From: Girardia tigrina
Taxonomy: Eukaryota
Assembly: GCA_001938485.1 (NCBI GenBank)
Contig: MQRK01218556.1
Coordinates: forward strand, 51,028-114,376
Direction of reading: 5' to 3'
Length of the DNA: 63,349 nt
Part shown: positions 1 through 63,349 of the stretch, one piece after another
Layout of the letters: each line of letters begins with the position of its first letter
Numbering within the stretch: position 1 is the stretch's first letter
The notes under the pieces: model-generated
Database searches by the model: none
What the model was told of the DNA's origin: nothing
Seen by the model: the letters and a program-made list of their open reading frames with translations, nothing else
Made by a program: the position numbers and the translations under genes

Positions 1-113
1 TATTCATATAATAAAATTGCTTAGTTTTAACTCATTATAACCTAATTTTCATATGGAAAATAATAGATTTACAAAATTATTATAGGTGGCCCATTACTTT
101 TGCTCGCGACTGT
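1..113. mobile_element. Terminal end of a Tc1-like DNA transposon (rest lies upstream of the window)
   Basis: Ends ...ggtggcccattacttttgctcgcgactg|ta; the reverse complement TA|CAGTCGCGAGCAAAAGTAATGG matches the CAGT...AAAAGT type of Tc1 TIR with a TA TSD. Confidence 0.55.
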
Positions 114-792
114 ATACTAGAATAATGCCTGACTATTATTGGATAATTTGTAGTTCCTAAAACGTGAACTACTAAGTAAAGGTGCTGTGTTACTGATTTT
201 CAACCTTTGAATTTTGTATATTTTCAAAAAAATAACAAAACATCTGAAGCATGGGAAAAAAATGATTATCATAATCGTATTCTGAATCAAATTCTAGGTA
301 TAGTACATATAAAGACTTCTTCGTCTAAAATAAAAAGTTAAAATTTGTCGGGAAGTGTTATTAAAAATGAAAAGAATACTTAACATAATACTAATTTGTC
401 TAAAATTTTTCTACAAAAGTTTACAAAAATATTTATAATTATACATTATTTAATTAGGTTATAAAATAAATAATTTCCTTAATATAAATTAGTAAAGTTT
501 AAATATAAAGTTGTTTAAAGCATAAATTAGTTTCTTACGTTAACTTTATTTATAGTAAAAACAAAAGTAATCAAAGTCAAAGTAAATTGAGAACTATATC
601 CACAACTTCACTGGAAAATTCGAAAATTTGAACCCTAATTAAACAATATATAAATATAATATGTACAATAATTTTCAAAAAAAATTCAAGTAATAAAATA
701 GTTCTACTCAATTTTTTTTGTGACGTTACCACAGATAATTTTAAACAATTGAATTTTTACTGGAATTTTAAACGTTTGTTTTAATAATACAG

Positions 793-868
793 CCTAGCAA
801 TAAAATACCGCAAATTTCAAATAAAAAAATGATAAAATTAATCGAAGGAAATTTAGTGCATCATAAAA
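793..868 (+). CDS. Putative 5' exon of the CNBD1-like gene (possible ATG at 829)
   Basis: Acceptor aatacag at 792; open frame PSNKIPQISNKKMIKLIEGNLVHHK; donor gtagat at 869; a 50-bp intron gives a phase-compatible join to the exon at 919. Confidence 0.4.
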
Positions 869-918
869 GTAGATTTTGCAATCGATTAACTAATCATTTG
901 ACAATGTGAATTTTTTAG

Positions 919-997
919 TACAAATCGATAACAAAACTCCATCGGTAAATTATGATATAATTCAATCAGCGTTGAATGTGAAAGGTCTTTCGGCCGA
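919..997 (+). CDS. Exon of the CNBD1-like gene
   Basis: Acceptor ttttttag; QIDNKTPSVNYDIIQSALNVKGLSA; 52-bp GT..AG intron (998-1049) in phase with the next exon. Confidence 0.55.
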
Positions 998-1049
998 GTA
1001 CAATGTCTACATGAAATGTTTCTAGTTTCATAACTATTTCCCCTTTCAG

Positions 1050-1135
1050 GAAAACACCGTCAAATACTGAAGCTAATAATGAATTTGTCAAATTAATGAA
1101 GAAAATGAATAACGACTCTTCAAAAAATAAGAAAC
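1050..1135 (+). CDS. Exon of the CNBD1-like gene
   Basis: Strong acceptor ttcccctttcag; KTPSNTEANNEFVKLMKKMNNDSSKNKK; phase-1 donor gtatcg (weak, exact end uncertain) is compatible with the exon at 4147. Confidence 0.55.
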
Positions 1136-1954
1136 GTATCGACAGATTGAGTCAGTTCAATTTGCATTTGAATTTTCTCTTTTTGCAAAGAAATTTTAGA
1201 CATTTTTTATTTATTACACCAAAAATGCTTATTTATATTATTGTAGAAGTAACACATTAGGAGATCATTTGCACTGCGGTACATTTACATATATTAGATT
1301 ACATATACATCGTTTTCTCAAATCGCAATTCATATTTGCAAATGAGTATTTAGCGAGAATTGAATCGATATTGTTTAGTTTATTTTTGCTTAATTTTAAA
1401 GAAAAATGAAATAAATCAATTTCAATCCAATGATTTATTGATAAAATGTTTTTATAGTTTAATAATATAAGTTAAACATTCATTTTTTATTGTTAGATAA
1501 GACTATCTTCCATTTGGGACAATTTTTAGGAATTAAAGGTGCTCTATTATACCAATCAATAATTATAATAACAATAATTATTTCAACTAATTACCGAGTT
1601 ACAACTGAATTCTAAGCTTTCACATCACTTCTCATTTGCATTTTAAAGCTACAAGTCAATATGAAAAATGCTAATCCTTTATTTACATTATTCTTCTAAA
1701 GGGGAACCATTGTTCAATTTTCAATTAAACAATTCAGAGATTATTCTTATTTCTAATCCAGATTTTTAATTCCTTTTATGTCAACCTTAGTTTGGAAGAA
1801 GAAAGATGTGACGTCTGTGAACTTCTTTTCATTTCAATATTTTTTTGATTGAATAATATAATCATTTACAAATCATTTACTCCTTAATCATTTACAAATT
1901 AACCTTTAGTTTAATTCGTGTTTGTTGACATTTATACTTTGACAAAGTAACTGG

Positions 1955-2842
1955 TGTTGTTCCGTGATTCAATTCGACAAAATAGTGCCGACAAATAGCT
2001 CCAATTTTCCCGACAAAATAGCGCCTATCATTATTTTTTTTAAATTTTGTTTAAAATTTATTTAAATATTAAAAATTGTTGAGTAACAAAGAAACATTAT
2101 TTAGCAGTGAAAATGTACGTTTATTCGTTAAAATGCTGGTAGGCCTTTCATTTGTTCCACCTGTCTATATATATATATATATATATATAAAGTGCCTTTG
2201 AAGAACCGAATGATGTTGTTCAGAATTTTGATGACTACTGGGATGACAATTATACTAGTCGCTGAAGACGAAACTGTTGAGTTAGTCCGAGATTTACGGT
2301 AACATTGTCGATCATTAAAGATCGAGTGCAGGACAATTTACCAAGAACAAACAATTCAGTATAGCAAAGACACGATGCTTTTCAGATGTCAATTGGTGGT
2401 CATTGCCCTGATGTATACAAGCTGATCAATCATTTTCTCAGAGAACAAGAGTACACTGAGAATAGAATTCAAAGATACAATGCAGCAGAACGAGATAAAA
2501 CTGCAAAGAGACGTCTTGCAGCTTCGTTTTCAACGTATGAAAACGTACCACTAATAGAATTTCTACTTTGTATAGCTTTTAATTTGACTATGTGATAAAA
2601 TATATTCAGTAAATCAATTTTATTTTGTTTTTTTAAATAAAAGTTTATAAATTTTATAATTTTATTTATAAAAAATGTAAGATCTATTGACTTTATTAGT
2701 TATTTGTGTATTTAGATATTTATTTTCAAAAATATTTGATAGTTTACTAAATAAGACCAAAAGCCAAAAATTGAATAATTTTTAAATATTATCGTTATTT
2801 TGTCTGCGCTATTTTTTCACCATTATTTTGTCGGGGAACGTG
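1955..2842 (+). mobile_element. Degenerate Mutator-like (MULE) element remnant
   Basis: Decayed transposase C-terminus LPRTNNSV*...HCPDVYKLINHFLREQ (RTNNxxExxH/HPxxxKLI MULE motif); cgacaaaatag repeats at the left end are mirrored as tattttgtcg at the right end. Confidence 0.65.
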
Positions 2843-3159
2843 TCTCGATACATCTTTGCCCACTCATGTCGCTTACAACAACCGCAGATTAACTCGTGTA
2901 ATTTGAAATATTAATTTATTTACTTGTCTAATTTGAAGATCATTTCATTAAAATGTGCAAATTTGAAATTCGAATATGGTTTTTAACTTTTAATAATATT
3001 CACCAAATAAAAATTATTGTTTGATAATTAAGTAACAGTTTCTTTTCATTTTTCACAATTCAGTAATTTTTTAGCAATTATTATTGTTTAGTTCATAATA
3101 CATTTTCGTGATTTGTTAGTGTGTTTTCGTGAACGCGAAAAAAAGTGGCCCTAGTGATC

Positions 3160-3965
3160 ACTAAAATTCTTTCTCCATAAATAACAACATAAATCAATCA
3201 TTTCTTAGAACGCTACATTAGTGAACAAATTTACAATATCAAAAGTTCTACCTCGATTCAATTTTAGAAAGCAGTTCAACAACTTTAAAACAATCTCAGT
3301 AAGATAATTCAAAATGTAGTAAAAGTTTCAGCCCTAAATAAAAATAATTCGCAATTTTATACTGATAAGTATTAACCATTGATATTATTGGTCTCATTGG
3401 AATCCCTTTTTTATGCACTTTACAAAGTCCATATATAAATTTTACATTTGTTTTAAAGATAAATTTTTCTGAGGGTTTCAAAATATTCAAGAATTTGGCA
3501 AATATAATATATTAAACCTAAAAATCCTTTCAAAGTCACGTAAATAGTAATTATGTTAAGCAGTAAATTCGCCATTCCTATCGGTTTACGTTCCAATTTA
3601 GTTTACCAATATTTTAATGTGCGTGATTTCACACACATTGGAAAGACATGTGATCATAGCTATAAACAAATCCAGGAACGTAATCGCAAAGAGAGTGAGA
3701 GTTACATTGCTCAAAATAGAATACCGATTTAAGACATTTTAAAATTTTGAGTTCACAATTTGATAACTACTAGGAGAGGGAAATGTGCGAAACACTGATG
3801 ATTAATTCTTTTCTATGTTATTAACAATATTCTGAAGTTTTAGTAATTTCGAAATGATTATGTAAACAATCAATCGATATGTAGCGGTCAATCTATGAGC
3901 ATTGATCTAGTTTCGCCTCATGATGACGGTTGATCCGTCAAAATTAATCGCAGTCAGTTTATTTC
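3160..3965. mobile_element. Penelope-like element remnant with inverted 5' part
   Basis: Minus strand: RT fragment YGLCKVHKKGIPMRPIISMVNTYQYKIANY and FDIVNLFTNV; plus strand: decayed GIY-YIG-like tail (IGKT...FKIL) ending in a degenerate hammerhead-like motif at ~3915-3955. Confidence 0.7.
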
Positions 3966-4146
3966 AAATGCATTTTATATCTTATGTTAAATCAATCTTG
4001 AATATTATTAAATATTTGTCAAAAACTATTTAAATATCAAAAAAATTAAAATAAAAAAATTAAAAATATGAAATTTATACCGATGATAAATTTATTTTTA
4101 ATTATAAGAAAGATGTAAGTAATAATTTTGAGTAAATTTAATTTAG

Positions 4147-4309
4147 AAACTGAAGAAATTCCTAAAAAGAATCCGGTAAATTCCAAAGAAACGATGGACC
4201 ATGATGTGAAACACTACACTAAATTATACCATCCCATCAGAGTTTTGGCGGATGAAAAAAAATCTTTGAATGAGAGATTGAAAAGACTTCATTTTCTTTG
4301 TCAAAAATT
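4147..4309 (+). CDS. Exon of the CNBD1-like gene
   Basis: Acceptor aatttag; TEEIPKKNPVNSKETMDHDVKHYTKLYHPIRVLADEKKSLNERLKRLHFLCQKL; donor gtgaga; phase 2 joins the exon at 4940. Confidence 0.75.
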
Positions 4310-4531
4310 GTGAGATTATTTTTATATTAAAATAAATTTTTCTACTTACAAATTTCAGTAGGATTTCATTTATCAAAATTGAAAAAGCAAATATTTTTAA
4401 AAAATTAAAAAAAATATTTAATAATATAAATAAAAAAATGATAAATTAATAAAGAAAGAAATAAATAAATAATGAATATTAAAATTAGTTAATAATTGGT
4501 CAGTCATGATTTGCTTTTAAAAGACTGTTAA

Positions 4532-4575
4532 AAGATACCTGAAGATGACAGAGATTCCGTCGATAAATATTTTCA
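4532..4575 (+). ncRNA. Degenerate hammerhead ribozyme-like motif (solo Penelope terminal repeat remnant)
   Basis: CTGAAGA (4539) t gacaga-gat-tccgtc stem II, then GATA instead of GAAA. Confidence 0.4.
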
Positions 4576-4939
4576 TTATTTAAATATAATTTTTAAAAAT
4601 GGTTCTCCTGACTCAAATAATAAATTTCCATTACTTTTACTGTTAATTTTTTAAAAAAATTTAATTTAAAAAAGGCATACTTACAATCATCTTATGATCT
4701 TAAAAACAACATTAATTTTTTTAAAACTGCACTATTCTAAAACGGCATTAAAATATCCTACTAATTCGTAAAAAATAAAATCATCTAAATTTATTAGAAC
4801 ATTTTGAGATTACAAAACCATTATAAAAATTATTGAAGTTAGTTTTCTGTGTACAAATAACGTTTTAAAAAGAAAACAAATTTTAAATACTAATACAAAT
4901 ATTTGAATCGAATAATAATTTTTATATTTTTATTTTAAG

Positions 4940-5222
4940 ACCTTTTGAACGAACGTCAGATGAAACTGACAATATATTTCGAATACTTAAGACTTTTAAA
5001 ACTTTATCAAATCAAGTGGATGACGATTTGTTAAGGTTATTAAGCAATGTAATTCTAAACGAATATGTAGAAGAACCAGGTGTCACATTATTTGGCAACA
5101 AAGGATTTTATATTTTATTAAATGGAAGTATCACCCCTTTATCCATTCCATATATCAGATTGATTGGAGAACCCGCGGAAAGATTTTTTCAGGTACAAAA
5201 GAACGAAGACAAATTTTACAAG
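4940..5222 (+). CDS. Exon of the CNBD1-like gene (first, degenerate cNMP-binding domain)
   Basis: Acceptor tattttaag; PFERTSDETDNIFRILKTFKTLSNQVDDDLLRLLSNVILNEYVEEPGVTLFGNKGFYILLNGSI...; donor gtgact at 5223 (alternative in-phase donor at 5193). FYILLNGSI is a typical CNB-domain beta strand. Confidence 0.85.
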
Positions 5223-6894
5223 GTGACTATTTATTATTAATCTATTTAGTAAAAACTTGTAAAGGTTTATTATTTCTTTTATAATCTTGCATATTTATTA
5301 AATAAACGTTGTTAGTAGCTTTTTTGAGTTCATAAAATTTTCGTATTTGAAATCTAATCAATTTAATAATTACATTTCGATTTACAGATTGGGTTAAAAT
5401 GAGATTTTTATAAAATAGCATAAAAAAATAATTTATATAAAATTAATTTTTAATGAGAACATAAATCCAATAAATTGATTTATTAATAAAGTAAATTGTA
5501 ATTTTATATGAAACATAAAATTTAATTTCTGGGAAATAATAAAAAAAACTCTCATAAAAAAGGATTAAATGAAAACAATAAATAATATAATTTTCAATTT
5601 TTTCAGCAATATAACTTATTCTTATTTTTACAAAGTGATTTTCACCGAAATGGAAAGGGAATTTAAAAGTTGTTTAATTGAACTAAAAACGTAATTATTA
5701 TTAAAAATATAATTTTATTTTATGTAAAAAGGGGTAATTTAGAAGTTGTTAAATTAAACGAAAATTTCGATTTTAATTTTTTTTGTTTTCAAAACGTTAT
5801 TTTATCAAATATAAAAGTAATTTTTAAACGATTATGAAAACGAAATGAAAATACTATTTTATAGTATTAACAACATCACGATTTGAATACAAACATTTAT
5901 TGACAACACAAACAGATTCTTCACAACAATTTTCAGAGGTCATCTTTCTTTGATTGATATAGTTTTTTGTTCATGTATTCAAATCTAAAAAAAACAATGA
6001 ATGGGAAATTTTAATATTAAATTTTAATTTCTCATAATTTTATTGGATAAAAAGACATTACGTATTTTTTTAAATAAANATTAATTTTTAAAATATATTA
6101 AATTTAATAAGTTAAAATCGTTTACTGAAAATATTATTAAAATTCATAATTATCAAACTTTAATTAATTAGTACTTAAAATTAATATCATTAAATTAATT
6201 TCATTAGATTCAAATAATTAATCAAATAACATATCAATCCCATCTGAGTAGGAGAGTCAAAAATCTAAACATTATACAAACAACAAACTTACAACATTCC
6301 AAATTATCCCTCACATATAGAATGGGGAAATATAATTGAGAAACGGTTAAATATAAATGTATAATAAAATGGAAATTTAATAAAAGATGTAACAAAAAAA
6401 AAAGTATAAAATTTTAATTCGTAATAAATGAAATATATTTTAAATTATATATATTTTTATTTATAATGGTTTGTGTAAAAATAAAGTGTGAAAGTTCCTC
6501 AAAAATATTTGTTTAAAAAACTTAAATTGTTATAGAAGTAAAGTTTTATGTTAATGACTTCTTCTCTTGATCAAGAACCCGATAAACGTAATAAAAAAGA
6601 ATTTTATAATATTTATGGATAATATAATAAATTAACGAATTTCCAAAGAGAATCACTGTAATTCAAATGGTCGAGACAAATTGTTCTTTTAGAGATACGT
6701 CGAATTAAGGCTTAAATTAAAGCTTAATTATTAAAGCTTTCAATAATTATTGAAACAACATATAGTCTAAAAGAATATAAAAAGATATGAAAATTATAAT
6801 CTTTATTAGGTCGTTTCGAAATTTATATTTATTTAGTGAATAAAATTTGATGAAAATTAATATCTATTCATTTTCAAAAATTCTGATAAATGTA

Positions 6895-7058
6895 AATCAG
6901 AAGCGTTTTTGGGTAATCGCGGCCGTTGCTAGGGTACCGGGAACCAATCATAAGCGTTTCCAAGTGAACCGGAACCTTTGTAATGGTAACCGCGACAGTT
7001 GCCATGGTAACCGTGACCGTTGCCATTGCAACGGGTGCCCCCCCCCGGGGGTGGTATA
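6895..7058. repeat. GC-rich dispersed repeat copy 1: 21-bp-phased RFX X-box-like palindromes plus CCAAT
   Basis: gttgctagggtacc 6925, ccaat 6944, tttgtaatggtaac 6977, gttgccatggtaac 6998, gttgccattgcaac 7019; homologous to 52880-53065. Confidence 0.85.
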
Positions 7059-7238
7059 GAATGCTCATTTTCCCCCTACTGATGTCTAAGTACGAAAGTT
7101 TTGTGCAGAATAGTTCTAGAGGCATTTCAAGTTGTGATGTCAATAAAAGTATTGGAAATCAAATAAGTGTTCTTAATAACAACTTTTATTACTAATAATT
7201 TATTAGTAAAAAAAGATATTTAAAAAAGTTTCATTTAG

Positions 7239-7379
7239 TTATGTCCAGGAGAATGTTTCGGAACACTGGATGAGATTGTTCATGACGAAAAAGACTGTTC
7301 AAAACTATTGCTTTCAGAAACTCTAGAAACCTCTAATCTATTGTTTATTTCAACGTCTTATTATAGAAGAATTTTGGAG
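7239..7379 (+). CDS. Exon of the CNBD1-like gene
   Basis: Acceptor catttag; LCPGECFGTLDEIVHDEKDCSKLLLSETLETSNLLFISTSYYRRILE (CNB motif LxxGxxFG); donor gtaaaa; phase 0/0. Confidence 0.85.
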
Positions 7380-7689
7380 GTAAAATATATTAATTTGTTA
7401 AAAAATTATTTTAAGTTTATTTGTTTTTTTATTTTTTTTGTATTTTGACCACATGGACTTAATTTCTTTTCCAAGTTAATAGTTCGGTAGATGTCCAAAA
7501 AATAATCGTTACTTTTAATTTAATTTAACTTAGTTAGGCTAAGATCAGAAATCATTGTGTATTTGACAGAATGTTTTTAACTTTTCACTGGAAATACATA
7601 GGAGAAACACATGTGTTGTCTTAGATTCTTAATATAATTTATAACTATATTATTACAAAAAGTTAGATCCTAAAATAAAACCAAAGAGA

Positions 7690-7990
7690 CAGCTTATCAC
7701 GACCAACCAAAATTAAGTCAAATTAAAAAGAGTAAGTTGTTCCAGATTCTGAAAAGAGTCATGTCTGTCATCCTCTTCACAGTTTGGAGCATTTCGCTAT
7801 CCAGCCAGTACCAAAAAGACAGAATAACTGGTTCATTAGTTGGAAAGGTATACCTATTGTTGAACATACATTACAGACGAAGTTTCCAGCCTCCCTCATG
7901 ATGTTGGAATTGGTGTCATCTAATGAGCAAAAGCCTCAGGTAAACTTCAAACAAAATGAAACAATGACCAAAAAGTAAATATGTAAATTC
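7690..7990 (+). mobile_element. Tc1/mariner (maT/DD37D-like) transposase fragment
   Basis: TKFPASLMMLELVSSNEQKP resembles the K(H/F)PASVMVLGxVxSDG motif; frameshifted and truncated. Confidence 0.5.
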
Positions 7991-10682
7991 TGAAGAATCA
8001 AGTAAAGTAAAATAAATTACATTATATAATTGTTTTGTTTTATTAGGCCTGTAATACTCCTTACTCCAGTGTTATCTATCTCTTTATTTTTTGTTCTTAT
8101 CATCTTGTCTTTAAATACCCGTAGGGCAAAACCTTTGAGTGAATTTGATATAGTCTTCTGTGAATTGTATTTCTTTTGTTTTCTATAAGGAGTTTGTATT
8201 CCGGTTTCGTTTGATGAAGAAATATAAATCAAATCTGAAAAGAAAATATACATCAGGGAAAAATAGAAAGAAAAGCTAATGAATCAAACTAAGAAGGACA
8301 GAAACAACCAAGATTTTCCCTTAAAAATACTTTTCATTTTTACCCCACCCCATCACATTATATCCGTAGTTAATAAATTATATAATTAAACACAAATTAA
8401 TTGTTTTAAAAAAATCGATATATTAAATAGAGGAATATTACTTACCAACCTAGTAGAAAATTTCGTCGATTGCGTGGACTTTATCGAAGCAAAAGAAAAC
8501 CATATCGTAAAAAAAGAAAGAAAAAAGATCTGAGTTTTATTGTCATTCAAAAAAGAGATAGTCAACTGCACTATCAAATCCACCGGACTAAATCTTCATT
8601 TACCTTTCTAAAACAGTCGAAAATATATTATTATCGGAGAATCCTCTCATTTAAAGTAACTACATTTAATCGTTATAAACTGTTGTTATTCTCCGCAGAC
8701 TCGTTTTCTTTTTCATTGTGCTTTGATCTAGCAAGAATATTGCCTAATTTTTATCTTTGTTTCTATTTGGTTAATTAATATTATAATATGAAAAGATCTG
8801 TCATGTATGACTAGGGAGTTAAATTTCGTCTTTGAAAGTTTCTGTTTTAATTAAAAAATCGTTGTTAAAATTTATTATTTCGAATTAAGTGTTTAATTTT
8901 TCCATTTTTTTAAATTTATTTTTTTTATTTTCTTTACAAACCATAATCCTAACCCTAACCCATAAAATGATTTTGGCCACAACAATTTTAAATTAATTTA
9001 ATTATCTACTTACAATTGTAAGTAAATAAAATGAGCGTTATGCAGATGAAACATTGGGCTTTTATATATATAATTATTGTTTGTACTCTAGATAGTTTTG
9101 ATTTCTTTACGCGGTCAAGAAATGGATTAATGTTTTTATTAACAAATAGATAAGATTGCTTGTTTACCTTTATTTATTTTTATTTTTCAATCCTTAGACA
9201 AGCAATTTTATCAAGGCCTTATGATTATGGTTCCCGTTCTAGATTATATTAAGTTCATTTAACGTTTTATTAACTGTACTTTTTACATCAAATATATTAA
9301 TTGAAAATTAATATAAATTAAAAAAACACTTAAAAAGAATTGTGATTTTTTCTGAAGTTTCTAGTTCCTATAGACATTTACTTTTATTTACTGATTAAAA
9401 ACACATTAAAAAATGGGCATCAAAAACAATTATTTAAGTAAAAAATGGGATGGAACTAAATTTAAATAGAATTACTTAAAACATATTAAGTCCCTTTTTA
9501 AATAATTCTCAAAAAACAATACGAAAAAAGCAATATTAATTATTATTATTCATTATCATTAATTTAGATTTAATGATTAGATTTTCCAATAATAATTTAT
9601 TTATTATTAATTTGTTTATTTGAATAAATGTACAAAGCCCCGAAAAATATAATTTAATACTTGATGAACATAAAATTTCAATAAATTTTATTTTTATTTC
9701 TAAATTTCACTAACTATCTCTATACTTATTCAAATGTTTTTTTAATATTAAATATTAAATAATTAAAATATTGTTGTTAAATTATTATATTTATTAAGGG
9801 ATTATTTATAAATTTAACAAATGTTAAATGATATGGTTAATATTCTTTTCGATTTTTAATTCATATGTAAATTATATCTAAATTTTATTTTTCATTATTT
9901 AAGTCTTTTTCCAATATTAAATACAAATTATGTGACAAATTAAAAATAATTAATAATCATTTTATGGTAAAATAAAACCAAAATATACGTTGGAGGTATT
10001 TATTAACTAATACAGTTTCTTTTGAATTGAAAATAGATCCCTTCCAGATTTCGGAGAACAACAAGAATGTCTGTCAATTTTATGGAATTATTATTATTAT
10101 TATTATTACTATTATTATTATAATTTCCAAATATTTTGAATGTTAAAGTAATCTGTTGGAAATATAAGTGTGGAAACAAATAATTTATAAAATTTCAATC
10201 AGGAATTCTCGGATTATGTTTCTTAAAAAGGAAATGTAATTGAGTATCAAAATATAACCATAAGAAATAAGTAGATGGAATTGTTTACTGTTTTGCTCAA
10301 GATATTTTTTTACTTGTGAACTCGTATGTATAAAGAATCGTTATATTATATTTTAGAATGAATAATTAATGTATATTTTATAAAATATAAAAAACTGATA
10401 CAGAGACAAATTTTGTTCATAAATATTTAAAAATAATAAATATATAATTATTTATATATAATGTCGACATAAAATATGTTTCAATCAATTTTTAAAACTT
10501 CGTTTGATTTTTTGTTCAATGATAAATTTTATTTTGAGTTTTGATTTTACTTTCGATTGGTATAAGATAATTGATTAAATCTTTGATTTTTGTTCCAACA
10601 ATGTTTTTAGAATTAAATAAAATTAATTATTTGCTCGAATCTTCAAAACATTTATAAAACATAATAATTCAAATCTTTGATA

Positions 10683-11920
10683 TTGAGTTGTGTGGAAAGT
10701 TCGTGCCGATCGACTAAATATTACAATGACATGGGTCAGAATATACTTCATATGTCAAAAACATGTAAATAATTTATATATTATCAAAAGTGATAGTCTG
10801 ACGCATCTTTAAAAAGAATTGTTTGTCTAAGTTGATTTGTATTTGCTAGGCGCCGATTTGAAAAAGGAAAACAACTAAAATTTTCGAGACTTGATGCTTT
10901 TCTATTGAAAGGTAATAATGCTACTCAAGCCAGAAATCAGATATTTGTTGATTAATGGAGAACATGCTTTAGCTGACAGAACAAATCGCAAGGGGCTTCA
11001 TATGTTCAAAACTGGTGATTTCAATCTCAAAGACGAAGACAGCACTGGCAGACCCTCCAACACTAATGGTGATAAATTCAAGATTTTGATCAAGATCAAT
11101 CCACACTACACAACTCGTGAATTAGACGAAATACTGAAGATATAGAAAACCACTGTGTATTTGCATTTAGTGAAACACAATTACGTGAATCACTACTATG
11201 TGATTGTTTCTTATAATCTGAAAAAAACAAGTCTGATTGATCGTATATCCCTTTGTGATTTGCTTTGCAAACACAACGAAAATATACCGCGTTTGAAACA
11301 AGTAATGATGACTGATGGAAATGGATCACCTATAAGAATGTGAAGAAACAACGATCTTGGGGTAAGTCTTCTTCTGAAGAAAGTCATGCTCTGTGTTTGG
11401 TGGGATTGCAAAGGAATTTTGTAATTTGAGATCCTACCAAAGAAACAAACAATTAATTCAGACAAGCACTGATCCCAACTGAATAAATTAACGGCTGCAA
11501 TACAAAAAACGTCCAGAATTAGTGAACAGGAAGGCATTGTATTACATCATTACAATTCCACACAATAGTGTCTCTTTGGCGACGAGGAAAGGGTTGTTGG
11601 ACCCTAGCTGGGATGTACTACCCTACACGCCATATTCACCCGACATTACTCCTTCTAACTAGTACCTATTCAGGCATCTGCAAACTTGTCTTAGTGTCAC
11701 GAAGTTTGAGTCTTTGGATATCCTGAAATCAAATATGAAACAGTTTTTCACGAGAAAACTCATACGTTTTGGATGGACGAAACTTTCTAGTTACAAGAAA
11801 GATGGCAAAAGAATGTGGAAAAAATGGTGTATACCTTGTTGATTAAATGAATGTCGAAAAATAAACAACTTACTTCTGAATATTTATTTTTAATCGTTTC
11901 AAACATTCCGGACAACCCAA
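10683..11920 (+). mobile_element. Full-length degenerate mariner
   Basis: TA|ttgagttgtgtggaaagtt ... aacattccggacaacccaa|TA imperfect TIRs; frameshifted transposase FKTGDFNLKDEDSTGRPS, INPHYTTRELDEIL, KVMLCVWWDCKGI, PYSPDITPSN*YLF. Confidence 0.9.
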
Positions 11921-12760
11921 TAAATAAATATTTACTGATTATCTAGTTTTTAGGTATTTTTAAAATACCAATTTATTTTGAATAGCAAAAACCTTTTAGA
12001 TATTTTATATATATTTATTTGAGAGAATTTGATAAAATTTAATAATATTTTTAGTTTATCTCTTGAGAAATGTTCCTAAAAAGGAATTTACTAAACATTT
12101 ATGATTCTGTTGACCTATCTTCGTGTTATTTCAATGGATGGACGTGTTTTTATTTTTTTCAGTATCGGTTTACAATAACAATCTCTTTTGGGTCTAAATA
12201 TCGACTTGTTTCTTCTTTAAACATAAATATCTGATATCTTATTTTTAAAAGACATTTATTTATGTTTAGCCATAAAAAATTGCGTCCTATAAATTGTTTT
12301 ATTGTCTTTAAAAAATAATCTACCCATTAATTTCATAATTCCTTTCCTAAAATGAATCAAGATATTTTAATAATCCATGATTATTAATTAAGGGTACTAT
12401 AAATTATAGGTCTCAGCTGTTTTCTGATAGAGCCTCAATATGAAAATCTGTAAAATCCAGTGGCTCTTCACATTTTGAATGCGACAAAAGTTTAAAAAAT
12501 TAAAACCAACTATTTTAAATAATAACACAGAATAAATCTAAAAATTATAAAATTTTGAAGGCTATTCCCAAATTTTATTTTGTTATTAAATTTTAACTAT
12601 TTAAGTAAGATTCTTTTTTATAGAAAAGCCACATTTAGGAAAATATCCGGGACTCCTCAGGCAATTTAGTGGTTCCATATTTTTGAAAAATCGCTCGTGG
12701 TCTACTAAAATAATCTTGTGGCCCAAAAAGTCAGTGGCTTCATATTAAGAACCCCTATTA

Positions 12761-13952
12761 TTAGGTGTACAAGTATGAAATGCGGATTAAATTTTGAAAA
12801 GAAATACGTTAAAAACAAAAGAACGACAAAAAAAGCTTTATTCAAAATATGCTCCATTACTAATGATACATTTGTCCCATCTATATCTGAAATTGTGGAT
12901 ACCTCGCCAGTAAAAGTCTTCTTTTTTTTCCATGAACCATTCATCGACCCATTTTTGCACATTTTCGTAAGAATCAAAGCGCTGCTGAGCAAGTGCGTGA
13001 CCCATCGANNNNNNNNNNNNNNNNNNNNNNNNNNNNNNNNNNNNNNNNNNNNNNNNNNNNNNNNNNNNNNNNNNNNNNNNNNNNNNNNNNNNNNNNNNNN
13101 NNNNNNNNNNNNNNNNNNNNNNNNNNNNNNNNNNNNNNNNNNNNNNNNNNNNNNNNNNNNNNNNNNNNNNNNNNNNNNNNNNNNNNNNNNNNNNNNNNNN
13201 NNNNNNNNNNNNNNNNNNNNNNNNNNNNNNNNNNNNNNNNNNNNNNNNNNNNNNNNNNNNNNNNNNNNNNNNNNNNNNNNNNNNNNNNNNNNNNNNNNNN
13301 NNNNNNNNNNNNNNNNNNNNNNNNNNNNNNNNNNNNNNNNNNNNNNNNNNNNNNNNNNNNNNNNNNNNNNNNNNNNNNNNNNNNNNNNNNNNNNNNNNNN
13401 NNNNNNNNNNNNNNNNNNNNNNNNNNNNNNNNNNNNNNNNNNNNNNNNNNNNNNNNNNNNNNNNNNNNNNNNNNNNNNNNNNNNNNNNNNNNNNNNNNNN
13501 NNNNNNNNNNNNNNNNNNNNNNNNNNNNNNNNNNNNNNNNNNNNNNNNNNNNNNNNNNNNNNNNNNNNNNNNNNNNNNNNNNNNNNNNNNNNNNNNNNNN
13601 NNNNNNNNNNNNNNNNNNNNNNNNNNNNNCGAAACCATCGTTCACATGTATCTTGCGATGGGGCATATTCACCATAAGCTTCTTGGAGTAATCTGTATGA
13701 TTCAGCAGCAGTTTTCTTTAGATGGTAACAAAAAATTAGTACCGTCCGGGAATGCTCCCTGCTTGGCATAAATTTGGACATCTAAAACACAGAAATACAA
13801 CAATTATTAAAACGCTTTATCAATTTATGAGTTACGTATGAGACACTACATAATTACTCAATATTATGACATCATTGCCTAACCATTGACCTACTTTTTG
13901 CATTGTGCACAATCCGTTTTCTGAAATCCGCATTTCATACTTGTACACCTAA
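12761..13952 (-). mobile_element. Young Mos1-like (mauritiana-type) mariner, centre in an assembly gap
   Basis: Perfect 28-bp TIRs ttaggtgtacaagtatgaaatgcggatt with TA TSDs; N-terminus MSKFMPSREHSRTVLIFCYHLKKTAAESYRLLQEAYGEYAPSQDTCERWF and C-terminus SMGHALAQQRFDSYENVQKWVDEWF...FYWRGIH...RWDKCIISNGAYFE closely resemble Mos1. Confidence 0.95.
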
Positions 13953-14762
13953 TATAATTAATTGGTTATTCAGTGTTTAAAAATGCAAAAAAAAACTTTA
14001 TTCAAAAAAAAGTTCATAAAAAAACACTTTTTAAAACTTTTTTTATTATTATTTACTTTTAATAATATTAGCAAATATATTATTTGTCATATAAATCATA
14101 TGAATTTGTTCAAAATATGCTTCTCCTTAAATAATCTGCTTTTAAATTAAGTTGTTTTCAAGTTTATGGGAAATTAAAAAAAAATCATATTTTTCATAAG
14201 AACATTTTGAAGCCATGTGAGTTGTTGAGGATCTGTTTTTAGACCCTGACTCCGACCATAAATACGATGATTAAATTGTTCTTTTACGTATATAAGAGTA
14301 TTAAATTCCTTTTCAATAGCCGAGTCTGATAATTTCTTTGATCTGAAAACTATTAAATGTTTATTCTTATTGTAAATTTGAGTTAAAACTGATCTTTCTG
14401 TGGTAATCAGATGCTTCTGTTGGGATGAAGAATTACTAAGATAAAGAAGTAATTACCATCTTCTATTTTTGAGAATATTCCTCACATTGTTTCAACCAAA
14501 TAAGTTTATCAGAACAATATTTTTGTGTAAATCAGTTATTAGAACAAAGATTTTGGAAATGATTGGTGGCGAACTTCTAAAATATTGATTAATCCACAAA
14601 ATTGTCTTATCTATCTTTTAGTCCATAGTCTTTGAAATTATTGTTTATAACTATTTCTTTATCAGATGCTGTAGAGACTTTTCCTTTAACAACTATTTTA
14701 CCAAAAAATTTTGTTTTATTCATGGAAAATTAACATATGTTTTAGTTTAACTTAAGTTTCAA

Positions 14763-14937
14763 CAGTCAGACCTCTCATATCCGCCGGGGTCGGTTTTTTC
14801 GAAAGTGTGAGCAATTGAGAGGGTGACGGATATGAGAGGTCGTTTTCAATGGCGATTTGAAGCTCCGTCAAATGAAAATATCGACGGAATGAGAGGGTGA
14901 CAGTTAGGAGAGGGACGGATACGAAAGATCTCACTGT
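14763..14937. mobile_element. Pogo/Tigger-type MITE
   Basis: cagtcagacctctcatatccg ... cggatacgaaagatctcactg|ta imperfect TIRs; internal gacggatatgagagg repeats. Confidence 0.65.
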
Positions 14938-15544
14938 ATATACAACGTATAAAGTTAATCTTTTTATATTCTTTTATTTTAAATGAAATTAAAACTTAAT
15001 TTAATCAAATTGGATTCCGATTTTTATTACATTTGTATATTTTAAATATTCATGAAAAATAATAATAGTAACATTTGAATTCGTTAATTTAATACTTCTA
15101 ATTAAATAAATAAAAAAAACTTAAATTATATTATTTTATCAAATAAAAATTGCCTTCGTAGTGAAGCATTATTTATCCTCTTTTTGAATTAATTCATGTA
15201 ATCATAGTATTTAGCAGAGTTTGAAAAAATATAATTTAAAATATTATATATAATAATTTAAAAACATTTTGTAATTTTTAATTAATATATTTACATTTTT
15301 ATATAAATATTTGGTCAGCGAATATTAATTTTATTATATAAGTATTATTCAATTAATGATTAAATAATTTGAACAGTTTCAATTTTTATTAGATAAAATA
15401 ATATTAGTCAAATGTTTTTAGTAATTTATTTATGAGGTATAAAAATTAAATAATACATATTCCTGGAGGAGAAACGAGCGGAGGAGAAATGATACAAAAT
15501 GAAAAATCGAAAAAATTCTATTTTTTTTAATAAAATTTGAAATA

Positions 15545-16720
15545 CAGGGTGTCCCAAAAATATGTATACACATTAAAAATTTAATTTTATTGAATTTTAT
15601 TGAATTTTATTTATGTTTAACTTTCATTATATTTAATATAAATAGTTTTTTTTTAACATAAATAGGTTTTTTGTAGATTCAGTCCCTATCATAGGAATGG
15701 CATGCAGGCTTAACTTTGAAGAAAGAAAATTTATTATGAAATACTACTGGAAATATGAAAATGTACATGAAGTACAAAAACAATTCAGGAAGGAATTTAA
15801 AAAAGAACCTCCAACGCGATTTACCATCACTCGAATTAGAGATAAGTTCGAAGTTGATGGAACTATTCACAATGTTAACAAACAGCATGCCGGAAGACCC
15901 CGAACATCATCAAGTTCCACTGAGGTAGAAAGANNNNNNNNNNNNNNNNNNNNNNNNNNNNNNNNNNNNNNNNNNNNNNNNNNNNNNNNNNNNNNNNNNN
16001 NNNNNNNNNNNNNNNNNNNNNNNNNNNNNNNNNNNNNNNNNNNNNNNNNNNNNNNNNNNNNNNNNNNNNNNNNNNNNNNNNNNNNNNNNNNNNNNNNNNN
16101 NNNNNNNNNNNNNNNNNNNNNNNNNNNNNNNNNNNNNNNNNNNNNNNNNNNNNNNNNNNNNNNNNNNNNNNNNNNNNNNNNNNNNNNNNNNNNNNNNNNN
16201 NNNNNNNNNNNNNNNNNNNNNNNNNNNNNNNNNNNNNNNNNNNNNNNNNNNNNNNNNNNNNNNNNNNNNNNNNNNNNNNNNNNNNNNNNNNNNNNNNNNN
16301 NNNGATGGGGCACCCCCACATTACCATCGCGATGTTCGTTCCTTTCTGGATGAGCTCTTGCCAAACAGGTGGATTGGACGAAGAGGTTTTGTTGAATATC
16401 CTCCACGTTCACCAGACCTAACTCTACTAGATTTTTTCTTATGGGGATACTTAAAAGACAAAGTCTACGCTAAGAAACCTGCAACAATCGCTGAATTGAG
16501 AGAAGCAATTGAACATGAATGCAGCAAAATACCAAGGGAAATGTNNNNNNNNNNNNNNNNNNNNNNNNNNNNNNNNNNNNNNNNNNNNNNNNNNNNNNNN
16601 NNNNGTCAGTTTGAGAACAAACTGTGACCAATATAAATAAATATTACTCGTACTTATTTTTACTTTTTTAATCAATAAAATTAAATTTTTAATGTGTATA
16701 CATATTTTTGGGACACCCTG
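15545..16720 (+). mobile_element. Young Tc1/mariner-superfamily transposon with DUF4817-type HTH transposase (partly in gaps)
   Basis: Perfect ~48-bp TIRs cagggtgtcccaaaaatatgtatacacattaaaaatttaattttattga with TA TSDs; ORF MACRLNFEERKFIMKYYWKYENVHEVQKQFRKEF...GRPRTS and RWIGRRGFVEYPPRSPDLTLLDFFLWGYLKDKVY. Confidence 0.95.
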
Positions 16721-17060
16721 TATTTAATTGCTTTTTATTTTATGCATAGTAAAACGAATAAATTTAATAAAGTTTATTTAAGAATAATTAACTTATTAAT
16801 TTGGAATTAAAATTAAATAGTTATTTGAAGTAGTATTCAATTATACGAAGCAACAATATATACGGGAGATTTTAAAGAATAATAAAGAAAAATATTTTTA
16901 TTTACTAGTTTATAAGATATTTTTATTAATTTTACGTTATTTAATTTTATTCTATTTTTTATACTTGCGGCTTTTTGAATATTACTACTACTTCTATACC
17001 ATTAATAAATAACTTTAAACATATAGTGTCACAGAACTATATTTTGTTTTATTTCTTCAG

Positions 17061-17522
17061 AAATATAACACTCAAAAACATGCTGATAAGTTAACATTAC
17101 TTAAAAATCAAAAGGCGTTTACGGTCTGGCCACATCAAGCTCTAGTTAAAATTGCAAATATCTTTTCGTGGTCCAATATTCCAGCTCGAACATTGATTTG
17201 CAAGGAAGGCGAAATTTCTCCGATTCTCGCTTTCATTCAAGAAGGATCATGTTATGTGCTTCGAAAATTAGAAGTTAAAGAAACTTTACCTAATGGAAAA
17301 ACAGCAATTAAAACAAATCAAGTAATTGTTGGCGCATTGGAAAAGAATAAGTCTCTTGGAGAAGTCAGCCTACTTGATAGAACTCCAATGTTACATACGT
17401 TGTTGACCAAAGAGAATATGCGCGTTATGCAAGCTGATGAAAGTAAATTTCGGTACCTTGATCATGACGTTAAATCTCTTCTTCGTCAAAGTTGTACTCC
17501 GGAATTTTATCATATTACGAAA
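17061..17522 (+). CDS. Exon of the CNBD1-like gene (second cNMP-binding domain)
   Basis: Acceptor atttcttcag; 154 open codons KYNTQKHADKLTLLKNQKAFTVWPHQALVKIANIFSW...LICKEGE...AFIQEGSCYVLR...VGALEKNKSLGEVSLL...FYHITK; donor gtttgt. Confidence 0.88.
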
Positions 17523-18359
17523 GTTTGTTTAAAATATTTATTTATTTAATAAATTTTGTATAAAATATTGATATTAAACAATAATTTCAAAAAAAAATTA
17601 ATCTCATTTTCTTTCAAAACTTTTTCATTTGTACTGTCGTTCCTCATTTATTTTAAAACTCAATTTTTCTTTTGCCATTTAGAAATTTATTTATTTAGTA
17701 ATTTTTTTCGTTTTTTTTCTTCTTTTAAATTTCAAATTATTGCAACTGTTTTTAATGAAATTATTTTATTTCAAAATAAGTTTTTTTATTTTAATTAAAT
17801 ATTTCAAATTGTGTTTATATTTATTTTATTTCTTTTATTTCTTTTATTAAACATTTATTCAACTTTTTTGATTTTTGTATTATTTATTTTTAATGTTTTT
17901 AAGATATCTTTTTTTTATTTTTTTTAAGTTTATGATAATTTAAAATTAATATATTTCCGTTTTTTGTGGGTTTAAATTAACTTTTCTTCATTTTGATATA
18001 AACTTTTCAAAATATTGAATTAATATGTTTTAATTTTTGTAATTTTAATTTGCCTTTATTCTTATAAAATTGTTATCTAGTTTTTGGAATTATGAAGTTA
18101 CTTTGTTTTTTAATTTTTAAAATAATAAAATTATATTTTAAAATAATAATATTAAATTTGAATTTTCCAAATAAGTTAATTGGCGAAATGAAATTTTAAC
18201 TAACTCCTTATACGGCTTATTCAACAACTTTGCGACGAGCTTTTAAAGCAAACTAACATAAAACTTGATCTGGATAATGATCACCAGCAGTTACTTTTGT
18301 TAATCCATGATTTAAGCTCTACTTGTTTTAAAATACAAAAATGCTGATCAATGTTTACC

Positions 18360-19720
18360 AGCAACAAGAACAAAACACAAGATTATTGAGGAATCTGAAT
18401 GTCAAACCAAGAAATGAAGAATAGTAGAAAAAGTAGTTTAGATTGTCCGTGATATAAAAACATTTCAAGGGTGAACAAATTTGGAATCGAAACAGTAATT
18501 ATCTTCCTTTTCAGAAAGCAGATGTAAAAAGCCTTTAATCTTCTAGTCAAAGCCACTAGAACTTTTCAAATTCAGGTTGCAAATTGCCCAACTAAAAGAG
18601 TTGACTCAATTGGAGAATAAGCGTCATAATGTCTCCAAAAATAATGCAGAAACATTAATTAGGGCAAAAATTAACAATGACGTGTGTTTTTTTGTTATTT
18701 TTATCATAGTCTTTAGTTTGAGGTTAAATTAAAAGACAAGTATTGACTCACAATTCCCTAATATGCATTTATATAATATCAACTGTAATGGAAGGAGGAA
18801 ATTGGATGTAATTTCTTCTTCCATTAAAGTTATAGAATAATTAGATAGAGATGAGTAATATTTATTATGAACACAATAGAAACCAGATTGTTAATGAATA
18901 TAATTAACTGTCGAATCATTCAATGACAATAAGTATCTTTCTGACTAAGTACTAATGAGTGTTGTTAAAATTATCACATGGAATTTGTTGAACAAATGCT
19001 GATTTCCATGTTTAGTCTGTTACTAAACATTTATCCGATGAACTGGCAATGCAAGTGGTTCAGGTGCCGGTAGTTTGATAGAAATTCGTCAACGATAATG
19101 CCATGTGAGACGAATTTCCAATTCCGGCTAAACTAAAAAACCCGGCAAATGGATAGTGATCCGATTGTATGGGTCACAGACAAACAATGGGGAAATCAAC
19201 TTGTAGATTTTTCCAATGAGACAAAAATTAGCGGATTCCGACTTGTCCAGAATACATAGGCATTGGATAGGAACAATAGAATTATATTATTTCGGTATAT
19301 GATGTCAAATCGTGCTCGATTTTTGGCAATTATCAATTAATTCTTTGAGTGATTTTTCAAAGTTGTATGATGAAGAATTCGAGTTGAAGTTGTCTGTTAG
19401 ATAATTGTACGTTCGAATCTTAACATGTTAAAGATGTTAATAGAAATATTATTTGAATTTTTGCGATAGGATGCATCCATAAATTATACCGAACTTCAAA
19501 TCGCTGTACGTTAATCAGCATTATCAAAAGTTTTGATTCAAAACTCCCAAAGTCGAAATGGCACAACGATCAAAAATCCGAATAACTGTAATTTAATATC
19601 TGTTGTCCGATGAGATGACGATATTTGACGGAGAATTTCGTTACAATTGTCACGTGTGTCTCGTTGGATATCGCCAAAGTCTTAAAACATAAATTCCAAA
19701 TACGCAAAGCAATAAATCAT
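18360..19720 (-). pseudogene. Heavily decayed coding-like remnant, possibly a retroelement env/glycoprotein
   Basis: Higher-complexity, GC-richer stretch with broken Cys-containing frames and a hydrophobic patch near the 3' end; no definitive motif. Confidence 0.25.
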
Positions 19721-20429
19721 CTGATTATTTAATATATATTATCTAATCGATCGATAATAATATATATAGTTAACATCCACCTACATCCACCTTCCAGTGA
19801 CGTCCATAATATAGATGATAGTTAATCAAATAATCCTACTTGGAGTTCTAAGGTACAGCTATATTTTAGCAGAAAAATTCTAAAAATGAAAAAACATATT
19901 TCAAAAGAATTAGATTAATTATTTTCTTTTTAATTTTTCACTTATAAAACTCATAAAACTCATTAACCAATAAAACTCATAAATTTGATTGAGTGTTACA
20001 TGTATTAAAATATATTGTTTTTTTTTGCAATTTTACAAGGTTTAACTTTTGATAAAGATAATATCCATCGAAAAAATAGAAATAAGGTATACAAAGTCGG
20101 AATAGCATTTTCGATCGTAATAGACTTTTTATTCAAAATGATATTTTTTTTCAATAATAATAGCCTAATTTCTTTTTATTTCGTAAAGTCGGCCACTTGA
20201 GATATAAATTTTTCATTTTCCTTTACATAGACTCTATTTGAACATCATTTGGAGCAATTGTTGTGAGTAAATTGTATGATCATATTTTATTTAAATATTC
20301 ATTACAATTAGATGGTATACTTATTTGTGATATTATATATTATATGATTCATTACTGTCGTTTATATTACTATTTATATTAATAATTAATTCAGATGATC
20401 ATGATATTTTTGAAAAATACTTTTAACTA

Positions 20430-21170
20430 TTACGTCTCCAAGTATGAAATTTGTAGAGCTAAAGTCAAAGTTTATTGATAATTTCCCAATACAAATATTT
20501 GTGTCATTTATCTAAGTATGCACTCATATTATCGACACACCTTTGCTTTTTGAGCTGCAGCTTGTTGAGGCCATTTGAATAAAACTTTGGGTGGCGATAA
20601 TCTTTAAAATCCACGAAGGCCATGTTTACGACATATTCGGAATGGAATTCTTTTTCAATCAAAAAGTTGTTCAAATTAAGGAAGAAATCGTGGTCAGTTA
20701 GGGTTAGGTCTGGTGAGTGTGGAGGATGATACAGAAGTTTCAACTCAAGTTCCTATATTTTTTTCTCGGTCTTAAGTGCAGTATATGGTTTTGCATTGTT
20801 GTGGAGCAAGATTGGAATCGACCTGTTTATTATACGCGTCTGTTTTTCTTTAAGTTTCCGTATCATATTTTTGAATTAGTTGTAGTAGACATCTACTGTG
20901 ATCGACGAAACAGGTTTAACGGAATTATAATGGATTAAACCTGCGATAGACCACCAAACACTAATCATCAGATTCTGTTGATGAATGTTGTGTTTTGGAC
21001 TGTGTTTTTGTATTTCATTTGTGCCCACCCAACTTGTTTAAGGTTTGTAATTATCATATTAGATCGACTGTTCATCACAAGTAACGATGAACAAAATTTC
21101 TACTTCCTAGTCTTTCACTAAACCTTTTTTATATCACTAACAGTGCAATGTGAGTCGATGAAATCGTGGG
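20430..21170 (-). mobile_element. Degenerate mariner 3' half
   Basis: LYHPPHSPDLTLTDHDFFLNLNNFL...FYSNGLNKL...CVDNMSAYLD; TIR-like tacgtctccaagtatgaaat at 20431. Confidence 0.85.
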
Positions 21171-22499
21171 TAAGGACAAATTTAATCACCCCTTTGGTGT
21201 CCTCAAAAGTACTGAGCCTCAGACATTTTTAATGAATTTATCTCTGGAAAAACACATTGAAGATACTTTAGGTTAGTGTATTGAACATAAAAAACTCAGT
21301 GACATTTCATGCTCCGTTAGAATAATTTTCTAAAATTATGGCCAAAGTCATCAAACAGAGCCAGGTTTTCACACTATGCTTGTGTTTGCTTTTTTTAGAT
21401 CAAGTGTCAAGGTTTATTGACTGCACTATTTCCTGGATATAAAATCTTTCCATTCTGTTTTGCACAGCCTTCTTGCTCACATTTTGTCGGCTTGATATGT
21501 CTATCTGGGTGTTCATTTTATCTTCTTTCATATTATTCATGAAATCTTTGAATTTTTCTTCTCTAATTTCTTGAGTTGTTCATTTCTTTCTTTATCAACT
21601 TCAATGTTCCTTTTATAGGAAACTTTCATCTAATTGCAGATAGTGGCCTAGCATAGTGCTTTAATTTCATATATTTCTTGCAGCTGAAACCCGAATTCAT
21701 TGTTCTCACTCTTACTAAAAACAAGCAAACCAATAAAACTCATAAATTTGATTGAGTGTTACATGTATTAAAATACCTTAATGAATAATGAAAACAACTC
21801 TTCTTAATTTTTCTATATTTATTAATATAATTTATTAATTTTATTTCTGTACGAGTCTAAGGACTTTTCATCAACACCATGTAAGAAAATTATAAAAAAA
21901 TATATTTTTTTATTATAAAACGTATACACATTGTTTATGTAAAACAATCTTTATATCAAGAATAACTGTGAAAACTTATAGAACTTGATGATACCATCAT
22001 CAAATCCAAAAACACTGTTAATTTTAAACTTTTCAGACATCAAGGGAAACTAGTTTTCATCAAATGAAGAAAACACCAACATAGATAAAGAAATAAAAAC
22101 TCTAACTGGTCAAAACACAACTGAACCAGAATCAATACCACCAGAACAACCAATTTATTGCCCCGTTTCAGAACGGATAATTCCATCTTAGAACACAACC
22201 ACTAAACTTTCTTTCTGATTCAGACACATAAACTAAAGTAGAACCACTCATAAAAAGCAAAAACACAAAAAGAAAACACATAAAAGGCACTGCTTAACAT
22301 CAAAATGGTTAACAAAACTCTAGTTATGCTTTCCCTACTATATTGCATAGCTCCTCATTCATGGACGGAATGAAGATAGTTTCTAGTCCGGATATATGAG
22401 CTCTCGATGTCGGGTGTTTGAGTAACCAATATTTGATTTAACTTAATCTAAGTGGTGCGTTTAAATTAAAAAAAATAAATTACCTTAAATTCATTTTAA

Positions 22500-22707
22500 C
22501 CAGTTAACTATGTCGCTCTTTTTACAAAGTGCGCACAAATTTGTGTAGCGAAAATCGAACGATGACGAGTATAGTCGTCATGCACAGAGTAAGTGTCGCT
22601 CAATACCCAATGGCAACTACTTTTTAGGCATGACTAGTATACTCGTCATGACAAAAAATTTTGCCACTTTTTCATTACGAGTATACTCGTCAAACACAGT
22701 TAACTGG
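22500..22707. mobile_element. piggyBac-type MITE (208 bp) with TTAA TSD
   Basis: TTAA|ccagttaactatgt ... acacagttaactgg|TTAA; three internal copies of the palindrome (a)tgacgagtatactcgtca(t). Confidence 0.85.
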
Positions 22708-23929
22708 TTAATTAAATTAAAATTAATTAAATTAATGAATTTAATTAAATAAAATAAATTAAATTAAACTAAATTAAATTAAATTAAATAAATAATTAAA
22801 TTAATTAGATTAAACTAAAATAAATTAAATTTAAAGATTTTGTAACTAAAAATCGCAAAATATTTTATCAAAAAACAAATTTTTCAATAATTGAAAGAAA
22901 TATAAAATAATATTTATTCAGTCATTATACTTAAAATTTTAAAATAATGTCCTCAACTTTGATTAATTTAATTCAATATTATATTTCAAAGAACACTTCC
23001 GCTCTTTTAGAATATCAATTTCTTTTCTCTTTGATAATTTGTATTTATCCTTCAAAATTTGTATTATTTGAAGCATTTTGCTTTCAGTTTAAATTTCAAC
23101 TAAAATAATTTGAATCTTTTTTCTTTTGACATTGAAATTTTAAACTTTGCTTGATAAAAGATCTTAATTTTAAATTCTAACTTTCGATTAAATTATATTT
23201 TATGTAATTAAAAAATTTTTCCAAATTTTATTAATAATACTAATTATTTTTTAGGAATATTTTGCTGTGTAAAATATTCAAATACAATTATTTATAATTT
23301 CCTTTAACCTTTTTTTGTGGAAAAAGAAGATTGTCAAGCAATTAATAATTATATTTTTCTAATAATATAATGATAACAAAAGAATGATAATTAGTGAAAT
23401 TTCAATCATATAATCACTAGACGGTATAAAACAAAGCGAATGAGGGTTATCATTCCTGAAAGAAGGTTATTGTTAAAGAAGGCTACAAATCATTCTAACG
23501 ATATTAATTTGAACAAAGATGGGATTAAGTTGGGACAACGCTGTCATTTTATTTTAATTATTAAGATTGATGGCAAAACATATTGGTTATGTCAACTTAT
23601 TTCTAAATAAATATTAATAAGAAAATGTCTTGTTTCTATATAATTAGGTTTTTTTCTCTGATGGACTTATTTTTTTATGATCATTTATTGGAAGACATTA
23701 CAAATAACCGACATATTATTTTAAAAGGCGCCGCGGCGCCTATTCGAACGAAATATCTAAAAACGCCGGTTGTAATAAAATTTTAGTACTTTCACTGACG
23801 CTAAAAGTTCTCGATATTTCTGGTGGTGTATCTTTTAAAAATTTTTAATATATTTTATATGCTTTTTTGCTGTATCATTTTGGTTAGTAAAACAGATTAT
23901 TTTTCTTTCCTTGTCCCGTCTTATACATA

Positions 23930-24280
23930 TGTAATGCTCGCCTCTGAATCGGGCTGTTAGGGCCATCACCCGTTTCTCGTGCGGGACGTATCAGCCGGTT
24001 CAATATCGTCTGACTCTCGATCGGATCTGATTACCATCTGTTGGTGCCTCGACGGGTAGTGGTCATCGGTCCGATCCATTGCGACTTTCCGTTCAACAAC
24101 TCCAGCCCCTTAATAACCGGTATCACTCGAAGCGGCGAATGATCCCGTCGACTCGTCAATTCGCGACCCGGATGCTGCATTGATGCGGTCGCGGAGTTCC
24201 GTCTTGCACCACTGAAATGTGTGAGGCGGCGGGGTGTGTGGTTCGGCCGGTCGAATCCAAGCGATGCGTATCGCTTTCCT
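23930..24280 (-). mobile_element. CpG-rich LTR-like fragment
   Basis: Sharp GC/CpG-rich island in AT-rich background; on the minus strand it ends ...gcattaCA and contains a TATA-like tattaagggg; no convincing ORF, TSD or second end. Confidence 0.4.

Positions 24281-37555: not shown

Positions 37556-37558
<3 letters not shown>
36680..37558 (-). mobile_element. Penelope-like 3' fragment (GIY-YIG region plus terminal repeat) between (TA)n tracts
   Basis: Minus-strand YILSIPYSEGF, VICSAIDLP, INIHVMGVTPHTLERHL, RVTSEALLIRSMDPKINIQ; short inverted copy of the terminal sequence at 37525-37558. Confidence 0.82.
36752..36796 (-). ncRNA. Minimal hammerhead ribozyme motif
   Basis: Minus strand agt-CTGAAGA-t-ggcgg gtaat ccacc-GAAA-ttaa-TT-aca; palindromic stem III attaat; stem I weak. 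Confidence 0.65.
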
Positions 37559-37600
<42 letters not shown>

Positions 37601-38019
37601 CTTATAGCAGTGATCTCATTCAACCCCCTTAATCACGTTATGGACCCCTAGGGGTCCACCTGACCCTATTGGGAAGCCCTGCTGTACACAATAAACTAAT
37701 CTTAAGTAACTTATTTAGAAAAATTCATATTTTTATTATCATGTCATTTCATTATCATTGAAATTGCAGTTTAAGAATTTTTTTAATTTAAAATATTTTA
37801 TCAAAAAAATAATTAAATAAAAATAAATATCAATTTAAAAAGTTTCAAACCTTATTATTTATAAAATTCAAGCTGGATGAGAATTTTTATGATAAACAAA
37901 AGTCATACATTTAAAGATATTTTTATAGACAATATATTTTGATGAACTAACCATGATCTTCAGCTCACTGACTAATTGTTTAATTCACCTGTACATAAAT
38001 GTCAACATGATGCTTATTT

Positions 38020-38520
38020 AACAGATTACATTGAATTATTTTTATCTTAAATTCACAAAAAGCCTGTTGAGATTACCGTTTGAACATTGATTTTAAGAAT
38101 AAAAGTAATTATCTAAAATTTGAGAAACTATTGATATTTCAAGATTCACAAGCGGCTTAATTATATGGGATAACTAAAATTCTTAAACATTCAGTCTGTA
38201 CAATGCTTTCAATGATTTGCAGTGTGTAGCGGAGGTACTTGATTTATTATTTAGAATCTTGATTTCTAATGAATTTTGAGATTTGGGATCATTTTGAGTT
38301 CAACCTTTTCTCTTTGAATCAAATATCGAAATGAAACTCTGAATGCATGGTCGCATTCGATGTCTCCAGTTTATCTACAAATTTGTTCATCGAAGAAACC
38401 ATTGATTGTTTTGAAAAATTATGAATAATTTTTATTCTGGGAATGAGACAATAAAGCTTTGAAAGAAATGCTTAAATTTTATGCAATAAATGTATTGTTT
38501 GTGTTTAGCGAAAAAAATGT
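38020..38520 (+). mobile_element. Decayed Penelope-like RT fragment
   Basis: LYGITKILK, MVAFDVSSL and EETID motifs in broken frames. Confidence 0.6.
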
Positions 38521-39536
38521 TCATTTTGAAAAATCAATCTAATATAACTTTTATGACGTCTTTTAAGAATAAAATCTATATAAAGCATTCTGTATTGTAC
38601 ACGATTATATGATTCATGTAGATGATATGCATACGATACTGTTCTGGTTTTTAAAAGTCTTTTTTTTTTTTTAAAGTTTTTAAAAAAATATATATATATA
38701 TATATAAATCCATACATTTAATAAATAAATTTTATATTTTTAAAAAAAATAGTTTTAGAAATTTATTATCTTAATTTTACATTTCTTTGTTATTTTATTT
38801 AAAAGACTTTTAATTTATACTAATGAAATGACAAGTATATATGATATAATTTTTATATAAATTATATAATTTTTATATATACATATAATTTTTTCGTATT
38901 TACAATTTTAGTCTATCGATTTTTCATGTACATTAAGTAATAAAACTCTAATAAAATTCCTGAAGCGATATTATCAGTTATTATATATAATTATTAACTA
39001 TATTTGTATTTTTTTAAAAATAATGAAATAGTTTTTATATCCTCTAAAACGAATAATGAAATGTTTTATCATAATGAAGAAAATACATTTATTAATAAAA
39101 TAGAAAAGGACCCGTCATGTATGGGTGAAAGCTAAATTTTATATTTGAAAGTTTCTCTTTTCAAAGATTTTTAAAATTTTTAAATTTGAAAATATTTTTA
39201 ATCTTAATATTCTAGAATCTAGAATAAATGATATATATATTTGGTACTTTTTTGCCCGTGACGACGGCCCGTAAAAAAACAAACAAAAATTTAATTTCAA
39301 TAAACTGCACTTCGCAGTTTTTTATTTGATGATTTGTTCTTCCCTTGTTTTCGATTTTTTAGTCGTTGACTCTCTTCAAAATTTTCTTTTTGACGTTCTC
39401 TATATCGACGTTGTCTATCTCTATTGATAAAGTAAGTCAACTGATCACAAAAAAATTCACTGTACTAATATTTTTTTTATTTTTTTTGGTAGGGAATGAT
39501 CAATTGACTTAATTTATTTAACTGTTAATAACTAGA

Positions 39537-39568
<32 letters not shown>

Positions 39569-40917
39569 NNNNNNNNNNNNNNNNNNNNNNNNNNNNNNNN
39601 NNNNNNNNNNNNNNNNNNATATATATATATATATATATAAATAGAGGAAACGAATTTTATTGTTCTTATAACAAGAATAAAAAAACTTTTAAAATTATAG
39701 TATTAATATAACAAATGACAAATTATTTCAAAAGATACCTGTAATTTAACTATAACAGTCTAATAACGTCAACCGTAAATTATTAAATGATCTCGCAACT
39801 TTGATATATTTTCTTATAGTAAATAACGTAGGTTATTTAATTTTTTTAATGGAAATATATTCTTTGTTGCTGCTTCTTCTTTTATTATCGAGAATGGGGA
39901 AATTCCTTCGTCTTTCGTAATTTTAAATTAATGACGACTATTCGGATAAAAATCTTGTTTATAGTCTTCGTCACCCAAGATAGTTAAATAATAAAATAAA
40001 ATATATTGTTGTTAGGAATTAATATTTCTGGCACGGATATTCGTACGACAATTCTTCCTTTGACAAATATAATTATTAATGTCTTTTTTAAATTAATATT
40101 ACTTGGCAATATTTAATTTATTGATTTATTTTTGAAATTTGAAATCGGGTATAATGTATGAGGGAAATATTGAGACAATCAAACTATAATGAAACATTTG
40201 ACGTGATTTTATTACGGCGTAGCGAAATATTTATTAGGAATTGATAATCGTAACTCGATTGAATGAAGAAAGCACATCGGAACACGAAACTCGACAACCG
40301 TAAAAAATTCACGCATCGAATCCTGATAACGTTATAGAAACAACTATCGGCCTAAATGAGACTAAAAATAATTGACACTAAATTAATACGAAACTGTCTA
40401 TTTGGATTCCTCAAATCTCTCAAGTGTACGAACGATTTACGTGAAATAACGAATGTATTTGTAAAATAAAGTTTAAAATTCTCATTACTTTAAAAGTTTT
40501 TTTAATAAAATATGAATTTACTTAAAAAAACAAATAAGAAAAATAAAATGACACAACTTTCCACGTACAAAAAAAATAAAATATACTTCAGACCACTTAA
40601 AACTATACAAAAAATAAATAAATAATATCTAACAGCATACACAGACCAAAAGACAAACAATCTCTTGCCTCTGGACTCTTTGTATAAAAAAACCAAAATC
40701 CGTTTCCTTCTACGTTAACAAAATATGTAAAAAAAAAAGAAATTGTGTCTCTGTGGTTATTACATCTATTAAGTTTTTTTCTACGTTTTTCGAGTAACTC
40801 TTTATCCATTTTCTTTGTCTCCCAATTTTATCGTAGTAAACTTTGAAAATTTTTCAAAAATTTTGACTAATTAGTATTGTAGGAAAATAATGATTGAGCG
40901 TTAATTATTAAAAAATT

Positions 40918-41085
40918 AACCTAAACCATAACCATAACACTAACCCTAACCCTTTCTCTAAACCCTAAGCTTAACCCTTAACCTTAAGATTTAACCTAAC
41001 CTAAACCCTATTCTTAAGCCTAAGCCTAACCTAACCCATTAACTCTAACCCTCACACCTTACCCTAATCATAACCGCTAACCCTA
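40918..41085. repeat. Degenerate (CCCTAA)n telomere-like repeat, probably subterminal to a MULE-like element (~40020-41210)
   Basis: cctaaccataaccataacactaaccctaacc...; a shorter tract is at 8941-8962. Confidence 0.75.
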
Positions 41086-41574
41086 TATAAATGAAATGTT
41101 GATAATATTTACAATTTTAAACTAAATTGATTTTTAACAATATAATTAATAAATTAATATGTTCAGAAAAATTTCTTAACAATTCTCACGGAATTCCTTG
41201 TAGGAATTATCCAAATCAGTATTTTTCGAATTCGGTGTAGATTTAACAGTCTATCAACCAGCCGGATTTTCGGTCGATTTCGTTAGCTTTCCGAAAAGAT
41301 AAAATTAAATCAATTTATTAAAAATAAAATAGTAAGTCAACTAGAATTTCTGGAAATCAAATGACTAATTATCTAAACATATGTATTAAGTTAGCAAACA
41401 ATTTCAAATGATTTTAAGAACATCGATTTTTGTTAGCCTAAAATTTAAAGTAATATATATGTAACTATCAAATGTCGTAACTATTTTTCTAATAAATGAA
41501 AAACTCCTGAAATATGAAGCCAATTCAAATGTCACAACTGCGAAGTCTTGAAGTATTAAAATTTTTATAATAGT

Positions 41575-42050
41575 TTAAAGCATGTTTTTGAGACGTATGA
41601 TGTAACAGTTTTTCAACTATATAAATTCTAATGAATCCTTTTTTTTCATTACACTGAAGATGTTATAGTGGATTAAAAGAAGACGAAAAATACATTAGCA
41701 AAAATACATTAAAAACAATCAATTCCTTTCTCCCAAACCAAAATTTGGCAGTTATCTATTGCCATTTGAGAAAACAGTATGTTTGCTCTCTCGTTCCGTA
41801 ATTTAAAAGGTAATGATAGAGATGAAAATTGAGATGAAACTTCTCCCACTCAATGCAATACACTGAATTTTAGCCTTCACATCAAACCTAAAACAATTTG
41901 AAATCTCATCGATGTAATTCAACTAAAATTTCTGACTGTGATAGAAAAATGTGTTCTCTCTACTGTACCAAGGTTCAGATATGGTGACATTCAGTATAAT
42001 AACACAATTAATCAGTGCCAGAGAATCACACACCGAAAAATTACATTTCG
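41575..42050. mobile_element. Penelope fragment: terminal repeat of the 31360-31470 family plus decayed minus-strand endonuclease remnant
   Basis: aagcatgtttttgagacgtatgatgtaa(c/t)agtttttcaactat...acactgaagatg is near-identical to 31361-31468 and truncated inside the hammerhead. Confidence 0.7.
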
Positions 42051-42794
42051 TTTAGCATTTTTTTCTTTCAAAATTTTTATATGTTATTTTATATATTTAT
42101 ATATATATATAATTATTTTTTGCCGACTAATTTTTAATGTTTTCTTGAATTTATTGTTTTAGTTTATTTTAATTAATAATTATTCTTATATTCTTCAACT
42201 GAAGAAGATAAATCATTATATTTATGTTATATTATCGTTGCCTCATGACAAATTAAATCAACTTTTTTCAAAATCTTTCCAGAACTCAAATGTATAGTAA
42301 ATTCTTTCTAATTATATACGTATATCTTTATTTAAAAAATATCGTGAAATAAATTTCCTAAAAAACTTTGGTACTCATTCTCACAGAATTTAGATGTTTC
42401 AAACTGCAAATATTAAATAAAATACATTTAACGTTAAATGAGTTTATAATTGAAAATTATATTTTCTTTATTCCATTTTCTGGTTAATGTGTAATTAATT
42501 AAGATATATATAAAGATGAAATTATACTTCAAGGAAAGATACAACAAGATTTTATAGACTATCAAGAATAAAAAATATATTATCCAAAGCTGAAGAGTTT
42601 TAGTTATATTTTTTTAATATGAATGTTTTTCGAGAATAAAATAAAATATTAAAATTTATATATATCATTATTATATGTCATTATCATTATATATCATTAT
42701 ACTTTTATATATTATTATTAAAATTTATATTTATATTATTACAAAACGGTAATTAAACTATTTTAACAAGTTTTTGATCTACATTTTGATAATT

Positions 42795-42830
<36 letters not shown>

Positions 42831-43009
42831 TTTGTTTTAATTTCTCTATTTTATTGTAACGATATTTTGCGAAAATAATTCTTCAACTGGTTTCTTTAAA
42901 AAAATGATCATGTAAAAAATATATATAATTATTACTTAACTTTTGTTAATAATAATCTTTTTTAATTTAATTATTAAAACACTCCTAAATTTCTAACAGA
43001 AATACTAGT

Positions 43010-45170
43010 ATATGGAATTGACCACAACACCTAATTGTCTTTTAAGTAAACTAATCCCCGAGGAGTGTAAAAAACATTACTTTATGAAACGAGAAATTCC
43101 CTGCTTCTTGGAGAGAGGCGAAAGTCGTAATACTCTTCAAGGGCAAAAGCTCCAGAAAGGACCCAAACAACTACCGAGGTATCTTTCTCTTGCATGTTGG
43201 TGGAAAGATTCTCACGAGAATTCTAACAAACCGCATCTTTCCGATCTCTGAGGTAATTATTGAAAATTGACAATTTTGATTCCGGCCAAGCTGAGGGACC
43301 CAACAAGCTATCTGTATCTTAAAGAAAATCCAGGTACAAGAATATACACACCTTTGTCATATTCATTGACTTAGAGAAAGCATTCGACAATGTCCCTAGG
43401 GAGTCGCTCTGGGATTGTTTAAAGCGACTAGGGATAAGAGGGAGAATGCTGGAAATCATCAAACTCTTCCATGAGAGATTTCAGGATTTCATTGCAAATA
43501 ACGCTTTTCCAATGGAAAAGGAAGTGTGTCAAGGTTGTTGTTTTAGAACCGCTCCTCTTCAAAATCGTCAAAATCGACAGTACTGAAACGAGCGATATTT
43601 AATGGACTCTCTGGAAGAGTTAAGATAAAAACAGAAGAAGGGGATATACTGGAGATTAATAGACTAGCTTATGCGGTCGACCTTTACCTTATCGACCACG
43701 ACTGGAATAATTTGATTCATAACTTGAACATTCTCAAAAGAACATTTAATGATTTTGATCTAAAAATCAATACTGGGAAGAATAAAGTTATGAATCTCAA
43801 TGGAGATACCAGAGTTCTCACTGCTGGGCACCAGCTTGAGGCATGTATTGAGTGGGTCACGAAGTTTAACTACTTAGGATCCAATATCTCCTGTGACGGT
43901 ATGGTTGAAGATGAAATACGAGAGAGGGTAACAAAAGGCATCAAAAAAGTAGGAACTCTTAAACCGGTACTGATTATCTCCAAGTTAAGTATAAGGAACA
44001 AGAAGAAAATTATCCTGATTTGTATCTACCCTGCAGTTTATTACAGTAGTGAAAACTGGAGCACTACAGAGACGAGTATACAGAAACTACTGGCCTTCCA
44101 TAACCTATGTTCGAGAATGGTTATTGGAGTGAAGAAGACAGAAAGGATTCAAACGGAACTTATAGACATAGGGCTACCACATCCAATGGATATAATTGCA
44201 TGTAAAAGACTCACGGTTCATTGCAAAATGGACTCCACAGAGACAAACATACTTCAGACACTGTGGAGAGCAACTATACCAATTGGAAAGAAGATTAGTG
44301 GAAGGATCAAACAAATGATGAATGAATGTCTCCGAGTCGATGTGAAATGCTATTTGGTGAAGATGCTGATTACAATGAATTTGTACAACATATTATTCGC
44401 CGAAACCCCATCATTTTACAGAGCACATACAAAGGACTCATAAGGAAAGGAAGATCGGAAAAGGCAGCTACAAGTTTACTCTAACCGAGAGAGAAGATAA
44501 TTCAATGCTCTATAGAAAACTGCTTCAAAGAGTTTGCAGACGCAAAGGAACTGAACAGGCACATTAGGAGGGATCCCATAGAGAGGTTATCAGGAAGAAC
44601 TGGATGGAGCTAACAAATTTAAGTGCCACAAATGCAACAAAAGTTATAAGACAAGAGGATAGTTAATAAGAAATTTGAATAAGGATCACAGAGAAGACAT
44701 GACCACAGAGAAAAAAATCAAATTCAAAATTTGAAAATTCAAAATTTAAAAAATGAAACAAATGAAGGAAGCAATACAACGGAAGCAGACACACCTCAAG
44801 ATATACCAACTACCAATCCTGGGTTAGCGATAGAACCTCCGACTATCTCAATGCTGGTGGAGCAAACGATTAATCCCGAAGATACACACTTGACTTTTAG
44901 AATCACTGACTCATCAGCGAGGGGAGAGTTCAATTGCCCCTTTTGCGGCTGTGCTAATTCAACTAACACAGTCAAGTGAATGCTCAATCATGGTACCACA
45001 GTACAGGTCGTTTGTAACAGGGAAGCCAAAGAGATCTCGGCGACAGAAGTGATTCGACCCCATAGGAAAACTATCGGGGAGCAACTAGCACTCTTTAGTT
45101 TGGATAGACCCTCTAAAGAGCCTAGTAGATCAATACAATTCGAAAGAGATGGGAGTCTCACTTTATGATG
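43010..45170 (+). mobile_element. 5'-truncated, frameshifted RTE-like non-LTR retrotransposon with C-terminal C2H2 zinc-finger-like motifs
   Basis: FIDLEKAFDNVPRESLW, VCQGC, LAYAVDL (YADD), LKINTGKNKVM, VTKFNYLGSNI, YYSSENW; then CxxxxC..LNRH, CHKCNKSY..H and CPFCGC..MLNHGTT. Confidence 0.9.
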
Positions 45171-46029
45171 TGTCTAAATAGTTATAATAATATTACTATT
45201 AAAAGTAAAAATATTATAAAAATTTCTTTAATTTAACATTCATCAAACAAGTTTTAAAAATCGAATCAAAAATGATATTCGATTTCAAGTTTTTATTTAA
45301 TATTTAGGAAAACTATCAATAATTCTTTTATGTAGAAGTTTATTTAATAAAAATTTCTGAACTTAAATATTCCATTATCATTATATATAATTAAATCAAA
45401 AGCAAAATTAATCGAGTTATTTTCATTCTCCTTAGAATTGTCAAAAATAAAATCAGAAAAGTAGGGCTGGGTTTACGTTGGAATTTCTTCAAACAAATTC
45501 TAATTGAGACAAAATGGTTAAAATTTTTTAAGAATGAGATCTGTGGATTTTGTCATGTCTTTACGTTCTCTTGATATCGGTGCCGAAACAATAACAGTAC
45601 AAAATGTACTTGATATAATTTTCAAATGGTGTTGCATTATATGATACATATACCTAACAACTACTATGTAACAACACATGTTTTATATTCCAATGAACAT
45701 TTTTTATTCAAATGAAAAGGAATGAAAATCGAAATAATTTCGAAGAATTTTTAAACATGTGCAGCTACAATGTGTTTCTTGGGCAGTGATACATTTTGAT
45801 ATTAACCAAAATTTCATATGAAACATTATTTACAATGTTCCGTGCTACATAAAATATTCGAATTTTACTATATTAAATATAAATAATAGAAAAAAAATTA
45901 ATAAAAAGTGATAATTAATGTAAAAATATGAATGAAAATAATAAATTCATTAAACACAAATTCCCTTCTTTTATACAATAAAAATCATCTAATCGAATAT
46001 AATCAGAAGTCCTTATTTTGATTCATTAA

Positions 46030-46700
46030 TTTACCCTTTTGAAAACGGCATGGGTTAGATCGGCCCATGAGGTAATAACTTTTGTAAATATTCATATTTA
46101 CATTAAATATCATATTTTAATTACATATTTTCATTACGATTTTTTTGCCATCTCTGATATATTTTTGTATGTGTTTTATTAAATTTTATTATTATTATTT
46201 TTTGCTTTATTTGTTTTTTTGCGTTACAAGAGGTTTTTTTCGACACGTGTTTTTTTTATTTTTTTGTCGTTGAGGTTGATAGGTGATTTTTTATTTTTTT
46301 ATTTTTTGTTAAATTATCATTATAACGACATAATATCGATATGATGATAGGAATATTGAATTTAGAATTATTATTATGCTTTATTACCGAATTTTTGTCT
46401 GAAAAAATATTCTATTTTTTCGTAACTGTATTAAAAGATTGAGTTTTGCTTTCTCAATTTCTTTCAACCTTAACCACGGTATAACAGTCTATCGCTCCTA
46501 TGATCAAGAGCTAAAGTTTTGTTTTTGTGATCCATGAAATTGCTGAGTTATTAAAGATCCATTTATCGGCTCCGGAGTCCAACAAACCGTGAAAGTACAT
46601 GGATGAAGTTTACAAGCCAGGAATAAAGTAACAATTTTATTATCTACTTCATCTACCGACTAATTTAGGGGCTAACCACAAGGTATCATATTTTTCCTTA
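46030..46700 (+). mobile_element. piggyBac-like remnant
   Basis: ccctttt... left end after an AT-rich site; decayed NKP*KY..MKF motif at ~46580. Confidence 0.35.
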
Positions 46701-47236
46701 ATTAACTAGTCACCTATTTCTTGCTTACTGTGTGATTTGGGTTTGTTCAACTATTTATTCTGTCACAGCATTATTCTATTATTACTGTTTATTAAGTATT
46801 ATAAGTTATTCAAATATTAATAAAATTTATGTATTGCCATAGTTAGTTCTGGGTACTGATTAATATAGTTATATATACAAATAGTTTAAGAATAGTTCTA
46901 TCAGTGGTCAAAGTGTTATTTAATTGTTGGAATTATTCTTTTACAACTTTTAAACCACATGAGATACTACATAAAAAATCACCTCAAGTTAAAGATCACA
47001 ATTAGTTCAATCAAATAGTTTAACGAAATAGTTTAAGATGAGTTTGCATTATATTAGAAAGAAAAAAAAATATTAAAGCTGCAAAAATGTGTAATCTTCA
47101 AAACTTTTCCTTTTTTCACAAAATAATTTATTCGATCACCCTTGAAATTTTACCTTAGATTACTCGATAAATGTTCTATGTTCATTGTAAAACATTTTAA
47201 TTACATAAATGTTTAAAAAAAAAATAAAATCTTCAA

Positions 47237-47267
<31 letters not shown>

Positions 47268-47288
47268 ATTTTACATACATATATTCAA

Positions 47289-48250
47289 ATAGGTTGCCTT
47301 TCAAGTAGTGCTCAATCAGAAAATATCGTTAAGGTGCTGCAACATGCGGACCATGTACTAAATTCGCAACACTTTATTAACGTCGAATGCGTAAAACTTC
47401 TCTTTAGTCCTTGTGTTTTGGGGATTGTCCTTCTGATAAAAACGCGTTTTTCTTGAATTAAGTTAGGATATCTCTCTATCAATCTTTCGTGAATGTGGTA
47501 TGATTGTTGACAAGAGTTTTCCATTATAGAACGACTAGTAAATACAAGTTAATTGTGAAAACCGATTTAAGATTTCCACCAAACAAAATAATGATCTTCT
47601 GGTAAAATTGGTCTGGACGCATAGAACCCATTATTTGATTTTATTAGTCAAAGCGTATCATACGTTTCCAGAATTAGTCGTTCATTGGATTGTAGAGCAA
47701 AATTTAAATATTTTTGCGGTTTGAGATACAACTAGCTAGTATGGATCTTTGAGTGGCTTCTTGTAAACATAATACAGTCGTTTAAGATGGTGATGAATTT
47801 TAAATTTATTAAACTTTAAACATAGGTACAAAATCTTGAGTAATTTATGATTTTATGGTGTTCAAAACAACTTACAAGTCTTCGTGGTCCAAATTTGGTA
47901 AGTTGATCAGAACGGAATGTATCCTTAAGACTCGTGTCTCTCAATTTAAATCGTTGGTAGCACATTATCATGGTCATATGATAAACAGTTATTTCGTCGT
48001 CTGCATCACAAATCTCTTTTAGGATTTTTTGTTGCCAGATTTGATTTCCAGTAATAGCGGATCAAAACTTGAATTTCAAATTTATCAATCGTAATTGATT
48101 ATTATAAAAACATTGATGTAAAATCAATTCTAAGAAAACCACTATATGCATATGAGATGATAAAGATGAACAGAGTAGGACAGAAGAAAATGTCTCTCAA
48201 GCCTAATAGAACTTTCGATATAACATACTATTTTCAGTACCCCAACATTA
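47289..48250 (-). mobile_element. Decayed mariner remnant
   Basis: TIR-like taggttgcctttcaagt; minus-strand fragments of mariner-type transposase, heavily eroded. Confidence 0.55.
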
Positions 48251-50624
48251 TTTATTTTTTGAAAATATGATGATATTTAGAATTTGATATAAAATAAAAC
48301 GTTTTGAAGCTGACCATTTCATTGAACCTTACAAGCTGAATGTATACAAACATTTTCATATAAAAGTGTAATACTAATCTATGAAATAATTCTTTCAGTC
48401 ATAAAATCTGTTACTTAAATTATAATATTTTATTTATGGAATTTATATTTTTATTGATTTTCTTATTTCTTATTTTATAAAAGCTCTTTTAGCCAGCCTT
48501 TCTAACAAATCGGCTAATTGTCTAATGACGTAAAAACATCTTAACAGATTTATTTACTTATTAAATAGCGATTGTAATTAAATTACAATCCCACCATCTT
48601 TTCTAAATCTACGCTTCATTAACCAGCATAAGTTTAAGACTCAAATATTCGATCTCCGTGTACAAATGTTCGCGTAATACATAATGCAAAAAACGACTTT
48701 TGAGACTCTCATTTTCCATTGTAACACACCGAAATAAAACCATTACTCTCCCTCTTTTTAGACATAATTAACAGTGTTTTGTTTTAGTATTTATAAGAGT
48801 AAATATCTTTGTATAATTCATGATTATAAATGTAGTTAGTCTAATTGGAATTAAACATCGATGTTTAAGAAGAATAATCCTGATCTTTGAATACGAAAAG
48901 ATCTTGTTAAGTCAAGAGAACAGAATAAAAATTTTGAATATTTCAATTATTTTTGTTTTATCAGTCGGAAAATATAAAATGATTTTAACATTTTGAGAGT
49001 TCAAAAAAGAACAATGAAATTACACCAAAACAAGAAGTCTGCTTTTTGAAATTACAAATTTCATCAACTAAGAATTATATTTTGCTGAGAAATATTCTAA
49101 CAATATAATATTTATAATATATTTATAATATAATATTTATTATATTTATAAAATATAATATCCTTGGTAAATTGAAGAAAAGGTTGAGTCCTCGATTATG
49201 TAAGCGATGATGGTAATCTGTGGTTTTAAAGACAAAAGATGAAGGACGTGATAAAATATTTCTTATAGGATATTCTAAAATGTCTTACATCAAGCCCAAA
49301 GCTTCAGACCGATCGAAAATGCTAACTAAAAAGGATGCTTACTCGTTTATAATTCAACAAACATTGATAATATAACTAACTTTATTAATGTAATTAAAAA
49401 TGATAATAAGAGGAAATTAAAATGACAGAAAACGCAAAGAAAATCTTTGTTAATGATGTCAGAGATTAATGGATAAATTGCTGTTATAATCAAAATAATT
49501 TATTTTTTCTCCATCAAAGACTGATTGAATATGTAATTAATATTGAAGTTAATTTTTCCTCTTATATAAATAAATAATTTATTTATCCATTGGATAAAGT
49601 CTCCTCTCCTTCTGTCGTAAAGCGTTTTACGTTTACTGGTGCAAAGAAAGTATAAAACTATTATATTTCTTTTAATTTTCTGAAGACAATTTTTCGTTTC
49701 AAAGTTGTTATTTTATTTAAAAAAAACATTTTATGGATAGTGTTTTTATTATCTAACATTTTTTTGTTATCTAACATATAATGAAATCACACCTCTGTTT
49801 ACATATACATTCTCTCAACGATATAAATACTACAATTTAAGTTTTTAAACAAATATTTTCGAGGAACTTTCGAGGAAAATTCTATTTTCAGTTGTTTTTA
49901 TGTATTCCTTTTTTTAATGAAAGTTATATTTTAATTTGGTCTTAAATCAATTATAATTTAATTTAAAATTTATAAATTAATATCATTTTTTATTTGTTTA
50001 ATATTTACATAAACGTTACAAAATAATTTTCTAGTTTATTTATTAGTTTTCACATTAAATTTTATGTTTCATATAAAATTATAATTTACTTTTTTAATAA
50101 ATCTATTTATTGGTTTTATATTTTTAGCAATATTTATATTTATTTAAATTTATTTTGATCTTAAAAAAATTTATTATAAAACAATTTCCAAGTCATAATA
50201 TTATTTGTTTAAATAATATTTAATGAAAAGTTTTATTTCTGGAAATATGCAACAATCTTCTACTTACAATCAACAAGGTAGGTTTTTTATTTAAAATATT
50301 TCTTTTCGATGTACGATGTGTGATGTACGATTAAATACGTAGATACTTAAATATATTCATATCTATAGTTAGATGAAAAGATATATAGATAAATATATAT
50401 TAAAGTATAGATAGATTTATTGATTGATTGATGTACAGATAGATTGTTAAATGTATGATGAACGATGAACGATATAGTTAAATTAATTTTTTTCCTTCCA
50501 GATTTTTCCTTCTTGTTTTCTTTTTTTTAATTTTCTTTGTCATTATTGTAGCACAATAGCAAATATCAATGACCAAATAAAAATTTAGATTTTAATTTTG
50601 CTGCTTTATATTTTAATGTTATTT

Positions 50625-50752
50625 TTCGGATGCATTGTTTAACGGTGTATTTTTTTCAGGCATCGTTTAACGATGAAGGTTTTCGATGCATCGTTAACGA
50701 TGCGTGTTTTGATATATCGACTCATCGTTAAACGATACATCGTCGCTCCCTA
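50625..50752. mobile_element. hAT-like terminus with repeated catcgttaacgatg palindromes
   Basis: Ends catcgtcgctcccta (reverse complement tagggagcgacgatg); several catcgtt(t)aacgatg subterminal motifs. Confidence 0.55.
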
Positions 50753-50789
50753 ATATTTTTTACAAATTTGAATAATTGTACTAATTTAC

Positions 50790-51480
50790 TGTCAAATGGT
50801 TCTACTTTCCTCTGAACATCCAGTAATCATAAAGATCAATACCAAATTTTCTGGTAATTTTTATGCCTTTTGCAACGTTATACCTTTTGGTTGAACGTTA
50901 TCACACGGAAAAATAACATTTTCATGTCTTTACTTTTTGCTTATAATTTACAACACTTTTTTGTCTTATTTTACCTTTGATGGAATCATGAATCTTCAGC
51001 TTTATTGTTATTATTTATGACTAAGCCTTATGAATTATATTTTTTCATGATGTTATCACAGAATACCCATTTCACATCACTAGTCACAATCCGATGTAAA
51101 ACATTCCTTCGTTGTTGTATTTGTTGTATCAACTGCTAACCAGTGAAAAATCGCCTATTAATGTCTCTCTTTTTTAGTCAACCACATTGACTTGCTTGTG
51201 AATCTTTCTTATAGATTTCAACCGGAGGAAATGGTTTTCCAAGTTCCTCTTGCGCTTGACTTGGATCTTCATGTAGTAATGCCTACAGTTTACTAAACGT
51301 TTAAATCACCATTCTTGAAACATGGAAATCAATCCATGTATTATTTATCAGTTGTAGAATCGTCATCATAAACTTCAACAAGCTTTCGATCCGTTCAAAC
51401 GGTACTTTGTTACCAATTAAAGCAAAAAACTAAGTATCTACCATTTTTACTTCTTAGTTAACGGGCAGTTTGATATATAA
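50790..51480 (-). mobile_element. Decayed mariner remnant
   Basis: Minus-strand fragments RKLVEVYDDDS, WFPCSRMVI, RIVTSDVKWV. Confidence 0.6.
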
Positions 51481-51815
51481 AACTCAATTAAAACAGAGAA
51501 TTTTGTATGAAACTTAAGTGATATTATATAATATTATATATAAAACCCCAGGAATTAGAGGTTACCATAAAGGATTCATAACAAGGATTCATATGAAGAG
51601 TTAAGGATGTGTTAATAATATTCATTTTGAGAAAATATTTCACAAATAAGAATAAATAATTAAAACTAATTATATTGTCAATATTAAAACAATATAATCT
51701 CCGACAGGTAAAATATCATAGCTAATTAGTAATTATTTTTATGAGATTATGTATTTTTTGTGTAGAAATTTGTCTTTTAATGGAGAAAATTGATTAATTA
51801 ATGAAAATTGTTCAG

Positions 51816-51968
51816 ACTGACGTAGAGAATATATACATGAAACAAAAAACTGATAAAGATTGGGTGAATTTCAAAGAAAATGTGATATCCGACGTGATAG
51901 ACTCCCGAGGAATACGACCCGGTCAAGGAAAATGGGGGATAATTACGAATCAAAAAGATATTTACTGA
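51816..51968 (+). CDS. Terminal coding exon of the CNBD1-like gene
   Basis: Acceptor ttgttcag, phase 0 matching the donor at 17523; TDVENIYMKQKTDKDWVNFKENVISDVIDSRGIRPGQGKWGIITNQKDIY*. The WxxFK helix and GIRPGxGKW tail resemble, from recall, C-termini of CNBD1-like proteins. Confidence 0.7.
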   Translation, partial: TDVENIYMKQKTDKDWVNFKENVISDVIDSRGIRPGQGKWGIITNQKDIY

Positions 51969-52734
51969 CAACATTTAATTTATGTCTAATATAACAAATG
52001 ATTCTTTAAGGAAAAATAATGTTAATAGAAAATTTATTGATAATTATGTTGAAAAATATAAAACTTTCACGAATTGCGTGACAATTTCTGGAATGGTGAG
52101 TTGTTCGGCACGGGAGACCATTTTGGCTATGTATTTTATTATTTATTAAATGAATTATTAAAAACTTTGAAGAAGCAATTTAAAAAAATTTATTTGCCTC
52201 TACTGATCTATTTTTATTTTCTTATTTATTTTTTGTTTACATTCTAAATATTGTCTTCAATGTTTTGTATCTTTTTTTGTATATTTTAAACTAAATATTC
52301 ATGAAAATCATTATTCTTAGTAGCATAATACTCTATATTTAAGTTTTGTTCCTGCAAAAGGCGATCCCAATAAAATATGTATTAAATGAACCCAAGTATA
52401 AGTTGAGGTATAAGACTGGGTTCTATGCAACTAAATGGGTACTTATACAATATTTTTATTAATATGATTTAATAAAAATAAATAATACATTTATTTTTTA
52501 AGTTTAACTCGGGTATTCTAATAAATTTGGAGTTTTCATTTCGCATTGTTTTTCTGAGTTTTGACACTTTAAATCTTTAGAAAATTATTCTAAATCTTTT
52601 GTTTGTCACATTTTCAGGTGTACAATCATCTAATGCAACAATGATTACAAAAAAATGAAATTTAGTCTATTTGTACCATATCAGAATCTGCAAAGTAAAA
52701 AATTAGTACTTTTTTCTACTGTCCTTAGTGATAG

Positions 52735-53070
52735 GGTGATGGTTGCTATGGATACTGGAACCGTTACCATGGTTACAACCACCTTGAATCACTGTATCCG
52801 TTGCTAATGAAAAAGGTCCCTTGGTTACCGTTGCTATGGTAACGAAGATCATGGTTAAGATCACCAAGTGAACCGGAACGGTTGCTATGGTACCTAGGAC
52901 CAATCAGAAGCGTTTCCAAGTGAACCAGAACCGTTGCTAAGGTGATCGGAACCGTTGCTAGGTTGATCGCGACCGTTGCTATGGTAATCCTGACCGTTGC
53001 CATGGTAACCGCGACCCTTGCTATGGTAATCGCAACCGTTGCCATGGTAGCGGCCTCCCCCCTTGGAAAC
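52735..53070. repeat. GC-rich dispersed repeat copy 2: array of ~11 RFX X-box-like palindromes plus CCAAT
   Basis: Units start at 52742, 52763, 52800, 52830, 52881 and at exact 21-bp spacing 52933/52954/52975/52996/53017/53038; ccaatcagaagcgtttccaagtgaacc is shared with copy 1. Confidence 0.88.
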
Positions 53071-53639
53071 GCTTCAGGCAAATACGTAAATCACAATACG
53101 GACAACTCGGTGAAGTTATTGTGAATAAACCTTAATACGGTAATCTCTTAATTATTTTGCAAGTCCACTTTCCATCTTTCCAACCCTGCTAGAACACTCT
53201 GAAACACGTTACGACACCTATTACTATCTGTTTTGCGAGTAATGAAGCCTGGAAAAAATTTGTTGAAATTAGAAATTTCGGTAAATACGAATCCATTTGA
53301 AATACTTACAAAAAAAAAGTCCTATCGTAAAATATCGAATTATTGAATGAAAAAAGTCAAATAAATCATCGAGAACGAAATGTTATTTTCCAAAATTAAT
53401 ACGGATAATGTGATTCATCTCAAAAGCGTTTACGATATGAATGTTGATTTAGTTACCGACTCAAACCCGATCAATTATCTCTTCAATTTGTTTTCTCCTA
53501 GGACTGAAAATATACAATTTGTGCCAATCCAACATGAATCAGGCGTGATTATTCAATATCGAACAATCATTTATCATATCGAATTAAATCACGAAAAATT
53601 ATTTTGACTATTTCAAATTCTGTAACACAACTGGCTTTA

Positions 53640-53862
53640 CTACATTTGTAGTGAACACGAATATAATGAAAAGACACATTCTAAGTATTTGTCTATATAC
53701 ATCCTTTGCAATAACTTCTCTTCTCGTTTCTTATTTTCCCACTATCTTTCTTCTGGCAACAACAAAAGGTTTGTGCTCTAATTTTGTCTTAAAGATAGGT
53801 AATACCATCATGGTATTATCGTCCTACTTCCCTTTCAGATACAACTTGATTAACATTCATTC
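53640..53862 (-). mobile_element. FLYWCH-like N-terminus of a decayed MULE transposase
   Basis: MNVNQVVSEREVGR*YHDGITYL*DKIRAQTFCCCQKK...CKG with stops. Confidence 0.35.
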
Positions 53863-56800
53863 TTGAATTAAATAAAATTTTATAATTTTATTTACTTGAA
53901 TTTGGGAAAACAATCAGAATTTTATAAAAACGAGTCATTTTGTTATAGAATGTATGTTATTGTTAAATAATATTTAGTTTATTTGATATTATTATTATAT
54001 ATTATGTATATTTTATTCGGATTCAAAAATGTAAAATTAACAAAAAAAATTAAATATTTCAAATTAAGAATAATAATAAATAATTACTTTACTATTTTAA
54101 AAATTCCGAAAGCATAATTACAACTTCAAAAAAATCTTTTTTAAAATAAAAAAACAGATAACTACATATATAATTAAAACAAGGAATTAGAAAAAATCGA
54201 ATGTATAAAAAATTAAAATTAATAGTTAATGATAAAATATAAAAAAGATGAAATAAAATTAAAATTTTAAAATTTAATATATGAAATTATTTCCTGCAAT
54301 CTGAGGGTTAAGAGAATTTAATAATACAGATTCCTGATAAAATCATAAATTGAAAACATAATTTAAAAATAATAATCAATCATTTATTAATTAATTTTTT
54401 TTCAAGAAAATAATTACTCGCACGCACATAAACAGAGATATTTTCTTTTTTTATAATATAAAACAAAATATTTAATATTGACTTCTCTCAATCTAATATA
54501 AAATAATTTAAATTTTATAAAAGATCACGCATGTATTGTCGTAGATTCTGTGGTGGCAAACGACTGAGACCACAAAAATCGATTGATATTTCCATTGGAC
54601 AGAATTTAATGGATGTTTTAGCAGATCGGAGTCTTATTTAAATGAGGTTTCATAATCGGTGAGGATATGCTAATTTATGAAGTTCGATTCCAAAAAACGC
54701 TACTTTTACGATTTGATCGATTCAATGTCGAGATTTTGAAGTCACAACTCAAACAACTGATCCATTTGAGATGTTCCAGGATACAAAATGATCCGAAGGT
54801 TATAAAAACATTTTAGTATGTGTTTTCTTGAAATACAAACATGTAATAATTGAAGAATTTCAAAATATTCCGTTCAACTCAAAACTTTTCGAGCGAATAA
54901 TTCAGTGCAGATTGCAGAAATAAAGCCGACCTTCAGATACCTTAACTTACCATAAAGTTGTTTGTTTTCATGAGATAATGATGGGAAAAGGTGAGACATC
55001 TCGAGTCCTAAAAAATCAATAATTTTTTTGTTTTCACTGTTTTTATCGAAAAATATCATTCTACTCACAAGACAATCTTAATTTGAATTTAGAATCGCCT
55101 TATTTATCCAATGACAATTTGCTGCTCTGTTTAGTTTATTATTTCGCTTTGCCCGTCCGTCAGTGACGCACAAACGTGGCTATAAAACTTGTATAATTGT
55201 TATGCAGTTGTAAAAATGAATTTTACTTAAATGCACATATGCTCTTTTCTGGTGGAATAATAATTCATTATTTACAACATATGTACCCGAAAATTATTTT
55301 GGGAACCTGGCAAGGAATGTATATATATAATGCATCTTACTTATGACAAAAAAGTTTTTAAAAGAAACTTATCTGAAATTGTTAAGGATGGTTACGATAT
55401 TTTGGAAATCAAATTTAGTTTATTAAAATGCGAAAGTATATTAAAGTGGATTTTATTTTCATTTTGTTTCAAATAAACAACTTTTAATGATTTGGTTTTT
55501 AATTTTTTAATTTAAAAAAGTTATTTTATTCAAACCGTTCACACTTTTATGGGAACCATCGAATTATTATGAAGTGAATCCAAAAGCACTTGTCATAGTT
55601 TCTGAGACCTTGAGTATTGGAAAATAATTATTTGCTGTAGCGATTCAAATAACGAAAAGTGCATTGCAAGATTAATATCCTTTTCTTGACAAGATGTAAC
55701 CGTAAAATTGTTTAACAACAAGTCAATCAGTGCTTGATGTCTTTAAAAGTTGAGTCAAATAATAGGCTTGATTGTAAGATTTTTAGTTTTTTTTACAGGA
55801 AAAGTGATCTTAGATGCGAGCTACCTTAGTGTATATGTTGAGGGAATAACTCAAATTTTATAATTTATATGTATTTGTTGTTTAAATTAATAAATATTGA
55901 CAAATATTTATATTTTTCATAGATGAAATATTTATGATAATAAATATAAAATTATATTTTTTATATAAATAAATAATGCATTAAAGAAAAGTTTAAATAA
56001 ATAAAAGAAGAAAGAAAGATAGATATTTAAAAGGAATTAATAAATAATAAATTTAAATTAAAAAATAAAATTAATTAATTAATAATAGACCTAGTATAAA
56101 AGGTCATTATTAATTAAGTTTAAAAGTGCAAAAAAAGGTTTTAAGAGAAGAAAGAGTTAAGAGTTCAAGTTGAAAGAATTTGTTTATTTATTAAAGAGAG
56201 AATTTTCGTCTAGACGACGTCTAAAGAACATCGCATAATTTAGAAACCAAGAAAGTATATAAAGAACAACACAGAGCTAAATACTCAGTGTTGAGTCGAA
56301 AGAGTTCAATAATATTTTAATTGAAATAGTGCAAGATTAAAGAAAGGTTTGAAACGGCAATAACACTTGTTGAAAAACAAAGAATCATTAAAAAGTAATT
56401 GATTAAAAATATTAAATAATTATTAAATACTATATTTTTTATATTCACGCTGTATAGTGTGACTTAAACCTCTAAAATCTTAATCGACCCGAGTTGTCGC
56501 TAAAGGCTCTCAGAGTTCAAATATAAAATCGGCCAGGGGCCAAATAAAACTTTGTTCTTTTTAAATACCTTGACTTATTAAAAATTGTTATAAATTGTAA
56601 ATATAAAAATATATTCTATAAAACAAAATCAGAGTTTTTATCAGTCTTAAATAAAAAACACAACTAACACCCAATATATACAATAGGAGAAGAGAATCAA
56701 GGTGGACCTTCAGTACTAAGTCATGAGTGTACTAAATAAAAAACTACTATACGTATTGCGGCAAATCTCAAGGTTACCCCGAAGACAAGACAGTGGTATT

Positions 56801-59015
56801 AATACATTGCTTCTAACGAATTTAAATTCTGACATTTCGTGTTTGTTTTGGGCCCATTTTATTGTATTACTCATTGAATAATATTTTTCTATCTTTATTC
56901 GTTCAAATAATTTTTTCAGTAATTTTTTGCATTGGAATCAGCAAAATTCGTAATACAAAATATAAAATCAGTAATTGTAATTTAAATTCAAATAACAGTT
57001 CAATAATAAAGTTACAAATAATAAAATGTTCTAAAATCAAAATTGTATACGCATTCGACAAAATCTTATTTAATAAAATGATCAAAATCTCACAATCGTA
57101 AGAATTTCTGAAAATAATTTTAAATGTAAAATGTTTCAATAATTCAAATTCGTAAAATCGTTTCAATTATTCGCCAATTATTTTTTTCTAAAATAGTGAT
57201 TAAAACAACGGCAAATTTAACCAAAATTATTTATAATGCTCTTTATCGATAAATTATAGAAATATCTCTTGATAAAAGCGCTCTTTTACAAGCATAAATT
57301 AGTCAGACTTTACATACAATTCTGTGGCGTTCATCTCCATGCCACAACAGAAATCCAAAAAGCCTTACAGAAAAATAGTAACTGCTTGCTTTAACTGCCA
57401 CTAAAAACAATCGTTTAAAAAACATATCTAAAAATGGAAATTCTAACGTGGAGACAAAATATCGTCGAAAGATAAATGTTCTTGTGTTACTTTTTCTTCT
57501 GTATTTACTTCCGATAAATAGTATCAAAGGATTGAACCTACAATTCGCAAAACGACCTTTCCCACGGCCCGAAATACTCCTCGGGACAAATCAGGTTTAA
57601 CTTAATCCTTTGATTAGATCCTCAGATAATTTAGGACGAGTTCCTTCTATCGACCCGACGATGGACGTTGCTTAATACAATCGTAATTTCAATAACGTGT
57701 TTTCACGCAATTTTGGTACCAAACTTGCTCGAAAACTGGAATTATAAAAAATTAAATGATCATTACAAAAGTTTCCTAATTTGACAAAAATTCTGACTTG
57801 AATCGTCTTTGGGCTAGTAGAGATAGAAAAATTTATAAATAAATATAACAATATATAATTTATAATTTAAATTCCGAAACAATACGTCTCAACATTTTGC
57901 AAATTTGTAATAAAAAGATATGTTTAAAAAGAAAGTCAATTTTCAAAATTCATAAATGTATATATTATTTAAACGTAAAATATTCAAATTAAAAATTCAA
58001 AAATTTTATGTACTTTTTCATTTAATTAATTTGTCCCGAGAAATGAATGACCTTTGAGAAACAAAAATATTGATGTGTACAAAACAAGGAAAAGATTACA
58101 ATTAAATTATAATATAAAAATATCCTGTATCAAGCTTCATTTGACTTACAAAGTGACTCTCATTTTCGTCACAGACAAATATCATAGTGGAAGAACTTAT
58201 AGAAGACACTTTATGTTTATCACGAACCATTTGTCAGAGACCAACCGAACCGGATAAAATAATTCATTTTATTTTCTGTTAAATTGTGAAAAATTGAAAA
58301 AAAATCTCATAACTTTAACAAAAACTTTTGTACTTTTTATATTATCAAACTGAATAGACAAGATGAAAATGTGACTAAAAAGATTCTTCATACAATCCAT
58401 AAAAATATCAATTTTATTGTTTTGAAATATTAACATAATAATTTAAATCAAAAAGGTCAAATTAATTTCTTCAGCTTTAATATTTCATATTCAGTAGATC
58501 CATGTTTAAGTAAGTTTTTACTAAGACCATTCCATCTTACTTAAAAGGGATTACACCAGGACAAAAGGAAAACAAGAAGAGTGTAACAATTCTAGTGTAT
58601 CACCAAATGGGGACCACAGAATTTATCATTGCATTGTGAAATAAAAAACTGTTTTTGTTTCTGAATCATAAATATTATTTTTGGGCTCTTTAAATGTTGG
58701 AAACACCAAAAAAAAGTGCACAATCATTTCTAGAATATATTGAAATAATTGTGTTACATATTTTCAAAATTTTCAACATTTTTCACACAATTCACCTTCC
58801 TCAGATATGTATAAAACATTCCAGGCTATACATGAAAACTGACGTTAAAATATTTTTCCTAGCCGAAAACCTTTGAGGATTGCGCTTCTCTAAGAAATAA
58901 ATACCCTTACCGGGATTGTCTTATGGTTGTATGGAAAGCTAACATTTTAATACTTAAAGCATTACTTAAACACATGTTCGTGCTACTTTTATACCTTAAT
59001 ATGTATAAATGTGTA

Positions 59016-60400
59016 CAGGGTGTGTCATAAGTCCTTACGAGTTAAAAAATACGAGTTATGTGACTAAAATATGGGAATAATTAATTTGAATAATTAATTA
59101 TGTACTTGTAAATTAATAGATTAATAATAAATTGTAATTTAGTAATTTGGTTTAAACCCTAAACCTTTGTTTATATGCATTATTTCGTCATCATATCATC
59201 ATATCATTTCATCATATCATTAATTCAAATTTTCTTTTGCAACATGACTGATAGCAGTCCTTAATCTTTGGAAAATCGTTTAATGACTGCATTCTGGTAC
59301 CAAAAATATGGCAGTACTGTGACTGGAGTGAAGAATATGAAGAGAAAATTAAGGAAAAAAATTTGAAGGCGAGCCTCCAGATACCAGAGTTATTCAGACA
59401 TGGGAAGAAAAGTGATATCAGACAGGTTCCATTCTCGATTTACCTCGAGGTGGGCGTCCCAAGGAACGAGGTGATGAACAAGACAATGGGGAACAGTCAC
59501 TACAAACGAAACAATATTTGTCTATACGGTAGCAAGCTGAAAAACTGGATATCCCTACAAAGACACTTCACCGCATAGTAAAAGAAGATCTGGGTTACAA
59601 GTGCTGGAGGCCAACGAAGGTGCAGTACCTCAGTGAAGAAGACCATTTTACTCGTGTGTAGTGTTGCCACCAGATCTTGGCGAAATATGACATCAACACA
59701 AGACGCAGCAAGCTTTTCTTCACAGATGAATGTGCCGTGTACGCTGAAGGTCAAGGTTAAATTATGATGTCGTTTTGGTCCCAGAAAAAATCCTTATTTT
59801 TGGGAACAAGTGCAACAGCACCAACCATCTGTAATGGTTTGGGCTGCCATTTGAGATTCACATTTGATTGGACGGTTCTTCATACATGGATCTGTTAGAT
59901 CTGCGTCTTACATCGACATACTAAAGTCAAAATCCGTTCCTGCTTTTTACAACGTAAAGACATTCTCCTGTCCTCTCACTTCCAGCAGGATGGCGCGCCT
60001 GCTCACACGGCTCACGCAACAAAAGGCTTCCTTCAGCAGACTTTTCAGGACAGATGGGTTGGCAAATACGGACCAACACCTTTTCCTCCACGGAGTCCTG
60101 ATTTGATCTCCTGCAATAATGCCCTGTGGGGCATTCTCAAATCAAAGATATTGGCTCACAAAGCTGCCAATGTCGACGAGCTGAAAGCAGCTATTACAGC
60201 TGCATTTCTTGACCTCCCTCGAAATCTACTGGAACAAATCAATACGCGTAACTTCCGGCGTCTCCACCTCTGTGTTGCACATGATGGTTTATAGGTAGAG
60301 TCATATGACATTTGATTCCTGCGATCATTTGGTGTTCAATAAAAGTTTTTACCTTATTACCTTAAGTTGTTCTACTCTTAGGGACTTATGACACACCCTG
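59016..60400 (+). mobile_element. Full-length degenerate Tc1/mariner-superfamily transposon
   Basis: TA|cagggtgtgtcataagtcc ... ggacttatgacacaccctg|TA; FFTDE, VMVWAA, FQQDGAPAH, FPPRSPDL and LWGILKSKI motifs with frameshifts. Confidence 0.93.
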
Positions 60401-60689
60401 TATGATTGCTTAATCGAAAACTTGTGTAGAATGGTTTTATTACAATATATTGCTGCTACTGATTTCTTTACATATTTCATTAATTCATCAATTATTCCAA
60501 CGACTAGCTAGAGTTATTTCTCTCTCTGTTTCCTCAAACAAAGCATTTAAAACTATCGAAACATTCACCAAAAAGCTTTTGCCATGTGTGTGAAGAATTT
60601 GTCTCATAAAGCAAATTTCTCTGAACAGTTGCACTAGTGTAAAAGAATAATAGTTGAAAATCTATTTGAACAACAGGAAAACATTGGGT

Positions 60690-61170
60690 TTTCCGAAAAT
60701 TTTGTGAACTGTTGTTCACTAAAGAAAGATAACTCAGTTTCTAATGGGAGAAGAAGTACGGTCAGTCATCAACTACATGCCGTCATTGTCAGATCGACGT
60801 AAAAAGATTTCACTATCATCTCAACAATGAATGTAGTATTAATCTCATCCTAAAAGTGGCTTTAAAAAAGTCCAACACTAATCTGCTTATATCCACATTA
60901 AATCAAGAGGATTTACTGGACGAAAGCATCCAATTATTTTCCCAGAAAGCGGTATTGCAAATCTTTTGTATTCTTTATTTAGATTGTATTATTTTAATTA
61001 CATCATGCGCCACGTCAACCAAAGAAGTGTATATGGAGGTTCTGAATAATCATGTTAAACCATTGATCGTCTCAAACTACACAAAAAGGCCAAAATCATG
61101 TTTCAAGAGTACAGTAACATTATGCCAACTTTACCTTAGTTCACAATTATCTTGGAATCTATCATCGTAT
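60690..61170 (+). mobile_element. Decayed maT/Tc1-like transposase fragment
   Basis: EVYMEVLNNHVKPLI and flanking broken frames. Confidence 0.4.
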
Positions 61171-61393
61171 TAATCATCAATTGGAAATGTACATATTAGA
61201 AAAGTACAACCAAACAAATTGTTTAAAGATTTGCCTTTTCTTGATGCTGTAATTACTGCTAAAAGAAACACTTGGATTAGTCGGATTTTCTAATCAGGCA
61301 ATAATTTTTTGACTTCTTCCTCTTTCGGATTCTGACTTAAGTAACATATTGTATAAACGTTACAGGTTGTTCTTTAATCGCACCTTTTATATA

Positions 61394-61906
61394 TAGGGTT
61401 GCCTCATAAGTTTTGTCGCACACATATATCATATCTGTTGATGAAATTCTATTTAGAATCAATTTAAATGTTTTGTTCTGATTTTAAAGAAGAATATTAA
61501 TCAACAGACAACAATTTGCACAATTCTAGAATGTATTTGAAATGTTTTTATACATTTAATAAATAAGCTGAATGCACTTGGATTCACCGTACTACCACAT
61601 CCACCACACTCCCCCCAATCTCTCACCATCTGACTACTATCTATTCTCTCCAATGAAATGTGCACTAAGAAGAAAAAATTATGCCGGTGTCAACGATATC
61701 CACAAAGATCTTCTACATTGGTTTGACAAGAAACCGCGTGATTTTTTCCAAAATGGAAAAAAATACATCCTGGACGTTGGCTGAGATGTATTGAGCATAA
61801 TGGCGACTACTTTTTGCATTTGTATGACGTGGACGATTGATAAAATATTTGATATTTTATTGTATTTTGGTGTTTTTTTTGCGACAAAACTTATGAGGCA
61901 ACCCTA
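61394..61906 (+). mobile_element. Internally deleted mariner (513 bp, MITE-like)
   Basis: Perfect 27-bp TIRs tagggttgcctcataagttttgtcgca with TA TSDs; retains only the C-terminus HPPHSPNLSPSDYYLFSPMKCAL...RW. Confidence 0.93.
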
Positions 61907-63303
61907 TATTAATGTAATTATTTAGTCTATAAAACTTATCTATTCTTGTTTTACATTCATAGAACAACTCTTTGATCTGGATGATACATATGTTGGCAGT
62001 ATTGCAGAGCAGAAAGTATATTTGTGACACTACATTATTAATAAAGAAATATTTTAACACGAATATTATTTTTTTCTTTTAATAAAATTAAATTTTCCAA
62101 ATTTTGTGCCGTGCTATTTTTGTTAAAATATATAATAAATTAAATTTTGAATGATCTCATTTATGTATCTCTTGTGACGAAGACAAATAAATGTCACTTT
62201 AAGATTTTCTTGGGTATTTACTCAAAAAATGAAAGTCAAACATTCAAGGAAAAAGATTTATACTAAAAAGTATCAATATATTTATAAAAATAATAACATT
62301 AATTATAATAAAATCATAATAAAATAAATATTTAAAATTAAATTTATCTTAAAAAAATTATAAAATTTATAAATAATAACTTTAACAATGCTTCTAATTA
62401 TTTTTAATATAATATTAATTATTGTTTTTTTTTATAAATAATTTATTTTAATTTATTTCAAATTTAAATATTAATAATAAAATGATTAAATTCTTAACAA
62501 TGGATCTTTTAATTTTAATTACAAAATGTTTAAAATTAATTATTTTTTACATGAGCGATTAAATAATAATCTCATTTCGTGTTTTCTGAAAAAAATCATT
62601 AAATTTGATATATTTTCTTATAAATAATATTTTATTATTTATTCATTTTATATTAATTAAAAATATATTTTTGAAATTTATATTTTCCTGTGTAAAATTA
62701 CAAAATTAAAATTTTTATTTTATAAAATACATAAAAATGTAATAAAAAGATTTTAATAATGAAACATGAATTTATTCAAATTCGTAACTAATAAAATGAT
62801 AATTAAAATTAAAATTTATAAAATTGTGCAAATTTTTGATATTTTTGGGGGGTTTTCTTTTTTTTGTTTTATTTTACTCTCGACAGATATATTTTTGTGA
62901 GTCGTTTTCTTTTCTGGAAGTTCCACTGGCGGAATATTTCGAAATTCTTCGTTTTTCACTATTGTATTAGACTCATTTTGATTATTTTCAAAGGAAATTT
63001 TCTTTGGAACTCTTTTCAGATATAGAGCAAAACTAAAATCAATATTTTATAATAAATAAAATAAAATAAATATAAAGTTTATGTTAAACTATATATAATT
63101 TAACACATATATATTCTATAACAAAATGACTCGTTTTTACAAATTACGTGTCTTTTCACAAAGTCAAGGAAATAAAATTATTAAATTATTATTTCGCTTC
63201 TGTATAAAATCTATTTTAATAATAATTAATAGTTGTTCATAAACTAATTTTTAATATTATATGATAATTATAATTTTATCGATTTTGCTTTACAAGTTCT
63301 TAT

Positions 63304-63306
<3 letters not shown>

Positions 63307-63349
<43 letters not shown>
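63307..63349. repeat. (TA)n microsatellite (others near 2166, 27720-27800, 30276, 31535, 36589, 37558, 39545, 42798, 47237)
   Basis: Direct inspection. Confidence 0.95.

Follow-up and report, generated by a model that had tools for sequence, protein, structure and literature searches.

The DNA analysed here (the window, a stretch of 63,349 nucleotides of a Girardia tigrina contig) is AT-rich animal DNA with spliceosomal introns, and a CNBD1-like gene on the plus strand covers at least 47 of its 63 kb. Using CNBD1-type proteins of limpet, amphioxus, coral, tunicate, snail and skate as tblastn queries, we located exons at 4941..5180, 7239..7379 and 51807..51968, the last of these being the last coding exon with the stop codon, and a weaker exon candidate at 4173-4310. 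The exon at 17055..17522 carries a cNMP-binding domain (Pfam PF00027, E 1.9e-06). A HMMER search with this exon returned 68 matches; its top eight relatives include six named clusters, five called CNBD1 or CNBD1-like and one 'cyclic nucleotide-binding domain protein'. A word-index search among longer proteins returned none in 413 candidates. Beyond the gene, 23 plus about 7 frames of 52.7-63 kb were compared with Pfam; no downstream gene for an array to serve was recognised there and only a DDE transposase relic scored.

The last intron of the gene (17522-51807, 34 kb) is dense with transposon relics, several with inverted terminal segments. Among them are a hAT relic at 28019-29681 (Pfam Dimer_Tnp_hAT) and reverse-transcriptase and GIY-YIG (Penelope-like) pieces at 30.3-37.5 kb and 43-45.2 kb. 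The elements at 12759-13954, 15540-16725 and 61391-61909 have perfect terminal inverted repeats of 30-54 bp, the first two with internal N gaps, and a DUF4817 HTH domain (Pfam) lies at 15646; judging from their frames, we take all three to be Tc1/mariner-like. The window also contains an intronic, degenerate telomere-like AACCCT tract (40924-41085, ~26 copies, 66% match), two inverted pairs of AT-rich dispersed repeats, each ~80% identical (5425-5547/50035-50156 and 53870-54017/63055-63194), and a perfect 48-bp direct repeat around a mariner-like relic (19965-20012/21728-21775, 1.76 kb apart).

An array of X-box-like units downstream of the gene

The original prediction placed at 52735-53070, ~770 bp past the stop of the gene and in very AT-rich surroundings, a mobile array of about 11 near-palindromic RFX X-boxes, delivered by a dispersed repeat and accompanied by a CCAAT box. 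We confirmed that the array described exists in the DNA. The stop codon ends at 51968, 767 bp before 52735, and the element has 50% GC against 27% for the window, GC content rising from ~25% to 45-50% near 52720 and falling back after 53080. We refer to this element as copy 2 and assign it to 52728..53075 on the plus strand, both boundaries being approximate; as a whole it folds strongly (z -4.07).

From left to right on the plus strand, copy 2 opens with an imperfect hairpin (52728..52793; DNA fold -10 kcal/mol, z -2.47, equalled in 2 of 200 shuffles) that contains the two leftmost boxes, at 52742 and 52763. The box scan then showed, in 52800..52880, a half-box at 52800, a full box at 52830 and a diverged 51-bp superunit lacking a CCAAT, with a degenerate box at 52860. 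It is followed by a 52-bp superunit (52881..52932) composed of a box, a 17-nt spacer with the CCAAT box (52900..52904, as predicted for 52900), a degenerate box and a 7-nt linker. Six tandem 21-bp units, each a 14-bp X-box-like core plus a 7-bp linker, occupy 52933..53051, and TRF reported a period of 21 with 5.8 copies and 81% matches at 52929-53049. Comparison with the second copy described below sets the limit of the array homology at a GC-rich cap and C-run (53052..53062). At the right edge, 53062..53075 on the minus strand is a perfect 14-bp inverted copy of 52907-52920, which has no counterpart in copy 1; this inverted pair exceeds the longest (13) found among 2000 shuffles. Just right of copy 2, 53089-53125 could form an 8-bp stem with a 16-nt loop, which is not significant against shuffles (z -0.71).

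Where about 11 boxes had been claimed, we counted 13, starting at 52742, 52763, 52800, 52830, 52860, 52881, 52912, 52933, 52954, 52975, 52996, 53017 and 53038. Their positions bear out the exact 21-bp spacing of the six units at 52933-53038 as well as that of 52742/52763. The degenerate seventh box at 52912 is in register with the six, giving seven boxes in exact 21-bp register over 52912-53038, and the pair 52860/52881 is likewise 21 bp apart; the other gaps measure 37, 30, 30 and 31 bp. The proposal that the cluster lies on one face of the DNA did not hold, as 52800 is ~120 degrees off and 52742/52763 and 52830 are ~70 degrees off. Four of six distinct spacings fall within 1.5 bp of whole helical turns (p = 0.06; the exceptions are 37 bp and 15 bp), a phasing that is largely due to tandem duplication.

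The motif of the original prediction, allowing up to 3 mismatches, gave 20 strand-matches in the window against 5.1 expected (100 shuffles, largest 10), 13 of them in copy 2, 6 in copy 1 and 1 elsewhere. RGYAAC half-sites occur 13 times in the 336 bp, compared with at most 5 in any of 5000 shuffles of the same sequence, and a nematode X-box consensus gave 6 sites there, compared with at most 2 in 200 Markov simulations. For scoring single boxes, RFX1 and Drosophila consensus strings were taken from PMC3414849. Three of the 13 boxes of copy 2 and one of the six of copy 1 agree with the RFX1 consensus GTNRCCN0-3RGYAAC, and three of the 13 of copy 2 with the Drosophila consensus; all four strict RFX1-consensus sites of the 63-kb window lie inside the two copies. 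The 5' half is intact in 10 of the 13 boxes of copy 2, the 3' half in 2 and both halves in 2. Thus the resemblance to RFX sites stands, whereas 'near-palindromic' was generous.

A dispersed repeat and its subfamilies

Blastn detected a second copy of the element (copy 1; 78% over 102 nt, E 5e-17), absent from the listing of the original prediction. It is intronic, at 6895..7051 on the plus strand and ~190 bp before the exon at 7239, and consists of a truncated 51-bp superunit, a 52-bp CCAAT superunit (CCAAT at 6944), three 21-bp units and a C9G5 palindrome. The 52-bp superunit is the best-conserved part of the family: 52881-52932 and 6925-6976 are identical at 46 of 52 positions, with 14/14 in the degenerate box and 13/17 in the CCAAT spacer. 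The array units, aligned from the CCAAT, are identical at 12/21, 15/21 and 10/14 positions, and a right-anchored alignment of the two copies gives 35/46. Their upstream flanks and left ends are unrelated (10/30 and 20/61 identity). A profile scan of the window, in which 1798 bases are N, found no third copy, the only stray match being at 33033 (10.3 bits).

The repeat contains open frames, so that copies elsewhere surface as spurious predicted proteins. One protein search gave 2 matches among 10 candidates; a profile search through 1697 candidates recovered these two and two others, four in all. These outside copies (P0001, P0002, P0099 and P0100) are translations on short contigs of 604-1382 nt, devoid of flanking DNA. 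With two copies in the window and four outside, the latter seen as translations, the dispersal that had been predicted is borne out. Residues 76-94 of P0001 fit 52782-52838 with 4 mismatches in 57 nt, and residues 64-84 of P0100 fit copy 1 with 5 mismatches in 63 nt, each being the sole place in the window with 6 or fewer; the homology of copy 2 to P0001 extends from the array leftward to ~52782. Since P0001 fits copy 2 and P0100 fits copy 1, each specifically, there are at least two subfamilies.

The number of 21-bp units varies, with three in copy 1, six in copy 2 and ~3 to 6 in the outside copies. The 52-bp superunit is recognisable in all four outside copies, and a 51/52-bp superunit with the CCAAT spacer is present twice in P0002, P0099, P0100 and, truncated, copy 1. 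On its 3' side the array stops at a C-run or a C/G-run palindrome in both window copies and in three of the four outside copies; the palindrome proper is seen in copy 1 and can be read from the translations of P0002, P0099 and P0100, while P0001 begins inside the array. We rejected a long two-armed palindrome in which residues 10-16 of P0002 would mirror the right flank of copy 1 (7058-7078), as 320 places in the window fit with 6 or fewer mismatches and the best lies elsewhere; 3-residue mirror hints in P0099 and P0100 are likewise non-specific. A protein-coding repeat was also rejected, for the 51/52-bp units shift the frame, several frames are open on both strands, no Pfam match was obtained and all four protein matches are singletons. 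An exact scan of GTDB for the CCAAT-spacer motif gave 0 hits, and blastn of the element against plasmids and phages gave no match. Across the whole window there were 0 Rfam matches at the gathering threshold and 0 tRNAs (ARAGORN), which argues against a structured RNA, a SINE or a tRNA-derived element.

The original prediction had also proposed looking for target duplications, terminal inverted repeats and a parent element; no convincing duplication or terminal repeats were found around either copy. At the approximate ends of copy 2 there is no target-site duplication of 6 bp or more, and the 8-bp candidate of copy 1 does not exceed chance, since at 49 of 174 random places a match of at least 8 bp turned up. 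The candidate ends have no inverted pair of at least 11/12, the best pairs being 10/12 and mostly AT-rich and copy 1 having none; both copies may be truncated. Within the window we found neither true termini nor a parent element, and the mariner, hAT and Penelope-like relics have no sequence in common with the element. The repeat is probably a short element left over from a transposon. Because none of these marks was found, its mobility and class are inferred, and a transposon origin is suggested by its dispersal, subfamily structure and common end.

Searching GTDB for a pair of X-boxes at a distance of 21 bp yielded two short contigs, L001 and L002, of one bacterial MAG labelled Ignavibacteria; the scan covered that spacing alone, and one of the 21-bp gaps is set by the query itself. 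Being AT-rich, laden with repeats and free of long ORFs, the two contigs look like animal contaminant DNA. They have in common a ~425-bp repeat (L001 1843-2254 and L002 2084-2508, 92% identity) with X-box cores at +27, +21 and +21, 15-bp tandem GCCATCTT units, three CACGTG and an inverted TGACG pair, but no CCAAT. Presumably GCCATCTT, CACGTG and TGACG are YY1, E-box and CRE-type sites, respectively. We rejected these contigs as members of the same family, as only 35-44-nt box matches (E ~1e-4) connect them to it and their repeat has no CCAAT. L002 also carries an inverted partial copy at 441-602 and a MITE-like inverted pair (838-880/2022-2064), and L001 a tandem palindromic repeat at 1-325. 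The find suggests, without proving it, that rows of X-boxes amid promoter-type motifs recur in animal repeats, which would weaken the case for a locus-specific ciliary enhancer.

Half-sites and the spacing to CCAAT

The distance from the middle A of the CCAAT to the first base of the next box (52933 in copy 2) measures 31 bp in each copy, and 30 bp where the unit is truncated. The published distance peak between RFX5 and NF-Y is 29 bp (PMC4889920), a figure not strictly like for like with our 31 bp, as it runs to a matrix edge. Moreover, a 21-bp array puts some box at the X-Y distance in about 2 of 21 cases (~10%) by chance, so the 31-bp match is only suggestive. Within these bounds the motifs agree with the predicted RFX(+NF-Y)-type content, with a CCAAT at about the RFX-to-NF-Y distance from a box. 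The relative orientation of half-site and CCAAT in the element is, we assume, that of the MHC class II X-Y module. Order, orientation and spacing of X and Y elements are conserved (PMC2278383, PMC4381081). Neither copy contains a TGACG or CGTCA (X2/CRE-type) motif.

The two halves of the boxes have not diverged equally. In 15 ordinary boxes we counted 4 mismatches in the 5' half and 17 in the 3' half (p 0.007), and in all 19 boxes, including the four degenerate ones adjacent to CCAAT, 12 and 24 (p 0.065), both p-values being optimistic because the units share ancestry. The better-conserved half is the one facing the CCAAT. RFX5 and RFX7 recognise one half-site and are found together with NF-Y, while the palindrome is the target of RFX1-3 (PMC8287911); most boxes of copy 2, with one half-site only, follow the RFX5/RFX7 pattern and not the palindromic one. 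Judged from these motifs, the half-site and CCAAT features fit a transposon-built landing pad for RFX5/7 and NF-Y better than they fit a ciliary enhancer. The most conserved stretch of all is the degenerate box (14/14), which is not an X-box and recurs inverted at 53062-53075; its conservation could equally reflect a transposition signal or an NF-Y footprint.

Planarians possess rfx7 and NF-YA factors (PMC9522251), and NF-YB maintains their spermatogonial stem cells (PMC4909293). Association of RFX proteins with selfish or repeated DNA has been reported for the AAV terminal D sequence, bound by RFX1/RFX3 (PMC5760533), at the 5' of one Xenopus Helitron locus, with RFX2 ChIP signal (PMC12001565), and on human ERVK, with RFX5 peaks (PMC11293539).

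Origin and possible role of the repeat

We read this dispersed repeat, with its subfamilies, varying unit number, motif match and geometry, tentatively (a probability of roughly 45%) as a non-autonomous transposon-derived repeat whose module would be a putative landing pad for host factors of the RFX5/RFX7 type and NF-Y. The interior of such an element would be a variable-number minisatellite of 21-bp X-box-like units together with the 51/52-bp CCAAT superunit, and DNA-transposon machinery encoded elsewhere, either cut-and-paste or rolling-circle, would have spread it. An RFX5/RFX7-type factor on the conserved half-sites could cooperate with NF-Y on the CCAAT, and the module may thereby keep the end of the parent element accessible or transcribed, with stem or germ cells as a plausible setting. 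It would then have been retained for the benefit of the element and not of the neighbouring gene, and the present copies would be decayed relics that may bind RFX incidentally.

Periodic subterminal transposase sites occur in CACTA/EnSpm, Merlin and Mutator/Foldback elements, and the 21-mers could be such sites in a TIR DNA transposon, with the C/G-run as its terminus and an incidental resemblance to X-boxes and CCAAT. We consider this less likely than a landing pad but a serious rival; it is also the case that the original prediction had named as refuting it. The arrays do adjoin a common C-run/G-run end in both window copies and three of four outside copies, their units all point the same way, differ in number and are asymmetric, as transposase sites would be too, and a mirrored arm could have left behind the 14-bp inverted copy at 53062-53075. 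However, neither paired termini nor a target duplication was found, the left ends differ between copies, every strict RFX1-consensus site of the window falls within the two copies, and a similar 21-bp row of X-boxes stands among promoter-type motifs in the unrelated repeat of L001/L002. A reading that dispenses with a protein partner altogether, in which slippage and template switching from a palindromic seed produced a neutral minisatellite in a Helentron/HINE-like rolling-circle element, seems to us unlikely. HINEs have central tandem repeats, a 3' palindrome and subterminal inverted repeats of 12-15 bp, of which the 5' repeat lies 2-4 nt from the end, and they insert in T-rich (TT) sites (PMC4067079); Helitron minisatellites with helical periodicity have been described (10.64898/2026.08.08.743475). 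The element has central tandem repeats in its 21-bp units and 51/52-bp superunits, and copy 2 has an inverted pair of 14 bp and its strong fold. Yet the left member of that pair lies ~170 bp inside the element and so not at the distance seen in HINEs, copy 1 lacks such a pair, the candidate 3' hairpins at the approximate ends are not significant (z -0.71 and +0.92), and the asymmetry of the half-sites suggests constraint. Canonical Helitrons begin with 5' TC, end with CTRR ~11 nt after a 16-20-nt palindrome and insert at A|T (PMC4067079); in our copies no CTRR follows the C9G5 palindrome of copy 1, and copy 2 lacks the G-run.

A role for the neighbouring gene is the reading closest to the ciliary, DAF-19-type one of the original prediction, and we regard it as very improbable that the array was co-opted as an RFX(+NF-Y) enhancer and acts on the CNBD1-like gene in ciliated or sperm cells. 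Both window copies lie in or adjoin that gene, human CNBD1 is listed as testis-specific (PMC7436996), promoters of planarian cilia modules are enriched for the Rfx motif (PMC12660999), and HSE arrays carried by Helitrons are bound by HSF-1 and recruit genes (PMC6927752). Proximity is nevertheless expected, given how much of the window the gene covers. Ciliary X boxes are typically single and within ~50 bp of the gene start, and half-sites work in some fly targets (PMC3414849); the arrays here are intronic and 767 bp 3' of the stop, and no single site near the start of a ciliary gene is among them. Both half-sites are present in only 2 of 13 boxes, and the features kept by both copies are those of the family and not of the locus. 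A bolder extension of the landing-pad reading is that RFX arrays with helical spacing have arisen again and again at the ends of invertebrate DNA transposons, and that this family carries the X-Y geometry of vertebrate MHC class II and RFX5/7 promoters, uses it as a stem- or germ-cell promoter and scatters ready-made RFX/NF-Y modules over the host genome, where a number of them would by now control testis or ciliary genes, the CNBD1-like one included; this we hold to be quite improbable.

Transposons with homotypic transcription-factor arrays are already known (PMC6927752). Among the papers listed in searches of an open full-text library, none describes an X-box minisatellite or RFX/NF-Y module in an invertebrate repeat; the family itself may already be catalogued in Repbase or Dfam. 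We take it to be a real repeat family with a suggestive RFX/NF-Y cargo, a known kind of element with a new cargo. If RFX and NF-Y bind, a composite RFX/NF-Y module would be spread here by a transposon family, in parallel, for an invertebrate, to the Helitron-HSF-1 case; this would hint that the X-Y geometry predates MHC class II, and transposon rewiring of RFX regulons would become testable. Even if inert, such repeats hold many of the best X-box matches of a genome (all four strict sites of this window) and can bias scans for RFX motifs as well as motif enrichments from ATAC data.

The nearest known systems each resemble the repeat in part. Caenorhabditis Helitrons with heat-shock-element arrays likewise carry homotypic tandem factor motifs in variable number on transposon copies, and for them the class, HSF-1 binding and effects on genes have been shown (PMC6927752), whereas here the cargo is a putative RFX-like and CCAAT one and the class may be either cut-and-paste or rolling-circle. 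HINE/DINE-1 non-autonomous Helentrons (PMC4067079; compare PMC7492417) are also short, non-coding and dispersed, with central tandem repeats and GC-rich palindromes; unlike the HINEs of PMC4067079, our element has no subterminal inverted pair at its ends and no significant 3' stem-loop. The best units match the palindromic consensus of the ciliary X boxes of DAF-19/Rfx, which are single and promoter-proximal (PMC3414849), while those described here are arrayed, intronic or 3', and borne by a repeat. With the MHC class II X-Y module (RFX5 or RFX7 plus NF-Y; PMC2278383, PMC4381081, PMC4889920, PMC8287911) the element may have in common a half-site and a CCAAT at about the same distance, but it lacks the TGACG/CRE-type X2, is multiplied inside an invertebrate repeat and has no CIITA context. 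Finally, as in the AAV terminal D sequence (PMC5760533), an RFX-type site would stand at the end of selfish DNA; in AAV, a virus, it is a single site with demonstrated binding, and here it is a tandem array of predicted sites in a genomic repeat.
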